From Dehalococcoidia bacterium (GTDB lineage: Bacteria; Chloroflexota; Dehalococcoidia; Lucifugimonadales; JAGWBF01): a stretch of DNA of 64,000 nucleotides. The position numbers and the translations under genes are program-made. The notes below the pieces were generated by a model. The model saw only the letters and a program-made list of their open reading frames with translations. It did no database searches and had not been told where the DNA came from. Shown piece after piece: positions 1 to 64,000 of this stretch; within the stretch, counting starts at the first letter, position 1; every line of letters begins with the position of its first letter. The stretch covers positions 2,790,491 through 2,854,490 of the forward strand of contig OZ240207.1 in assembly GCA_965197415.1 (NCBI GenBank), in the 5' to 3' direction.

Positions 1-612
1 TGGGTGCTGCCCGTGCAAAAGCCCCATCCGGAGGTCTGGTTCCCCGGGTTCTCCAGCCCGGAGAGCGTCGTATGGGCCGCCAGCCACAAGATTCCCTACA
101 TGAACCTGGGCTCGCTGCTGCACCACACCCAGTTCCTACGCCAGGTCTACATCGACACCGCCCGTGAAGCCGGTTTCCAGGCGCAGCCCGAACACTTCGG
201 ATACCTTCTCAAGGTTTTCGTCGCAGACACTAAGGAGAAAGCCGAAGAGGTGGGTCGACAGTTCATGTGGACCGACGACCACCGCCAGAAAGGTCCCAGG
301 GAACACAACGACCCTCCGGGGTACCAGTCCCGGCAGGCCTTCAGCCTCCAGAAGACCCTCCCTGGAGCCTCCTCTTTCGGCAAGAAGATGAGCTACGAGG
401 AGCTTCAAGAGGCGGACAACATCATCGTGGGCACGCCCGACGAGGTCATCAGAAGGCTGAGCAACGTGATTGACAGGCTGAACCCCGGCTACCTGCACAT
501 ATATGGCAACGAGGGAGCCATGCCCCACGACGACGTGATGCGCTCCATCGAGTTGCTGGCCGGGGAGGTCATTCCAGCCCTCCACGAAATACAACTGCAA
601 CCCTACGACTAA
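1..612 (+). CDS. LLM-class flavin-dependent oxidoreductase (luciferase-like monooxygenase), 5'-truncated by window edge
   Basis: PVQKPHPEVW motif and C-terminal IVGTPDEV...SIELLAGEVIPAL typical of LLM proteins; frame open to window start. Confidence 0.85.
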   Translation, partial: WVLPVQKPHPEVWFPGFSSPESVVWAASHKIPYMNLGSLLHHTQFLRQVYIDTAREAGFQAQPEHFGYLLKVFVADTKEKAEEVGRQFMWTDDHRQKGPREHNDPPGYQSRQAFSLQKTLPGASSFGKKMSYEELQEADNIIVGTPDEVIRRLSNVIDRLNPGYLHIYGNEGAMPHDDVMRSIELLAGEVIPALHEIQLQPYD

Positions 613-655
613 ACTAGGCGCCGACCGTTATCTACAACAGAACATGGAGTGACAC

Positions 656-1180
656 ATGACCCAGTCGACAGCATTGGACAAGAGCAAATCGGCCGTCTTG
701 ATAATGGACTTCCAGGACCGCATCGTGAACAACGTGGCCACGGACCCGGGCGAAGTGGTTCGGCAGGCCTCCAGGACCCTCGAGGGCGCCCGCCAGGCCG
801 GAATCCCAGTAATTTACGTGGTCCACAGGGGAGGCGACTTCAGAGCCGACTCCACCGACCTCGGAATCCACGCAGGCGTGGCCCCGAAAGAAGGAGAGAC
901 GATAGTCACCAAGACCCGAACCAGCCCCTTCTCCACCACGGGTCTGGACGTCCAGCTAAGAGAGATGGGTCTGGACACGCTGGTGATAATGGGTGTGGCC
1001 ACCAGCGGCTGCGTGCTGTCCACGGTGCGATGGGCGGCCGACATCAACTACAAGCTAGTGGTGGTGTCCGACGCTTGCTCGGACAGGGACCCGGAGGTCC
1101 ACAGGGTTCTCACCGAAAAGGTCTACCCGCGCCAGGCCACGGTGATGACCGCCGACGAGTTCCTCCAGGCCGTCGCCTAG
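656..1180 (+). CDS. Cysteine hydrolase / isochorismatase family protein
   Basis: AVLIMDFQ, KTRTSPFSTT, GVATSGCVLST, VVSDACSD catalytic D-K-C signature; GGAG RBS. Confidence 0.9.
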   Translation: MTQSTALDKSKSAVLIMDFQDRIVNNVATDPGEVVRQASRTLEGARQAGIPVIYVVHRGGDFRADSTDLGIHAGVAPKEGETIVTKTRTSPFSTTGLDVQLREMGLDTLVIMGVATSGCVLSTVRWAADINYKLVVVSDACSDRDPEVHRVLTEKVYPRQATVMTADEFLQAVA

Positions 1181-1200
1181 TCCCGACATCTGTCGGGCGT

Positions 1201-1449
1201 TTATTCGGGGGTCTCGTAGGGCGTGGTGGGCAGTGGCAGGCTGGCCACCTCCCGTTCGATGGACTCCAGGCGGCCTGCGACGTCCCGCTTCTCGGGCCGG
1301 TTTGCGTTGCAACTGGGGCACCACACCTCGTCCTTGGACGAGAGCATCATGTTCTCCCACTTGACCTCGAACCTGCCTGCCTCGGCTCCGCAGTGGGCGC
1401 AAAGCTGCAGCACCGTAATCATGTCTCCGGGCATGTCTTTGACCCCCAT
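1201..1449 (-). CDS. Small hypothetical zinc-ribbon protein
   Basis: CAHC ... WCPSC pair of CxxC motifs in an 82-aa ORF filling the gap between neighbouring genes. Confidence 0.6.
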   Translation of the reverse strand: MGVKDMPGDMITVLQLCAHCGAEAGRFEVKWENMMLSSKDEVWCPSCNANRPEKRDVAGRLESIEREVASLPLPTTPYETPE

Positions 1450-1500
1450 GTTTTAAGGCCATTCTACTACGGCCTACACCCGCCCCGCCATAAGCGACGC

Positions 1501-2760
1501 CTACTCCTGGCGCCGCAGGCGGTGCATGGTCAGGATCGCCGCCAATGACAGGACCAGGCCGACCAACCCCACTACAGTAAAGGCGAATTTGGCCGAGGTC
1601 TGTTCGGCAAACACACCGATGAGCAGGCTTGAGAAGACCACAACCCCCTGGCCGTAGTTCTGCAGGCTGGTTATCCGGCCCCTCAGGTGGTCGGGCGCGA
1701 GAATCTGGATGAGCGTCCCGTTGGTCGTCCTGAAATAGGCTTGGGAGAAAGAGAAAAACCCGATGATGACAAAGGAGGCGGCCAGGATCTCCGACTGGGC
1801 GAAGAGGATTGCACAGGCCGCGCTGGTGAATGTTGCCGCCAGGCAGACCCACCCTTTGCGGTAGAACCAGCCCACCGACGCGATGATGACGGCGGATATG
1901 AACCCGCCCAGCCCAGTAGTGGCCAGCAGGTAGCCCCCAACGTCCGCTTCCTTGGCGAAAACCTGGACCGTGAATATGGGCAGCAGGAACAAGAGAGGCT
2001 GGAGGAGAACGTTGGGCAAGAACGAAAGGATGGTCAGGTTGAATATCACCCGGTCTTTCGAGTAGATGTAGGAGACGCCCTCTTTGAGGCTGGCGAAGAA
2101 AGACTTGGACGCAGCAGCCGCGAGGTTCCCAAAGGGCGTTCTCATGGGCAACAGCGCCAGCACAGCTCCCGCGTACAGCGCAGCCTCCAGTGCGAAGTTC
2201 CAGGCGAACCCTAGCGTGACTATCATTACCCCACCGAACAAGGGGCCTATCATGCGGGTTCCCGGAATAGTGAGGACGTTGGCTGCAAAGGCGTTGCTCA
2301 CCGATTCCCGTGGCACCGTGTTGGCGATGAGCACCTGCTGCATGGGCATGGATATAGTCCGGCAGATGCCGCACAGGAAAACGTAGATGTAGACGTGCCA
2401 GAACTGGGTGACCACGTCCGCTGCCACCAAGGCGGAAAAAGACCCTGCGGCCACCACCATAACCGACTGGTTGGCTATGATCAGCTTGCGCCTGTCCACC
2501 CGGTCGGCCAGGACTCCCGTAAGAGGCCCTACGAAGAGCACAGGCACGTTGGCCAGGCCGCCTACGAGGATGACCTTGAATATAATCAGGGACGTGTCCT
2601 GGGCCAGCTCCCGGACCAGCCAACCGGCCGAGAGCAGTTGCAGCCATTGGGCGGTGTTTCCGCAAAAGTTGGCGACCCACAGGAAGCGGTAGTCCCTGTA
2701 GGCTATCCAGGAGTCGAATATCTGTATGCGGGGCAGTCTAATGCGAAGGTGTGTATTCAA
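1501..2760 (-). CDS. MFS transporter
   Basis: About 12 hydrophobic segments; GVLADRVDRRKL motif A; APDHLRGR. Confidence 0.9.
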   Translation of the reverse strand: MNTHLRIRLPRIQIFDSWIAYRDYRFLWVANFCGNTAQWLQLLSAGWLVRELAQDTSLIIFKVILVGGLANVPVLFVGPLTGVLADRVDRRKLIIANQSVMVVAAGSFSALVAADVVTQFWHVYIYVFLCGICRTISMPMQQVLIANTVPRESVSNAFAANVLTIPGTRMIGPLFGGVMIVTLGFAWNFALEAALYAGAVLALLPMRTPFGNLAAAASKSFFASLKEGVSYIYSKDRVIFNLTILSFLPNVLLQPLLFLLPIFTVQVFAKEADVGGYLLATTGLGGFISAVIIASVGWFYRKGWVCLAATFTSAACAILFAQSEILAASFVIIGFFSFSQAYFRTTNGTLIQILAPDHLRGRITSLQNYGQGVVVFSSLLIGVFAEQTSAKFAFTVVGLVGLVLSLAAILTMHRLRRQE

Positions 2761-2833
2761 AAAGCGGGCCTCGGAATCGTCATAGCCTTGGGGAGGCCAT
2801 ATCAGCGAGTTGAAAACGGGGCGTACCCCGCAT

Positions 2834-2917
2834 CGTCACTCCGGCGGAGGCTGGAGTCCAGGAAACCTTGTAAGAGGAATTGGCGCCTTCCGGGTTCCGG
2901 CCTTCGCCGGAAAGACG
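2834..2917. repeat. REP-like palindromic element (GTCAYTCCGGCG..GGAGTCCAG / CCGGGTTCCGGCCTTCGCCGGAAAGAC type)
   Basis: Imperfect inverted repeats cgtcactccggcggaggctggagtccag and ccgggttccggccttcgccggaaagacg in intergenic DNA. Confidence 0.65.
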
Positions 2918-3103
2918 AGGGTAGAGCGTCCTTGGCTCCTCCTCCATCCCAACCTTCTCCAGACGGTGGAAAAGGCACAGCGCTGAAGATTTTCATGGTG
3001 GCCCCCATTATACTTCAGGTCGACGCGATGCGCGCCATCCCCCAAAAGGGCCCCGCCCTTGGCCTCAACAAAACCGGGTCCTACGGTCCGCCGTTCGGCA
3101 CAT

Positions 3104-3463
3104 CTAGAGAAGGCTTCTGCTGTTCCGCCCGCTGACGGCGATAATGCCCGTAGCGTTGAGGCCCCCAACGGCAACCACTCCTATGGCGTTTACGCCGCCT
3201 ACAGCGACAAAGCCTATAGCGTTCACGCCTCCCACCGCAACGAGGCCGATGGAGTTGGCGATGCCAAAAGAAACAAGGCCTAGTGCGTTCAAAGCGCTGA
3301 TGGCAACAATCCCCATTGCGTTCAGGATGCCCAATGCGATAGCGCCGATTCCATTGTGGCTGCCCGCCGCGATTATGCCGACGGCGGTCTTGCCCGTGGT
3401 GATTCCATTCTGCATTTCAGCCTCCGATAATCCGGCTCCGCCCAACCCGTAAAGTGTCGCCAT
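3104..3463 (-). CDS. Gly/Ala/Val-rich 11-residue repeat protein, hypothetical
   Basis: Repeats AIGxVAVGGVN across most of the 119-aa ORF. Confidence 0.65.
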   Translation of the reverse strand: MATLYGLGGAGLSEAEMQNGITTGKTAVGIIAAGSHNGIGAIALGILNAMGIVAISALNALGLVSFGIANSIGLVAVGGVNAIGFVAVGGVNAIGVVAVGGLNATGIIAVSGRNSRSLL

Positions 3464-3605
3464 AGACTACTATCACGCCCCGTCACGTGCAAGGGCTGCC
3501 TCTTATTGACACTGTGTGGGGCCGCTTGTACAATCTTGGCGGCCTAGACCCAAGAGCCGGGGATGCGACCCCGGTGAGCTTTTTAGTCCACCTTCGAGAG
3601 AGACG

Positions 3606-4064
3606 TTGGCCCCCGAAGACGGCATACTCACCGACGAACTGCGTTCAAGCGCCATAGGCATCAAGGGAGAGCCCCTGAGCATGGACATCGAGAAGGGCCA
3701 TGTCCAGCGGTTCGCTGAAGCCATAGGCGACAACAACCCCCTCTTCATCGACGAGAAGGAGGCCCGGAAGTCCCGGTACGGCGGCCTCATAGCCCCGCCC
3801 ACTTTCCTGCGGACCCTGCGCGTGGAGAGGCCGGCCTTGCCCTTCTCCATTCCCTACGGCAGGAGCCTGGACGGCGGCAGCGAGTGGGAGTTCTTTGGTC
3901 CGGTCCGAATCGGCGACTTCATCACGGCCCAAATCGAAATCGAGGACATCTTGGAACGTCCAGGACGATTGGGGACCATGCTGTTCACTATTTACCTCAC
4001 CACCTACAAAAACCAGCTTGATGAGGTGGTGGCGACTCAACGCGGGACATCGATAAGGTACTAG
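3606..4064 (+). CDS. MaoC-like dehydratase (hot-dog fold, FAS1-type N-terminal subunit)
   Basis: FAEAIGDNNPLF..APPTF..LDGGSEWEF motifs; start uncertain (TTG 3606; ORF open from 3516). Confidence 0.85.
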   Translation: MAPEDGILTDELRSSAIGIKGEPLSMDIEKGHVQRFAEAIGDNNPLFIDEKEARKSRYGGLIAPPTFLRTLRVERPALPFSIPYGRSLDGGSEWEFFGPVRIGDFITAQIEIEDILERPGRLGTMLFTIYLTTYKNQLDEVVATQRGTSIRY

Positions 4065-4071
4065 GTTGGCA

Positions 4072-4506
4072 ATGGCTGAACAGGTGTATTGGGAAGACGT
4101 AGACGAAGGGTCGGAAGTTCCCCCGTTGATGAAGGAGCCCGACAGTCTTCAACTGGTCAAGTACGCAGGGGCCTCCCTGGACTTCTATCAGATACACTAT
4201 GACAAGGACTTCGCCATAGGCAACAACCTTCCCGGCATCATCGTCCACGGAGCGTTAAAGGGCGCATGGCTCGCCCAACTCATGACCAACTGGATTGGCT
4301 TCGAAGGAAGCCTTAAGAAAATAAAAGTCCAGTATCGAGGCATGGACGTGCCCGGAGACAAGCTCACCTGCAAGGGGACCGTCGTTCGGAAATACATGGA
4401 CCAGGGCAAACACTTGGTGGACTGCGAAATCTGGCTGGAGAACGGCAAAGGAGAGAGGACGACACCGGGAACGTCAACGGTGTCCCTCCCCTCGAGAGGC
4501 GGATAG
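4072..4506 (+). CDS. MaoC-family (R)-enoyl-CoA hydratase/dehydratase subunit
   Basis: YAGASLDFYQIHYD..IIVHG hydratase-2 motif. Confidence 0.88.
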   Translation: MAEQVYWEDVDEGSEVPPLMKEPDSLQLVKYAGASLDFYQIHYDKDFAIGNNLPGIIVHGALKGAWLAQLMTNWIGFEGSLKKIKVQYRGMDVPGDKLTCKGTVVRKYMDQGKHLVDCEIWLENGKGERTTPGTSTVSLPSRGG

Positions 4507-4564
4507 GGCCCACGGCCCAGAAACCCGGCGTACCGCTAAGGCGGACGCCCAAGACGGAGGCGTC

Positions 4565-5494
4565 ATGGCGTCAGATGTTTTACAGGATAAGGTTGCTATA
4601 ATCACAGGCTCCGGGCGGGGCATTGGCCGAGGCGTCGCCATGCTTATGGCCCAGGAGGGAGCCAAGGTCGTTGTCGTCGACCCCGGTGGAAACGTAGACG
4701 GCACCGGAACGGACAACGGCCCGGCCGACCAAGTGGTCAAGGAGATCACCGACGCGGGAGGGACCGCCGTGGCCTGCTACGAGTCGGTGGCCACCATGGA
4801 AGGCGGCGAGAACATTGTCCAGACCGCCCTCGACTCCTTTGGCAGGCTGGACATCGTCGTCACCCCTGCGGGAATTCTCAGGGACCGGATGATCTTCAAT
4901 ATGACCGAGGAGGAGTGGGATGACGTGGTGAGAGTGCACCTGAAAGGCACCTTCACCGTGGTCAAACCCGCTTCCATCATCTTCCGGCAGCAACGTTCGG
5001 GCAGGATTATCACCTTTTCGTCTCGCTCCGGTCTGGTGGGCACGTCCGGTCAGGCCAACTACGGGGCGGCCAAGTCGGGCATAGCCGGATTCACCAAGGT
5101 TGTCGCCAGGGACTTGGGCAGGTACGGAGTCACTGCCAACTGCATATCCCCCAGCGCCGAAACGCGGATGACGGGCACCGTCTCCGACGAGTCCCGGGCC
5201 ATCAGGGCCCAGAGGGGGATAGCCCAAGCCGGCGCGACCGGACCGGCTGTCAGCAGCCGGAACGCTGACGACGTGGCGCCCTTTGTGGTGTTCCTCGCCA
5301 GCGATCACGCATCCAACGTCAATGGCCAGGTGTTCGTAGTGGCCGGAGGAAACGTGTCGTTGATGTCTGCTCCCAGGCCCATCAACACCATCTACAAGGA
5401 CGGCAGGTGGACCCTGGAAGAGTTGGCTCCATTGGCCCGTGACTGGCTTACCAAGGACATCTCCAACCCAGCCCCGGCCATGCCCCAGCAGTAA
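4565..5494 (+). CDS. SDR family oxidoreductase (3-hydroxyacyl-CoA dehydrogenase-like)
   Basis: TGSGRGIG, AGILRD, GQANYGAAK (YxxxK). Confidence 0.92.
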   Translation: MASDVLQDKVAIITGSGRGIGRGVAMLMAQEGAKVVVVDPGGNVDGTGTDNGPADQVVKEITDAGGTAVACYESVATMEGGENIVQTALDSFGRLDIVVTPAGILRDRMIFNMTEEEWDDVVRVHLKGTFTVVKPASIIFRQQRSGRIITFSSRSGLVGTSGQANYGAAKSGIAGFTKVVARDLGRYGVTANCISPSAETRMTGTVSDESRAIRAQRGIAQAGATGPAVSSRNADDVAPFVVFLASDHASNVNGQVFVVAGGNVSLMSAPRPINTIYKDGRWTLEELAPLARDWLTKDISNPAPAMPQQ

Positions 5495-5517
5495 TCCCGG
5501 ATTCAGGAGGAGACGCA

Positions 5518-6450
5518 ATGGGAGACTTGCTTAAAGACAAAGTAGCCGTCATAACAGGCGCAGGCAGGGGCATCGGACGAGGCGTCGCCAAGCTGATGGC
5601 CGAAGAAGGCGCCAAAGTCGTGGTGGCCGACCTCGGCGTCAACGTCGACGGCTCCGGCCAGGACGACTCCCCCGCCGCCCAGGTGGTGCGGGAAATCCAG
5701 GACACCGGAGGGACGGCGGTCGCTTGCTACGAGAACGTGGCGCTGATGGAGGGCGGAGAGCGGATTGTCCAGTCGGCCATAGACAACTTCGGCAAGCTGG
5801 ACATCGTCGTAACTCCCGCGGGCATACTGCGCGACCGGATGGTCTTCAACATGACCGAGCAGGAATGGGACGACGTGATCGCAGTCCACATGAAGGGAAC
5901 CTTCACGGTAGTGAAACATGCCTCGATTCTGTTTCGCCAGCAGCGTTCGGGAAGGATTATCACCTTCAGCTCCACCTCAGGGCTGATAGGCAACTCCGGG
6001 CAAGCCAACTACGGGGCTGCCAAGGACGGCATCGCCGGATTCACAAGGGTCGTCGCTCGTGACCTGGGACGCTACGGCGTCACGGCGAATGCCATATCGC
6101 CCGCCGCCGACACCAGAATGACGGGCACCGTCTCCGAGGAGTCCCGGGCCATCAGGGCCCAGCGAGGAATCGCCGGAGCAGGGGTGCGCTCGGAAATGCG
6201 GAGAGACCCCGAAGACATAGCGCCCTTCGTGACCTGGCTGGCCTCCGATGAGGCGGGCCACGTAAACGGCCACGTCTTCCACGTGGCTGGTGGAATGGTC
6301 GGTCTGATGAACGAGCCGGAACCCGTCAAGACCATCCACAAAGAGGGCCGTTGGGACGTGGAGGAGATAATAAGGCTCTTCCCTCAGACCCTGGGGGTGG
6401 AGCTGATAAATCCGGCCCCGGCCCAGCCTCCCCCGCAACCCAGCGCTTAG
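5518..6450 (+). CDS. SDR family oxidoreductase, tandem paralog of the preceding gene
   Basis: TGAGRGIG, AGILRD, GQANYGAAK; highly similar to 4565..5494. Confidence 0.92.
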   Translation: MGDLLKDKVAVITGAGRGIGRGVAKLMAEEGAKVVVADLGVNVDGSGQDDSPAAQVVREIQDTGGTAVACYENVALMEGGERIVQSAIDNFGKLDIVVTPAGILRDRMVFNMTEQEWDDVIAVHMKGTFTVVKHASILFRQQRSGRIITFSSTSGLIGNSGQANYGAAKDGIAGFTRVVARDLGRYGVTANAISPAADTRMTGTVSEESRAIRAQRGIAGAGVRSEMRRDPEDIAPFVTWLASDEAGHVNGHVFHVAGGMVGLMNEPEPVKTIHKEGRWDVEEIIRLFPQTLGVELINPAPAQPPPQPSA

Positions 6451-6544
6451 GCTGCTATTGGGTGTACGCCTGCGGGTGGGCCTGACACCGTCCTGCTCCG
6501 CACCTTTGCTATAGGACAGCGCCGACGCAATCCTTACCGATGGC

Positions 6545-6584
6545 AAAAAAGAAGAGGCCCCGGAGTTTAACTCCGGGGCCTCTT
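6545..6584 (-). terminator. Rho-independent terminator of groESL
   Basis: 14-bp stem aagaggccccggag/ctccggggcctctt followed on the minus strand by a U tract. Confidence 0.85.
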
Positions 6585-6613
6585 TGGGGTTCTCTCGGTT
6601 TTGACGGGCCGGT

Positions 6614-8266
<1,653 letters not shown>

Positions 8267-8282
8267 TTAAGCGGGGCGCCCT

Positions 8283-8576
8283 CTAGCCGATCCTGGCCAG
8301 AATGTCGCTCTCTCTCAGAATCAGGTAGTCGTCCTCTCCGTCCTTGTACTCGGTGCCGGCGTACTTGGAATAGACCACCTTGTCTCCTACCGAGAGTTCC
8401 ATGGGAATTCGCCCCTTGCCGTCATCGGTGGAGCGGCCGGGACCGGCAGCCACCACTTCTCCGGTCTGGGGCCTCTCCTTAGCCGTGTCAGGCAGATATA
8501 TGCCTGAACTTGTCTTCTCTTCCTGCTCCAGCGGCTTTACCACTACCCTGTCTCCAAGGGGAGCAAAATCAACCAC
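8283..8576 (-). CDS. groS: Co-chaperonin GroES
   Basis: [31 protein letters not shown]; AAGGAGG RBS before GTG. Confidence 0.98.
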
Positions 8577-8618
8577 AGCTTCCTCCTTAACGCGAATTTC
8601 AGCTATTCAGCTATAATA

Positions 8619-8645
8619 TTAGCACTCGACTCTTCAGAGCGCTAA
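8619..8645. promoter_or_regulatory. CIRCE element (HrcA operator)
   Basis: TTAGCACTC-N9-GAGCGCTAA, one mismatch to the consensus, between promoter and groES. Confidence 0.92.
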
Positions 8646-8656
8646 CACAATTGATA

Positions 8657-8685
8657 ATCCTAGCCCAGGACAATATCCTTGTCAA
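8657..8685 (-). promoter_or_regulatory. Sigma70-type promoter of groESL
   Basis: TTGACA-17 bp-TAGGAT on the minus strand just upstream of CIRCE. Confidence 0.75.
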
Positions 8686-8724
8686 GAATCGACTGTCTCC
8701 ACGCCCACGGAGTTGCTTATCCTC

Positions 8725-9534
8725 ATGACGGAATCCGGTCAAAGAACACTAAAACTAAAAACCCTTAGGCTGTCTCTTGGTGGGACAGTGGCGACTATCA
8801 CCCTCAATAGGCCTCGGTCCCGCAATCGAGTGAACCTAGACATGGCTGGAGACATCCGGGAGTCCTGCGGACTCCTGACAGAGGAGACTGAGGGGCTTAG
8901 AGCCGTGGTGGTCACCGGACTGGGAGCCAGTTTTTCATGCGGCAGAGAAAAGCTGACAGCCTCGGGCGCACAGAAACACGGGCTGGCCCGAGAGCAGTGG
9001 TTGGCGCTCCATCAGGCGGCATCAGCCATCGCCGGGTTGGAGGTCCCTGTCATAGCGGCCTTGAACGGCGATGCAACCGACCACGGCCTGGAATTAGCCC
9101 TGGCCTGTGACCTAAGGGTCGCCGACCCTGCGGCGCTCATGGGGTTCATAGATGTCTCGTCGGGGAGGATGCCCTGGGACGGAGGGACTCAACGCCTGAC
9201 CCGTCTTGCAGGCCCGACACTGGCGCTGGACATGCTTCTGACTTCCCGGCTGATAGACGCGCAGGAAGCTATGGCTGCCGGGCTGGTCAACCGGGTTAGC
9301 GAGCCGGGCGGCGCCCTGGAAGCGGCGCTGGACCTTGCCGGTCTCGTCGCCTCGGCGGCCCCCATTGCCTCCAGGTACATCAAAGAGGCGATCATGTCGG
9401 GGATGGACATGACCGTTGCCCAGGGACTGGGGCTGGAGGCCGATCTCAGCGTCATCCTCCAGAGCACACAGGACCGCGCCGAGGGCCTGAGGTCGTTCTT
9501 TGAAAAACGGGACCCCGAGTTTCGAGGCGCATGA
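8725..9534 (+). CDS. Enoyl-CoA hydratase/isomerase family protein (degenerate active site)
   Basis: TITLNRP, PVIAALNG, GLELALACDLRVA, GGTQRL. Confidence 0.88.
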   Translation: MTESGQRTLKLKTLRLSLGGTVATITLNRPRSRNRVNLDMAGDIRESCGLLTEETEGLRAVVVTGLGASFSCGREKLTASGAQKHGLAREQWLALHQAASAIAGLEVPVIAALNGDATDHGLELALACDLRVADPAALMGFIDVSSGRMPWDGGTQRLTRLAGPTLALDMLLTSRLIDAQEAMAAGLVNRVSEPGGALEAALDLAGLVASAAPIASRYIKEAIMSGMDMTVAQGLGLEADLSVILQSTQDRAEGLRSFFEKRDPEFRGA

Positions 9535-9580
9535 TTACCGTACCAAAGCCGATGCGTTTATCCAAATCCTGTTCGACGCT

Positions 9581-10312
9581 ATGATTGCTTTTGAGACGCT
9601 CCTCTACAGCAAGACGGGGGCCGTGGCACGGATTTCTCTGAACCGGCCCCATGTTCGCAATGCGTACAACACCACAATGCGCGACGACCTCTACCAAGCT
9701 CTCTCCGCTGTCAGAGATGACCCGGAGGTCCGGGCGATGGTCTTGTCGGGAGAAGGTCCAGCTTTTTGCGCTGGAGCCGACCTGTCCGAATTTGGGACCG
9801 CTCCTTCTCTTGCCGTCGCCCGACAGGTGCGGTGGCTGAGGGACATATGGGGCCTGTTTCTCAGCGTATCCAAGCCTATGGTCGCGGCCATACACGGATA
9901 TTGTCTCGGCTCAGGAGTGGAAATGGCCCTCCTATGCGATATTCGGATAGCGTCGGAAGACGCCGTCTTCGGCCTTCCCGAAGCCTCTCTCGGATTGATT
10001 CCCGCGGCCGGGGGAGTCGTGACACTACCCAGGACCGTCGGCCCGGGAGCCGCCCTGGACCTGCTTCTGACACGCAGAAGAATCGCCGCGGCTGAAGCTC
10101 GAACTCTTGGACTTGTCACCCGCGTGGCGCCTAGAGACGCGCTTGATGACATGGTTAGGGACGTTGCCCACAATCTGGAGTCCCTCGATCCTGTTGTTGC
10201 GGCGGCGGTCAAGCAGGCGGCGCGACGGGGGATGGACCTGCCTCTGGAGCGAGCGTTGGAGCTGGATACCCGCCTGGCGCTCAAGACTCTGGGAGAGACT
10301 GGCGCCCTCTGA
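9581..10312 (+). CDS. Enoyl-CoA hydratase/isomerase family protein
   Basis: ISLNRP, FCAGADL, GVEMALLCDIRIA, FGLPEA. Confidence 0.9.
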   Translation: MIAFETLLYSKTGAVARISLNRPHVRNAYNTTMRDDLYQALSAVRDDPEVRAMVLSGEGPAFCAGADLSEFGTAPSLAVARQVRWLRDIWGLFLSVSKPMVAAIHGYCLGSGVEMALLCDIRIASEDAVFGLPEASLGLIPAAGGVVTLPRTVGPGAALDLLLTRRRIAAAEARTLGLVTRVAPRDALDDMVRDVAHNLESLDPVVAAAVKQAARRGMDLPLERALELDTRLALKTLGETGAL

Positions 10313-10381
10313 TACAATACCGAGTTGGCGCCGGCAATACGACTCCATGACGCTGGCCTGCCCATTCCTGGAGGATGCTGA

Positions 10382-11968
10382 ATGAACACCACGGAGTTTC
10401 TGACTATCGCTAATGCAATTGTGCCAGATCGCACGGCTGTTGTGTTCGAGGAACACCGGTACACTTACGAAGACCTGCAAGAGCGGGTGTCCAGACTGGC
10501 CAATGCCCTGTCCGACTTGGGCGTGGGGCCCGGAGACCGTGTGGCGTCCATGCAGGTGAACACCAACCAGGTGATTGAAACCTATTTCGCCGCCGCCGCC
10601 TTGGACGCCATCTACGTGCCCTTCAACTTCAGGGCGAGGGCCGAGGAAATCGCCTACATGCTGAGCGACGCCGACCCTTCGGTGTTTCTCGTAGGGGGCC
10701 GGTACCTGAGCCTGGTCGACTCGATTAACCCTGGAATGCTGCCCTCCAACCTGATAGCTCTTGACGGTGAAGCTCCGGTCGGAGGAGACACTGAGGGCCA
10801 TTGGCTTTCATACGAGGGTCTGCTCGCTTCGGCGCCGCCAGACCAACTCCACTTTCCAGAAGCCGACGACGACGACACTACCATCCTGATGTTCACCGCC
10901 GGCACGACCGGCCACCCTAAAGCGGTGATGCTGACCCAGCAAAGCTTCACCTCGTACCTGCTGACCAACGTCACTCCACCGGACCCCGATGAAGAAGAGG
11001 AGAAGAACCTCCTCACGGTGCCCCTGTATCACATCGCGGGCATTCAGGGGATGATGGCCGCCGTCTACGGAGGCAGGTCTCTGGTGGTGATGCGCCAGTT
11101 CGAACCCGTCGAGTGGTTGGAACTGGTCCAACAGGAGCGGGCTAACAGAGCGATGCTGGTCCCGACGATGATTAAGCGGCTCATGGACCACCCTGAGTTC
11201 TCCAACTACGACCTGTCCAGCCTCGAAGTCATTACCTACGGCGCGGCCCCCATGCCCCTGGAGGTAATCAGTCGCGCAATCGAGGAATTCCCAGGAGCAC
11301 GGTTCATCAACGCTTTCGGCCAGACGGAGACGGCGTCCACGATCACCATGCTTCCGCCTGACGACCATGTGCTGGAGGGAACTCCCGAGGAAGTCGAGAA
11401 GAAGCTGAAGCGGCTCACCTCCATCGGAAAGCCCCTCGACGACGTGGAGGTGCGGATAGTCAACGAGGATGGGGAGGAGATTGAAACTGGCGAAATCGGC
11501 GAGATAGTCGCCGCAGGGTCACGGATGATGAAGGGATACTGGAACCAGGAAGACGCCACCCAGAACGCAATCCGAGGCGGATGGGTCTACACAGGCGATC
11601 TGGGATACCAGGACGACGACGGCTATATCTTCCTGTCCGGTAGGGCAAGGGACTTCATCAAACGGGGCGGCGAGATGGTGTCCCCCGAAGAAGTGGAAAG
11701 CGTCCTGCGTTCTCACTCTGCCGTGGACGACGCGGCTATAATCGGCGTGCCCGACGTGGAATGGGGCGAACGAGTCCGAGCCGTCATCGTACTCAAGGAG
11801 GAGCGGACAGCGTCGCCGGAAGAGCTGATTGAGCATTGCCACGAACACCTGTCCAGCTTCAAGCGCCCGGAGGACGTGGTGTTCGTCGACGAGCTGCCCC
11901 GCAACCCCTTGGGCAAGGTGCTGAAACGGGTGCTCCGCGAGGAATTTGCACAGCCCATAGAGGACTGA
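10382..11968 (+). CDS. Long-chain fatty acid--CoA ligase (ANL superfamily)
   Basis: FTAGTTGHPKAV, FGQTE, YTGDLG, ELPRNPLGKVLK. Confidence 0.93.
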   Translation: MNTTEFLTIANAIVPDRTAVVFEEHRYTYEDLQERVSRLANALSDLGVGPGDRVASMQVNTNQVIETYFAAAALDAIYVPFNFRARAEEIAYMLSDADPSVFLVGGRYLSLVDSINPGMLPSNLIALDGEAPVGGDTEGHWLSYEGLLASAPPDQLHFPEADDDDTTILMFTAGTTGHPKAVMLTQQSFTSYLLTNVTPPDPDEEEEKNLLTVPLYHIAGIQGMMAAVYGGRSLVVMRQFEPVEWLELVQQERANRAMLVPTMIKRLMDHPEFSNYDLSSLEVITYGAAPMPLEVISRAIEEFPGARFINAFGQTETASTITMLPPDDHVLEGTPEEVEKKLKRLTSIGKPLDDVEVRIVNEDGEEIETGEIGEIVAAGSRMMKGYWNQEDATQNAIRGGWVYTGDLGYQDDDGYIFLSGRARDFIKRGGEMVSPEEVESVLRSHSAVDDAAIIGVPDVEWGERVRAVIVLKEERTASPEELIEHCHEHLSSFKRPEDVVFVDELPRNPLGKVLKRVLREEFAQPIED

Positions 11969-11983
11969 CGGTATAGGGGCGCC

Positions 11984-12346
11984 CTACCCCGGCGTTTCCA
12001 GGACTTCCAGCCTGACTCCGTCAGGGCCCTCGAAGAAGCACACGTTGCGCCCGCTTCCCACCTGGAACTGGGCGAGTATCTTGGCCCCTGACCCTTCCAA
12101 CTGGGCCACCGTGCCGGGCAGGTCATTGGTGTCTATCGCTACGTGCTCCAGCCCGTAGAACTGCTCGATCGGTTGGCCCTCCACCAACGTCGTCACATTC
12201 ATGGGGATGCCATGCAGGTCCAGCTTGTAGCCTATGTCTCCGATTTCCTGCACAACCGTTGCTCCCAGGTTGTTCACGTACCAGTCGGCTGTGGCTTTGG
12301 GGTCCGCAGTCTTGAAGTGCAGGTGGTTTAGCCTGAAATCTGCCAT
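11984..12346 (-). CDS. VOC/glyoxalase family protein
   Basis: LNHLHF, GLEHVAI, FFEGPDGVRLEVLE metal-binding pattern; GAGGAGG RBS before ATG 12346. Confidence 0.88.
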   Translation of the reverse strand: MADFRLNHLHFKTADPKATADWYVNNLGATVVQEIGDIGYKLDLHGIPMNVTTLVEGQPIEQFYGLEHVAIDTNDLPGTVAQLEGSGAKILAQFQVGSGRNVCFFEGPDGVRLEVLETPG

Positions 12347-12417
12347 GAGAGTTCCTCCTCGTTTCGACGATTGCTTTTTGGGCGTCTGCTTATGTCGCCC
12401 GTTCACCCAGGCTGGCG

Positions 12418-12963
12418 CTAACTGAGGTCTGCCCCGTTCAGCTTGGTCGTGTCTTGAAAGACCACCGGAGCCGTCAAGGCGGCCCGCATGTAGCACCCCG
12501 CCCTGGCGTTGCGCAAGACTGCAGCGACCTTGTCTGGGTCTTCGTCGGACTCAACCTCAAAGTGGGTCTCCACCCTTGGAACACGCGCTTGGACAGATCC
12601 CTCCAACACCGATCCGCTGAGTTCCAGGTGAAGGGAAACATGGGCTTTGACCTTGTGGATGGCGACCTTCATTTGATGGGAGTACCTCCCAATCTGGGTC
12701 ATCTCTCAAAAGAGGATGGCCGCCGCTAGGTAGGCCATGGGCGGCGGAGCTGAGTTGTCTCCTCCTATTGTCTCCGGCTCGTCGCAAAATATCGAAAAGT
12801 CCTTGCCCGCGATGCTGAAGTCGGCCCGTTTGAGCATTGTTCCCAGGGTTTCAGCGTCACATTCGAGGACTGTGCTGCGATAGCTCCTCTCCCGAGTCGG
12901 ACCCTGGGACAAACGTCCGCCGTCTTGGGCTTGATCGCTATTGGAAGAAAGATGTTCGGACAT
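12418..12963 (-). CDS. OsmC-like selenoprotein (in-frame TGA at 12706-12708 read as Sec)
   Basis: ORFs 12706..12963 and 12418..12702 are in the same frame; DEP..GG..SAPPPMAYLAAAILF-U-EMTQ puts TGA at the first OsmC Cys; second Cys in AGCYM; hairpin tgggag-gta-ctccca downstream. Confidence 0.82.
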
Positions 12964-12993
12964 AACTCCCCTCTCGAAACGCCTAGTGTGTGT

Positions 12994-15570
12994 TCACGAC
13001 AAATCAGGGTCTCCGCGGAAACGCTCGGGAACCAATCTCAGGGCGATGCATTTAATGAGCCCGTTGCGCACAGACTTCCACGATTGTTTCACCGGGTGCA
13101 TGTCCTGGCCCGTGAGGCGATCGACGCCGTCGGGGTCGCCGTAAACGTCCTTGACGTACCTGGCGGTGATGTACGACAGGTCGGCTGTATGCTCAGGAAT
13201 GGCCTGGGCCAGTCGTCTGTTGTACTCCCAAGGGGTCTCCTGGGGTTTCGGTCCGAGCCCAGCCATGCTGGCCAGAATCCTCGTAGACGCATATACCGAC
13301 GTGACATAAGGCATTCGGGACAAGTTCCACCTAGCGTAGACCATTCCTCCGACTGGCAAGACCACCGCCAGCGCCACGACGGTCGCGATAAACGCTGTTA
13401 GCGCAGAAACCCCGCCTCCGGTTTGTCCCTGGCCGTCGGATGGGCGATCGTTGAGCGTCCCGAGGTCATCCAACTCCTCGAACAACTCGTCACCGGTACC
13501 CAGGCCGTCCTCTTCGCATATCCCAGGTATGAATTCCTCGCAGGCGTCGGCGGCGACGCCTCCAGTGGCCAGTCTTCCGGCGCCTGGTGTGAACCCCAAG
13601 CTGACCAGTGAGTCCTGAACGTCGGCGGGGGTTGGCTCGAACTCCACCCACCCGTACTCTGGGAAGTAGACTTCCGTCCAGGCGTGGTAGTGCCTGGCCC
13701 TGACCACCCAGCCTCCCCGGTCCTCGTCGTATTCGCCCGGACCGAACCCGACCACTAACCGCGCCGGTATGCCTAGGGAGCGGAGCATTGTCGCCATGGA
13801 CGAGGCGTAGTTCTGGCAGAATCCGCGGCCCAACTCGAACAGGAAGAAGTCCACAAAGTCCTGGCCTTCGGGTGGGAGGGCCACGTCCAGGGTGTATGGA
13901 ATTCTATGCAGATAGGACTGTATCGACTGGGCCTTGTCATAGGGATTGTCTGCGGACTCGGTCATAGTCTCCGCCAGCCGCTTCACCCGGTCCGGCAGGG
14001 TATCCGGCAGTTGAAGGTACCTGTCCGTTACCCATACAGGATAATCAGCGCCGGCGCCCCGCAGGGCGGTGGAAGAAGCGGTCGAGACCATTCCGCTGGT
14101 CGAGTACCGGACTGGCGGGTTCAGCACTCCTCTGCCGCTGAGGAGCGCCATGGGTTGATGAGGGTCCGGCTCTTGCCTCTGCACTCCTATGAAATCCCCC
14201 GATGGGAAGTCATCCTCAACCTCTGCATAGACGAGCCCCGGATTGGACAATGTTTCGTCTTCCGGCAGCGCTTGGGCGTCTGAAGCCCTCAACATCTGGG
14301 ACGTTCCGTCGATTCGAGAGTCGATCCAACTCACCAGTTCATTGCGATAGGCCGTCACGTCATCGGGCAAATAAGATGTCTGAGGGCTCGTTATGAAAAG
14401 CTTGAATGGGTCCTGTCCGGTCATCTCAACATCCGTGGGGATGTTGGACCCGATGGGCTCGCCCACGGTCACCAGCGTATTGCTCTTCGAGAAGATGCGT
14501 ACGGTGATGTCCACCTGCTTGGTGTCCAGCAGACCCTCAGTGTTATCCTCTAGCTGAATGTCGCTTTGCTGGACTGCCAGCAGATTGTCGGAGCTGGTCC
14601 AGCCTTCACTGGTGTATGTTTCGTACGTTCTCATGCGCCAGTGGTAGGCCTGCTGCGACTCTACCAGGAATATCTCCTGCTCACTTAGCTCCTTAGCCTC
14701 CTTGAAGGGCAAGTCGGTTCTAGGAGCGAAGGGCCCAATCTGGTCCAAGTCCAACGGTGGAGAGTAGAAAACGTAGTTCTTTCTATCAGGCACTCCGTAG
14801 AAGAGACTCGCCCAGCCTGATTGGAACTTGTACAGCGGCTCCTGGAACTGCTGGGTGGCGGGAATGACTATTCCCTCAGGCGCCGGCGCCTGCCACGCAG
14901 GAATCAATGCGACTCCCATGACGGCTGCTGAGACCACAACCACCCCGGCGGTCTGGAGGCCCGTCACCTCCTTCAGTGACCGCATGTGTTTTAGAGCTAT
15001 ACCGGGAGCGGAGACCAGTGCGTACAGGAAAAAGTACCAGTAGAAGCTCGACGGCAAAAATGTCAGGACCACCAGCAAAGCCGCCAACCCTGGGAGTATA
15101 TGAACCACTGGGGCTTTCGCCCTGTACGCCGCCCAAGTCGTCAAGTGTCCGCAGAAGAGGACAACTCCGATGAGGAACGTGCCTGTGGTGACTTCTCCCC
15201 TATCCCCGGCCGTGCTGCCTATTGCCCCAAACCATCCACCGATCTCCGAGAACAGGTCGGTCAGGCTGCCCGCCTCCGAGATAGTAAAGGCTCCTATTAT
15301 GATTGCTCCTAGGACCGAAATGAGGGCGCCCAGGGGATGGCCCCACGTCCAGGAAATCCTCGACCTGGCCATCAACGCCCAGAAAGGCAGAGGCGCTAGA
15401 GCCAGAGCAATGAGCGGTGGAAGCCCATCCACCCAGTTTGCGTCGCTGACGGCTGCGGCGGCGGCCGCCAGCGGCAGGCCCAAAATCAGAACAAAGAGGA
15501 TCTCATTCAACGACGGGACTCTGCCCTGCCCCGGCGCACTTTCGGACTTGCTTTGCATGGAAAAGGTCAT
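12994..15570 (-). CDS. Membrane-anchored transglutaminase-like domain protein (TgpA-like)
   Basis: N-terminal TM helices; GFCQNYAS, GIPARLVVGF, HAWTEVYFPEYGWVEFEPT triad. Confidence 0.92.
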   Translation of the reverse strand: MTFSMQSKSESAPGQGRVPSLNEILFVLILGLPLAAAAAAVSDANWVDGLPPLIALALAPLPFWALMARSRISWTWGHPLGALISVLGAIIIGAFTISEAGSLTDLFSEIGGWFGAIGSTAGDRGEVTTGTFLIGVVLFCGHLTTWAAYRAKAPVVHILPGLAALLVVLTFLPSSFYWYFFLYALVSAPGIALKHMRSLKEVTGLQTAGVVVVSAAVMGVALIPAWQAPAPEGIVIPATQQFQEPLYKFQSGWASLFYGVPDRKNYVFYSPPLDLDQIGPFAPRTDLPFKEAKELSEQEIFLVESQQAYHWRMRTYETYTSEGWTSSDNLLAVQQSDIQLEDNTEGLLDTKQVDITVRIFSKSNTLVTVGEPIGSNIPTDVEMTGQDPFKLFITSPQTSYLPDDVTAYRNELVSWIDSRIDGTSQMLRASDAQALPEDETLSNPGLVYAEVEDDFPSGDFIGVQRQEPDPHQPMALLSGRGVLNPPVRYSTSGMVSTASSTALRGAGADYPVWVTDRYLQLPDTLPDRVKRLAETMTESADNPYDKAQSIQSYLHRIPYTLDVALPPEGQDFVDFFLFELGRGFCQNYASSMATMLRSLGIPARLVVGFGPGEYDEDRGGWVVRARHYHAWTEVYFPEYGWVEFEPTPADVQDSLVSLGFTPGAGRLATGGVAADACEEFIPGICEEDGLGTGDELFEELDDLGTLNDRPSDGQGQTGGGVSALTAFIATVVALAVVLPVGGMVYARWNLSRMPYVTSVYASTRILASMAGLGPKPQETPWEYNRRLAQAIPEHTADLSYITARYVKDVYGDPDGVDRLTGQDMHPVKQSWKSVRNGLIKCIALRLVPERFRGDPDLS

Positions 15571-15576
15571 GACTGT

Positions 15577-16848
15577 CTAGTAAACGGAAATGCGGTTCAT
15601 CAAGTCGCCCAACGCGGATGCCATGTCGTCGCCTCGCCTTAGAATGAAAGCCCACTCGCTCCGTTCCCCCCACTGCCCAGAGCGACCAGCCGAGGGAGTG
15701 GAGATTGCTGGGTCGAAAGTGGCTTTGTCCAGAAAGATGGCTGCTGCAAGGATTCTTCTGCGTGTCAGGAACTGCATCAGATAGCCCAGGGGCTCCGTAG
15801 GCTCAGGCGTCACGGCAATCACCACAGAGCCGGGTTGGAGCTCCGCGCTAAGTGAGGAGACCACGTCGATGAAGGGGGTCCGTCCTCTGGCCTCGATGGT
15901 GGCCAAACTTCCCATCATCGTCCACAGGTGGTTCGCATCCTTAGCCGGGGAGAAGCGGCGCAGTTCGTCTCCCTGGGCGGCCAAACCCACGGCATGGCCT
16001 CGGTCCATCAACCCTTTTACCAGAGACGCCGACACCGTGACCATATACTCCTCGGTGCCGTCTGCGCCTTCTCCTGCCTGCACCTGCTGATCCATGTCCA
16101 GGAAAATCCATATCTCGTTGACACCTGCGCCGTCGAACTCTTTGGTCATCAACTGGTCCCTGCGGGCGGTCGACGGCCAGTGGATGTGAGTGAGGCTGTC
16201 GCCTGGCTCATATTCTCTCACCAGAGACGCCGCCGGACTGTGACCCAACCGTTGACCTGCCTCGCCGATCTCTCCCCCGCTGACCTGTCCTGGCACCAGG
16301 GCTTGGGTCAAGTCCATGGTGGCTGGGTACACCAATAAGCTCCGTGGCTCACCGATGCGGTTCTCCATGCTGAAAAGCCCGGTGGGGTCTTTGGTGCGCA
16401 TGGACAAGGCGCCGACGGAATTCAGTCCGCGCTTTCGGCAGAAACCGGACACCGTCCACCGTACGGACCCATGAGGGCTCAGGTTGAAATTTACCTCCTC
16501 CGCGTCCAGGGCTTCACCTGTTAGCCCGGAGCGGAGCGCGACTCTGGGAAACCCGAACTTTTCCTTCACCTCTACGGTGAGGACCATCCTGCCGCCCACC
16601 TGAGGATGCGCCGACACTTCTTCCACCGTCACATCCAGCCCGCGGCTTTGTAGCCATGTGAAGCCGTAGGCTATGACGGCGCCCCCAAGGACCAAATAGA
16701 CAATCCAGTAGAGAGGTTGAAACCCAGTCAGCATGGCCGCTAGAAGCACGGCTCCCAAGCCAATGCAAAGGCGTAGGAAGGGCTTTACATAAGGCCCCGA
16801 CGAATGGAGGCGGCCGGCGTTAGCTGGCGGTTCTGCGGAGTGGAGCAA
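15577..16848 (-). CDS. DUF58 domain (VWA-like) protein
   Basis: VREYEPGDSLTHIHWPSTAR..LMTKEF; position between MoxR ATPase and transglutaminase. Confidence 0.9.
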   Translation of the reverse strand: MLHSAEPPANAGRLHSSGPYVKPFLRLCIGLGAVLLAAMLTGFQPLYWIVYLVLGGAVIAYGFTWLQSRGLDVTVEEVSAHPQVGGRMVLTVEVKEKFGFPRVALRSGLTGEALDAEEVNFNLSPHGSVRWTVSGFCRKRGLNSVGALSMRTKDPTGLFSMENRIGEPRSLLVYPATMDLTQALVPGQVSGGEIGEAGQRLGHSPAASLVREYEPGDSLTHIHWPSTARRDQLMTKEFDGAGVNEIWIFLDMDQQVQAGEGADGTEEYMVTVSASLVKGLMDRGHAVGLAAQGDELRRFSPAKDANHLWTMMGSLATIEARGRTPFIDVVSSLSAELQPGSVVIAVTPEPTEPLGYLMQFLTRRRILAAAIFLDKATFDPAISTPSAGRSGQWGERSEWAFILRRGDDMASALGDLMNRISVY

Positions 16849-17875
16849 AGGGGAACCCCTGGACCGGAGCCGCTCCGGCCACTGGAACGGACTCCAAGAT
16901 ACTCCGGATGGCGTCGTCCTCCGTCAAGTCCGAGCGCCCGTCAGCCGACAGGACTATACGATGTCCCAGCACAGCGACGGCGACGGTTTTCACGTCGTCG
17001 GGCAGGACGTAGTCTCGCCCTTCCAGTAGGGCTAGAGACTGGGACAGGCTCAATATACCCAGAGAAGCCCTGGGAGACGCTCCCAGGTAAACGGACTGGT
17101 GAACCCTGGTCGAGTTTACGATGCTGACCACGTATTCTTTGATGGCCCTGTCGGCGAAGACGTGCCGGGAGGCCTCCTGTGCCAGGGCAATCTCGTCGGC
17201 GGTGGCCACGGGCTCGACGCTGTTGATGGGGTGGACGGGAATCTGGTTGTCCAGTATGGACACCTCTTCCTCCGGGGTGGGGTAGTCAAGTCTCAGACGT
17301 ATCAGAAACCTGTCCAACTCCGTCTCCGGCAGGGGGAAGGTGCCCCCGTGTTCGGTGGGATTGCGGGTGGCCAGTATCAGAAAAGGCGCGGGCATGGGGT
17401 GGGTGACGCCGTCGATGGTGAGTTGCCGCTCCTCCATGCACTCCAGCAGCGCCGACTGGGTCTTGGGGGAGGCCCTGTTGATTTCGTCGACCAGGACGAT
17501 GTTGGACAACACCGGCCCAGGACGAAAAGTGAACTCCCGTTCCCGCTGGTCGAAGATGTACACTCCGGTAACGTCGCTGGGCAGGAGGTCCGCAGTGCAT
17601 TGGATGCGGCGGAAGGTGACGCCCATGGACTTGGCCAGGGCTCTGGCCAGCATGGTCTTGCCAACTCCGGGGACGCCCTCGATCAGCACGTGCCCCTGGG
17701 AAAAGAGAGCCGCCACCCCGAGCTTCACCACATCTGTCTTGCCAACGATGACTTTCTCCACGTTGGCCACGATGGATGCCCCCAAGTCGGAGGCCGTTTG
17801 CAGGTTGGTTTGTGTCACGCCGCCCCCGGTCTCAGACTGGTTCCCATGACGCCTATCTATCGACTGTAAGGTCAA
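16820..17875 (-). CDS. MoxR family AAA+ ATPase
   Basis: GVPGVGKT, RIQCTADLLPSD, VDEINRASPKTQSALLE. Confidence 0.95.
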   Translation of the reverse strand: MTLQSIDRRHGNQSETGGGVTQTNLQTASDLGASIVANVEKVIVGKTDVVKLGVAALFSQGHVLIEGVPGVGKTMLARALAKSMGVTFRRIQCTADLLPSDVTGVYIFDQREREFTFRPGPVLSNIVLVDEINRASPKTQSALLECMEERQLTIDGVTHPMPAPFLILATRNPTEHGGTFPLPETELDRFLIRLRLDYPTPEEEVSILDNQIPVHPINSVEPVATADEIALAQEASRHVFADRAIKEYVVSIVNSTRVHQSVYLGASPRASLGILSLSQSLALLEGRDYVLPDDVKTVAVAVLGHRIVLSADGRSDLTEDDAIRSILESVPVAGAAPVQGFPFAPLRRTAS

Positions 17876-18156
17876 GCCGCTATGCGCCCAAGGGCGGCTC
17901 GTTTTTGGAAAGGCTCACGGGGGACTATCGCTAACGAACGGTCATTCTGGACCGTCCGAACAGGCGTGGGAATAGGCGGATATTACATTCCGCCTCTTAA
18001 GGTTGTCAATAGCGTGAATTGACTCACAATAACTGTTACAAAAGATGGTACCGTTGCCTCGCACGGATTGTTTCCGAAAGATGCAGTGATTGGAGTGGTG
18101 CGATAGGGTGTTTGGAGGCAACGAGCGATAAAGCGACACTGCCGTAGCTGATAGTC

Positions 18157-19746
18157 TCACCAGCCCACGGCAATCCCGTCCTTCCGCGGCTCTGATCCTC
18201 CACTGAGGACGGAGGTTGCCGGATTGCGCCGGATAATCTGGCCCCCACCCATTGCTATCCGGTCTAGACCTTCTAGGACGAAAGCCTGATGCCCTCGACG
18301 CATTAGCTCGGAAACCACCGCCGGGTCCAGCCCCTCCTCCAAGGCCACTCCGGCGCCGGGCTGGACGCTGAACCGGAGGGCGTCCAAGGCCTCCTGCGGT
18401 TCCAACCCGAAGTCCACCATGTTGACCATGACTTGCAGGTGCCCCTGGGGCTGTTGGAATCCCCCCATAACGCCAAAACACAGGTCCAGCTCTCCTCCCT
18501 GTGTGGTCAGACCCGGCATTATGGTGTGGTAGGGCCTCTTCCCTGGTTCCAGGCTGTTGGGGTGGCCTGGCTGCAATGAGAAAAGGGACCCTCTGTTGTG
18601 GAGCGCCACTCCTGTGCCGGGGACGACGAGTCCCGTCCCAAAACCGTGAAACAGGCTGTTTATCAGGGAACAGGCGTTGCCTTGTCCGTCGACACAGGCG
18701 ACGTAGACCGTATCGCCCGACGGATGACCCGGAAGCGCCTCCGACATCGCCCGGTCCGGCTTGATGAGCCCGCGCCGTTGGGCGGCGTAGTCTTTAGACA
18801 ACATCCCGTCCATGGGAACATGGACCTTGGCTGGATCGGCTATGTACCTGAATGCGTCGGCATAGGAGAGGCGCATGGCCTCAATGAGGTGGTGGTAGGC
18901 GTCCGCCGACTGGAATCCCATATCCGCCAGGTCGTACCCTTCAGCTATGTTGAGGGCCATCTGGGCTGCGATTCCGTGGGTGTTGGGGCGGCATTCCCAC
19001 AGGGTGACGCCGCGGTAGTCGACGGAAAGAGGTTCCTCCCACGTGGAGTAGTGGGCCACCATGTCCTCGGCGGTCAGCCACCCTCCCTTCTCCTGGACGT
19101 AGGCCGCCGCTTTTTCCGCCAAAGCTCCCTTGTAGAATGCGTCACGCCCTCCCTCAGCTATGGCCCTCAAGGTCCCTGCCAGTTCAGGCAGACGCACTGT
19201 CTCCCCAGGCCCCGGTGCATGGCCGTTGACAGTCAACTCGTAGCCGGAGGGATATTGTTGGAGCTTGGACATGTTCCCTGCCCAAAGACTGGAAATGGTC
19301 TCAGCAGCGGGATAACCTTCTTCCGCGTAGCGGATGGCGGGTCGGAGGACTTCCGTCAGGCCCATATTTCCGTAGCCGGATAGGAGCGCGTGCCAGCCGT
19401 CCACCGTGCCCGGCACGGTGATGGAATAGGGGCTTTCTGAGCCGATGGAACCAATCCCCTGCTGACTTAACTGATCAAGGGAAGCGGCGGCAGGCGCTCT
19501 TCCACTGGCGTTCAGGGCCCGCACTTGCTTTTCCCTGTCCATCCAGACCAGGGCGAAAAGGTCGCCTCCCACGCCTGTGGAAAAGGGTTCGACCACTGCC
19601 AGAGTCGCCGCAGCAGCGACGGCGCCGTCAACGGCGTTTCCGCCGTCCATGAGAATGCGGAGGCCAGCCATGGCGGCCAGGGGCTCGCTTGTGGCCACCA
19701 TGCCGTGAAGGGCGTGGGCTGTTGTGCGGCGTGACGAGAAATACAT
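18157..19746 (-). CDS. ggt: Gamma-glutamyltransferase
   Basis: GGNAVDGAVA, GVGGDLF, DTVY..D..GN..S, PGKRPYHT, GVMGG..QPQGH, EPRKDG. Confidence 0.95.
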   Translation of the reverse strand: MYFSSRRTTAHALHGMVATSEPLAAMAGLRILMDGGNAVDGAVAAAATLAVVEPFSTGVGGDLFALVWMDREKQVRALNASGRAPAAASLDQLSQQGIGSIGSESPYSITVPGTVDGWHALLSGYGNMGLTEVLRPAIRYAEEGYPAAETISSLWAGNMSKLQQYPSGYELTVNGHAPGPGETVRLPELAGTLRAIAEGGRDAFYKGALAEKAAAYVQEKGGWLTAEDMVAHYSTWEEPLSVDYRGVTLWECRPNTHGIAAQMALNIAEGYDLADMGFQSADAYHHLIEAMRLSYADAFRYIADPAKVHVPMDGMLSKDYAAQRRGLIKPDRAMSEALPGHPSGDTVYVACVDGQGNACSLINSLFHGFGTGLVVPGTGVALHNRGSLFSLQPGHPNSLEPGKRPYHTIMPGLTTQGGELDLCFGVMGGFQQPQGHLQVMVNMVDFGLEPQEALDALRFSVQPGAGVALEEGLDPAVVSELMRRGHQAFVLEGLDRIAMGGGQIIRRNPATSVLSGGSEPRKDGIAVGW

Positions 19747-19771
19747 CGAGCGTCCCCCTTGCCTGGGAAGT

Positions 19772-20482
19772 TCAGTCTGTCAAAGTCCTCAGGATAGGTA
19801 TCTCATCCCGTTTATCCCCCAGCTCTTCGGGATAAATCCCCAAGGGACGGGGATGGGATAGTGTGCACCGAATCGATTCCTCTGGAGTCACCACGTAGTC
19901 CAACGACAAGTCGTGGCGAGTCATGGGGATCGGCGCGTCCACCACCTGGATGGGATGAACGGTGGTCGCCACCGGAGTCTCGTGCGAAATCAGCCCCAGA
20001 GAAAGGGCCAGGGCGTATTCCAGGTCCGAGTAGCCGCCTCCCTTCCCCAAACGAGACCCGTCGGGCCGAGCGGCGACAGCCCCACATACTATGAGGTCTA
20101 TCCTGGCCATGTCCCTTGGATGCACTGGACGCCCCAGCTTGAACGCTCCTTTGATGGAGCTTGCGAAGGAGATGTCCTCTATCCGGGCGGGGTCCAACTC
20201 CAGGAAACACTCTTCGCTGGTCAGGCGCGGGACGGGCATGTAGAGCACCTTGCCCTCTTCCAGGGCTCGCTTGCGGACGGGTCTCTGGGGCATGTCGGGG
20301 TTGCACTTGAGCGTCCGGGCTTTCTGCCATACGTCCAGCCCGGCCAGCGTCTCGGCAGCCGCGGCGGCACCTACGAAGTTGGGAATGCGGCCCCGGGCCC
20401 CGGGAAACGCCGATGCGCCCTCCGCTTTGAGCCGGTCCCACACGCGGATTCTTATTTCCTGCTTGGCGTCCACGGGCCGCAT
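19772..20482 (-). CDS. 5-formyltetrahydrofolate cyclo-ligase family protein
   Basis: GRIPNFVGA, KCNPD, GSRLGKGGGYSDLE. Confidence 0.88.
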   Translation of the reverse strand: MRPVDAKQEIRIRVWDRLKAEGASAFPGARGRIPNFVGAAAAAETLAGLDVWQKARTLKCNPDMPQRPVRKRALEEGKVLYMPVPRLTSEECFLELDPARIEDISFASSIKGAFKLGRPVHPRDMARIDLIVCGAVAARPDGSRLGKGGGYSDLEYALALSLGLISHETPVATTVHPIQVVDAPIPMTRHDLSLDYVVTPEESIRCTLSHPRPLGIYPEELGDKRDEIPILRTLTD

Positions 20483-20591
20483 TCTACTTCACCCAAGGCC
20501 CGCCAGCCACCCATACGACGTAATACGCCGTTTAACATAACGAGCGCCCGGTTGAACACGGGCGCCCAAATGAACGTAGAATTAAGGAAAG

Positions 20592-20879
20592 TCAGGCTCT
20601 CTGCTTATACCAGAGGCCGTCCACCTTGTCCCGGAAGAGAGTCACTTGAGGGCCTTCTTCCAGGAGCGCCTGGAAGTACCTGCGGGATATGGGCCTGGGC
20701 CGCCACCACTCGTCCTCCACCTCCCACACGTCCTCGATGGAGGCCACTTTACGCCTCCTGGGACCCAGGCCCACCGCTATAGGAACGCCCTCATCATCCT
20801 CTTCCACCTCCACCCTGTCCGGCAGATTCAGGGCTCGAATCTGACCAGGGCGCTTCTTCGTTCTGGAATTCTTGACCAC
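20592..20879 (-). CDS. Small hypothetical protein (DUF6504-like), partner of Y-family polymerase-like gene
   Basis: DVWEVEDEWWR...RRYF...LFRD...W pattern; overlaps the upstream gene. Confidence 0.7.
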   Translation of the reverse strand: MVKNSRTKKRPGQIRALNLPDRVEVEEDDEGVPIAVGLGPRRRKVASIEDVWEVEDEWWRPRPISRRYFQALLEEGPQVTLFRDKVDGLWYKQRA

Positions 20880-22081
20880 GGCTCCAACTCCATTACCTTG
20901 TAGATGGGAGGCTGGCGCCTCAGCCGAATCTCCAGGTGACGCATCATCTCACGGAGCTGCTCTTGCTTTCTGATTCCTGCAAATAGGCTCGCCTGCACGC
21001 CCGACTCCCCGGTCACTCCGGAAAGGGTCAGCCTCATGTCCTCCAGAGGCCCCGGTATGTCGGACGCTTCCAGGCCCGACTTGAGGACCGCCAGGGCCCT
21101 GCCCCGGTTGTTGACAGGGCTCTTGAATGTAAAGTTTCTCGTCCAGGTGGGTTTGTGGAGCACCTTGGACTCCATAGTGACGCCTCGCACATACCTGCCC
21201 CGCACCGCCGGATGGGCTAAGGTCCTTCCCAGCAGCATGTCCACCACGGGAACTATAGTGCGCAGAGTGACCGTTGGCGACGGGAAGGCCGCATATTCGC
21301 TGACCTCCTCTTCTTGTCCTACAGGTGTCAGCCAACTGGAGTCGATTCCGTTGGAGAGCTCCCACGCCGTCTTGCCCTCAAGACCGAACTGGGCCTGGAG
21401 AGACCCCACGGACAGGGCCGCCACCTGACCCATGGTCAGGAGACCGAAGCGGCGGAGCCTTGACTTGTTTTCCCAGCTCATCGGCAGAAAGTCCACCGGC
21501 AGGTCCTTCAGGAACTCCGCTGCGTCTTCAGGCGCTTTTGTAGCCCCGCCCGGCTGGCTCATGACAGCCGCCACGTAGGCGGTGAACTTGGACTCAGCCA
21601 ATCCAATCCGGGGGTGCAGCTCATCAGGGGCCGCTCTCAGCAAGGCCGAGATGGTCCCGGCCTCATCGCCGTAAACGGTCTCCAAGCCCTGGATGTCCAC
21701 GTAGGCGCAGTCGGGGTCGGACCTTTCCACCAGGGGGCTTCTTTGGAGCAATCCCGTCACCACGCCGTCAAAGACGTCCCGGTAATGCGCCTCGTCGGCC
21801 TCTATGAGGGCGGCGCCCTCGCAGCGGGACAGCGCTTCGGACAGAGGCATCCCAGCAAGGACTCCCACCGCTTCCGGGGACCTGTCCAGGACCACGGGGC
21901 CTCTCTCGGAGCGTGCAGTCACTATGACGGGCTTGCGGCGCAGGTCGGGACGCCGCCTCAACTCCTCCTTGACGGGGAGGTGGGTTATGATCATACAGGC
22001 TATGTTCGCTCTGCCGCCGGGAGGCCCAGTGCGGGACGTTCCGATGTGGGGTGCTGTTGACTCTAAGCCCATTCGTCTCAT
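20828..22081 (-). CDS. Y-family DNA polymerase-like protein, probably catalytically inactive (ImuB-like)
   Basis: SPEA..V.AGMPLSEALSRC, IGLAESKFTA; catalytic DxDxF and SIDE motifs replaced by IITHL and DPDC. Confidence 0.8.
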   Translation of the reverse strand: MRRMGLESTAPHIGTSRTGPPGGRANIACMIITHLPVKEELRRRPDLRRKPVIVTARSERGPVVLDRSPEAVGVLAGMPLSEALSRCEGAALIEADEAHYRDVFDGVVTGLLQRSPLVERSDPDCAYVDIQGLETVYGDEAGTISALLRAAPDELHPRIGLAESKFTAYVAAVMSQPGGATKAPEDAAEFLKDLPVDFLPMSWENKSRLRRFGLLTMGQVAALSVGSLQAQFGLEGKTAWELSNGIDSSWLTPVGQEEEVSEYAAFPSPTVTLRTIVPVVDMLLGRTLAHPAVRGRYVRGVTMESKVLHKPTWTRNFTFKSPVNNRGRALAVLKSGLEASDIPGPLEDMRLTLSGVTGESGVQASLFAGIRKQEQLREMMRHLEIRLRRQPPIYKVMELEPWSRIPERRSALVRFEP

Positions 22082-22117
22082 CCATATTGCTCCGGATATG
22101 ACATAATCCCATCGTAT

Positions 22118-22152
22118 CGCACAAATGTTCTATAGTCAACGAACAGATGTCA
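22118..22152. promoter_or_regulatory. Putative LexA (SOS) boxes overlapping the imuB-like promoter
   Basis: Minus-strand GAAC-ATTT-GTGC lies between TTGACT and TACGAT (17-bp spacer); second site GAAC-AGAT-GTCA at 22141-22152. Confidence 0.65.
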
Positions 22153-22216
22153 GCGCTGTCGACCCGGAAGCGAGACTAGGTTGACGTGAACCTTTCGTTA
22201 TGTATACTCTTTGGGC

Positions 22217-23245
22217 ATGTCGCTTCAGCAAGCAGTCTCTGGGACCCTCCCACAGACCCTGAGGCCCATGTTGGCCCGTCTTGCCCATAGCCCTTTCGAC
22301 TCTTCCGATCATCTCTTTGAACTCAAGTGGGACGGCATCCGGGCGTTGGCTCTTGTCCACAATGGCGCCCTGAAGCTGCTGGACCGCAACTCCCGCGACA
22401 TCACTCAACAGTTCTCTGAGCTTTCCAAGCTCCCCCGACAAATCAAAGGGGACGGCGTAATCCTGGACGGTGAGTTGGTGTGCCTCGATGACCGCGGACG
22501 CCCCAACTACCTGAGCATCGAGCGTCGCTTGGGACTGCCGACCGGCAGAGGGAGCCGCAGCAACCCCGTCCACTTCATCGCCTTTGACCTCCTTTACACC
22601 GGCTTTCAACCCGTCATGGGTCTGCCGCTGATTAGGCGCAAAGACTTGTTAAACGACCTGTTGGCGCCCAACGAGATCGCCCAGCAGTCCGACTACATCG
22701 AGAACGACGGCAAGTCCTTCTTCCACGCCACCTGCGAGCTAGGCCTCGAGGGCATTCTGGCCAAGGAGAAGTCCAGCCTATACCTTCCGGGAAGGCGCAG
22801 CCTAGACTGGCTCAAGGTGAAACGTGTAAGAGAGTCCGAGTTCGTAATCGGAGGGTACACGTTCGGCGGAGGGGCCTCTGCAGGCGGTGTACGCAAGGAC
22901 CAGCCTTTCGTGTCACTCCTACTGGGCCTCTATGATGAGGACGGGAGCTTTCGTTACGTCGGCCAGGTGTCCGAGGGAGTTCCTAAGCAGGCAGCCAAAG
23001 AGCTTTCGTCAACGCTCCAGGCCTCCCACATAGAGGACTGCCCCTTCCGCTCCATGCCAGCAATCCCCAAGTTCATCTTCTGGTGCCGCCCCGAACAGGT
23101 CTGCCAGGTGGAGTACGGGGAGTTCACCGAAGACGGAATTCTGGGCTACCCCATATTCAAGGCCCTGCGGGAAGACAAACAGGCCGGAGAATGCACCGTC
23201 GCAGACGCCCCTGGATGGCCCAGGTCCCTCTCCGCCATCCCCTGA
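22217..23245 (+). CDS. ATP-dependent DNA ligase (LigD/LigC-type ligase domain)
   Basis: ELKWDGIR (KxDG), LDGELV, FDLL, EGILAK, WLKVK, F..LREDK. Confidence 0.9.
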   Translation: MSLQQAVSGTLPQTLRPMLARLAHSPFDSSDHLFELKWDGIRALALVHNGALKLLDRNSRDITQQFSELSKLPRQIKGDGVILDGELVCLDDRGRPNYLSIERRLGLPTGRGSRSNPVHFIAFDLLYTGFQPVMGLPLIRRKDLLNDLLAPNEIAQQSDYIENDGKSFFHATCELGLEGILAKEKSSLYLPGRRSLDWLKVKRVRESEFVIGGYTFGGGASAGGVRKDQPFVSLLLGLYDEDGSFRYVGQVSEGVPKQAAKELSSTLQASHIEDCPFRSMPAIPKFIFWCRPEQVCQVEYGEFTEDGILGYPIFKALREDKQAGECTVADAPGWPRSLSAIP

Positions 23246-23372
23246 ACCCGCTCCGCAACGAAAGGCGGCGGCAGGTTCCGCGCGTCTAACTGCCCCGCCC
23301 CTATGCTATACTTGAACCCCTGGCAGGGCTGCGCCCTCGCCTGAAATTCCTGAAGAAACGCCGAATCGAGAC

Positions 23373-25130
23373 ATGCCTGAAATACACAGCCACCACCACA
23401 CGGAAGAGGAATTGGGCGACCTCAGATACCGCATGCGCCACTCGGCTGCTCACGTCATGGCCGACGCCGTTCTGGAACTGTTCCCGGAAGCCAAGGTGGG
23501 CATCGGCCCTCCCACCGACGACGGGTTCTACTACGACTTCCAGGTGGACCGCCCCTTCACTCCCGAGGACCTGGAGCGCATTGAGGCCATAATGCGGCAA
23601 CGCATAGAAGCGGACTACCCATTCTTGCGCCAGGCCCTGAGCCGTGAGGAAGCCAGGGACGTCTCCTCGGACCAACCCTTCAAACTGGAGCTCATAGACG
23701 AAATACCATCCGATGAGGAGCTGTCCGTGTACCGCCACGGGAGCTTCACCGACCTGTGCCAGGGGCCGCACGTAGAGTCCACCGGGCAAATATCCGCCTT
23801 CAAGCTCCTCTCGGTGGCCGGCGCATATTGGAGGGGTGACGAACACCGGCCTATGCTGCAGCGCATCTACGGCACGTCCTGGGAGTCACAGGAGGCGCTG
23901 GACAGCTACCTCACGATGCTGGAGGAGGCGGAACGGCGCGACCACCGCCGCTTGGGACGGGAGCTGGACCTCTTTCTCTTTGACCCCATCGCGCCAGCCA
24001 GCCCGTTCTTCCTGCCCAAAGGTACAATTGTCTACACCCAGTTGGTCAACTACGTCCGTGGGCTCTACCAGCGCTACGGCTACCAAGAGGTCATTACCCC
24101 GGAGATCTACTCCACCGAACTATGGAAGCGTTCCGGACACTATGACCATTATCTGGAGAACATGTTCCTCATACAAGCCGGAGAGCGGGAATACGGCGTA
24201 AAGCCGATGAATTGCCCTGCGCACGCGCTCATGTACTCCATCCAGTTGCATTCCTACCGCGACCTGCCGTTGCGCCTGGCCGACTTTGGACGGCTGCACC
24301 GCTTTGAGATGTCCGGCGCGACCCACGGACTCACCCGCGTCCGCACGTTCGCCCAGGACGACGCCCATATCTTCTGCACTCCGGACCAGATACTGATGGA
24401 AGTGCAGGCGTTCATCGCGATGCTCATGGAGTCGTACCGCACCTTTGGGTTTGCCGAGCCCAAGGTGGCAATGTCGTTGCGGCCCGAGAAGCGCGTGGGG
24501 TCCGATGAGATGTGGACCAGGGCCGAGGCTGCCTTGGAGGACGTTCTGCGCCAGAGCGGCCTCGACTTCGAGCCGAAGCCCGGCGAGGGCGCCTTCTACG
24601 GCCCTAAGATAGATTTCTTCGTCCCCGACGCCATCGGCCGCGAATGGCAGCTGGGCACCATTCAACTGGATTTCTCCCTGCCGGAGCGGTTCGACCTTGA
24701 GTATGTCGCAGAGGACGGCTCTCAGCAGCGGCCAGTCGTGTTGCACCGGGCGATGCTCGGCTCGATAGACCGATTTCTGGGCGTCCTCATCGAGCACTAC
24801 AGCGGCGCCTTCCCCCTGTGGCTGGCTCCGGTGCAAGCCGTGGTCATACCCATCGCCGACCGGCATGTTGAGTACGCCAACCAGGTTAAGGAAAGGCTTG
24901 ACGAAAGAGGGTTCAGGGTCAACGTAGACGCCCGCAGCGAACGCATGAACCTAAAGATTCGCAACGCCCAGACCCAGAAAGTCCCCTACATGCTGGTGGT
25001 GGGAGATAGGGAAGTAGAGAACGACTCCGCCTCCGTGCGCTTGAGAAGCGAAGAGAACCTGGGCGCGATGTCCCTGGACGACCTCCTGGCCAGGATGGAA
25101 GAAGAGGCCAGCCACAAGCGGGATTTCTAG
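23373..25130 (+). CDS. thrS: Threonine--tRNA ligase
   Basis: RHSAAHVMA, DLCQGPHV, KPMNCPAH, GAFYGPKID, HRAMLGS. Confidence 0.99.
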   Translation: MPEIHSHHHTEEELGDLRYRMRHSAAHVMADAVLELFPEAKVGIGPPTDDGFYYDFQVDRPFTPEDLERIEAIMRQRIEADYPFLRQALSREEARDVSSDQPFKLELIDEIPSDEELSVYRHGSFTDLCQGPHVESTGQISAFKLLSVAGAYWRGDEHRPMLQRIYGTSWESQEALDSYLTMLEEAERRDHRRLGRELDLFLFDPIAPASPFFLPKGTIVYTQLVNYVRGLYQRYGYQEVITPEIYSTELWKRSGHYDHYLENMFLIQAGEREYGVKPMNCPAHALMYSIQLHSYRDLPLRLADFGRLHRFEMSGATHGLTRVRTFAQDDAHIFCTPDQILMEVQAFIAMLMESYRTFGFAEPKVAMSLRPEKRVGSDEMWTRAEAALEDVLRQSGLDFEPKPGEGAFYGPKIDFFVPDAIGREWQLGTIQLDFSLPERFDLEYVAEDGSQQRPVVLHRAMLGSIDRFLGVLIEHYSGAFPLWLAPVQAVVIPIADRHVEYANQVKERLDERGFRVNVDARSERMNLKIRNAQTQKVPYMLVVGDREVENDSASVRLRSEENLGAMSLDDLLARMEEEASHKRDF

Positions 25131-25273
25131 CTTCCAACCCAGTGCTGTACCCGTCTCCTATGGCCCACACCGGCCTGCTTCTATAGAACGGGAGCGGTTA
25201 TTGGTCTATAATGTTCGGCGGCCCCATCCCGGCGCCTGTCCAGCGGAGAGGCGCTTTGAGTAGGAGCGTAACC

Positions 25274-25744
25274 ATGAGCGTAGAAGTCGGCCAGCCGGCT
25301 CCCCATTTCAAGCTGTATGACCAGGACCGCCAGGCCAGGGACCTGGGTGATTTCAAAGGCCAAAACGTGGTTCTGGCGTTTTTCCCAGGCGCCTTCACCG
25401 GTGTTTGCACCACTGAGATGTGCACCTTCAGAGACCGCCTGGAGCAGTTCAACTCCCTCAATGCCCAGGTGCTGGGCGTCAGCGTAGACCCGCCCTTTTC
25501 GCAAAAGGTGTTCGCCGACCAGAACAACCTCAACTTCCCCCTGCTCAGCGACTTCAACAGGGAAGCGGCCAACGCCTACGACGTACCCCTTCCGAACCTG
25601 GCAGGTCTGGAAGGATACGTTGCGTGTAAGAGGGCCGTTTTCGTCATCGACGGGAATGGAGTGGTCCAGTACACATGGGTTGGAGACTCTCCCGCCAACG
25701 AGCCCGACTACGACGAGGTCAGGCAGGCGGTCAGCAATCTCTAA
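25274..25744 (+). CDS. Peroxiredoxin (AhpC/TSA family), Cys form
   Basis: FFPGAFTGVCTTEMC, FPLLSDF, RAVFVID; AGGAG RBS. Confidence 0.93.
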   Translation: MSVEVGQPAPHFKLYDQDRQARDLGDFKGQNVVLAFFPGAFTGVCTTEMCTFRDRLEQFNSLNAQVLGVSVDPPFSQKVFADQNNLNFPLLSDFNREAANAYDVPLPNLAGLEGYVACKRAVFVIDGNGVVQYTWVGDSPANEPDYDEVRQAVSNL

Positions 25745-25771
25745 GTCAAGTCCAATGTTACGGAGGCCAGC

Positions 25772-26239
25772 ATGGCGGTCGAGGTAGGCCAGGCAGCGCC
25801 GGACTTCAGCCTTCCGGCCCACACAGGGGACACCATCAAGCTGAGCGACTACAAGGGAAGCAAGCTGGTGGTCCTCTCCTTCCACGTTTTCGACTTCACA
25901 GGCGGTTGAACCAACCAGGTCTCCTCGTTCAGGATGGCGAATCCCCTGTTCGAGGAGAAAGATGCCCAGGTGCTGGGCATTAGCTGCGACAGTCTTCCGG
26001 CCCACCGGGCCTTCTCTTCCAGTCTGGGGAACATCACCTATCCCCTGCTGTCAGACTTCCACCCTCACGGGGAGATGTGCAAGTCCTACGGGCTTTGGAA
26101 CGGTGAGAGGGGCGCCCCGCAGCGCGCTGTCATCATCGTTGACAAAGAAGGAATCGTCCGGTTCTTCCAGGAATACGAGGCGGGGACCCTTCCCGACCCC
26201 AGGGACATCCTGGCGGAAGTGGAAACGCTGGCGGGATAG
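25772..26239 (+). CDS. Peroxiredoxin (AhpE-like) selenoprotein, TGA at 25907-25909 read as Sec
   Basis: GGAGG-ATG, MAVEVGQAAPDF...DFTGG-U-TNQ in frame with ORF 25934..26239; TxxU replaces TxxC; strong hairpin after the TGA. Confidence 0.9.
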
Positions 26240-26276
26240 GGCCGCGAACTAAGAAACGTTGACGGCGGCAGTCTGG

Positions 26277-26774
26277 TCAGTCGGACTGCCGCTCCATGTA
26301 TTCTACCCAACTGCGATGGTAAGCCAGGGCTTCCCTGGTGTCATGCAGGCGTTCGGCGATTATGACGGCGATGTTGGACATCACCTGGTAGCCCATGGAA
26401 TGGTGGGAGTCCAGCGCCGCCCTGAGTTGCCCGGCGTCAATGGCGATGACTGTCGACGGTTCCACGGCTATGGCGGTCAAAGTGCTCAGGTAAGGCGGGA
26501 CCAGCGCCGACCAACCGAATGCTTCCCCGACTTCCACGCTGTGGACCGTAGTGGGACCGGTGCTGCTCCCGTCGGGCCTCTCCAGGTCCATCTGCAGCCC
26601 GACTCGGCCCGATTCCAGGACACAGAGGCGCTCCACAGGCTTGCCTTCGGTGAGTACGAATGAGTCGGGTTCCAGTTCCTTCCGAACGCACAGTTCCAAC
26701 AGGTCCTTCATATCGGGGGCTGACACGCCGCTGAAGAGTTTGGTCGTGCGAAGCGATTCTTCAATAGTGGGCAT
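26277..26774 (-). CDS. Cyclic nucleotide-binding domain protein
   Basis: LFSG, EG.P...L.VLESG.V, GEAFGWSALV; no C-terminal HTH. Confidence 0.85.
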   Translation of the reverse strand: MPTIEESLRTTKLFSGVSAPDMKDLLELCVRKELEPDSFVLTEGKPVERLCVLESGRVGLQMDLERPDGSSTGPTTVHSVEVGEAFGWSALVPPYLSTLTAIAVEPSTVIAIDAGQLRAALDSHHSMGYQVMSNIAVIIAERLHDTREALAYHRSWVEYMERQSD

Positions 26775-26918
26775 TATCTCTTCACCTGCCTGGACATCTA
26801 TGGTCTTATTATTAAACGTGGGACTGCCCAAGTCAAAACCTCTCCGACGGCCGCACCGCATTGGTGTGGCGGGAGGCCGATTGTGACTGGATAAGCCCTA
26901 AGCTACAATTGGGAGGTT

Positions 26919-27761
26919 ATGAGCGCCAGAGGCAAGTTCAGGAAGGGCGACCAGGCCCTGCTTATTGATCGCAAGGACAGACGGTACCTGCTGACGCTTG
27001 ACCACAACGGCGCTTTCCATAGCCATGCGGGTATCCTTGAACACAGGGACATCATCGGCAAAGAGCAGGGGATATGGCTTCGGACCAGCATGGGCCATAC
27101 GCTGCTGGCCGTAAAACCCACACTGTCTGACCAGACGATGCACATGCCCAGGGGCAGCCAGGTGATATATCCCAAAGACCAGGGGATCATTCTGATGATG
27201 GCCGACATCTTCCCCGGCGCCGTGGTCGTGGAGGCGGGCATTGGCTCCGGTGCCCTGACTTCAGCCATGCTGAGGGCAGTCGGCCCCAGGGGCCGGGTGG
27301 TCACCTACGAAGTCCGGGAAGACATGGTAAAGGGGGCCCTAAAGAACGTTCAGTTGATGGCGCCGAACCCGTCACGGCACACGTTGAAAATGGGAGACAT
27401 TTACGAGGGCATCAAGGAGACGGGAGTGGACAGGGTGGTCCTGGACGTGCCCGAACCGTGGCGTGCTGTGGCCAACGCCGCGTCCGCTCTGGCGGCGGGC
27501 GGAATCCTGTTGTGTTTCCTGCCCACCGTTCTCCAGGTGCATCGCCTCTGTGAGGAGCTAGCCAACGACGCCCGGTTCCAACTGGTGGAGACTGTGGAGA
27601 CCTTGATGAGGCCGTGGAACGTGTCAGGCCGCAGTGTCAGGCCGGCCCATCGAATGGTGGCCCACTCCGGCTTCATCACCACCGCCCGCCTGTGTTCTCT
27701 AAAGCAGACCCGCCCAGCCGCCGTCGACGCCGAAACGGCCGGCACTGGAGAGGAGGAATAG
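26919..27761 (+). CDS. trmI: tRNA (adenine(58)-N1)-methyltransferase
   Basis: MPRGSQVIYPKD, VEAGIGSGALT, LDVPEPW, VRPAHRMVAHSGF. Confidence 0.93.
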   Translation: MSARGKFRKGDQALLIDRKDRRYLLTLDHNGAFHSHAGILEHRDIIGKEQGIWLRTSMGHTLLAVKPTLSDQTMHMPRGSQVIYPKDQGIILMMADIFPGAVVVEAGIGSGALTSAMLRAVGPRGRVVTYEVREDMVKGALKNVQLMAPNPSRHTLKMGDIYEGIKETGVDRVVLDVPEPWRAVANAASALAAGGILLCFLPTVLQVHRLCEELANDARFQLVETVETLMRPWNVSGRSVRPAHRMVAHSGFITTARLCSLKQTRPAAVDAETAGTGEEE

Positions 27762-27763
27762 AC

Positions 27764-28336
27764 ATGACCGACATCAGTCGAGAGCAGACCCTTGGACTGC
27801 TGGAAGAGTTTGTAAAGACGGATACTCTAATGAAGCACTTGCTGGGCGTGGAAGCTGCAATGAAAGCCTATGCAAGGAAGTATGGAGAGAATGAGGACCG
27901 GTGGGGCCTTGCGGGGCTGCTCCACGATTTCGATTGGGAGTCGGTCCCCACCCCGGAAGAGCACCCGTCCTACGGCGCCCGCATCCTGGAGGAGAGAGGA
28001 TACCCGGACGACATAATCCGGGCCGTCCTCTCCCACGGCGACCATACAGGAGTCAAGCGTGAGTCTCTTATGGAACACGCCGTGTTCGCAGTCGACGAAT
28101 TGTCCGGCTTTATCCGGGCTGTAGCCCTGGTCAGGCCCAGCAAGAGCCTGGACGACGTCACGCCAAAGTCGGTGCGCAAGAAGATGAAGGACAAGGCTTT
28201 CGCCCGGGACGTGAACCGGGACGACATCCTGATGGGGGCCGAAGAGCTTGGTGTTGACCTGGACGAACACATATCGTTTGTGACAGACGCCCTCAAACCC
28301 GTGGCGCCGGAGCTGGGGTTGAACGCCAGCGGCTAG
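27764..28336 (+). CDS. HD-domain (HDIG) metal-dependent phosphohydrolase
   Basis: KHLLGVE, GLLHDFD, AVDELSGF, KKMKDKAFAR. Confidence 0.88.
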   Translation: MTDISREQTLGLLEEFVKTDTLMKHLLGVEAAMKAYARKYGENEDRWGLAGLLHDFDWESVPTPEEHPSYGARILEERGYPDDIIRAVLSHGDHTGVKRESLMEHAVFAVDELSGFIRAVALVRPSKSLDDVTPKSVRKKMKDKAFARDVNRDDILMGAEELGVDLDEHISFVTDALKPVAPELGLNASG

Positions 28337-28465
28337 TTTGGCGTTGGGGTAGCCAGCGGAACGACATTATGGGGACCGGATGCCCCGGCCTCGCCCCAAA
28401 TGCTTCCTCCGGGATACATGTCCCGCAGCGGCTTAGGGTGGCGAGCACCGAAGAATTTAGGACGA

Positions 28466-29161
28466 CTACGTAAGGGACTCTAGCCGCGTAACCCACGCGT
28501 CGAATCTTGGGCATTCACTGCGAATATTCGCCAAGCCGATTTCCACGGTCAGCAACGGCCCGTCGACAGGCTTTTGGTACTTTGGGAACATTTCTTTGAT
28601 TCGTTTGCTCGGTGCAGTATTGCTGCTGTCATTGATATCCTCTGGAGTCGGAAACTCGTCACGAATCTGCTGCAACAACGCTACTGAGCGGTGCGATGCG
28701 TCAATCAAGTTCTCGAAAACGTTTACGTTCGAAAACAGCAGGCCCTCGAATTCGTGCTTTTGGACATAAGGAATCACTTTCCCTGGATCCCAGTTACGAT
28801 GGATTCTCGATTCGATTTCCTGATTTAGATGTCCCTCCAACTCCTCAACCGTGCTGTCCCCCTTACCTCTGAATCCATAGAAATCCACCAGGGAAGTAAC
28901 GGCATCAAAAGAATTGTACAAATGGACCATGTCCTCTACGACACGCTTCACACTCACGTCGCCCCCACCAACGCCCGTGCGGGCACTCCCGATTAGGATG
29001 GGAATCGGCTCGATTTCCATCGACCGGAGGTGGTCCAGGAGGACAGATTTAACGAACTCCTCCTCCGTCCTACCTTCGACTGATATTGCAAGGCGGATCA
29101 GGGGCGACCGCCCAGAAGGTTTTTTTGCCACATTTCGCCTGTCGAATATTCGTCGAGCCAT
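28466..29161 (-). CDS. DUF4276 family (TOPRIM-like) protein
   Basis: ISVEGRTEEEF, LVDFYG, HEFEGLLFS, PEDIND..TAPSKRI, CPRFDAW; start uncertain. Confidence 0.85.
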   Translation of the reverse strand: MARRIFDRRNVAKKPSGRSPLIRLAISVEGRTEEEFVKSVLLDHLRSMEIEPIPILIGSARTGVGGGDVSVKRVVEDMVHLYNSFDAVTSLVDFYGFRGKGDSTVEELEGHLNQEIESRIHRNWDPGKVIPYVQKHEFEGLLFSNVNVFENLIDASHRSVALLQQIRDEFPTPEDINDSSNTAPSKRIKEMFPKYQKPVDGPLLTVEIGLANIRSECPRFDAWVTRLESLT

Positions 29162-30240
29162 TCCCGGTAGTTGTCTTCGTCGAGACGGCGAACCTGGGTC
29201 ATGCCGTCCCTCAAGTCCAACACAAAGATCTCATCAAGGCTGAAAGCGTCTACTAGAAGCGGCGACTGTGTCGCGACGATTATCTGCCTTTCCGCAGCTA
29301 GAGACTTTATCATGCCTCCAACGAGACCAATGGCCGCCGGATGCAGCCCGAGCTCGGGCTCATCCAACAGGAGCACGTGGGGAAGCATCTCGGAAGGGAG
29401 GTTTAGCAATGTCACCAAGGCGAAGAACCTCAATGACCCGTCGGACGTGAGGTGTCCACCAATGGTCTTGTCCGAGTCCTTGGGCTTCCATCGTAATAAG
29501 ACTTTACCGTAGCTCTCCTCAATAGTGAAACGGTCAAACACTGGCAATATACGACCGATGTGGCGGCAGATTAGGTCGAATCTTCTTATGTCCTCTCGTT
29601 CCAACCGATAGAGCACGGCCGCTAGATTGCCCCCGTGGGAGCGTAGCTGACCGTTCTCCAATACATCCCAACTTGTCTTGAAGCTCGAACCGGCGGATGT
29701 GTCATGAAATTGATACACGGAGCAGCTGCGAAGCAAGTTGACAATCACCGAAGCGGTGGTTGGGTTAACGTCCGGCAATCCTCCCGATTGGGCTGCCTCT
29801 ACTATCATGGCCTCTCTGTGCCCACTACCCAAGTATTGCCAACTGGCTGCCGTCGGGAAACCAGAGCTATTGAATCGGAAACTCTCCTCACTGAAGAAGA
29901 ACCGGTCAGGATAGGCGTGGGAGAGTGCGAAATGGTAATCGTTCAGGCCCCTATCGGTGCGCAGAGAAATCTCGGCATTGATACGAGGCGTGCGACTGTT
30001 GCCGCCAAAAAGCTGATCATCAGCTCCTCCGTGCCTTTCGACGAACTCACCAAGCCTTCGAGACCGTATCATCCAACTCAACATCTCGAAGAACCGTATA
30101 AAATTAGACTTCCCGGAGCCATTGGGTCCGATCAACACAGTTGCGCCCGGCAACCCGGACACCTTGAAGTCCGCCAGAGACCGGAAACCGCGAATATGTA
30201 CGGATTCAATCCTTGTTAGGTTGGTTGAGATTAGCGTCAT
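29098..30240 (-). CDS. ABC-type (AAA_21) ATPase
   Basis: GFRSL, GPNGSGKSN, SDGSLRF, LLDEPELGLHP, ATQSP, GEMWQKNLLGGRP. Confidence 0.92.
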   Translation of the reverse strand: MTLISTNLTRIESVHIRGFRSLADFKVSGLPGATVLIGPNGSGKSNFIRFFEMLSWMIRSRRLGEFVERHGGADDQLFGGNSRTPRINAEISLRTDRGLNDYHFALSHAYPDRFFFSEESFRFNSSGFPTAASWQYLGSGHREAMIVEAAQSGGLPDVNPTTASVIVNLLRSCSVYQFHDTSAGSSFKTSWDVLENGQLRSHGGNLAAVLYRLEREDIRRFDLICRHIGRILPVFDRFTIEESYGKVLLRWKPKDSDKTIGGHLTSDGSLRFFALVTLLNLPSEMLPHVLLLDEPELGLHPAAIGLVGGMIKSLAAERQIIVATQSPLLVDAFSLDEIFVLDLRDGMTQVRRLDEDNYREWLDEYSTGEMWQKNLLGGRP

Positions 30241-30453
30241 CAGGTGTTGTCCTTCGGGACTGTTGATAAGGTTAGGGCACAGAACCATAAGACCGACTGA
30301 GTAACCGTCGATCCTCGCTGATCTCTATCTCTAGTCGGTCGCATGTTACCACTAGCAAAACCGACTCTCCCATTCGGCGTCTATCATGGCCTTCCCATAG
30401 TGATTACCGCCAAATTATAGCACTATTGGTCACGACGCCCGCCGCAACCCGCG

Positions 30454-30483
30454 TTGACAGCAACTATTTGGCCCATATATAAT
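30454..30483 (+). promoter_or_regulatory. Sigma70-type promoter of thiamine operon
   Basis: TTGACA-18 bp-TATAAT directly upstream of the riboswitch. Confidence 0.7.
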
Positions 30484-30507
30484 CGGCGTCAAATCGAATC
30501 GACCTAG

Positions 30508-30606
30508 GCCGTAGGGGAGCTTGGAATTGCCAGGCTGAGAGGGCGACCGAGAATGCCGCCGACCCTTGCGAACCTGATCTGGGTAATGCCAGCGTAGGGA
30601 ATTGGC
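30508..30606 (+). ncRNA. TPP riboswitch
   Basis: GGGGAGC..GGCTGAGA..GACCC..GAACCTGATCTGGGTAATGCCAGCGTAGGGA hallmarks; downstream hairpin 30628-30660 covers the RBS region. Confidence 0.96.
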
Positions 30607-30665
30607 GCACCGCTTTTCCAGGTATTGTCAGGCCGCCGTTCCTTAAAGAAGGTGGCCTGATTCTT

Positions 30666-31481
30666 TTGAGCACAACCACCGATGCAATCAAACTCCGCCT
30701 CAGGGGAATACGTCATTCGTTCTTGACGGACGGTGCCCCCACGCCCGTTCTGGACGGAATCGACCTCCACGTCTCGGAAGGCGAACTTGTCAGCGTCATC
30801 GGGCCCTCTGGGTGCGGCAAAAGCACCCTGCTTAACGTCATCACCGGACTTCAGGATCCGGATGCCGGCGCCATATTCGTAGACGGGGTTCCTACGGACC
30901 GCCGACTGGGTATAGCCGGGTACATGCACCAGGAAGATCTCCTCATGCCCTGGCGGACGGTCCTGGACAACACGATTCTCGGCCTGGAAGTGCAGGGGGT
31001 TCCCCGGAAGGAGGCCAGGACCCGGGCCCTGAGCCATTTCGACGCCTTCGGTCTTACCGGATATGAGAAGCAGTGGCCCCATGCCCTGTCCGGCGGGATG
31101 CGGCAAAGGGCCTCCCTTCTGAGGACCGTGCTAATGGACCGGGACATAATTCTGTTGGACGAACCCTTCGGAGCGCTGGACGCCCTCACCAGGTCCCAGA
31201 TGCAGCAATGGCTGATGGAGCTGTGGGACTCCCTAAACAAGACCATCCTGCTGGTGACCCACGACATAGAGGAAGCCCTGCTCCTCTCCGACCGCATATA
31301 CGTGCTTACCTCGCGGCCGGCACAGGTGAAGACCGTGGTTGACGTGGACCTGCCCAGGCCCCGTCAGTACGACATGATAACCGGCGAGCGGTTTATCGCC
31401 CTGAGGCAGAGGATCATCGCTGACCTTCACCAAGAGAACGAGGCAACGGCGCCGTCCACCGGAGATGCAGCATGGCGCTGA
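30666..31481 (+). CDS. ABC transporter ATP-binding protein (ThiZ-like, HMP/thiamine precursor uptake)
   Basis: GPSGCGKST, LSGGMRQR, LLDEPFGALD; under TPP riboswitch. Confidence 0.92.
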   Translation: MSTTTDAIKLRLRGIRHSFLTDGAPTPVLDGIDLHVSEGELVSVIGPSGCGKSTLLNVITGLQDPDAGAIFVDGVPTDRRLGIAGYMHQEDLLMPWRTVLDNTILGLEVQGVPRKEARTRALSHFDAFGLTGYEKQWPHALSGGMRQRASLLRTVLMDRDIILLDEPFGALDALTRSQMQQWLMELWDSLNKTILLVTHDIEEALLLSDRIYVLTSRPAQVKTVVDVDLPRPRQYDMITGERFIALRQRIIADLHQENEATAPSTGDAAWR

Positions 31482-32305
31482 CAGACGACAGTATGCCCTC
31501 CGTCGGCGACCGCCGGGAGGCTGCCAGTCGCAGGAAACCTGCGGTCAGCCCGGACCTCATCAGATGGGCGGCGGCGGCTCTGGTCATTGGGGCTGTATTG
31601 GGCGCGTGGGAGGCGGCGATTTCGTTGAGGGACATCCCCGGATGGAAGGCCCCGGCCCCGTCTGGGATCGGGCAGGAGCTGTGGGAGAGCCGAGGACTTC
31701 TGGCTGGCCACACATGGATAACCTTCAAGGAGGTGCTGGCGGGCTTTGGAATCGCTTTCGGCGCCGGGGTGTTCACCGCGTCACTGATATCCTGGTCCAA
31801 GACCCTCCGGCTAGTCCTGTATCCTCCAGTGGTCGCGTCGGCCACCATCCCGTGGATAGTCGTGGCTCCGCTGCTCCTTATCTGGGTGGGCTATGGGATG
31901 CAACACAAAGTAATCGTGGTGGCCCTCATCTCCTTCTTCCCCATAGTGGTGAACACGGTTGACGGGCTGGGATCGGCCAACCCTGGGATGGTGTACTTGC
32001 TGCGGTCCATGGGCGCCAGCCGCTGGCAGATATTCAGGAAAGTGCAGGCGCCGGGCAGCATGCCCTCGGTCTTCACCGGCGTCCGCATAGGAGTGACGGT
32101 GGCGGTTATCGGGGCTGTTGTGGGCGAGTGGGTAGGCTCCAGCGAGGGTCTGGGCTACCTGGCCCTACGGTCCAAGTCCCAGTTCCTCAGCGACAGGGTC
32201 TACGCATCCATTTTCCTGCTGAGCGCCATGGGAATAGGGCTTTTCCTGCTGGCCAGGGTCGTAGAACGGCTGGCGCTGCCGTGGCGTTATGACAGAAACA
32301 GGTGA
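31472..32305 (+). CDS. ABC transporter permease (ThiX-like)
   Basis: FFPIVVN, MGASRWQIF, GAVVGEW..S.EGLG. Confidence 0.9.
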   Translation: MALTDDSMPSVGDRREAASRRKPAVSPDLIRWAAAALVIGAVLGAWEAAISLRDIPGWKAPAPSGIGQELWESRGLLAGHTWITFKEVLAGFGIAFGAGVFTASLISWSKTLRLVLYPPVVASATIPWIVVAPLLLIWVGYGMQHKVIVVALISFFPIVVNTVDGLGSANPGMVYLLRSMGASRWQIFRKVQAPGSMPSVFTGVRIGVTVAVIGAVVGEWVGSSEGLGYLALRSKSQFLSDRVYASIFLLSAMGIGLFLLARVVERLALPWRYDRNR

Positions 32306-33345
32306 GACTCCGCCGGATCCACAATGAAGACATAAGGAGACGAACAGTGCGCTTGATGAGATTCCGAACCATTTTTTCGTTGCTTGCGGCTCTTTCTATA
32401 CTCACGGTCCTGATTGCAGCCTGTGGAGAAGATGAACCGGACAAGGTACGGCTAGCTTTGGACTGGTACCCCAATGCCAATCACGCCGGGTTGTACATCG
32501 CCCAGGAAAAGGGTTACTTCGCCGACGAGGGCCTTGAGGTGGACATGTACACCCCCTCAGACCCCTCTACCGTCAACCAAACGGTTGCCGCCGGCGCCGA
32601 CGACTTCGGGATCAACTACCAGCCCGACGTGTTGTTGGCCCGCGCCCAGGGTGTTCCCGTGGTTTCGGTAATTGGGCTAGTGCAGCATCCCTTGAACTCT
32701 GTGCAGGTCCTCACAGCTTCAGGAATCACCCGTCCCCGGGACTTGAAGGGCAGGAAGATCGGGTATCCCGGCATCCCCACCAACGAGCCCCTGCTGGACA
32801 CCATGCTCAAACATGACGGAGTGGAAGGCGGACTCGATGAGGTGGAGTTGGTCAACGTGGGCTTCAACCTGGCAGAGGCCCTTATCGCCGGAAACGTGGA
32901 CGCATGCGTAGGCTGCTACTTCAGCCACGAGTCCATCCTCATGGAGAACCAAGGCTTCCCCGTCACGGTGCTCAAGATGAACGAGTGGGGAGTTCCCGAC
33001 TACTACGAACTCGTTGTGGTAGTCAGCGAAGAGACGCTAGCTGACAAGTCCGACTTAGTGCAAAGGTTCGTTCGGGCTATGGTCAAGGGCTACGACGAGG
33101 CTGCCACCGATCCTGAAGCAGCGGTGAACTTGCTTCTGGAATCCACGGGCGACGAGGTGGACGAGGCCATCGAGCGGCCCGGCATAAAGGTGATAGCCCC
33201 CCTTTGGAAGGGCGCTGATCCCGTGGGCTGGCAGACCCAGGAGAAATGGCAGGACTTCGCGACGTGGATGCTGGAGAACGGCCTGCTCGAACAACCCCTC
33301 GATGCCGGAAAGGCCCACACCAACGAGTTCGTCGAGAACCGGTAA
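32302..33345 (+). CDS. ABC substrate-binding lipoprotein, NMT1/THI5 family (ThiY-like)
   Basis: LIAAC lipobox; LDWYPNANHAGLY, GVPDYYEL; true start may be downstream. Confidence 0.92.
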   Translation: MRLRRIHNEDIRRRTVRLMRFRTIFSLLAALSILTVLIAACGEDEPDKVRLALDWYPNANHAGLYIAQEKGYFADEGLEVDMYTPSDPSTVNQTVAAGADDFGINYQPDVLLARAQGVPVVSVIGLVQHPLNSVQVLTASGITRPRDLKGRKIGYPGIPTNEPLLDTMLKHDGVEGGLDEVELVNVGFNLAEALIAGNVDACVGCYFSHESILMENQGFPVTVLKMNEWGVPDYYELVVVVSEETLADKSDLVQRFVRAMVKGYDEAATDPEAAVNLLLESTGDEVDEAIERPGIKVIAPLWKGADPVGWQTQEKWQDFATWMLENGLLEQPLDAGKAHTNEFVENR

Positions 33346-33360
33346 CGTCAGGGGGTTCAG

Positions 33361-34017
33361 ATGAGCCTTAGCAGTGAGCTAAAAGAGAGCGTCGGCGACC
33401 TTTGGGACAAAACGGTCAACCATCCCTTCGTCGATGAGTTGGGGGACGGCAGCCTGCCGGAAGAGGTCTTCGACGTCTACTTCAAGCAGGACCACATCTT
33501 TCTCAAGGACTGGGTCGCCCTAATGGCCGCCGGAGTCATGAAAGCCCCCGACTTTCCCCACTCCCGCCCATTGGCATCGTTTATCCACCTGGCACTTGGG
33601 GGTGAGGAGGGCCTGTTCCAAGACTACTTCAGGGAGCGCGGCCTCTCCGAGGAGCAGGTCAGGTATCTAAGGCCGTTGCCCACAACCATGGCCTACGGCG
33701 GCTTTCTGAGGCGAATAGCGTACGAAGGTTCCTTCCACGACATAGTTACCGTGCTCCTGGGCATCGAATGGCCATACCTGGAGTGGGGCAAGCGTCTGGA
33801 ATCCCAGGGAGCAAAGCCGGGCAACAATTACTACCAGACGTGGATTGACCTCCACGCCGCGAAGGAGCTGGACGATTTCGTGTCCTGGATGCGCGAAGTG
33901 TTGGATGGCTCCACAGTGGGACATCCAGCCAGGCTCAAGTCTTTGTTCCTCAGCGCCATGCGTTACGAGTACATGTTCTGGGAGATGGCGTATAGGGGCG
34001 AGACGTGGCCGGCGTAG
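33361..34017 (+). CDS. tenA: TenA family protein (thiaminase II-like)
   Basis: [28 protein letters not shown]. Confidence 0.88.
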
Positions 34018-34820
34018 GCTCTTCGTCCATACCCAAGGCCATGACCATCGCCGGGTCCGATTCGGGGGGCGGAGCAGGCATCCAAGCCGACCTCAAGACC
34101 TTCGCCGCTTTCGGTGTATACGGCACATCGGTAGTCTCCGCCATCACAGCTCAGAACACCGTAGGAGTCACGGGAGTACACGAGATTCCCGTTGACCTGA
34201 TCGTGGCGCAGATTCACTCAGTCCTGGACGACATTGGCGCCGACGCGGTGAAGACAGGGATGCTCTCATCGACTCAAGCTATTGAGGTCGTCTCTGAAGA
34301 GATGGCGCGACGAAAGGTCGAACGCCTCGTCGTGGACCCGGTCATGGTCGCCAAAAGCGGCGACCGCCTGCTTCGGCAGGACGCGGTAAGCGCCTTACGG
34401 ACTAAACTCATCCCATTGGCTGCTGTGGTCACCCCCAACATACCAGAGGCTGAGACTGTCGCAGGCATGGAAATCAACACCGAGGAGGATGCCCGTGAAG
34501 CGGCACGGAAGGTTGTCGGCATGGGTGCCATGTCGGTCGTGGTCAAGGGCGGGCATCTGGCTGGCCCGCCGGTTGACCTGCTCTACGACGGGCGCGACTT
34601 CACGGAGTTTTCAGGAGAGCGCATCGAAACACGTAACACCCATGGCACGGGTTGCACCTTTGCCTCGGCCATAGCGGCCGGGCTGGCCAAGGAAAAGTCC
34701 CTTACGGAGGCCATAGCCGACGCCAAGGAGTACGTGACGGAGGCCATCCGCCACGCCGACTTAATGGGGCAGGTGGGGCAGGGGCACGGCCCCCTGAGCC
34801 ATTTCTGGCGTTGGGGATGA
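34005..34820 (+). CDS. thiD: Hydroxymethylpyrimidine/phosphomethylpyrimidine kinase
   Basis: [39 protein letters not shown]. Confidence 0.97.
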
Positions 34821-34843
34821 TAGAATGGGGTCGAAGGCATAAC

Positions 34844-35200
34844 ATGGGGACTTTCCACCACGTAATTTCCGTCGGCCCTAAAGACGGTTCACAACGTCTC
34901 GATTTGGATGCGCTTGTGGACACGGGCAGCACGTATACGATGATTCCAGCGCTGACGCTCGAAGCCTTGGGCGTCACTCCGGAGTGGACCAGCGTTTTCG
35001 AGTTGGCTGACGGCAGCCGATCCGAGTATCGACTGGCAGAATTGCAGGTCAGCATCAATGGAGAGTCTCGGACCACAATATGCATCTTCGGAGAGCAGGG
35101 TTCCACACCTCTTTTGGGTGCATACACGTTGGAGGGCTTCGGGCTGGCCGCCGATCCGGTCAACGGAAAGCTTACACCAGCCAGGTTGTATCTAGTCTAG
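34844..35200 (+). CDS. Clan AA (retropepsin-like) aspartic protease
   Basis: ALVDTGS, LADGS, LLGAYTLEGFGL..DP. Confidence 0.88.
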   Translation: MGTFHHVISVGPKDGSQRLDLDALVDTGSTYTMIPALTLEALGVTPEWTSVFELADGSRSEYRLAELQVSINGESRTTICIFGEQGSTPLLGAYTLEGFGLAADPVNGKLTPARLYLV

Positions 35201-35265
35201 GCGCCGCCCGATGAACGTTGGCGGCCTCAGTTCATACCGCCTCTAACGACCTCCTGGTGCTACGG

Positions 35266-36252
35266 TCATTTCCCCTCGTAGGCCTCGGGGTTGAAACAGT
35301 GGACCAGGGGACGGTCGTTCAGCCCGGCCAGCAGGTTGCGGGCGGCCAGCATTCCCATAGCCTGTCTGGCGCCGGTTGAAGAACTGCCTATGTGGGGAGT
35401 GATGACTACGTTGTCCAGGCTCAGCAGCAGGTCGTCGGACGGAATGGGCTCCGGGTCGGTGACATCCAAGCCAGCGCCCGCAATTTGGCCCTGCATCAGC
35501 GCTTCATACAACGCTTTGGAGTCAACCACAGGGCCACGGGCCGTGTTGACCAGGATCGCGGTGGACTTCATGACCGCAAGTTCTTTCTCTCCAATCAGCC
35601 CACGAGTCTCAGGGGTCAGAGGCACATGCAACGAGATGAAGTCCGACTCCCGTAGCAGTGTTGACATGTCGACATGCTCCAGCCCGTGTTCACGTTCCAG
35701 GTCCGGTTTCCGGGAACGAGCGGTGTACAACACTCTCATGTCAAATCCTCTAGCCCTTTTAGCCATCTCAAGACCAATCTGGCCTAGCCCGACGATTCCC
35801 ATCGTCGCCCCGCCTACGTCAGCGCCAAGCCACCACATGGGGTGGAAAGCCAGCTTCCAATTGCCCTGCCTGACCCACCGGTCCGTCTCCGCGACCCGCC
35901 TGGCCGCAGCCAGCAAAAGGGCGAACGCGAGATCCGCAGTCGCTCTCGCCAATACTCCCGGCGTGTAGCCCAGGGGTATTCCCCGCGCTGTCAGAGCGGC
36001 CACGTCAATGTTGTCCACGCCGACGGCCATCTGACTGACGATCTTGAGCTGGCGACACTCGTCCAACAAGTCCCGGTCGACCCGGTCCATGATTGTGGTG
36101 ACCAGCCCTTGGACGCCGGCCGCCCGCTGCTTGAGTTCATCGGGCGGAGGCGGGTTCTCCAGGGGCCAAACCTCCATGTCCGTCTCCGCTGAGATGGCGT
36201 CGAGGGCCTTCTGTCCTATGTGCCTGGTGACGAATACCTTGGGGCGTGTCAT
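35266..36252 (-). CDS. D-isomer-specific 2-hydroxyacid dehydrogenase (glyoxylate reductase / D-glycerate dehydrogenase)
   Basis: VGVDNID, GLGQIG, VNTARG, GLDVTDPEP, TPHIGS. Confidence 0.93.
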   Translation of the reverse strand: MTRPKVFVTRHIGQKALDAISAETDMEVWPLENPPPPDELKQRAAGVQGLVTTIMDRVDRDLLDECRQLKIVSQMAVGVDNIDVAALTARGIPLGYTPGVLARATADLAFALLLAAARRVAETDRWVRQGNWKLAFHPMWWLGADVGGATMGIVGLGQIGLEMAKRARGFDMRVLYTARSRKPDLEREHGLEHVDMSTLLRESDFISLHVPLTPETRGLIGEKELAVMKSTAILVNTARGPVVDSKALYEALMQGQIAGAGLDVTDPEPIPSDDLLLSLDNVVITPHIGSSSTGARQAMGMLAARNLLAGLNDRPLVHCFNPEAYEGK

Positions 36253-36344
36253 GTCTCCGCCTCCTTAGGAAGCCCGTTGAACTTCCTGCATGTTGGGGCT
36301 TGTCCTGATAGAGCCTATTTTACAGCAGCGGCTTCCCATGTTTC

Positions 36345-36545
36345 AGAGTCCCGGCGCATCCTTGAACCAAGTGGCAACCTGTGCGGGACGCTCCTAACGA
36401 GAACACCCTCCCGACATCTTGCGCCCATTGGTTTAGACACGAGTGCGACACCAACGAACACCACGCGGGTCACGCTCACTAGCCCACATCCGAACCCGAA
36501 TTAAGAATCCCCCGGACCTTCAAGGATCGCGGGGGGCTTTCTGTT
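36345..36545. ncRNA. Candidate structured non-coding RNA (unassigned)
   Basis: Ends of the intergenic region are complementary (atccttgaa/ttcaaggat plus flanks); terminator-like hairpin at 36508-36545. Confidence 0.35.
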
Positions 36546-36594
36546 TGCGGGAAGACGCAACCGGGCCGGCCCGGCCCGGCCCTTTTCAGTGCAT

Positions 36595-37617
36595 CTAACG
36601 GGCTTTGGCGAGTTGGTGGCCGACGTGGTGGTTCTCGGTGCAGCCCTCCGCCGTCCGCTCCAATTGTACGGTGACGTGGTTGATGCCATAGTTTTCATAC
36701 ACCAAGTCCTGAATCCTGGCAGTCAACCGGCCCAAGTCTCCATCGTAAGCGGGGTCCAACAGGACGTGAGCTGTGAAGGCCTCATTCCCCGAGGTTATGG
36801 TCCAGACGTGCATGTCGTGGATGACGGTCACGCCTTCCATTTCCTCGATGTCGCTGCAAAGCTTGTACACGTCAATATGCTCAGGGGTCCCTTCCAGCAG
36901 CACGTTCAAGATTCTGACTGTCAACTTACGGGTGTTGTACACGATAAGCAACGCGATGACGACGCTGAGAATCGGGTCGGCGATGTGCCACCCGAAGCCC
37001 ATAATCAGCGCCGCGGAAATGATGACGCCGACGGACCCCAGCAGGTCGGCCAGGACGTGCTGGAAGGCGCCTTCCACATTCAGGCTTTTCCCCGAAGACC
37101 GGTGCAGTATCCATGCGGCGGCCAGGTTAATGAGGAACCCGCCGATGCCCACCAGCAGGACCGGCAATCCAACAACTTCAACATCTTCCTTGAAAGCTCG
37201 GTGGTAGGCTTCAAAGCCAATCCAGCCGGCGATGAGCCATAGGACCGAGGTGTTGGCCAGCGCCGCCAGCACCTCGGTGCGGTGATACCCGAAAGTGCGC
37301 TCGACCGAGGCCTCTTTCTGGGCAATCCACATGGCTACCAGCGCCATGCCTATCGCCGCGGCGTCGGTGAGCATATGCCCGGCGTCGGCCAATAGGGCCA
37401 GGCTGCCCGACAAGACGCCGCCCACCACTTCGGCCACTATATAGGCGGAAATAAGCGCCAGGGCAAGAATCAGGCCGCGTCGACTGGCGCCCCGTAAGTT
37501 GTGGGCATGGTCACGGTGGCCGTGACCGGAGTGGTCATCATGCCCGGCGGGGGCCTCGTGGTCATGCCCAGCGGGGGCCTCGTGATCGTGGTCCGAATGT
37601 GGGTCGCGTGTGGTCAA
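36595..37617 (-). CDS. Cation diffusion facilitator (CzcD/ZitB-like) transporter
   Basis: SLALLADAGHMLTD, TFGYHRTE, HVLADLLGS, HDMHVW; His-rich N-terminus. Confidence 0.95.
   Translation of the reverse strand: MTTRDPHSDHDHEAPAGHDHEAPAGHDDHSGHGHRDHAHNLRGASRRGLILALALISAYIVAEVVGGVLSGSLALLADAGHMLTDAAAIGMALVAMWIAQKEASVERTFGYHRTEVLAALANTSVLWLIAGWIGFEAYHRAFKEDVEVVGLPVLLVGIGGFLINLAAAWILHRSSGKSLNVEGAFQHVLADLLGSVGVIISAALIMGFGWHIADPILSVVIALLIVYNTRKLTVRILNVLLEGTPEHIDVYKLCSDIEEMEGVTVIHDMHVWTITSGNEAFTAHVLLDPAYDGDLGRLTARIQDLVYENYGINHVTVQLERTAEGCTENHHVGHQLAKAR
37538..37585. repeat. 24-bp tandem duplication encoding HDHEAPAG x2 in the CDF His-rich tail
   Basis: tcatgcccggcgggggcctcgtg / tcatgcccagcgggggcctcgtg. 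Confidence 0.8.
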
Positions 37618-37801
37618 TTCAACTCAACTATCTTGCACCGAATCGAAAATAGCCCAAGACAGGAAAGGTAGTCAAGTAAATCCGAGTCGAACTGATGCAC
37701 TGCCTGGAGAACCCCTACGTTGACGGGTAGCATGATTCTAGTGATACAATGTAGACTCGATAATCAGACTTCACCCGCCTAGGTCAGGATGTTAAGGCTG
37801 T

Positions 37802-39262
<1,461 letters not shown>

Positions 39263-39326
39263 CCGACCATAACCCTCACCCGTCCAGTCAAATGACGGAC
39301 GGTGAGAGCGACGGAACAAAGAGGCA

Positions 39327-40103
39327 ATGAGCAAAAATCCCGTCCCTGTCCTTGAAATCAAAGACCTGCACGTGTCCGTCAACGGCGCCGAGATCCTAAA
39401 GGGCTTGGACCTGAGCATCAATGAAGGCGAGGTCCATGCCATAATGGGACCCAACGGCTCAGGGAAAAGCACCCTTGCCAACACCTTGGCCGGCCGACCA
39501 GGATTCAAAGTGACTCAAGGGGAAGTACGTTTCCAGTCCGCCAACTTGCTCTCTATGGAGCCCGAATTGCGGGCCCGGGAGGGAGTTTTCCTGGCCTTCC
39601 AGTACCCGGTCGAGCTCCCCGGAGTGCGGTCCTGGCAGTTCCTTAAGTCTGCTGTGGACGCGGTCAGAGAACATCGTGGAGAACCCCAACTCTCCATCCG
39701 AGAATTCGACAGAATGCTCAAGGACAAGATGGACCTTGTGGAAATCGATCCTGAGTTGACACGGCGCTCGGTCAACGAGGGCTTCTCCGGCGGAGAGAAG
39801 AAGCGAAACGAGATACTGCAAATGGCTCTGTTGGAGCCGAAGCTGGCCGTGCTGGACGAGACCGACTCGGGCCTGGACATCGACGCCCTCAGGATAGTAG
39901 CGTCCGGCGTCAACCAGCTGCACTCTCCGGACAAGGCGACGCTTCTGGTCACCCACTACCAACGTCTGCTCAACTACATCACCCCGGACAGGGTACACGT
40001 TCTGATGGACGGCCGCATCGCCCGCTCCGGCGGCAAGGAGCTAGCGCTGGAGTTGGAGGACAAGGGCTACGACTGGATTACGGAAGAGGCGGTTAGCGGC
40101 TAG
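39327..40103 (+). CDS. sufC: Fe-S cluster assembly ATPase SufC
   Basis: GPNGSGKST, FQYPVE, GFSGGEKKRNE, DETDSGLDID. Confidence 0.98.
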   Translation: MSKNPVPVLEIKDLHVSVNGAEILKGLDLSINEGEVHAIMGPNGSGKSTLANTLAGRPGFKVTQGEVRFQSANLLSMEPELRAREGVFLAFQYPVELPGVRSWQFLKSAVDAVREHRGEPQLSIREFDRMLKDKMDLVEIDPELTRRSVNEGFSGGEKKRNEILQMALLEPKLAVLDETDSGLDIDALRIVASGVNQLHSPDKATLLVTHYQRLLNYITPDRVHVLMDGRIARSGGKELALELEDKGYDWITEEAVSG

Positions 40104-40180
40104 TGGCCAGTCCTAGTCGTCGGCGTATCCCGGTATTGCATTGACTGCAACAATTACTGTCCGTACCATGAGGTTGCAAC

Positions 40181-40351
40181 TTGGGTTACTGGCGAAACTT
40201 TGACAACACCAGGGTCACGCTTCATACCGTAGATTGTAGTTTCGCCAAATACTGGGCGCAGGAACCTAAGTGGAAAAAGTTCGAATCTAAAGAGGACGCT
40301 CACAGGGCAACGTCCCGTGACGTTCACGAGTGCGCCCACTGTATAGGATAA
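40181..40351 (+). CDS. Unannotated 56-aa putative Zn-binding microprotein (HxxxC...CxxC)
   Basis: GAGG then TTG start; MGYWRNFDNTRVTLHTVDCSFAKYWAQEPKWKKFESKEDAHRATSRDVHECAHCIG; below the ORF-track length cut-off. Confidence 0.55.
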   Translation: MGYWRNFDNTRVTLHTVDCSFAKYWAQEPKWKKFESKEDAHRATSRDVHECAHCIG

Positions 40352-40391
40352 ACCTAAGATTTCAGCCGATGGCTGCCAGACTGGCCGATCG

Positions 40392-41732
40392 ATGACTCAG
40401 ACGCTGACAACATACGACCAATACGAAGCGGACTTCCAGGCCCTTGGGCAAGCTGCCGAACCACAATGGCTGCGGGACCTGCGCAACGCCGCATGGGAGC
40501 GGTTTCGTGACGTCGGCTTTCCCACGGCTCGTAGGGGCAACGAGAAGTGGAAGTACACCAACGTGGCCTCCATCGCCAACGGAACATTCAGCTATTCCGC
40601 TGACCAGGTCCCGCCAGCCATCAGCCCGGAACAGGTAAGAGCATCGGTTCCCTGGAGAGACGAGTGGACCAACTTGGTGTTCGTCAACGGTCGCTTCGCT
40701 CCGTCCCTGTCCAGCCCAATGTCCGACGACGGGTTGACGGCCATGAACCTGGCGGACGCCGTTCGAGGGGCCGGAAAAGAAGTCGCTTTGGCCAGAGAGC
40801 ATCTGGCGAGGTATGCGTCGCCTGGTGACGACGCCTTCACAGCCCTGAACACAGCTTTCGTCCAGGACGGAGCCTTCATATACACGGTGCCCAACGCCCG
40901 CCCGGAAAATCCTGTGCACGTCGTCCACATCACGGATGCCGGGCAGCCCATAGTCTCCTACCCTAGGACTCTGGCGGTCGCCGGAAGGAACAGCTCCCTG
41001 AGCCTTCTGGAGAGCTACGTGAGCCGCAGCGCCGGAAAACATTTCACCAACTCCGTCACGGAGGTCGTCCTACAGGACGGCGCCCGCATAGCGCACTCCC
41101 GAATGGTGACGGAGGGAACGGACCCGTTTCACGTGGGCTCGACCCACGTGGACATGGCCAGGGACAGCAACTTCGAGTCCAGATCTTTCTCCAGGGGTTC
41201 CGCCCTGAACAGGCAGAACCTGACGGTCCTGCTGGACGGGCCCGGAACCTATTGCGACCTGAAGGGGTTATACTTGACCAACGACGGGGAGCATGTGGAC
41301 CACTACGTTAACATAGACCACGCCAAGCCCCACACCACCAGCCGCCTCTACTACAAGGGCATCCTGGACGGTCGTTCCAGGGCGGTGTTCGGAGGCACGG
41401 TCCTAGTGCGTGAGGACGCCCAGAAGTCCGACGCCCAGCAGTCCGATAAGAACCTGTTGCTCTCCCCGGAGGCGGAAGTGGACTCCAAACCCGCTCTGCT
41501 GATATACGCCGACGATGTGTCGTGCGCCCACGGGGCCACAGCCGGGAACATAGACAAGGACACCGTCCATTACATGCGCAGCCGAGGACTGGACCTGGAC
41601 GAGGCCAGCCGGCTGCTCATACACGGCTTTGCCAGGGAAATCATCGACACGGCGACCGTCGAACCGGTCAGGGAGTTCCTGGACTTCACCTTTATGCGGG
41701 CCCTGGCAAACTCACGTCTGGAGGCAGTGTGA
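40392..41732 (+). CDS. sufD: Fe-S cluster assembly protein SufD
   Basis: [41 protein letters not shown]. Confidence 0.96.
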
Positions 41733-42970
41733 TGACACAGCAAGGGACCGCCAAACTGGACGTGGCGCGTATCCGGGAGGACTTCCCCATCCTCAAGACT
41801 ATGGTCAACGGAAAACCGCTGGTGTACCTGGACAACGCTGCGACATCCCAAAAGCCCCAGGCTGTCCTAGACACCCTGAACCGCTACTACACCGAGGAGA
41901 ACTCCAACATACACCGGGGAGTCCATTACCTGAGCCAGGTAGCGACCAAAGACTACGAAGATGCCCGTGCCAAGGTGCGCAGCTTCCTGAACGCGCCCGA
42001 CGACAAGCAGATAATTTTCGTCCGGGGCGCCACCGAAGGAATCAACCTGGTGGCCGGCTCCTACGGACGGCAGAACGTTGGCGCCGGGGACGAAGTGATA
42101 GTCACCGCTATGGAGCACCACTCCAACATCGTTCCGTGGCAGATTCTATGCCAGGAGAAGGGCGCCTCGCTGAAGGTCATACCAATCAACGACGACGGAG
42201 AACTGCTTCTGGACGAGTACGAGAAGCTGCTCAGCCCCCGGACCAAGCTGGTGTCGGTGGTCCACATATCCAACTCTCTGGGCACCATAAACCCGGTGGA
42301 GCAGATAATAGACATGGCCCACGCGCGGGGCGTGCCCGTGCTGGTGGACGGCGCACAATCGGCGCCCCACATGCCCATCGACGTGCAGAAGCTGGACTGC
42401 GACTTCTTCGTCTTCTCCGGCCACAAGGTCTACGGCCCCACCGGAATAGGAGCTTTGTACGGGAAGATGGACCTCCTGGAGTCGATGCCCCCCTACCAGG
42501 GCGGCGGAGACATGATAAAGTCGGTGAGCTTTGAGAAGACCTCCTATAACGACCTGCCCTACAAATTCGAGGCGGGCACCCCCAACATAGCTGGCGTAAT
42601 CGGTCTGGGCGCCGCCATTGACTATCTCACCGGCCTGGGCATGGACATCACCAGGGCCCATGAAGACAGCCTGCTGGAGTATGGCACGGAGCGGCTGTCC
42701 AACATCAGCCGGGTCAGGCTCATAGGGACCGCCGCCAACAAGGCGAGCATCCTCTCCTTCGTGATGGACGGGGTCCACCCCCACGACATCGGCACCATAC
42801 TGGACTCGGAGGGTATAGCCATCAGGGCGGGGCACCACTGCACCCAGCCGTTGATGGAGCGGTTCGGCATCCCCGCCACCGCACGGGCCTCGCTGGCTTT
42901 TTACAACACGGAAGAGGAGATAGATCTCCTGGTGCGGGGGATAGACAAAGTGATAGAGGTTTTCGGATAG
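41732..42970 (+). CDS. sufS: Cysteine desulfurase SufS
   Basis: [36 protein letters not shown]. Confidence 0.98.
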
Positions 42971-43431
42971 TGTCGGACCTTCAAGACCTCTACCAGGATA
43001 TGGTCATAGACCACAACAATCGTCCCCGCAACTACGGGGCGCTGGACGGGGCGGACCGCGTCGCCGACGGCTACAATCCCCTTTGCGGGGACCGGCTCAC
43101 CCTCTACCTGAAGATAGACGGCTCCACGGAGAAGAACATCGTCGACGTGGGGTTCGTGGGTTCCGGTTGCGCCATATCCCGGGCCTCCGCCTCCATGATG
43201 ACGGAGAGCGTCAAGGGCATGAGCGCCGATGAGGCCTCCCGGCTCTTCAACGCCTTTCGCAACATGGTGACCAGGGAACCCGGCGCCGACTTCGATCCCG
43301 ATGAAGTGGGCGACCTGGAGATGCTGGCTGGAGTGTCTGAGTACCCGGCCCGTGTGAAGTGCGCAACCTTGGCGTGGCACACTCTCAACAACGCCCTGAA
43401 TGGGTCAGGCGACACAGTCTCGACGGAATAA
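42970..43431 (+). CDS. sufU: SufU/NifU-family Fe-S assembly protein (copy 1)
   Basis: NPLCGD, GCAISRASAS, RVKCATL. Confidence 0.94.
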   Translation: MSDLQDLYQDMVIDHNNRPRNYGALDGADRVADGYNPLCGDRLTLYLKIDGSTEKNIVDVGFVGSGCAISRASASMMTESVKGMSADEASRLFNAFRNMVTREPGADFDPDEVGDLEMLAGVSEYPARVKCATLAWHTLNNALNGSGDTVSTE

Positions 43432-43507
43432 CCGCGTTTGACCCGTAGGGGCGTCCCAAAATTTCAACATCCCCGGTTAAGACATTTGCGAAACCCGCTC
43501 CTCGAAA

Positions 43508-43542
43508 TCCCCTCTCCCACTGGGAGAGGGTTAGGGTGAGGG
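43508..43542. repeat. REP-like element CCCTCTCCCACTGGGAGAGGG-TTAGGGTGAGGG
   Basis: Perfect hairpin ccctctccc-act-gggagaggg followed by ttagggtgaggg, a widespread intergenic repeat type. Confidence 0.7.
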
Positions 43543-43549
43543 ATTCCCG

Positions 43550-43999
43550 TTGCAGAAATTTCCTTTTGAAGAGGTGGACGACCTTTACAGGGACGTCATC
43601 CTGGATCACTACAGGAGTCCCCGCAACAACGGCCGCCTGGAATCTCCCGACATAACCAGCGACGAATACAACCCTATATGCGGCGACCGGGTCGTCCTGG
43701 ACTTGTCCATCAACGAGGGACGCATAGCCGAGGCCGCTTTCACCGGCGAGGGATGCTCAATCACCCAGGCGTCGGCCTCTATGATGACAGAGCTTCTGAC
43801 CGGGCTGACCCCTGCGGAGGCCCGCCGGCTCTGGGAGACGTTCGAGCATATGATGGACGGAGACGAGGCCGCCGCCAGTGATCTACAAGGCCGAGGAGAC
43901 GTCCACTCCCTCAGCGCCGTGCGCCGGTTCCCGGTGCGCATCAAGTGCGCCCTCCTGGCCTGGAAGGCCCTGGAGTTGGGGTTGGAGGCGAGGGCTTAG
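43550..43999 (+). CDS. sufU: SufU/NifU-family Fe-S assembly protein (copy 2)
   Basis: LYRDVILDHY, NPICGD, GCSITQASAS, RIKCALL. Confidence 0.92.
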   Translation: MQKFPFEEVDDLYRDVILDHYRSPRNNGRLESPDITSDEYNPICGDRVVLDLSINEGRIAEAAFTGEGCSITQASASMMTELLTGLTPAEARRLWETFEHMMDGDEAAASDLQGRGDVHSLSAVRRFPVRIKCALLAWKALELGLEARA

Positions 44000-44134
44000 A
44001 GTGGCGGTCTTCACAGTTGTCTCTCGGAATTCGGCAAATGGACAAATTGTTGCACGCCTTGATAAGCTTAGACCATGTCCACGGCACCCATGAGACTAAC
44101 TCTATAGAACACTTCACTGGCCCGGAAGGGGACA

Positions 44135-44470
44135 ATGAACACGAAGACGCCAAAAGAAACTCTTCAGAAAGTCGAAGGAATAGTTAGGAATGCCCTGGAA
44201 GAACAGTTCGGGGACGGTCTCGTGTTCGACCCGATTATTGTAACACCCACAATCGACCCCTGGGGCGACGAACGGCTGCACGTCTACATAGTGGTTGACG
44301 GAGACCTCAAACGTCTGGACCCCGGTTGGACACTTGGTCTAGTTGACATTATCCTCAAGCAGGTGACGGAAGAAGAAGTGCCTAACGTCCCGCTCAAATC
44401 GTTCATAGAAAGATCAGAGTGGGAAGACTATCTTCGTGAACCGGAACATAGGTGGATCCCGACGACCTGA
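44135..44470 (+). CDS. Hypothetical acidic protein, putative antitoxin partner of HEPN protein
   Basis: AAGGGG RBS; 111 aa; overlaps the downstream HEPN gene. Confidence 0.65.
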   Translation: MNTKTPKETLQKVEGIVRNALEEQFGDGLVFDPIIVTPTIDPWGDERLHVYIVVDGDLKRLDPGWTLGLVDIILKQVTEEEVPNVPLKSFIERSEWEDYLREPEHRWIPTT

Positions 44471-44937
44471 TTAGAATCGCCCGACGCCTAGCTTCCGGAT
44501 CAGTTGGTGGGCGACAAGGCAGGCCCCGTCAAGCTGAGTTGCGCCGGGCGGTAAGCGCCACCTATTATGCCATGTTCCATGCGCTCGCATTATCCTGCGC
44601 CAATTTGTTGGCGGGTTCCACACGGACCAATCGCAGCCAACCCGCATGGCGTCAGGTCTATCGTGCCCTCGAGCACAACCACGCGAAGAATCAGTGCAAC
44701 AGTCCGTCGACCATGAGCCGTTTTCCGTCTGAGATACGTAACTTCGGTCAACTGTTCATCCTCATGCAAATCCAACGCCACTCCGCTGATTACGACCCGG
44801 ACGCAAGATTTTCCCGCTTTGAAGTCACGAGACTCATAGAAGAAACCGAGAGAACCATCGCTGTCTTCAAACGCGTTCCTCGTGTGGATCAACGCGCGTT
44901 CGCAATCTATGTCCTGCTCAGGTCCCGCAGCGACTGA
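44452..44937 (+). CDS. HEPN domain protein
   Basis: RRAVSATYYAMFH and RHSADYD (Rx4Y-type) HEPN motifs. Confidence 0.8.
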   Translation: MDPDDLIRIARRLASGSVGGRQGRPRQAELRRAVSATYYAMFHALALSCANLLAGSTRTNRSQPAWRQVYRALEHNHAKNQCNSPSTMSRFPSEIRNFGQLFILMQIQRHSADYDPDARFSRFEVTRLIEETERTIAVFKRVPRVDQRAFAIYVLLRSRSD

Positions 44938-45202
44938 CAACAGACACACTGGAGACCTCACAATGCGGGAGAACGGAATAACCCCTGCGGCACTCGTATA
45001 CCTCCCCTTGGTTTGCTACAGAGAGGAAAATGGAAATCCCATGACCGCTGATTAGCCGTTACTGTTCCGGCCCTCGCTAAATATGTCAGCTGTGGTCCCA
45101 AACGGAGAGTAAGCCCCCTAATCACAGCGGGTTGCGCCAGCGAAGGCCCGGGAAGCGGCTGAAGTCGGTTGAAGCATAGTCCAAGAGGTGCCTCACAGGC
45201 CC

Positions 45203-47002
45203 CTAGGGTTCGAGCCATGTGGCGGCCCAGAAGGAGTACTCCGACAGGGCGGTGTTGGGATGGAACCCATGGACGCTGGGATGGAAGACCCATGTCTCGC
45301 CCGCGCCTATGCTTCCTGTGACCGGGCTGAACATGTAGGCCCGGTCCAGCAGGCGCCTTTGGATGGCCCGGATCGTTTCTTCCCGACTGACCATCCAGAC
45401 CGGGTCCGGCTCGACAGCTTGGTCGATAATCATGCCATCCAGGTCATGGTCTGCATGGGCCAGCAGGTTGGTGCGGGTGGGTGCGCCGAACAGCAATGGG
45501 AACAGGAAACTGTTGGGAGTTGTTACGGGTGGAATGACTCCCAAAGCCATCTGATAGTCCCGCTCTCTGAAGACCTTCTGGCTGAATGCCACCGCGTTGA
45601 CGACCTGAGTGGACGGCTCCAGGCCTACCCGTTTCAGGTCCTGCTCCAGTCGCTCAGCCTGCTGGATGTATATGCCACCGAAGTCTGCTACGGTCAGATC
45701 GAACCGGACGGGCAGGGAGACTCCCAGGGAAGTCAGAAGGGCCTCGGCTCCTGAGGGATCCGCGAAACAGCATTCCCGCATCTCTTCCTGGTCCAGCAGC
45801 CAATCGGATTCGATAACGGGGACCCCCATGGTGACAATGCCTTGGCCCTTCCAGATTTCGTCCACGTACTTCCAGGGGTCCACGGCCTTGAGAACGGCCT
45901 TCCTCACTATTTCGTCGTCGAACGGCGGCCTGGACTGGTTCATGGCCAGGATCAACCCTGCTCCTGACTGGCGGGAAACGGTCTGGCCGAACTCCACCCC
46001 CGACACCGCCAACCGGTCCCAGCCTTGAGCGGAGATTCGTAGCAGATGGACCTGCCCGGTGACAAAGGCCGCCAACTGAACGTCCACTCCGCCCTTTACT
46101 ACAAGAAAGGTCAACCTATCCAGGAAGGGCAGTTCTTCTTCAAAATAGTGTGGGTTTCTCTTGAAGACCGAGGCCACACCAGCGACCGAACCCTCCTCGT
46201 CCCAGATCCAGGGGCCTGTCCCGATGACTGGGCCAGTTATCAGATCCCCGTTCAGTTCGACTGCCTCGGGGGCCACTATCTTGCTGTGGCCGTCGGCAAG
46301 GGCGGCCAGAAAATCCGCGTCGGGGAAACCGGGATTTACGCTGATCAATAAAGTCCGGTCATCTTCCGCTACAACCGAATCCAGGTTTCTCAGAATGGAG
46401 GCGTTTGAGAAGCCTTCCGTTTGCTGTCGTTCGTAGCTAAAAACGATATCTTGCGCCGCTACTTCGCGCCCGCCGACCGGGTGGATATCGTGCCACCGGA
46501 CACCGTCTCGCAGGGTAAACCGGTACTGAAGGGGATTGTCGTCCACTACCTCCCAACCCTGGCAGAGGTCACATTCTAGGAGTTGGTGCGGCTGGGGGAC
46601 CAGGTCCGGCGGGCCGCTTCGGAGTCTCAGCAGACGGCTGTAGGCGATACCCGGCCCCAGTGAGGTCAACGTCTCCTGGTTCTCCTGTTGCACGTCCAGG
46701 TGGGGAAAGTCCGCTAAAGCCAGGCTCGTAAGGCTGCCGCCCTGCTTTCTGGGAGGCGGCGTAGAAACCACAGGAGTTCGGGTTGGAGCGGCCGTTGGCG
46801 GAGGCGATGTGCTGGCAACGGTAGGTGTGGGTGCCGGGGTAGGAGTGAGTGTCGGAGTTGGCGGAGACGTTGGAGTCTCGGTAGCTAAGGGGATAGGAGT
46901 ATGGGTGGGGGCCGAGGTTGGAGTCGGTGCAGATGAGCACGCCTGCGACAACGTCAGCAAGACCAACAATGCGCACAAGGATGCGGTCGAATAAGACGCC
47001 AC
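45203..47002 (-). CDS. ABC transporter substrate-binding lipoprotein, family 5 (peptide/nickel)
   Basis: LSQAC lipobox, PT-rich linker, F.LRDGVRWHD, IGTGPW, RNPHYF, PPFDD..VRKA. Confidence 0.9.
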   Translation of the reverse strand: MASYSTASLCALLVLLTLSQACSSAPTPTSAPTHTPIPLATETPTSPPTPTLTPTPAPTPTVASTSPPPTAAPTRTPVVSTPPPRKQGGSLTSLALADFPHLDVQQENQETLTSLGPGIAYSRLLRLRSGPPDLVPQPHQLLECDLCQGWEVVDDNPLQYRFTLRDGVRWHDIHPVGGREVAAQDIVFSYERQQTEGFSNASILRNLDSVVAEDDRTLLISVNPGFPDADFLAALADGHSKIVAPEAVELNGDLITGPVIGTGPWIWDEEGSVAGVASVFKRNPHYFEEELPFLDRLTFLVVKGGVDVQLAAFVTGQVHLLRISAQGWDRLAVSGVEFGQTVSRQSGAGLILAMNQSRPPFDDEIVRKAVLKAVDPWKYVDEIWKGQGIVTMGVPVIESDWLLDQEEMRECCFADPSGAEALLTSLGVSLPVRFDLTVADFGGIYIQQAERLEQDLKRVGLEPSTQVVNAVAFSQKVFRERDYQMALGVIPPVTTPNSFLFPLLFGAPTRTNLLAHADHDLDGMIIDQAVEPDPVWMVSREETIRAIQRRLLDRAYMFSPVTGSIGAGETWVFHPSVHGFHPNTALSEYSFWAATWLEP

Positions 47003-47009
47003 TCTTAAG

Positions 47010-48068
47010 TTAGCTCCCAGTCCCTCCCAGGGACGGGGTCGGTTGGCGGTTATCGCCGGCCGAACGCCTCCGGGCGGGACTGAGCCACATTTTCGAAAAG
47101 AAGGGCACTGCCACCACTATGGGAGGCAGAAAAACAACGGCATGGAGAACGATAGCGTAGCTGAACGCTTGCTCCTGGGGCACATCGAAAGCCCGTAGCA
47201 CGTACACCACCGCGAACTCGAATGTGCCGGCGGCTGCGGGAAGGCCCGGCAGGGCCGTGGAGAAGTATAGGGTGCCCAGTATCGCGACGGTGGCAACAAA
47301 CATCGAAATTCCCAAACCCATGCCGTAGGCTAGCGCCCATGCCGACAGGCCCAGTACAACCCAATGGCCCGCAGTCAGCAGGGAGGACAAAACCAGAGTC
47401 CTCTTTGACTTTACCAATGCCTCCACCGCATTGACCGTGGTCCGTAGAAGTGGGACCTTGTCCACCGCATTGGCCCGACCCAGCCACACAGCCAGGGGTA
47501 TGACCAGCACGACGCCCATGGCAAACACGAAAGCGCCTATCACGTAAAGGGCGAACTGCCATGCGCCGGGAAGCAGGACAAGCCCTGCCATCAAAATCGA
47601 TGAGGTGATGACCATGTCCAACACCCGCTCCATAGCGAGAGTTGCCAGTGCCACACCGCCGTTGACCTTATAGCGCAGGGTGAGCAGGGCCAATTGTGCT
47701 CCCTCGCTGACCCACCGCACCGGAGCCAGGTTGTTCAGCCCTATCCCCGCGTTCTGGACCAGGAGCAGCCGCTGGAACGAGACCTCTCGTTCCGGGAAAA
47801 GCACGTGCCACCTGTAAGCCCGGATCAAGGAGGCGGCCATGAAGATTAACAGAGATATGAGTGCCCAGACGGTAGGAAAGCTCCCGAACTGGTCCGCGGC
47901 CAGACCCCAGTCCATGCCTTTGACAGAAAGCCATCCCAAGCCGACGCTTACCCCGACGCCAATGACTATCCTGGCGGGCGTCTCCCACACCAGCCGCTTA
48001 ACCTGGACGCCTAGCCGTACAGCGGAATCCACAAGCATGGAGCCTAGCCTTGTACCTGGAGTCGGCAT
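47010..48068 (-). CDS. Lysylphosphatidylglycerol synthase TM-domain / flippase-like membrane protein (UPF0104)
   Basis: RAYRW, NNLAPVR..E, MERVLD, PAAAGTFE. Confidence 0.85.
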   Translation of the reverse strand: MPTPGTRLGSMLVDSAVRLGVQVKRLVWETPARIVIGVGVSVGLGWLSVKGMDWGLAADQFGSFPTVWALISLLIFMAASLIRAYRWHVLFPEREVSFQRLLLVQNAGIGLNNLAPVRWVSEGAQLALLTLRYKVNGGVALATLAMERVLDMVITSSILMAGLVLLPGAWQFALYVIGAFVFAMGVVLVIPLAVWLGRANAVDKVPLLRTTVNAVEALVKSKRTLVLSSLLTAGHWVVLGLSAWALAYGMGLGISMFVATVAILGTLYFSTALPGLPAAAGTFEFAVVYVLRAFDVPQEQAFSYAIVLHAVVFLPPIVVAVPFFSKMWLSPARRRSAGDNRQPTPSLGGTGS

Positions 48069-48111
48069 TAGTATAAAGTAACTCTACCAATACGCCCATA
48101 GGCGGTTTGAC

Positions 48112-48873
48112 ATGCTTTGCGACTCTCATACGCACCTCGATGAGTACCCAACCACGGAGGTCCCCGAGATACTGGAGCGGGCCTCGGAGGCGGGCGTGGA
48201 CCTCGTCGTATGCGCAGGGGTCACGGTGGAATCGTCCTCGGCCTGCATCAGTCTTGCCGAAACCCACCGCTCGTTCTACGCGGGTGTAGGCATACATCCG
48301 ATGAATCTGCAAGGCCACGTTGACGACGCCACGTACCAGACTCTCAAGAATATGGCCACAGGCAACGACAAGGTAGTGTGCATCAGCGAGATAGGGCTGG
48401 ACTATCAGCCCACATCTCCCGACATAGAAACCCAAAAGCAGGCCTTCAGGGCCCAGATACGATTGGCCAAAGAGCTCGACCTGCCCATCATCTTCCATTC
48501 CAGGGAATCCCACCCCGACGCTCTGCGCATACTGCGGGAGGAGGGCGCCGCTGGCCTTGGGGTGATCATGCACTATTTCCAGGCCGACGAGGGAACGGGC
48601 AGGGAAGCCATAGATTCAGGTTTCTACATATCGCTGGCCCGGCCGTTGACGCGCCTGCCGGAGCTTCAGGAAGCCGTCAAGAACCTGCCGCTGGAAAGCA
48701 TGGTCCTGGAGTCTGACTCGGCCCCTCAACCTTTCAAGAAACACCGCTACAACTGGACGGAACCCAGGCACGTCAAGGACGTGGCCGAGAAGCTGTCTGA
48801 AATCAAAGACGTCCCCGTCGAGGAAATAGCCCGGGTCACTTCATCCAACCTGCGCCGCATCCTCCGGCTATAG
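48112..48873 (+). CDS. TatD family hydrolase
   Basis: DSHTHL, GIHP, EIGLDY, FHSRE, ESDSAP. Confidence 0.93.
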   Translation: MLCDSHTHLDEYPTTEVPEILERASEAGVDLVVCAGVTVESSSACISLAETHRSFYAGVGIHPMNLQGHVDDATYQTLKNMATGNDKVVCISEIGLDYQPTSPDIETQKQAFRAQIRLAKELDLPIIFHSRESHPDALRILREEGAAGLGVIMHYFQADEGTGREAIDSGFYISLARPLTRLPELQEAVKNLPLESMVLESDSAPQPFKKHRYNWTEPRHVKDVAEKLSEIKDVPVEEIARVTSSNLRRILRL

Positions 48874-48894
48874 GCCCCTCTCAGGGGAACGGGA

Positions 48895-48947
48895 ACCGTC
48901 AACAGATACTCGACAGCGACGGACGCCCCGACGACATATCGGCTCAC
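48895..48947 (-). pseudogene. Truncated VapC/PIN toxin remnant
   Basis: GTG overlapping the antitoxin stop; SRYVVGASVAVEYLL resembles a PIN N-terminus (VVDAS) with D->G, then runs into the tatD 3' end. Confidence 0.65.
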
Positions 48948-49177
48948 TCTGTCTCCACGTCGCGCAGCCGACGTTCCTCCGCAAGCAGCGTTGCCGCTTC
49001 TACGCCGAGCTCGGTGCTGGGGCACCGAGCCAGACGCTTCCGCCATTCCCATCTCTCCAACTCTCGTTCAACGGCGACCAGAACTGCTGCGCTCACGGTG
49101 CAGTTGTTTTCACGCGCGTGGAGTCGGAGGCGCTCATGTAGGTCGTCGGGTATGTTTCTTACTTGTAGATTGGCCAT
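48944..49177 (-). CDS. Ribbon-helix-helix antitoxin (FitA/VapB-like)
   Basis: MANLQVRNIPDDLHERLRLHA...S pattern. Confidence 0.82.
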   Translation of the reverse strand: MANLQVRNIPDDLHERLRLHARENNCTVSAAVLVAVERELERWEWRKRLARCPSTELGVEAATLLAEERRLRDVETE

Positions 49178-49248
49178 ATCATGAATATAGCATGAAAACA
49201 ACGGTGCTTTGTTCCCTAATCCACTACGAACGCTGACATTCGGCACAT

Positions 49249-49295
49249 TGACACTCGCTGGCACGTCTGCTAGGGTCTATTAGAACACCTGTTTC
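49249..49295 (+). promoter_or_regulatory. lexA promoter with SOS box
   Basis: TTGACA-17 bp-TAGGGT followed by AGAAC-ACCT-GTTT. Confidence 0.7.
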
Positions 49296-49322
49296 CAGCC
49301 TCGACTATCGAAAGGCACGGCC

Positions 49323-49982
49323 ATGCTGAGAAAAAAGGACCCGTCTCCCCGGCAGCAACGCATGTTGGAATTCATTCGCAGCTTCTTTGACGAGAATGGA
49401 AGGCCCCCCACGGTGCGGGATATCCAGAAGGCCTGCGACATCAGCTCCACTTCCGTCGTGGACTACAACCTGCGACTGCTGGAACGGGACGGCCACCTGA
49501 CGCGCAAACCGGACATTGCCCGGGGTATCGAGCTTCCCGACTACCATGCCAATGTGCGGACCGCTCCCGAACTCATACGAGCGCCGGTGCTTGGCTTCAT
49601 CACAGCCGGCCAGCCCGCTCCTGTCATGGAAGCTGACGCCTGGACAGACTCGGACTCCCAGGAAACTCTGGAGCTGACCCAGGACATCCTCCGCGTTAAA
49701 GGGCAGGTCTACGCTCTCCGAGTCCGAGGAACCTCTATGATAGACGCCTTGGTGGACGACGGGGACATTGTTCTCATCGAGCCGATGACGCAAGCCAACA
49801 ACGGGGACATGGTGGTGGCCCGGCTCAAGATGGAGAATGAGACCACCCTGAAGCGGCTATACGTAGAAGGAGACAAAGTGCGCCTTCAGCCTGCCAACAG
49901 CCAGATGGAGCCCATCTACTGCCAAGCGGAAAACGTAGAGGTGCAGGGGAGGGTAGTTGGGGTTATACGGGCGCTGGTCTAA
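49323..49982 (+). CDS. lexA: SOS repressor LexA
   Basis: PPTVRDI, STSVV, ITAG cleavage site, LRVRGTSM, TTLKR. Confidence 0.97.
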   Translation: MLRKKDPSPRQQRMLEFIRSFFDENGRPPTVRDIQKACDISSTSVVDYNLRLLERDGHLTRKPDIARGIELPDYHANVRTAPELIRAPVLGFITAGQPAPVMEADAWTDSDSQETLELTQDILRVKGQVYALRVRGTSMIDALVDDGDIVLIEPMTQANNGDMVVARLKMENETTLKRLYVEGDKVRLQPANSQMEPIYCQAENVEVQGRVVGVIRALV

Positions 49983-49985
49983 AGG

Positions 49986-50129
49986 CTAGTCGGACGACGG
50001 GAGCTTCTTAGGCTGCTGAAGCTCCATCTCCAACTCGCAGCACTGGACTACACCCTCACCGGTCTTGGTGCACAGGATCATGGTCCCGCAGGTCTCACAG
50101 ACGTAACGCTTACCTAGCTGATTCGCCAT
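49986..50129 (-). CDS. 47-aa desulforedoxin-like metal-binding microprotein
   Basis: MANQLGKRYVCETCGTMILCTKTGEGVVQCCELEMELQQPKKLPSSD; CxxC-x15-CC; GGAG RBS; absent from ORF track. Confidence 0.8.
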   Translation of the reverse strand: MANQLGKRYVCETCGTMILCTKTGEGVVQCCELEMELQQPKKLPSSD

Positions 50130-50159
50130 CGGATGCTCCGTTCAACCTCTAAAGCTCTA

Positions 50160-50276
50160 CTACTTCAGGTCCATAGGCTGGCCGCAGCACATGATGGAGC
50201 CGTCGCCCGCCTTGGTCACTATAAACTCCGAGCCGCACTGGCCGCAGATGTAACGTTTCCCCGTCTCGTTCGCCAC
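50160..50276 (-). CDS. 38-aa desulforedoxin-like metal-binding microprotein
   Basis: GTG start, ANETGKRYICGQCGSEFIVTKAGDGSIMCCGQPMDLK; CxxC-x15-CCGQPM. Confidence 0.82.
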   Translation of the reverse strand: MANETGKRYICGQCGSEFIVTKAGDGSIMCCGQPMDLK

Positions 50277-50450
50277 TTGGGGTCTACCTCTGAATAAAGC
50301 GATTTTCGGACTATCATTATATCCAGGCGTCAGGAGAGGGTCAACCTGGACGCCTAGCGTCGAAGCCACTCCTCATAACGTGATGATATAATCACCTGCC
50401 TTGCCTCGGCGCCGTTGCGTAGTCGGAAACCCTGTCTGAAAGGCCCCACA

Positions 50451-52553
50451 ATGAAGCAGGTTAGGACCAAACCCGCCTTAGCCTGGATTCTGACGCTGTC
50501 GGCGGCCCTGCTGGTGGCCACCGCCGCCTGTGGCGGCGACGCTCCTGCCGACCCCACAGCCACACCGCAACCTACTCCGACGGCCGCCAAGCTGACGCCA
50601 ACTCCGACAACCGCAACGCCGCCCACCTTGACCGCCACCGCCACCGCAGTGCCCCCTACATCGACACCCGAATCGCACCCCACCCCGCCCGACATTCCGA
50701 TTATTGACGCCGTGGCGTCTGGGAACATCGAGGCGGTCAAGGGGCATGTCGAGGCCGGGACGGACATCAACGGAGTGTTCCTGGAAACCCAGGGGCCCGG
50801 CTATGGGGCCTTTCCGTTGCACATGGCGGCCGTCACGCGCAACCAAACAATCGTCTTGCTGCTATTGGATAACGGGGCCGATATCGAACTCAGGGCCAAG
50901 GACAGCTCCGGGGGAACGCCGTTGCAGTGGGCCGCTTACGTAGGGGACAGCGATATGGTGGAGCTACTGGTCGAGGCCGGCGCCGATGTGAACACCCTGG
51001 ACAACAACGGGTACACCGCCATCGACAGCGTGGTCGTCTCTCCTGATGCGGACTTCGAGGCCAGGCGGCGAATCACCACGTTCCTACGAGCCAACGGAGG
51101 GAAAACCGGCGTAGGGACGTTAGTACACACGCCCCGAGCAGCCCCGCCGGGGTTGGAGATTACGGCCGAGTGGCCAGCGCCCAACTACGACAACTCCAGC
51201 TCCAGGGCCACCACCGAGTCCAGCATAAATTCGAGCAACGTCCATCAACTCACCGAAGCTTGGCGCTACCCGTTGCCCTTAAGCCCTGGCTCCGGCGCCG
51301 CGGCCACCACACCTATAGTGGTCGACGGAACGGTCTATTTGGGCGACCTGAACACCAACGTCCACGCTATAGACCTGGTCACCGGCGAGCGCAGGTGGCT
51401 GGCTCCTTCGGACGCACCTGTCTTCGGGCCCAGCGGGGTCGCCGTCGATGACGGAAAGGTGTTCGCCAACAAGGGCGGATGGGGTATAGCCGCCTACGAC
51501 GCAGAGACCGGAAAGGAACTCTGGGCCACTTCAATCTTAGTGAACGGGGGCGCCGTCAACATCCAGCCGACCGTGGTCGACGGCAAAGTGATGGCCGCCA
51601 CGTCATCCCTGTCACAGCCGGGCGCCAGGGGCACTCTTTACGCCCTGGACCAGCAAACGGGGGACATCCTGTGGTCCTTCAACACCATCGAATCGGATGA
51701 CGTTTGGGGCCGCCCCGACATCAACAGCGGAGGCGGCGCATGGTATCCGCCGTCTATCGACCTGGACCGGCGAGTGTCCTACTGGGGCATCTCCAACCCG
51801 TATCCTTTCCCAGGTGCCGCAGGCTTCCCCAACGGTTCCAGCCGGCCAGGAGACAACAAGTGGACAGACTCCATTCTCGCCATCGACCTCGACTCGGGCG
51901 AACTGCGGTGGGGCCACCAGGCGGTCCCCCACGACATATTCGACCGCGACGCCGTGATCACCGCCCTCGTTGAACTAGACGACGGACGCGAAGTCGTCAT
52001 CAGCACAGGAAAGATGGGCCGGGTCATAGGATTGGACGTCGGCGGAAACGTGTTGTGGGACATTCCCGTCGGCAGGCACAAGAACGACCACCTGACCTCG
52101 TTCGAGGGATCGATCGAGGTGCTGCCGGGAGCGGCTGGCGGAGTGGTGACTCCCATCGCCGCCGCGGACGGCGCTGTCTACCTCTCAGTAGTCAACGCCC
52201 CCATAACCTACTCCAGCCCCGAGGAGTCCAGTCCAGGCGCGGGCGCCCGTTTGGGTTCGTTCAACAGCCAACTGGTGGCAATCGACGCCGCCACCGGCGA
52301 GATTATATGGGACGTGCAGCTTCCGGGGGACTCTTTCGGAGGTGCGACTGTGGTCAACGACCTGGTGTTCACTTCCGTGTTGTCGGGCCGGATTCTCGCC
52401 TATAAGCGGGAGACCGGCGAACTGGTATGGAGCCACCAGGCTCCGGGTGGAATCAACGCCTGGCCGGCAATAGTCGGACCCATGCTGCTGATGCCCGTCG
52501 GCTTTGGGAACCCGCCTATGCTGCTGGCGTTGGAGCTTCCCGGAGGCGGCTAG
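50451..52553 (+). CDS. Lipoprotein with ankyrin repeats fused to a PQQ-binding beta-propeller
   Basis: ATAAC lipobox, PT linker, PLHMAA / GTPLQWAA..GADVN ankyrin repeats, repeated A.D..TG...W motifs. Confidence 0.85.
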   Translation: MKQVRTKPALAWILTLSAALLVATAACGGDAPADPTATPQPTPTAAKLTPTPTTATPPTLTATATAVPPTSTPESHPTPPDIPIIDAVASGNIEAVKGHVEAGTDINGVFLETQGPGYGAFPLHMAAVTRNQTIVLLLLDNGADIELRAKDSSGGTPLQWAAYVGDSDMVELLVEAGADVNTLDNNGYTAIDSVVVSPDADFEARRRITTFLRANGGKTGVGTLVHTPRAAPPGLEITAEWPAPNYDNSSSRATTESSINSSNVHQLTEAWRYPLPLSPGSGAAATTPIVVDGTVYLGDLNTNVHAIDLVTGERRWLAPSDAPVFGPSGVAVDDGKVFANKGGWGIAAYDAETGKELWATSILVNGGAVNIQPTVVDGKVMAATSSLSQPGARGTLYALDQQTGDILWSFNTIESDDVWGRPDINSGGGAWYPPSIDLDRRVSYWGISNPYPFPGAAGFPNGSSRPGDNKWTDSILAIDLDSGELRWGHQAVPHDIFDRDAVITALVELDDGREVVISTGKMGRVIGLDVGGNVLWDIPVGRHKNDHLTSFEGSIEVLPGAAGGVVTPIAAADGAVYLSVVNAPITYSSPEESSPGAGARLGSFNSQLVAIDAATGEIIWDVQLPGDSFGGATVVNDLVFTSVLSGRILAYKRETGELVWSHQAPGGINAWPAIVGPMLLMPVGFGNPPMLLALELPGGG

Positions 52554-52573
52554 ATCTGAGAGGGCTAGCCGCC

Positions 52574-53410
52574 CTATTCGAGCAGGACATTGTCTATGAG
52601 CCGGGCCTTCCCGATGCGAACGGCGGTGGAAACCATAGCCTGAGGCGCCGCCTCTGCCAGCTCCTCGAGGGTCACCGAGTCCGCCACGCTTACGTAGTCG
52701 ATGCTTGAAACCAGGGGTTCAGAGTCCAACACGGCTTTCATCTCCGCGCGGAGCGCGTCACACCTGGTCTCACCCTGCCGCCATAGGTCCACAGCTCTAG
52801 TGAGCGCGTTGTAAATCACCGGAGCGGCACGCCTCTCGTCAGGGGTCAGGTACACGTTCCGGCTGCTCATGGCCAGGCCGTCTTCTTCCCGCACCGTCGG
52901 CACATCCACGATTTCCACGTCCATGTCCAGGTCCTTCACCATGCGGCTGATCACCGCCAGCTGCTGGCCGTCCTTCCGGCCAAAGTAGGCGCGGTCGGGC
53001 CTCACGATATTGAACAGCTTGGCGACCACGGTGGCCACGCCCCGGAAGTGGCCGGGGCGGGACGCTCCTTCGAGGACTTCCGAGGTCTTTTCCACCTCAA
53101 TCCATGCGTCGAACCCTGGAGGGTACATCTCTTCGGGAGTTGGGGCAAAAACCAAGTCCACTCCTTCGTCCCTCAAGAGTGCCAGGTCTCTGTCCATGTC
53201 CCTGGGGTAAGAGGCCAGGTCCTCTCCTTGAGCGAACTGGGAGGGATTGACGAATATGGACACTACGGCAACGTCGTTCTCACTCCGGGCCTTGCGCACC
53301 AGAGTCAAGTGCCCTTCATGGAGGCTGCCCATGGTGGGTACGAGGCCCACCGACCCGGCGACTCTGCCTCTGGCCTCCCTGAAGCCTCTAACGGTGTCCA
53401 GAACATCCAT
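52574..53410 (-). CDS. panC: Pantoate--beta-alanine ligase
   Basis: VPTMGSLHEGH, SIFVNPSQF, RPGHFRGV, GLAMSSRN, RLIDN. Confidence 0.97.
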   Translation of the reverse strand: MDVLDTVRGFREARGRVAGSVGLVPTMGSLHEGHLTLVRKARSENDVAVVSIFVNPSQFAQGEDLASYPRDMDRDLALLRDEGVDLVFAPTPEEMYPPGFDAWIEVEKTSEVLEGASRPGHFRGVATVVAKLFNIVRPDRAYFGRKDGQQLAVISRMVKDLDMDVEIVDVPTVREEDGLAMSSRNVYLTPDERRAAPVIYNALTRAVDLWRQGETRCDALRAEMKAVLDSEPLVSSIDYVSVADSVTLEELAEAAPQAMVSTAVRIGKARLIDNVLLE

Positions 53411-53429
53411 AGCGAAACTTCCGGGCTTC

Positions 53430-54293
53430 CTACGGCTTGTACAAGGACTGGTCGACGATCTCCTCAACTTCCTTCATCACCCCGTCGTCCATGCCGAAAC
53501 TCTCCTTTTCGCCAGGGAACGTTCCTTCCTGGACATCCGAAGCGTAACGGCGCAGAGCGTCTGAAATGGTCGTCGCCAGCTTGGTGTATTGCCGGGCGTG
53601 CTTTGGAGCGAAGTCGGTGAAGAGTCCGAGCATATCGTGGAGCACCTGCACCTGCCCATCGCAATGGGGCCCTGCTCCGATTCCGATGGTCGGTATGGTC
53701 AGTCTGCGACTGATGGCGCCAGCCAGAGAAGTGGGCAGCAGCTCCAGCACGACGGCATAAGCGCCCGCGTCTTCCAGAGCTACGGCGTCCCTGATTAGCT
53801 GGGCCGCTTCTTCTATGTCCTTTCCCCTGACCCTATAGCCGCCAAAGCCATTCACCGATTGGGGAGTCAGCCCAATGTGGCCCATGACAGGTACGCCGCT
53901 CTCCACGATTCGGGAGACGGTCTCCGCGACTCTTACGCCCCCTTCGAGCTTCACCGAATGGGCGCCGCCTTCCTGCAACAGCCGACCAGCGTTCCGCATG
54001 GCCTCGCCCGCGTCTATCTGGTAGGTCATAAAGGGGAGGTCGGCGACCACCATGGACCTCTTGACGCCCCGAACGACGGCCTTGGTGTGGTGGATGATGT
54101 CCTCCATGGTAACGGGTATCGTGGACTCGTGGCCGAGCATCACCATGCCCAGGCTGTCGCCTACCAGAATCAACGGAATCTCGGCCTCGTCCGCCAGCTT
54201 TGCCGTGGGGTAATCGTAGGCTGTGACCATGGGGATTTTCTCGCCCCGAGCCTTGAGGTCGGCAATCTCTCTAACGGTGACCCTTCGATTCAT
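53430..54293 (-). CDS. panB: 3-methyl-2-oxobutanoate hydroxymethyltransferase
   Basis: TAYDY, LVGDSLGM, VKLEGG, GHIGLTPQ, IGIGAG. Confidence 0.98.
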   Translation of the reverse strand: MNRRVTVREIADLKARGEKIPMVTAYDYPTAKLADEAEIPLILVGDSLGMVMLGHESTIPVTMEDIIHHTKAVVRGVKRSMVVADLPFMTYQIDAGEAMRNAGRLLQEGGAHSVKLEGGVRVAETVSRIVESGVPVMGHIGLTPQSVNGFGGYRVRGKDIEEAAQLIRDAVALEDAGAYAVVLELLPTSLAGAISRRLTIPTIGIGAGPHCDGQVQVLHDMLGLFTDFAPKHARQYTKLATTISDALRRYASDVQEGTFPGEKESFGMDDGVMKEVEEIVDQSLYKP

Positions 54294-54309
54294 TCGTCGA
54301 GTCCTCTTA

Positions 54310-55212
54310 TCAGAATTTTGAGCGTCGTGTCGCGCAATCCCCCGACGCCGATTCCACTAACTCCTCGATTTCGTCTATCGACTCCTCGTCTACACCGTTG
54401 GCCAAGGCCATCTTGTAAGTCCCCCGCGCCATGTCCCGATACATGGGTATGAGGTGAGGCAGTCTCTGCCCCAGGGAGCTTATGTGGGACGCCACTGTGG
54501 CTTTATCCCCCCGCATCAAAGGCCCCGTGACGCTTGGGGCTACGCCTGAGCGCGAAATGTTGTCCAGGGTTGTCCTGGCAATGGGCAATATGGCGGAGAG
54601 GGCTTGGTCGTCCGAAAACCCCATCTCCCTCCAAACGTCCACGGCGGCTTGCACCAGGACTCCCAGGTATCCGCAGCTCATGACCGCCGACGCGTGGTAC
54701 ATCGGGCGGTCGTCGGCTTCCAGGGATATGGCCTTGCCCCCCAGGGACTGGGCCATCTGTGTGAGGGTTTCGAGGGCCGGACCGTCTCCGTCAACGGCAA
54801 AGGTCGCTCCCCGCACCCTCTCCGCTGCCTCGTCTGCGGACCTTATCCCCGCAAAGGTCTGGAAGGGATGGAAGGCTCCTCTGAGGCCCTCCGCCAGCTT
54901 GACGGGTTCCAGGGGTTCCAACGACAAAGCTCCGCTGCAATGCACGGCCAGCTGCCCTTTGCGCCACGGCGCCGTGGACGCAATCTCCCCGATGGAGTCG
55001 TCGGGCGCCGTAATGAACACTGTCTCGCAGCCCGCGGCCAGATCTTCAACCGATGCGGCCTCGCACCCCGGAATCAGCCTCGCCAGATTACGAGCCGATT
55101 CATGGGTGCGGCTGGAAACACAGACGACCCCGTATCCGGCGTTGTGCAGCGCCAGGGCAAGGCCTGTTCCCACCGCGCCGGCGCCAATGAATCCTATGGC
55201 TCCGTTATTCAA
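54310..55212 (-). CDS. Rossmann-like + DUF2520 oxidoreductase (PanG-type ketopantoate reductase candidate)
   Basis: GAGAVG, PDD, HCSGA, HPFQTF, YHASAV, TGPLMRGD; in pan operon. Confidence 0.85.
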   Translation of the reverse strand: MNNGAIGFIGAGAVGTGLALALHNAGYGVVCVSSRTHESARNLARLIPGCEAASVEDLAAGCETVFITAPDDSIGEIASTAPWRKGQLAVHCSGALSLEPLEPVKLAEGLRGAFHPFQTFAGIRSADEAAERVRGATFAVDGDGPALETLTQMAQSLGGKAISLEADDRPMYHASAVMSCGYLGVLVQAAVDVWREMGFSDDQALSAILPIARTTLDNISRSGVAPSVTGPLMRGDKATVASHISSLGQRLPHLIPMYRDMARGTYKMALANGVDEESIDEIEELVESASGDCATRRSKF

Positions 55213-56188
55213 GAGACTCTTTCCATTCGGAGGCCGAGGGCACGCCGCCCAAGCCCGTGGCCAGCGTCACGGCCCGCACTATAGACAAGCTCACCGCCTC
55301 CACGACGGCCGCTCCCAAGGCGGTCAGGTCAGCCTCCACCGGCGAGCTGCCTGTGGCGAGGGCAAACATGGAGTCTCCGTCCCGGATGGTGTGGCAAGGC
55401 CTTATGGCCATCGCAAGGCCGTCGTGGCTGACTCTTGCCAGATGGTGGACCTGCTCCTTGGTGAGTTTTGCGTCGGTGGCCACAACTCCAATGGTGGTGT
55501 TGACCCCGATGGGCGCCGCTGCACTGGAATTCTGAGAGAGCAAGACCTCTACGGAGTCCAGGAATTCTCCCGTCGATGCTTCGCGCGGCCCTGCCAGAAT
55601 GCACCCAGTCTTTGGGTCCGCCACTCCGCCGAAAGCATTGACGGCAACTATGGCGCCCGCGGTCAGACCATCGCCGGTGCGGACTGCGGCGGTGCCGATG
55701 CCCCCCTTGACGGCCCGTTCCATTCCCAGGGCTTTGCCCACCGTGGCGCCAGTGCCTGCCCCCACCGATCCCTCTTCCACTGCACGGTCAGTCGCCGACA
55801 GGCAGGCCCTGTATCCGTCGTCGGCCTCAGGCCTTGCCGTATGTGTCACGAGCCCCAGGTCGTAGAGGACTGCAGCCGACACTATGGGGACTTTCACGGC
55901 TCCAGCCTCAAATCCCACACCCTTCTCTTCCAAATACTTCACGACGCCTGCCGCGGCGTCTAGACCAAACGCGGAGCCTCCGCTGAGCAGGACCGCATGT
56001 ACTTTTTCCACCAGGTTTCCCGGCCTAAGCAGGTCCGTCTCTCTCGTTCCTGGAGCCCCGCCCCGCACGTCCACACCGGCTACGGCTCCGTCCATCGCCA
56101 GGATGACGGTGCACCCTGTCGCCCCGTCCAGATTGGTGCAGTGGCCGACTTGAATGCCTGGAGTTTCGACGATTCCTCGGACGGTCAT
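55205..56188 (-). CDS. P1/S58 (DmpA-like) family Ntn hydrolase
   Basis: TGCTV, VRGGAPGTRETD, LSGGSAFGL, GAGTGA, N-TTIGVVATD autoprocessing site, DGD..FALATG. Confidence 0.92.
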   Translation of the reverse strand: MTVRGIVETPGIQVGHCTNLDGATGCTVILAMDGAVAGVDVRGGAPGTRETDLLRPGNLVEKVHAVLLSGGSAFGLDAAAGVVKYLEEKGVGFEAGAVKVPIVSAAVLYDLGLVTHTARPEADDGYRACLSATDRAVEEGSVGAGTGATVGKALGMERAVKGGIGTAAVRTGDGLTAGAIVAVNAFGGVADPKTGCILAGPREASTGEFLDSVEVLLSQNSSAAAPIGVNTTIGVVATDAKLTKEQVHHLARVSHDGLAMAIRPCHTIRDGDSMFALATGSSPVEADLTALGAAVVEAVSLSIVRAVTLATGLGGVPSASEWKESLE

Positions 56189-56200
56189 GATGAAAACAAT

Positions 56201-56234
56201 AAAATGCCTTCCCCCCTGTTCAAGGGGAAAGGCA
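56201..56234 (-). terminator. Leader (attenuator) terminator upstream of the pan operon
   Basis: Minus-strand stem UGCCUUUCCCC/GGGGGAAGGCA followed by UUUUAUUGUUUU, about 12 nt before the start codon. Confidence 0.75.
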
Positions 56235-56332
56235 CAAAGGTCTTTCGGCTATTTCGACCGTCCGGGCCTTCTGGGGTTCCGGCGGCCACGATTGTCCCGC
56301 TTATGGCTCACCCCCTCACCGGGTGGATGGCA
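56235..56332 (-). ncRNA. Structured 5' leader, candidate pan-motif RNA
   Basis: Hairpin CCGCCGGAACC-CCAGAA-GGCCCGGACGG (56258-56285) with unpaired A's; lies between promoter and terminator upstream of panBC. Confidence 0.5.
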
Positions 56333-56337
56333 ACTAA

Positions 56338-56365
56338 ATCATACCATCCGGCTAGGGCGTGTCAA
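56338..56365 (-). promoter_or_regulatory. Sigma70-type promoter of pan operon
   Basis: TTGACA-16 bp-TATGAT with TG extension on the minus strand. Confidence 0.65.
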
Positions 56366-56390
56366 GCGGGCGTTCCGATCACCCCAACAC

Positions 56391-56549
56391 TGTCATTTCA
56401 AACGCCGCGAAGCGGTGTGAGGAATCTAAAATCCTTGCACACTAGGACCGCTCGACTAGAAAACGCCAAAGAAGCAACGACCCGTCACTGGGACGTAGCC
56501 GCGTCTGTGGAGGTCCTGCTTAGATTCCTCGCTGCTCTTCGGAATGACA
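56391..56549. repeat. REP/MITE-like element (TGTCATT..GAGGAATCTA / TAGATTCCTC..GAATGACA)
   Basis: Terminal inverted repeats tgtcatt/aatgaca and gaggaatctaa/ttagattcctc around a spacer of about 90 bp. Confidence 0.7.
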
Positions 56550-56645
56550 GTATGGGGGACTCTCGGCGGGCCTTTCGGGCGCACGCTCTCAGTTGCTCGC
56601 CGTTCCTCGGCCCCGTCTCTAGAGCATAAAGCTGCTCGGCAGGGT

Positions 56646-56951
56646 CTAGGCGGCCAGAGGAGCGAGCTCCCTTTCTTCAGCCGACTTGCGGATTATCCTG
56701 AAGATGGTCCTCTGGCTGATGGAGAACTGTGAGGCCACCTCGGAGATGGAGACGCCATCCCGCTTGACGGCTTCTATGATGTTCTGGTCCCGCTCTCGTC
56801 GCTTCTCGCGTTGAAGCCAGCCAGGGTCGTCGTATTTGCATTGGGGTAGAGGGCACCTGAGGCACGAAGGGTATATGTCGCATCCGTCGTCTCTGTAGGG
56901 GAACCTTTCGGGCAACATGTCTACTGAAGCAACCGCAGCCTGTCGAAGCAT
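56646..56951 (-). CDS. Small HTH protein with N-terminal four-Cys cluster
   Basis: DDGCDIYPSCLRCPLPQCKYDDP then GVSISEVASQFSISQRTIFRII HTH; GAGGTG RBS. Confidence 0.8.
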   Translation of the reverse strand: MLRQAAVASVDMLPERFPYRDDGCDIYPSCLRCPLPQCKYDDPGWLQREKRRERDQNIIEAVKRDGVSISEVASQFSISQRTIFRIIRKSAEERELAPLAA

Positions 56952-56976
56952 AACTACACCTCACGATTGGTTAGAA

Positions 56977-57006
56977 AACATTATAGAACAGACGTTCTAT
57001 AATGTT
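56977..57006. promoter_or_regulatory. Perfect palindrome containing a LexA box, overlapping the promoter of the HTH gene
   Basis: aacattatagaac-agac-gttctataatgtt (13-bp arms) with GAAC-N4-GTTC core; contains TATAAT on both strands. Confidence 0.8.
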
Positions 57007-57163
57007 CAATAGGTCTTTGGCTGAGGTTGACGGCTTTTGGGGCTGTCGATATAGCGCTTGCTCACCCATTGCCACGTGCTATCATGATACGGCGGTGGGA
57101 GCACGGCTTTTTAGGCTGTTGATATAGCGTTTCCCACCCCACCTGCGTCGAGGGAGGGCCGTT

Positions 57164-58153
57164 ATGCCGGCCAACCTGCCTCCCGCATACTACGAAGCGG
57201 AAAAGCGGTTCAGGGCAGCGAAAAGCATCCCTGAAAAGGTGGCCGCCCTCCAGGAGATGATGTCCGCTACCCCCAAGCACAAGGGGACGGACCATCTGAG
57301 AGCCGACCAGAGGTCTCGCCTGGCCCGGTTAATGGCCGACCTCGAAAAGCCAAGGGCTACAGCCGGAGGAGGCCCACAACCCTTCTCTATCCGGAAGGAG
57401 GGAGCCGGACAGGCTGCACTCATAGGTCTGCCGAACTCAGGCAAGTCGCAATTGCTCGCCGTTCTCACCGGGGCCTCGGTCAAAGTGGCCCCTTATCCCT
57501 TCTCCACCCAGGTCCCACAGCCCGGCATGTTGAAGCACCAGAACGTCCTTACTCAACTGATAGACACGCCCGCCCTCAACGATCAGGACATGCAGACCAG
57601 GCTCTTCAGCCTCCTCAGAAACGCCGACCTTCTTCTTCCAGTCCTTGACCTGTCAACCGACCCGGTGGAACAGTTTGACGAAATCACGTCCGAGCTTGGC
57701 CGTTGGGGGTTCCGCCTGCTGGATCGGCATGAGGACCCCGACCCGGAAGACTACCGCACCAACAAGAAGTGCGTCATCATCGCCAACAAGGCCGACATGG
57801 ACGGGGCCCTCGATCAGTACCTCAGAATCGAAGAAGTGGTGGGCGACCTCCACTGGCTGGTCATGACTTCAGCAACAGAAGACGTAGGATTGGACCAGCT
57901 TCGGGAAAACGCATTCGCGGCACTGGGCAAGGTCCGCGTCTATACCAGAGCGCCCGGCGAGGAACCGAACTACGATTCGCCCATCATTCTCACCATGGGC
58001 AGCAACGTGGAGGACGCGGCCCAGTCGCTGCACAGGGACTGGAAGCAGAGACTCAAGTATGCCCTACTCTGGGGATCGGGAAAGTTCGACGCCCAAAGGG
58101 TGGGCAGAGACTACGTCCTGGCCGATGGAGACGTCCTGGAGTTCCACGGGTAA
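57164..58153 (+). CDS. DRG/OBG-family GTP-binding protein with TGS domain
   Basis: MPANLPP, PKHKGTDHL, GLPNSGKS, APYPFST, NKAD, Q.VGRDYVLADGDVLE. Confidence 0.88.
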   Translation: MPANLPPAYYEAEKRFRAAKSIPEKVAALQEMMSATPKHKGTDHLRADQRSRLARLMADLEKPRATAGGGPQPFSIRKEGAGQAALIGLPNSGKSQLLAVLTGASVKVAPYPFSTQVPQPGMLKHQNVLTQLIDTPALNDQDMQTRLFSLLRNADLLLPVLDLSTDPVEQFDEITSELGRWGFRLLDRHEDPDPEDYRTNKKCVIIANKADMDGALDQYLRIEEVVGDLHWLVMTSATEDVGLDQLRENAFAALGKVRVYTRAPGEEPNYDSPIILTMGSNVEDAAQSLHRDWKQRLKYALLWGSGKFDAQRVGRDYVLADGDVLEFHG

Positions 58154-58267
58154 CCCGAGCTGTGGCGTCATGAAGGCTCCGTGTAGGCCAAGTAATTCGG
58201 GGCGGTGGCCGAAACAACGAGACCTTCTGACAGCTTGTAGTCGCCTTACGTACGTCAATTTGTTAAG

Positions 58268-58990
58268 ATGCTGCACATGAAAATAGAAGATGAGAAATTA
58301 CAAGAACTACGAAACAAAGCGCAATGTCTGCTGAGTTCGTTATCCCAGGAACGTCCAGTATTTGTGGAATTCGCAGGCACTCCCAAGAGCGGAAAGAGCA
58401 CGTGCATTGACACTGTGAACCACTTCTTTCGGAGACTGGGTTACAAGGTGCTCGCGCCTACTGAAGGCGCTTCCAAGCGAACCCCTTATTATCTCAAAGA
58501 TAATTTCGTCGCATTTAACACTTGGTCTGCAGTCTATGCGTTGACCCACATTTTAGAGGGCCGACACGGATCGGACCAATATAATTTGGTTATAATGGAT
58601 CGGGGTCTCTTCGACGCACTGGCGTGGTTCGAGCTTCTGAAGGATAAGGGTGATGTTACAAATGAAGAATGTTCCATTGTCCAGAGCTTCTTGATGGTCG
58701 ACCATTGGCGAGAGCTAATCGATATGGTTTTCTTGTTCAAGACGGACCCGCCCACATCGCTAAAGCGTGAAAACAATAACAAACTAATAGACGAACCGGG
58801 CCGAGCCATGAACACGGCTGCTCTTGAAGACCTGAACAAGGCTTACCAAGCCATCAGTTCCAAATACGCTTCACAGTTCAACCGACTCCACGTTGTGGAC
58901 ACTGACGACAGTCACGGCTCTACGCCCCAGTCGACAGCCTATGAGGTCGCTGAAAAGATTATCGAGCACATCCGGACTAAAGCAAGGTGA
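58268..58990 (+). CDS. P-loop nucleotide kinase-like protein (thymidylate-kinase fold)
   Basis: VEFAGTPKSGKST Walker A, MDRGLFD (DR motif); AT-richer codon usage. Confidence 0.8.
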   Translation: MLHMKIEDEKLQELRNKAQCLLSSLSQERPVFVEFAGTPKSGKSTCIDTVNHFFRRLGYKVLAPTEGASKRTPYYLKDNFVAFNTWSAVYALTHILEGRHGSDQYNLVIMDRGLFDALAWFELLKDKGDVTNEECSIVQSFLMVDHWRELIDMVFLFKTDPPTSLKRENNNKLIDEPGRAMNTAALEDLNKAYQAISSKYASQFNRLHVVDTDDSHGSTPQSTAYEVAEKIIEHIRTKAR

Positions 58991-59634
58991 CCACAATGCA
59001 AGCCAACCGTATCCTCGTTTTTCCGCGTGCTGTTTTCGGCGATGTCTTTTCGCTTCTGCCGTGGGACTCGATTCAAGAGCAGATTGAAAAGATTGAAAAC
59101 ACCTTTTCATGGCTGGATAGACCGGATGCCGAGCGGTCCAACGATTGGGTTCAGGCAATTCCGTGCGTTTTCATTCGGGACTACGAGGGCAAGTATTGCG
59201 TTCTGAGGCGTGTACAGAACTACCGAGCCGACCTCAACAAAAAGTTGAGCCTGGTTGTGGGAGGCCACATTGATGAAACCAGCGACCACGGTTCGTTTCA
59301 GACATCCATGTCTTTAAATCTTATGCGAGAGCTAGATGAGGAGATTGGCATGATTCCCGAGGAAAGTCCCCGTCCTGTCGGTGTCATCATCGACTATTCT
59401 TCTATCGAAGCCTCCCGTCATGTCGCGTTCCTGCACGAGATGACATCTCAGCACGTCTTTCCGATAGCGTCGGAAGAATTCGCGATGCGGTCGAAATATA
59501 AAGGTGCTTTTCTGGACACGTCCAAGCTCACAGAGATGCGAAATAAATTCGACCCATGGTCGAAACTCCTAATCGAGGAATATATCTGTAGGGGAGATGT
59601 TCTCCCGCAACCACGACAAAGGTCCTTCCTTTAG
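58987..59634 (+). CDS. Nudix-family hydrolase (COG4112-like)
   Basis: QAIPC, SLVVGGHID, RELDEEIG Nudix box; GTGA overlap with the upstream gene. Confidence 0.8.
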   Translation: MTTMQANRILVFPRAVFGDVFSLLPWDSIQEQIEKIENTFSWLDRPDAERSNDWVQAIPCVFIRDYEGKYCVLRRVQNYRADLNKKLSLVVGGHIDETSDHGSFQTSMSLNLMRELDEEIGMIPEESPRPVGVIIDYSSIEASRHVAFLHEMTSQHVFPIASEEFAMRSKYKGAFLDTSKLTEMRNKFDPWSKLLIEEYICRGDVLPQPRQRSFL

Positions 59635-59728
59635 GAACGGATAGTGTGCCTCAGTGGGTGGCTCCGGTCGTTGTAACCGATCTTGGGCCTAGCTGAGATA
59701 CGATGCGGCCTTCGCCGGGACCCCGCCT

Positions 59729-60238
59729 CTAACGGAGCCCTTGGGGGAGGTCGACGGTCATGCGGGCGGACTCGACGTCCACGTCCAGGACCACTCCTTC
59801 CAGAGCGGGCACAAGGACCTCCCGCCCATCGTTGGTCACCACGTACACATCATTGGGGCCCACATCGAGGATTTCTGTCACAGCTCCCAGTAGCTCCCCG
59901 GAGACGGTGTAGACCTCCATGTCGATGAGCTGGAAGTGGTAGTAGCTGCCGTCAGGCGGAGGGGGGACCATGTCTCTTGGGACCGTCAGTTCCAGTCCCA
60001 GCAAATTCTGGGCTTCTTCCCGGGAATCGATTCCCTCCAGCTTTATCGCAAGGGAGCCGTCCGGGAGCTTGGCGGACCTCTGAAGGAGACGAGGCGTTCC
60101 GTCCAGAAATAAATGTCCCCCGGGGGAAAACCTCCCGGGGAAATCGCTTAAGGGTTCTATCTTCAATTGTCCGGCCAGTCCTCTGACCGCTATTACTTTT
60201 CCCACCACAACCGGCCCGTCGTCTTGTTCCCTTCCCAT
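59729..60238 (-). CDS. rimM: Ribosome maturation factor RimM
   Basis: VGKV...GL.G, GIDSREEA, YYHFQLI, NDVYVV, LVPA; downstream of rpsP-khpA. Confidence 0.93.
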   Translation of the reverse strand: MGREQDDGPVVVGKVIAVRGLAGQLKIEPLSDFPGRFSPGGHLFLDGTPRLLQRSAKLPDGSLAIKLEGIDSREEAQNLLGLELTVPRDMVPPPPDGSYYHFQLIDMEVYTVSGELLGAVTEILDVGPNDVYVVTNDGREVLVPALEGVVLDVDVESARMTVDLPQGLR

Positions 60239-60260
60239 CGCGGGACCGGCTATTGGACCG

Positions 60261-60488
60261 TTAGACTATTTCGAGCACAGCGCGGGCGCCGTTTTTCACC
60301 GCAGCCACGCGAAGGAGCACCCGCATGGCTTGAGCAACCCGCCCTTGGCGGCCGATTATCTTCCCTTTGTCCTCGTCGGCCACCTCTAGCCTCAACACCA
60401 CCCGGTCGTCTTCCACCTCTTCATGAACGACCACTTCTTCGGGCTTACTGGCTAGGCTCTTGGCGATATACTCGATGAGCTCCTTCAT
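60261..60488 (-). CDS. khpA: KH domain RNA-binding protein
   Basis: MKELIEYIAKSL, DKGKIIGRQGR. Confidence 0.93.
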   Translation of the reverse strand: MKELIEYIAKSLASKPEEVVVHEEVEDDRVVLRLEVADEDKGKIIGRQGRVAQAMRVLLRVAAVKNGARAVLEIV

Positions 60489-60742
60489 TGCGCCTGTGCC
60501 TTCTCGTAAATCCCGTTCCACTTGAAGATGCGTTCAACTGCTTCCGACGGTTGGGCTCCCTTTTGCAGCCAGCCCACCGCCTTTTCCTCGTCCAACGTCA
60601 CTTTAGGCGGGTCGATGAGAGGGTCATAGTGGCCTATCCACTCAACATAGGCGCCGTCTCTGGGGGCCCTGCGGTCTGCAACAACGATACGGTAGGAAGG
60701 ACGCCCCTTTTTCCCCACTCGCCTAAGTCGGATTCGCAACAT
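60485..60742 (-). CDS. rpsP: 30S ribosomal protein S16
   Basis: MLRIRLRRVGKK.RPSYRIVVAD.R.PRDG, WLQKGAQPS. Confidence 0.97.
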   Translation of the reverse strand: MLRIRLRRVGKKGRPSYRIVVADRRAPRDGAYVEWIGHYDPLIDPPKVTLDEEKAVGWLQKGAQPSEAVERIFKWNGIYEKAQAQ

Positions 60743-60822
60743 GAAGCCTGGACCTCGGTCAGATAAAGTTAACTTAGCGATTCTAAGGCTACGGGTTAGC
60801 CTTGTCAACGTCAGGCAGGCTG

Positions 60823-61449
60823 TCAGGCGCTGGGTTCCGTAACGTATGCCGCCAATATGAGGTCTAACTCAACCATCAACAGCTTATTCCAGGCAAGACT
60901 TGTCCTGGCCGCCAGCTCCTCGTTGTCCATTTCTGCGTCGAAGAGGGCTGCCAGCTTGGTCTGGTACATGGATATGACGCCGATGAGGTACTTGTAGGGC
61001 ACGGGAGGCAACGGGGGACGGTGCACCGCTACGCTGTAGTGCATTGTTCCGATGGCCGCAACATATCGGGAAAAGCCGTCGTTGATGTGGGCAAGACAGT
61101 TGTTCATCATCCAACGGATCATGGTCAGCTTGTTGTCGTCAATGCGCTTCCGGTCGGGGGAGCCGTTGTCGTGGACGAAGAACTTGCGCGATTCCGGGTA
61201 TTCCAGGAAATGGTCGTAAATGTGGTCTACGAAGCTCTGCAGCTTGGCTTGGACCAAGGGGCCGCTCGCTCTGATTAGGTCGAGGTCTTCGTCGGTGAGA
61301 CCGACGAACTCCGACATCTCACGAAATCGGGCGGGCCAATCACGCGGGTCAATCGGGGAATATGATTCCTGCTGGGGGATGGACTGCTCAGGCACGGCCA
61401 CGATGGTATCGGCTGGCAATCCCGCTGTCAAGCAGATTGGGCGAATCAC
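60823..61449 (-). CDS. Protoglobin / globin-sensor domain protein
   Basis: FVGLTDED..LI, FVDHIYDHF, IGTMH proximal His, AWNKLL; start uncertain. Confidence 0.78.
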   Translation of the reverse strand: MIRPICLTAGLPADTIVAVPEQSIPQQESYSPIDPRDWPARFREMSEFVGLTDEDLDLIRASGPLVQAKLQSFVDHIYDHFLEYPESRKFFVHDNGSPDRKRIDDNKLTMIRWMMNNCLAHINDGFSRYVAAIGTMHYSVAVHRPPLPPVPYKYLIGVISMYQTKLAALFDAEMDNEELAARTSLAWNKLLMVELDLILAAYVTEPSA

Positions 61450-61582
61450 CTGCGGCTATGCCCAATATAAACGAGCGTCTATAGCTTGACACATCGTCAA
61501 TAACCGTTAAAATAGTGTCATCATCAGACGGGCCAAACTATCGCCCGTCGGTCATGTCCAACGGAGCTAAGGAGGTTGGGTC

Positions 61583-61858
61583 ATGTGGAAGATCAACATC
61601 GACATCGTTTACTGCGTTCCTTGACAGTACCATGCAACCGCCACGTGGTTGGCGATGGAGTTTTTCAGGCACTTCGGTAAGGATGCGGCCATTTCCCTGA
61701 CGCCCGGCGCAAACGGCCGGCTTGAGGTCTACCTCGACGGGGAGAAGATCTTCGACCGCAAGGAAGAGGACGGCAAGTACCCCGACCTTACCAGGGTCAG
61801 GGAACTACGGGCTGTAATTCAGGAGAAGCTGGACGCAGTTCCCGTAGCCGCAGACTAG
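61583..61858 (+). CDS. SelT/SelW/SelH (Rdx) family selenoprotein, TGA at 61622-61624 read as Sec
   Basis: AAGGAGG RBS, MWKINIDIVYCVP-U-QY (CxxU), in frame with LTPG..GRLEVYLDGEKIFDRK...YPD; hairpin after the TGA. Confidence 0.92.
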
Positions 61859-61884
61859 CCTCAACCCGATACACCGAACACCCT

Positions 61885-62499
61885 TCAGGCCCTGCTTCGA
61901 AGCAGGGCCTGAACTTTCCCCCACACTTCTTCCGCCACGACTTCCTTGGAGGCCGACGCATCGACCGCCAGCCAGCCCACAGGGTCGTTGGCGGCCTGCT
62001 CCAGGTAGCCGTCTCTGACGCGTCGGTGAAAGTCCAGCGCCTCAGACTCGAACGTGTCGGGTTGGTCCGCCCGACGGGAGAGACCGACCTCCGGAGGGAG
62101 GTCCAGGAGCACGGTCAGGTCGGGCGATACGTCTCCGCAGGCCAGACCGTTGAGGCGACGCACCGTATCCAGATCGATCCCTCTGCCGTAGCCTTGGTAG
62201 GCTACGCTGGAGGCGGTGAACCTGTCACACAACACTACCTTGCCTGCTTCGAGAGACGGGCGAATCACGTCAGTGACGTGTTGGGCCCTGGCGGCCATGA
62301 ACAGCAGCAATTCGGCGTTCGCAGACAGGTCTCGACGACCCTTGACCCAGCGTCGAACTGCCTCCCCCAGAGGTCCACCGCCGGGTTCTCTGGTGGACAC
62401 GACGCTGTAACCCGCCCTGCTCAGGGCCGACGCCAGCCGTCTGGAATGGGTGGTCTTTCCGGAGCCGTCGCCGCCCTCGAACACAATGAAGGCAGTCAT
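61885..62499 (-). CDS. tmk: Thymidylate kinase
   Basis: FEGGDGSGKTT, TREPGG, CDRF..SSVAYQGYGRG. Confidence 0.96.
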   Translation of the reverse strand: MTAFIVFEGGDGSGKTTHSRRLASALSRAGYSVVSTREPGGGPLGEAVRRWVKGRRDLSANAELLLFMAARAQHVTDVIRPSLEAGKVVLCDRFTASSVAYQGYGRGIDLDTVRRLNGLACGDVSPDLTVLLDLPPEVGLSRRADQPDTFESEALDFHRRVRDGYLEQAANDPVGWLAVDASASKEVVAEEVWGKVQALLRSRA

Positions 62500-62503
62500 G
62501 GGC

Positions 62504-64000
62504 CTAGCCCTTGAAGAGGGTTACGTACCTGTTGGGTTCCTGGCCGCTGCTGGTGGAGGCTACGTCGTATTTCTCGGCCAATATATGTTGGAGGCGCCGA
62601 ATGTACGCCCGCTGCGGGGCCAACTCGACAGAGGTCGCTCCGTTCCTCACCCGCTCGGCAGCCTTCTCGGCCTCTTTCAAAGCGCCGTCCACCGTATCGT
62701 CGTCTTCCTCGCCGCCGCCCGATACGGACCGGAGCAGCTGCTGTATCTGGGGTCCTGAGTTTTTCCGAAGCACGTATATCGGCTTGCCGGCCCGTTCTGC
62801 GATTCTTACCAGCTGGGAGCCGCGCCGGTATAGGCTCTTGGTGGTCAGGACCACATCGGCCGCCCGCAGGTCGTTCACCACTCTCGTAGGGATTCCCAGG
62901 CTTCGGCCCGCGTCCTCGACTTTGTCCCTGCCCACGCCGAATAAGAACACTTTCACAGTCTGTCGGGAGCTTCTGTCGAGAACGCTGGGAGGTTCATAGC
63001 CGTAGGCGTCCTCCGGTCCATTCCGCCCGGGGCCGTTGACGACAGGAGCGGCCGGAACATAAACGCCGCCCACTTCACGGGTCTTGAGCACCTCACCTGC
63101 CTCGCTCAACCGGCGGGTTTCCGGGACAATGGGATAGCCCCGTAGCCATGTGTCCACGACGGTAGACACGTCCTCGTGGACGGCCACCTTTTCCCAGCTC
63201 TGTATCTCGACCACGACGTCAAAAGTGGGAGGAGCTTTACGTTCCAACGTCGTCTTTTGGGTCCCGCGCCGCCGGGCCTCATCATCGCCGAGGGTCACCG
63301 ACTGAATCCCTCCCACCAAGTCGGACAGCGTGGGATTCATCACTAAGTTGTCCAGGGTGTTGCCGTGGGCTGTGGCGATTAGTTGGACACCCCGTTCGGC
63401 TATGGTGCGGGCTGCTATGGCTTCCAACTCGGTGCCCATTTCGTCGATGATTATGACCTCGGGCATGTGGTTCTCCACGGCCTCGATCATCACGTTGTGT
63501 TGAAGCTCCGGGTGCGCCACCTGCATGCGCCGCGAGTGGCCTATGGCAGGGTGGGGAATGTCGCCGTCCCCTGCAATCTCGTTTGAGGTGTCCACGATAA
63601 TGACCCGCTTGCGGGCGTCGTCGGCCAGGACCCGGGCCACCTCTCGCAGCATGGTCGTTTTGCCCACTCCGGGGCGTCCCAGCAGAAGCACGCTTCTTCC
63701 CTGGAGAACGAGGTCCTCGATGATCTTGACGGCCCCCAGGACGGCGCGGCCCACGCGGCAGGTGATGCCCACGATGTCGCCCTTGCGGTTCCGCATGGCG
63801 GAGATGCGGTGGAGAGTTCGAGGAATGCCAGCCCGGTTGTCTCCTCCGAATTCACCGACACGGGAAACGACGTAGTCCAAGTCCTCCTGGTCGACTTCCC
63901 GGGAGTCCAGGAGCGCCTCTTCGTCAAAGAACCTGGCTTCCGGGGGTCTGCCCAGATCGAGAATCACCTCCAGAAGCTCTACCCTGTCCTCTCTAGCCTC
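62504..64000 (-). CDS. Ycf45/SpoIIIAA-like AAA ATPase with C-terminal R3H domain, 5'-truncated by window edge
   Basis: [41 protein letters not shown]; frame open to window end. Confidence 0.9.

What the first reader, a model, noticed from the sequence alone, without database searches (positions are those of the whole stretch)
52574..56365. panD-less pantothenate operon headed by a DmpA/S58 hydrolase: candidate alternative beta-alanine supply
Seen: promoter, structured leader and terminator, then S58 hydrolase, Rossmann/DUF2520, panB, panC, tightly spaced (the first two overlap), with no panD. Established: PanB, a ketopantoate reductase (PanG is Rossmann/DUF2520) and PanC make pantothenate and need beta-alanine. 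The DmpA/S58 family includes beta-aminopeptidases that release N-terminal beta-Ala and the pantetheine hydrolase ThnT. Inference: this enzyme fills the PanD slot by liberating beta-alanine, or by recycling pantetheine, as a co-regulated salvage route.
Basis: partly seen in the sequence, partly recalled or inferred. Interest (0 to 1): 0.75.

Follow-up and report, generated by a model that had tools for sequence, protein, structure and literature searches.

The report
Vitamin B5 operon with ThnT-like hydrolase
A vitamin B5 (pantothenate) operon in a marine Chloroflexota genome starts with a self-processing amidase that is tied to vitamin B5 and coenzyme A genes in several phyla, and it looks more like a salvage enzyme for pantetheine-type compounds than a replacement for the beta-alanine enzyme PanD.

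Summary
On the minus strand lie a promoter, a structured leader, a terminator, an S58 hydrolase, a Rossmann/DUF2520 reductase, panB and panC. No panD is in the operon.

The main interpretation does not hold:
- An intact-looking panD lies about 0.5 Mb away.
- In relatives, panD sits inside the same operon behind the S58 gene.
- S58 orthologues occur in genomes without panC. In a Clostridia sample, 22 of 28 S58 carriers lack full-length panC, and 12 of 28 have a PanT-like pantothenate-transporter gene within 1 kb.

The protein belongs to the ThnT/NylC branch. A profile of 22 orthologues scores ThnT at 264 bits and BapA at 34.

The leader is a divergent tandem "pan motif" (Rfam RF01749) followed by an intrinsic terminator.

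Best reading, inferred and not assayed: a cytoplasmic ThnT-like amidase that turns pantetheine, or a related pantothenoyl amide, into pantothenate. This would serve bacteria whose only detected pantothenate kinase is CoaX, which does not phosphorylate pantetheine.

An earlier scan note (e1-3340661) read a ThnT-like gene elsewhere in a similar way. I did not test that note.

The parts
56338..56365 (-). Sigma-70-type promoter-like site, TTGACA, 16 nt, TATGAT with TG (extended -10)
   Evidence: 11 of 12 matches. The hexamers are conserved in the alignment of relatives' leaders.
56254..56334 (-). Tandem pan-motif RNA: two hairpins, each interrupted by bulged A residues (divergent RF01749)
   Evidence: RNAalifold on 14 leaders gives 21 pairs, 8 with compensatory changes. 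Model R1 scores 69.2 bits here and gives the only strong hit in the genome. The homologous leader in L022 scores 32.1 bits against Rfam pan, whose gathering score is 36.2. The window copy itself has no Rfam hit at E<=10.
56194..56235 (-). Intrinsic-terminator-like hairpin (14 pairs) plus T-run, 15 nt before the S58 start: the likely expression platform
   Evidence: A comparable hairpin (stem of 10 or more pairs, T-rich tail) is present in 22 of 27 pan-linked loci of relatives.
55205..56188 (-). S58 (P1 family) N-terminal-nucleophile amidohydrolase of the ThnT/NylC branch, 327 aa, with self-cleavage motif N230-T231-T232
   Evidence: PF03576 155 bits. It is the only S58 gene in the genome. PDB matches: 9cxr 1e-68, ThnT 3e-57. 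T231 is invariant in 22 orthologues.
54310..55212 (-). Rossmann-like/DUF2520 oxidoreductase (PanG-type candidate ketopantoate reductase). Its start overlaps the S58 stop by 8 nt.
   Evidence: PF10728 104 bits and PF10727 56 bits. Overlap seen. It lies downstream of S58 in most relatives.
53430..54293 (-). panB, ketopantoate hydroxymethyltransferase
   Evidence: PF02548 383 bits; TIGR00222 350 bits against a cut-off of 207.55.
52574..53410 (-). panC, pantoate--beta-alanine ligase. The ORF is open from 53467, but the ATG at 53410 fits the family model.
   Evidence: PF02569 361 bits; TIGR00018 350 bits, with the match starting at ORF residue 20.

Best explanation
This is a pantothenate operon controlled by a promoter, a tandem pan-motif leader and an intrinsic terminator, which suggests transcription attenuation.

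Its first gene encodes a cytoplasmic, self-processing S58 amidohydrolase of the ThnT/NylC branch. This enzyme is a conserved accessory of pantothenate/CoA metabolism, not a substitute for PanD.

The most likely reaction is hydrolysis of pantetheine, or a closely related pantothenoyl amide, to pantothenate plus the amine. The pantothenate would then enter CoA synthesis through the type III kinase CoaX, which cannot phosphorylate pantetheine itself. In Chloroflexota this salvage step is switched on together with de novo synthesis (reductase, PanB, PanC). In Clostridia the same family is paired with PanT-like importers.

Shown: gene order, conservation, regulatory RNA, family placement and co-occurrence patterns.
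Inferred: the substrate, the direction of flux, and what the leader senses.
For: 1. Linkage. DUF2520 and/or panB lie directly downstream of S58 in 27 of 30 loci from relatives; one of the other three is cut by a contig end. Pan genes are adjacent in 31 of the 80 most similar loci from 185,579 species genomes.

2. Same regulon. Model R1 finds the pan motif directly upstream of S58 in 16 of those 31 loci and in 0 of 49 loci without pan genes.

3. Not a PanD replacement.

4. Independent of PanC.
- 3 of 5 isolate genomes with an orthologue have neither panC nor panD.
- In 150 Clostridia, 22 of 28 S58 carriers lack full-length panC.
- Relative G035 (one contig, 95% complete) has no panB, panC or panD but keeps S58-DUF2520.
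- At least 12 Chloroflexota S58 carriers lack panB.

5. Neighbours outside Chloroflexota.
- A PanT-like ECF S-component lies within 1 kb in 12 of 28 Clostridia carriers, and within 6 kb in 15 of 28.
- For three such S-components the only significant PDB matches are 4rfs_S and 6zg3_C. These entries are ECF-PanT (passage in PMC11521937).
- Other neighbours are birA-S58-coaX, S58-acpS and a panE-type reductase next to S58.

6. Family placement. Profile scores are ThnT 264 bits, nylon hydrolase 9cxr 309, DmpA 38 and BapA 34.

7. Kinase logic. CoaX is present, and no type I PanK reaches its cut-off, in this genome and in 4 of the 5 isolates. Section 9 of PMC12570885 states that pantetheine phosphorylation occurs with PanK-I and is absent in bacteria with coaX.
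Against: - No enzyme assay exists for any member of this clade.
- The closest solved relative (9cxr) is known only as a nylon hydrolase, so similarity to ThnT does not fix the substrate.
- Neither this operon nor the relatives' loci carry a transporter gene.
- In the phylum sample, S58 carriers have panD less often than non-carriers (39 of 169 against 52 of 132). This is what a beta-alanine role would predict.
- About 35 of the 50 non-pan loci showed no CoA-related neighbour. Only 120 of 190 neighbouring ORFs were scanned, and no chance control for adjacency was run.
- Orthology across phyla rests on 50-60% identity and a quick, unrooted tree.
- Type II PanK was not searched.
- The retained S58-DUF2520 pair in G035, which lacks panBC, hints at a joint function that this model does not explain.
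Confidence: 0.5

Rival explanations
1. Beta-alanine supply. The enzyme releases beta-alanine from beta-alanyl amides or peptides and feeds PanC, backing up or replacing PanD.
For: - It is the first gene of a panBC operon that lacks panD.
- 8 of 13 relatives that have panC but no detected panD carry S58.
- At phylum level, S58 carriers have panD less often: 39 of 169 against 52 of 132.
- M20 amidohydrolases, one of the hydantoinase/carbamoylase type, follow S58 in 3 loci.
- Pfam family S58 includes beta-aminopeptidases (recalled; 1b65 and 3n2w appear only as weak matches).
Against: - panD is present in this genome.
- panD lies in the same operon behind S58 in 6 loci, and within 2.5 kb downstream of S58 in 8 sampled genomes.
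- 21 of 25 panD-positive relatives also carry S58.
- 22 of 28 clostridial carriers, and 3 of 5 isolates, have no panC to use beta-alanine.
- At least 53 Chloroflexota genomes have panB with neither panD nor S58, so another beta-alanine source exists regardless.
- DmpA and BapA score only 38 and 34 bits.
- No de novo beta-alanyl amide substrate is known (inference).
Confidence: 0.12
2. Metabolite repair or proofreading amidase of the B5/CoA pathway. It would hydrolyse wrong pantoyl amides made by PanC, imported antivitamins, or damaged pantetheine species, rather than pantetheine itself.
For: - It is co-expressed with PanC and linked to PanT-like importers.
- Its neighbours include a DUF89/ARMT1 damage-control phosphatase (L102) and NAD(P)HX repair genes (L058, L060, L092).
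- The nylon-hydrolase relatives suggest broad amidase capacity in this branch.
Against: - The repair-gene neighbours are few.
- acpS-nnr adjacency may be independent of S58.
- No evidence bears on such substrates.
- ThnT, the only relative with a named natural substrate, acts on pantetheine (review passage).
Confidence: 0.15
3. S58 and the DUF2520 reductase form a two-enzyme unit acting on an unidentified substrate. The unit is only loosely connected to PanB/PanC.
For: - The two genes overlap by 8 nt.
- The pair is kept in G035 (and in its near copy L045) without panB, panC or panD. There it is flanked by a PLP-dependent decarboxylase, Fic and SurE.
Against: - Several loci have S58 followed directly by panB or panC with no DUF2520 gene: L030, L037, L041, L049, L055, L064.
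- Outside Chloroflexota, S58 occurs without DUF2520.
- The G035 case is a single lineage and may be a remnant.
Confidence: 0.1
4. Generic peptidase carried along in the operon with no role in the pathway.
For: Database names are generic: 'P1 family peptidase' and 'L-aminopeptidase/D-esterase-like'. Many loci outside Chloroflexota show no informative neighbour.
Against: - It holds the first position behind the pan motif in two deep Chloroflexota lineages.
- Independent links to PanT-like genes, coaX, acpS and a panE-type gene occur in other phyla.
Confidence: 0.05

Closest known systems
ThnT, pantetheine hydrolase of thienamycin biosynthesis (PDB 3tm1, 3s3u, 4ihe)
   Same: Same S58 branch: E 3e-57 for the single protein and 264 bits for the profile of orthologues. 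The N-T-T self-cleavage motif aligns. ThnT's substrate, pantetheine, belongs to the pathway this gene is linked to.
   Different: ThnT is about 90 residues longer, with an N-terminal extension and insertions. It sits in an antibiotic gene cluster and serves to release cysteamine (review passage). Here the context is primary B5/CoA metabolism and the useful product would be pantothenate. Activity is untested.
NylC-type nylon-oligomer and nylon hydrolases (PDB 9cxr, 9z0a, 5xyp and others)
   Same: The closest solved sequence is 9cxr (1e-68; profile score 309 bits). Length is similar, about 305-355 aa, and the family is the same.
   Different: These entries are named for activity on synthetic polyamides. 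Their natural substrates are not given in the tool output, and I found nothing linking them to pan genes.
DmpA and BapA beta-aminopeptidases (PDB 1b65, 3n2w)
   Same: Same Pfam family (S58) and the same self-processing principle.
   Different: Only distant: 38 and 34 bits with the profile, and no match with the single protein at E<=0.001.
pan motif RNA (Rfam RF01749; Weinberg et al. 2010, PMC2864571)
   Same: Tandem hairpins each with two conserved bulged A residues, located upstream of panB/panC operons and reported from Chloroflexi (passage read; structure).
   Different: The window copy is too divergent for the Rfam model (no hit at E<=10). A relative's copy reaches 32.1 bits against a gathering score of 36.2. 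Here the motif is followed by a conserved terminator, and the first regulated gene is the S58 hydrolase. The passage I read does not mention that gene.
PanG, the ketopantoate reductase first described in Francisella (Miller et al. 2013; cited in PMC4207893)
   Same: A reductase gene inside a pantothenate operon. The Rossmann-like plus DUF2520 architecture is the one I recall for PanG.
   Different: The architecture of PanG is recalled, not checked by any search. Orthology to the Francisella protein and reductase activity were not tested. In G035 the gene persists without panB or panC.
Vanin pantetheinases of animals
   Same: The proposed reaction is the same: pantetheine to pantothenate plus cysteamine (passages).
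   Different: A different protein superfamily (recalled: nitrilase type), and extracellular host enzymes. No sequence relation was tested.

Membership tests
Peptidase family S58 / P1 (PF03576) | Match to the family model above the curated cut-off | tested here: met
   155.4 bits against a cut-off of 23.9, covering 3-301 of 307 model positions.
Peptidase family S58 / P1 (PF03576) | Conserved Ser/Thr nucleophile at an internal self-cleavage site | tested here: met
   N230-T231-T232 aligns with the N-T-T of ThnT. T231 is invariant, and N230 and T232 are at least 90% conserved, in 22 orthologues. That cleavage actually occurs cannot be tested here.
ThnT-type pantetheine hydrolase | Close sequence relationship to ThnT | tested here: met
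   E 2.8e-57; profile score 264 bits. The nylon hydrolase 9cxr is closer still.
ThnT-type pantetheine hydrolase | Hydrolysis of pantetheine | not testable with these tools
   Needs an enzyme assay.
ThnT-type pantetheine hydrolase | Context of a carbapenem cluster with CoA-trimming partners (ThnR, ThnH) | tested here: not met
   The neighbours are DUF2520, panB and panC. The ThnR/ThnH partnership is recalled.
DmpA/BapA beta-aminopeptidases | Close sequence relationship to DmpA or BapA | tested here: not met
   No hit with the single protein at E<=0.001. Profile scores are 38.4 and 33.7 bits.
pan motif (RF01749) | Score at or above Rfam's gathering threshold | tested here: not met
   Window: no match at E<=10. 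Best relative, L022: 32.1 bits against 36.2.
pan motif (RF01749) | Stem interrupted by two conserved bulged A residues, usually in tandem | tested here: met
   RNAalifold consensus of 14 leaders: two hairpins with invariant unpaired A residues; 8 of 21 pairs show compensatory changes. Description read.
pan motif (RF01749) | Location upstream of pantothenate biosynthesis operons | tested here: met
   The single strong hit in this genome lies before this operon. 16 further pan-linked loci have the motif.
PanG-type ketopantoate reductase | Rossmann-like plus DUF2520 domains, encoded in a pan operon | tested here: met
   PF10727 56 bits and PF10728 104 bits. Position conserved. That PanG has this architecture is recalled.
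PanG-type ketopantoate reductase | Ketopantoate reductase activity, or orthology to the characterised PanG | not tested
   No sequence of the characterised protein was compared. PDB relatives 2i76 and 3d1l are unnamed proteins.
PanB / PanC | Equivalog models above their cut-offs | tested here: met
   TIGR00222 350.1 bits against 207.55; TIGR00018 349.8 bits against 212.75.
PanD (pyruvoyl aspartate decarboxylase), elsewhere in the genome | Family model above its cut-off, open frame, Gly-Ser processing site | tested here: met
   136.5 bits against a cut-off of 25, with no stops. The ORF contains ...DYVGSILID.... That Gly-Ser is the processing site is recalled.

The most novel reading that the evidence does not exclude
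This S58 clade is the long-missing bacterial pantetheinase of primary metabolism. It would be a widespread cytoplasmic ThnT-like hydrolase that, together with PanT-like importers, lets bacteria relying on CoaX use pantetheine-type vitamers. In Chloroflexota it has become the lead gene of the pan-motif regulon.
Probability: 0.4. Interest if true: 0.75.

Novelty: new variant of a known kind. Interest (0 to 1): 0.6.

Why it matters
Two reviews frame the gap:
- A 2026 review states that microbial pantetheine hydrolases are known only from ThnT, in antibiotic biosynthesis (passage).
- A 2025 review says that pantetheine use by bacteria is scarcely explored and that the phosphorylation route is absent in bacteria with coaX (section 9).

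A conserved ThnT-like gene shows three links. In Chloroflexota it shares the regulatory RNA of panBC. In Clostridia that lack panC it sits beside PanT-like importers. In a Sumerlaeota genome it lies between birA and coaX. Together these give a concrete, testable candidate for the missing salvage step.

If confirmed, it would:
- change how B5 auxotrophy and vitamin exchange are predicted from genomes, both marine SAR202-type bacteria and gut Clostridia;
- bear on how bacteria handle pantothenate analogues;
- give a first defined gene set for working out what the orphan pan motif senses.

Separately, 210 of 301 sampled Chloroflexota lack a detectable panD while 262 have panB. The phylum's beta-alanine source therefore remains an open question, and this gene probably does not answer it.

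Tried and rejected
- **Rfam on the window leader.** No pan hit at E<=1 over 5.2 kb or at E<=10 over 271 nt. The identification rests on a relative's sub-threshold hit plus alignment.
- **MFE fold of the leader alone.** Not distinctive: z = -1.39.
- **Second pan motif in this genome.** Model R1 found none, for example before panD. The next best hit scores 19.3 bits, E 0.24.
- **PLP-dependent decarboxylase (PF00282) as an alternative beta-alanine source.** Found in only 7 of 41 relatives, with no clear relation to panD absence.
- **Sodium:solute symporters next to S58 (L061, L081).** Only weakly PanF-like, 92 and 83 bits against a cut-off of 328, so not counted as evidence.
- **NCBIfam on the S58 protein.** No model matches.
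- **Strict regular expression for the motif.** It missed divergent copies and was replaced by the covariance model.
- **Careful maximum-likelihood tree.** It did not finish in 300 s, so a quick tree was used.
- **Earlier scan notes.** By sequence, none. By words, none holding all the words.
- **Literature.** Searches for 'S58/pantothenate/beta-alanine/panD', 'DmpA + pantothenate', 'NylC + ThnT', 'ThnT + pantetheine' and 'pantetheine + PanT + energy-coupling factor' gave no paper linking an S58 enzyme to pantothenate operons or to PanT. The supplements of PMC2864571 held no 'aminopeptidase' or 'DmpA'; one file was cut when stored.
- **Not run.** Structure prediction and fold search were skipped because sequence matches to solved structures were already decisive. 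No complex prediction was run because no binding claim is made.

Full report
**What is there**

On the minus strand, four reading frames follow each other closely:
- an S58 hydrolase, 56188..55205, 327 aa, PF03576 155 bits;
- a Rossmann-like/DUF2520 oxidoreductase, 55212..54310, whose TTG start overlaps the S58 stop by 8 nt;
- panB, 54293..53430;
- panC, whose ORF opens at 53467 but whose family match and a plausible ribosome-binding site point to the ATG at 53410; it ends at 52574.

Upstream lie a promoter-like site (TTGACA, 16 nt, TGGTATGAT; 56365..56338) and a 14-pair hairpin with a T-run (56235..56204) that ends 15 nt before the S58 start.

**The genome is not panD-less**

PF02261 scores 136.5 bits at G000:C1:2346485-2346808, about 496 kb away. 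The frame is open and contains ...DYVGSILID.... That Gly-Ser is the processing site is recalled knowledge. The S58 gene is the only one of its family in the genome.

**The leader is a pan motif**

- Rfam gives no hit on the window's leader.
- The homologous leader of a relative (L022) matches RF01749 'pan' over the whole model at 32.1 bits, against a gathering score of 36.2.
- An alignment of 14 leaders from different genera folds into two hairpins, each interrupted by invariant unpaired A residues. Of the 21 pairs, 8 show compensatory changes.
- A covariance model built from these leaders (R1) scores 69.2 bits at window 56254..56334 and finds nothing comparable elsewhere in the genome.
- A terminator-like hairpin with a stem of 10 or more pairs and a T-rich tail lies between the motif and the start codon in 22 of 27 pan-linked loci of relatives.

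Transcription attenuation is the likely mechanism. What the motif senses is unknown.

**Is the linkage conserved?**

Yes. Among 41 relatives, 30 have an orthologue. In 27 of the 30 loci, DUF2520 and/or panB follow directly. One of the three exceptions is cut by a contig end.

A pattern scan of one genome per species returned the 80 most similar loci. Of these, 31 carry pan genes next to S58: 30 from Chloroflexota and one from Symbiobacterium. Model R1 finds the pan motif directly upstream of S58 in 16 of these 31 loci and in none of the 49 others.

In a quick, unrooted tree of 106 sequences, pan-linked genes fill one well-supported Dehalococcoidia clade (46 of 50 rows). They also branch at the base of the other side, next to sequences from other phyla (the careful search did not finish).

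**Does S58 stand in for PanD?**

The evidence says no.
- Six of the 80 loci read S58, DUF2520, panD, panB, panC. All six have the pan motif in front.
- In a sample of 301 Chloroflexota genomes at least 85% complete, all 10 same-class S58 carriers have panD, and in 8 of them it lies within 2.5 kb downstream of S58 on the same strand.
- Among the 41 relatives, S58 occurs in 21 of 25 genomes with panD and in 9 of 16 without.
- Of 13 relatives with panC but no detected panD, 8 have S58 and 5 do not.

One result goes the other way. Across the phylum sample, S58 carriers have panD less often (39 of 169) than non-carriers (52 of 132). This pattern follows families: for example f20 has panD in 9 of 9 genomes and S58 in 0 of 9, while f45 has panD in 0 of 18 and S58 in 16 of 18. 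These are not independent observations.

At least 53 genomes have panB with neither panD nor S58, a figure derived. The phylum must therefore have another beta-alanine source in any case.

The phylum tallies include four genomes flagged as unpublished (G226, G303, G207, G083). No conclusion depends on them.

**What kind of S58 enzyme is it?**

- With the single protein, the best solved relatives are a nylon hydrolase (9cxr, 1e-68), ThnT (3e-57) and NylC (about 1e-26). DmpA and BapA do not appear at E<=0.001.
- With a profile of 22 orthologues, the scores are 309 bits (9cxr), 264 (ThnT), 130 (NylC), 38 (DmpA) and 34 (BapA).
- The N-T-T self-cleavage motif aligns with ThnT's. T231 is invariant in the orthologues.

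The pantetheine hydrolase ThnT is a close relative.

**Context outside Chloroflexota**

I scanned 120 of 190 neighbouring ORFs from the 50 loci without adjacent pan genes. The 70 omitted were picked by eye, mostly outer or short ORFs. Recurrent neighbours were:
- ECF S-components directly upstream: L083, L096, L101, L103;
- EcfT: L090, L101, L111;
- birA, S58, coaX in a Sumerlaeota genome: L072;
- birA: L035, L046;
- acpS: L058;
- a panE-type reductase: L068, 280 bits to TIGR00745;
- M20 amidohydrolases: L072, L101, L111, the last followed by panB.

About 35 loci showed nothing informative. Examples are citrate synthase in four near-identical acidobacterial loci and AI-2E transporters in four Anaerolineales loci.

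For three of the S-components, the only significant PDB matches are 4rfs_S and 6zg3_C. These are ECF-PanT, the pantothenate transporter (passage in PMC11521937).

**A direct test in Clostridia**

The sample was 150 to 151 genomes at least 90% complete. G441 was not scored in two of the three searches.
- 28 of 150 genomes have an S58 orthologue at E<=1e-60.
- A PanT-like gene lies within 1 kb of S58 in 12 of the 28, and within 6 kb in 15.
- Only 6 of the 28 have a full-length panC. This equals the background rate of 31 of 150.
- 10 of the 12 PanT-adjacent cases lack panC.

Other cases point the same way:
- Three of five isolate genomes with an orthologue (Geosporobacter ferrireducens, Clostridium thailandense, C. 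rhizosphaerae) have neither panC nor panD.
- Relative G035 (one contig, 95% complete) has no panB, panC or panD but keeps S58-DUF2520.

An enzyme whose purpose was to feed beta-alanine to PanC would have no use in these genomes.

**Proposed mechanism (inferred)**

This genome and all five isolates have the type III pantothenate kinase CoaX. No type I kinase reaches its cut-off in this genome or in four of the five isolates. Type II was not searched.

According to section 9 of PMC12570885, pantetheine enters CoA synthesis by phosphorylation through PanK-I, and this step is absent in bacteria with coaX. A cytoplasmic ThnT-like hydrolase that converts pantetheine, or a related pantothenoyl amide, to pantothenate would open that route. 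This would explain both the pairing with PanT-like importers and the co-regulation with de novo synthesis. The N-terminus shows no obvious signal peptide, judged by eye.

The substrate is not shown. The nearest solved relative is known only for nylon hydrolysis, and this operon carries no transporter. I put this reading at about 0.5. The rivals are:
- a repair or proofreading amidase of the pathway, 0.15;
- beta-alanine release, 0.12;
- a joint function with the DUF2520 reductase, 0.10;
- a hitchhiking peptidase, 0.05.

**Novelty**

Database names for this clade are generic. Five literature searches found no paper linking an S58 enzyme to pantothenate operons or to PanT.
- A 2026 review states that microbial pantetheine hydrolases are known only from ThnT (passage).
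- A 2025 review of bacterial CoA metabolism contains no 'S58' and mentions pantetheinases only as host or serum enzymes in the passages shown.
It agrees in spirit, is not independent evidence, and was not tested here.

The pan motif and the PanG-type reductase are known kinds. The new element is the conserved membership of a ThnT-like hydrolase in B5/CoA gene neighbourhoods across phyla.

Noticed in passing
window 56646-56951 (-): A small (101 aa) Cys-rich HTH protein (HTH_23, weakly sigma-70 region 4-like) is encoded just upstream of the pan promoter on the same strand. A homologue occupies the same position in 14 related loci of the same taxonomic family (L004, L008, L014, L017-L020, L026-L029, L018, L036). 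It could be a candidate binder of the pan motif or a promoter regulator, or merely inherited gene order.
   Followed up: partly
L117 (G035:C1:538000-551000): A relative with no panB, panC or panD keeps S58-DUF2520. The local gene order is PLP-dependent decarboxylase, Fic, S58, DUF2520, SurE, NIPSNAP. The reductase therefore may not act only as a ketopantoate reductase. A SMODS/Cap17-like defence pair lies next door.
   Followed up: partly
phylum sample: Of 301 Chloroflexota genomes at least 85% complete, 262 have panB but only 91 have panD. At least 53 have panB with neither panD nor the S58 gene. The beta-alanine source of most of the phylum is unexplained.
   Followed up: partly
L072 7958-9172, L101 7010-8227, L111 6944-8191: An M20 amidohydrolase directly follows the S58 gene in three different phyla. 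One is of the hydantoinase/carbamoylase type and two are of the ArgE/DapE type. In Symbiobacterium the order is EcfA, EcfT, S58, M20, panB. This may be a second hydrolytic step of the same route.
   Followed up: partly
window 52540-52570: A 9-bp inverted repeat (GGCGGCTAG ... CTAGCCGCC), with no T-run, lies in the 20-nt gap between the convergent ends of panC and the upstream-strand gene. It may be a shared terminator.
   Followed up: no
window 50415-52553 (+): A 712-aa protein joins a Thr/Pro-rich N-terminal linker, ankyrin repeats and a PQQ-type beta-propeller. It is convergent with panC.
   Followed up: no
G010:C5:29712-29971 and G012:C1:2187544-2187859: Two relatives carry, besides an intact panD, a second panD-like stretch split into two pieces. 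These may be decaying duplicates.
   Followed up: no
relatives' leaders: The arms of the terminator stem keep a similar sequence (GCCTTC... / ...GAAGGC) across genera, not just pairing potential. This may point to an alternative pairing or a bound factor.
   Followed up: no
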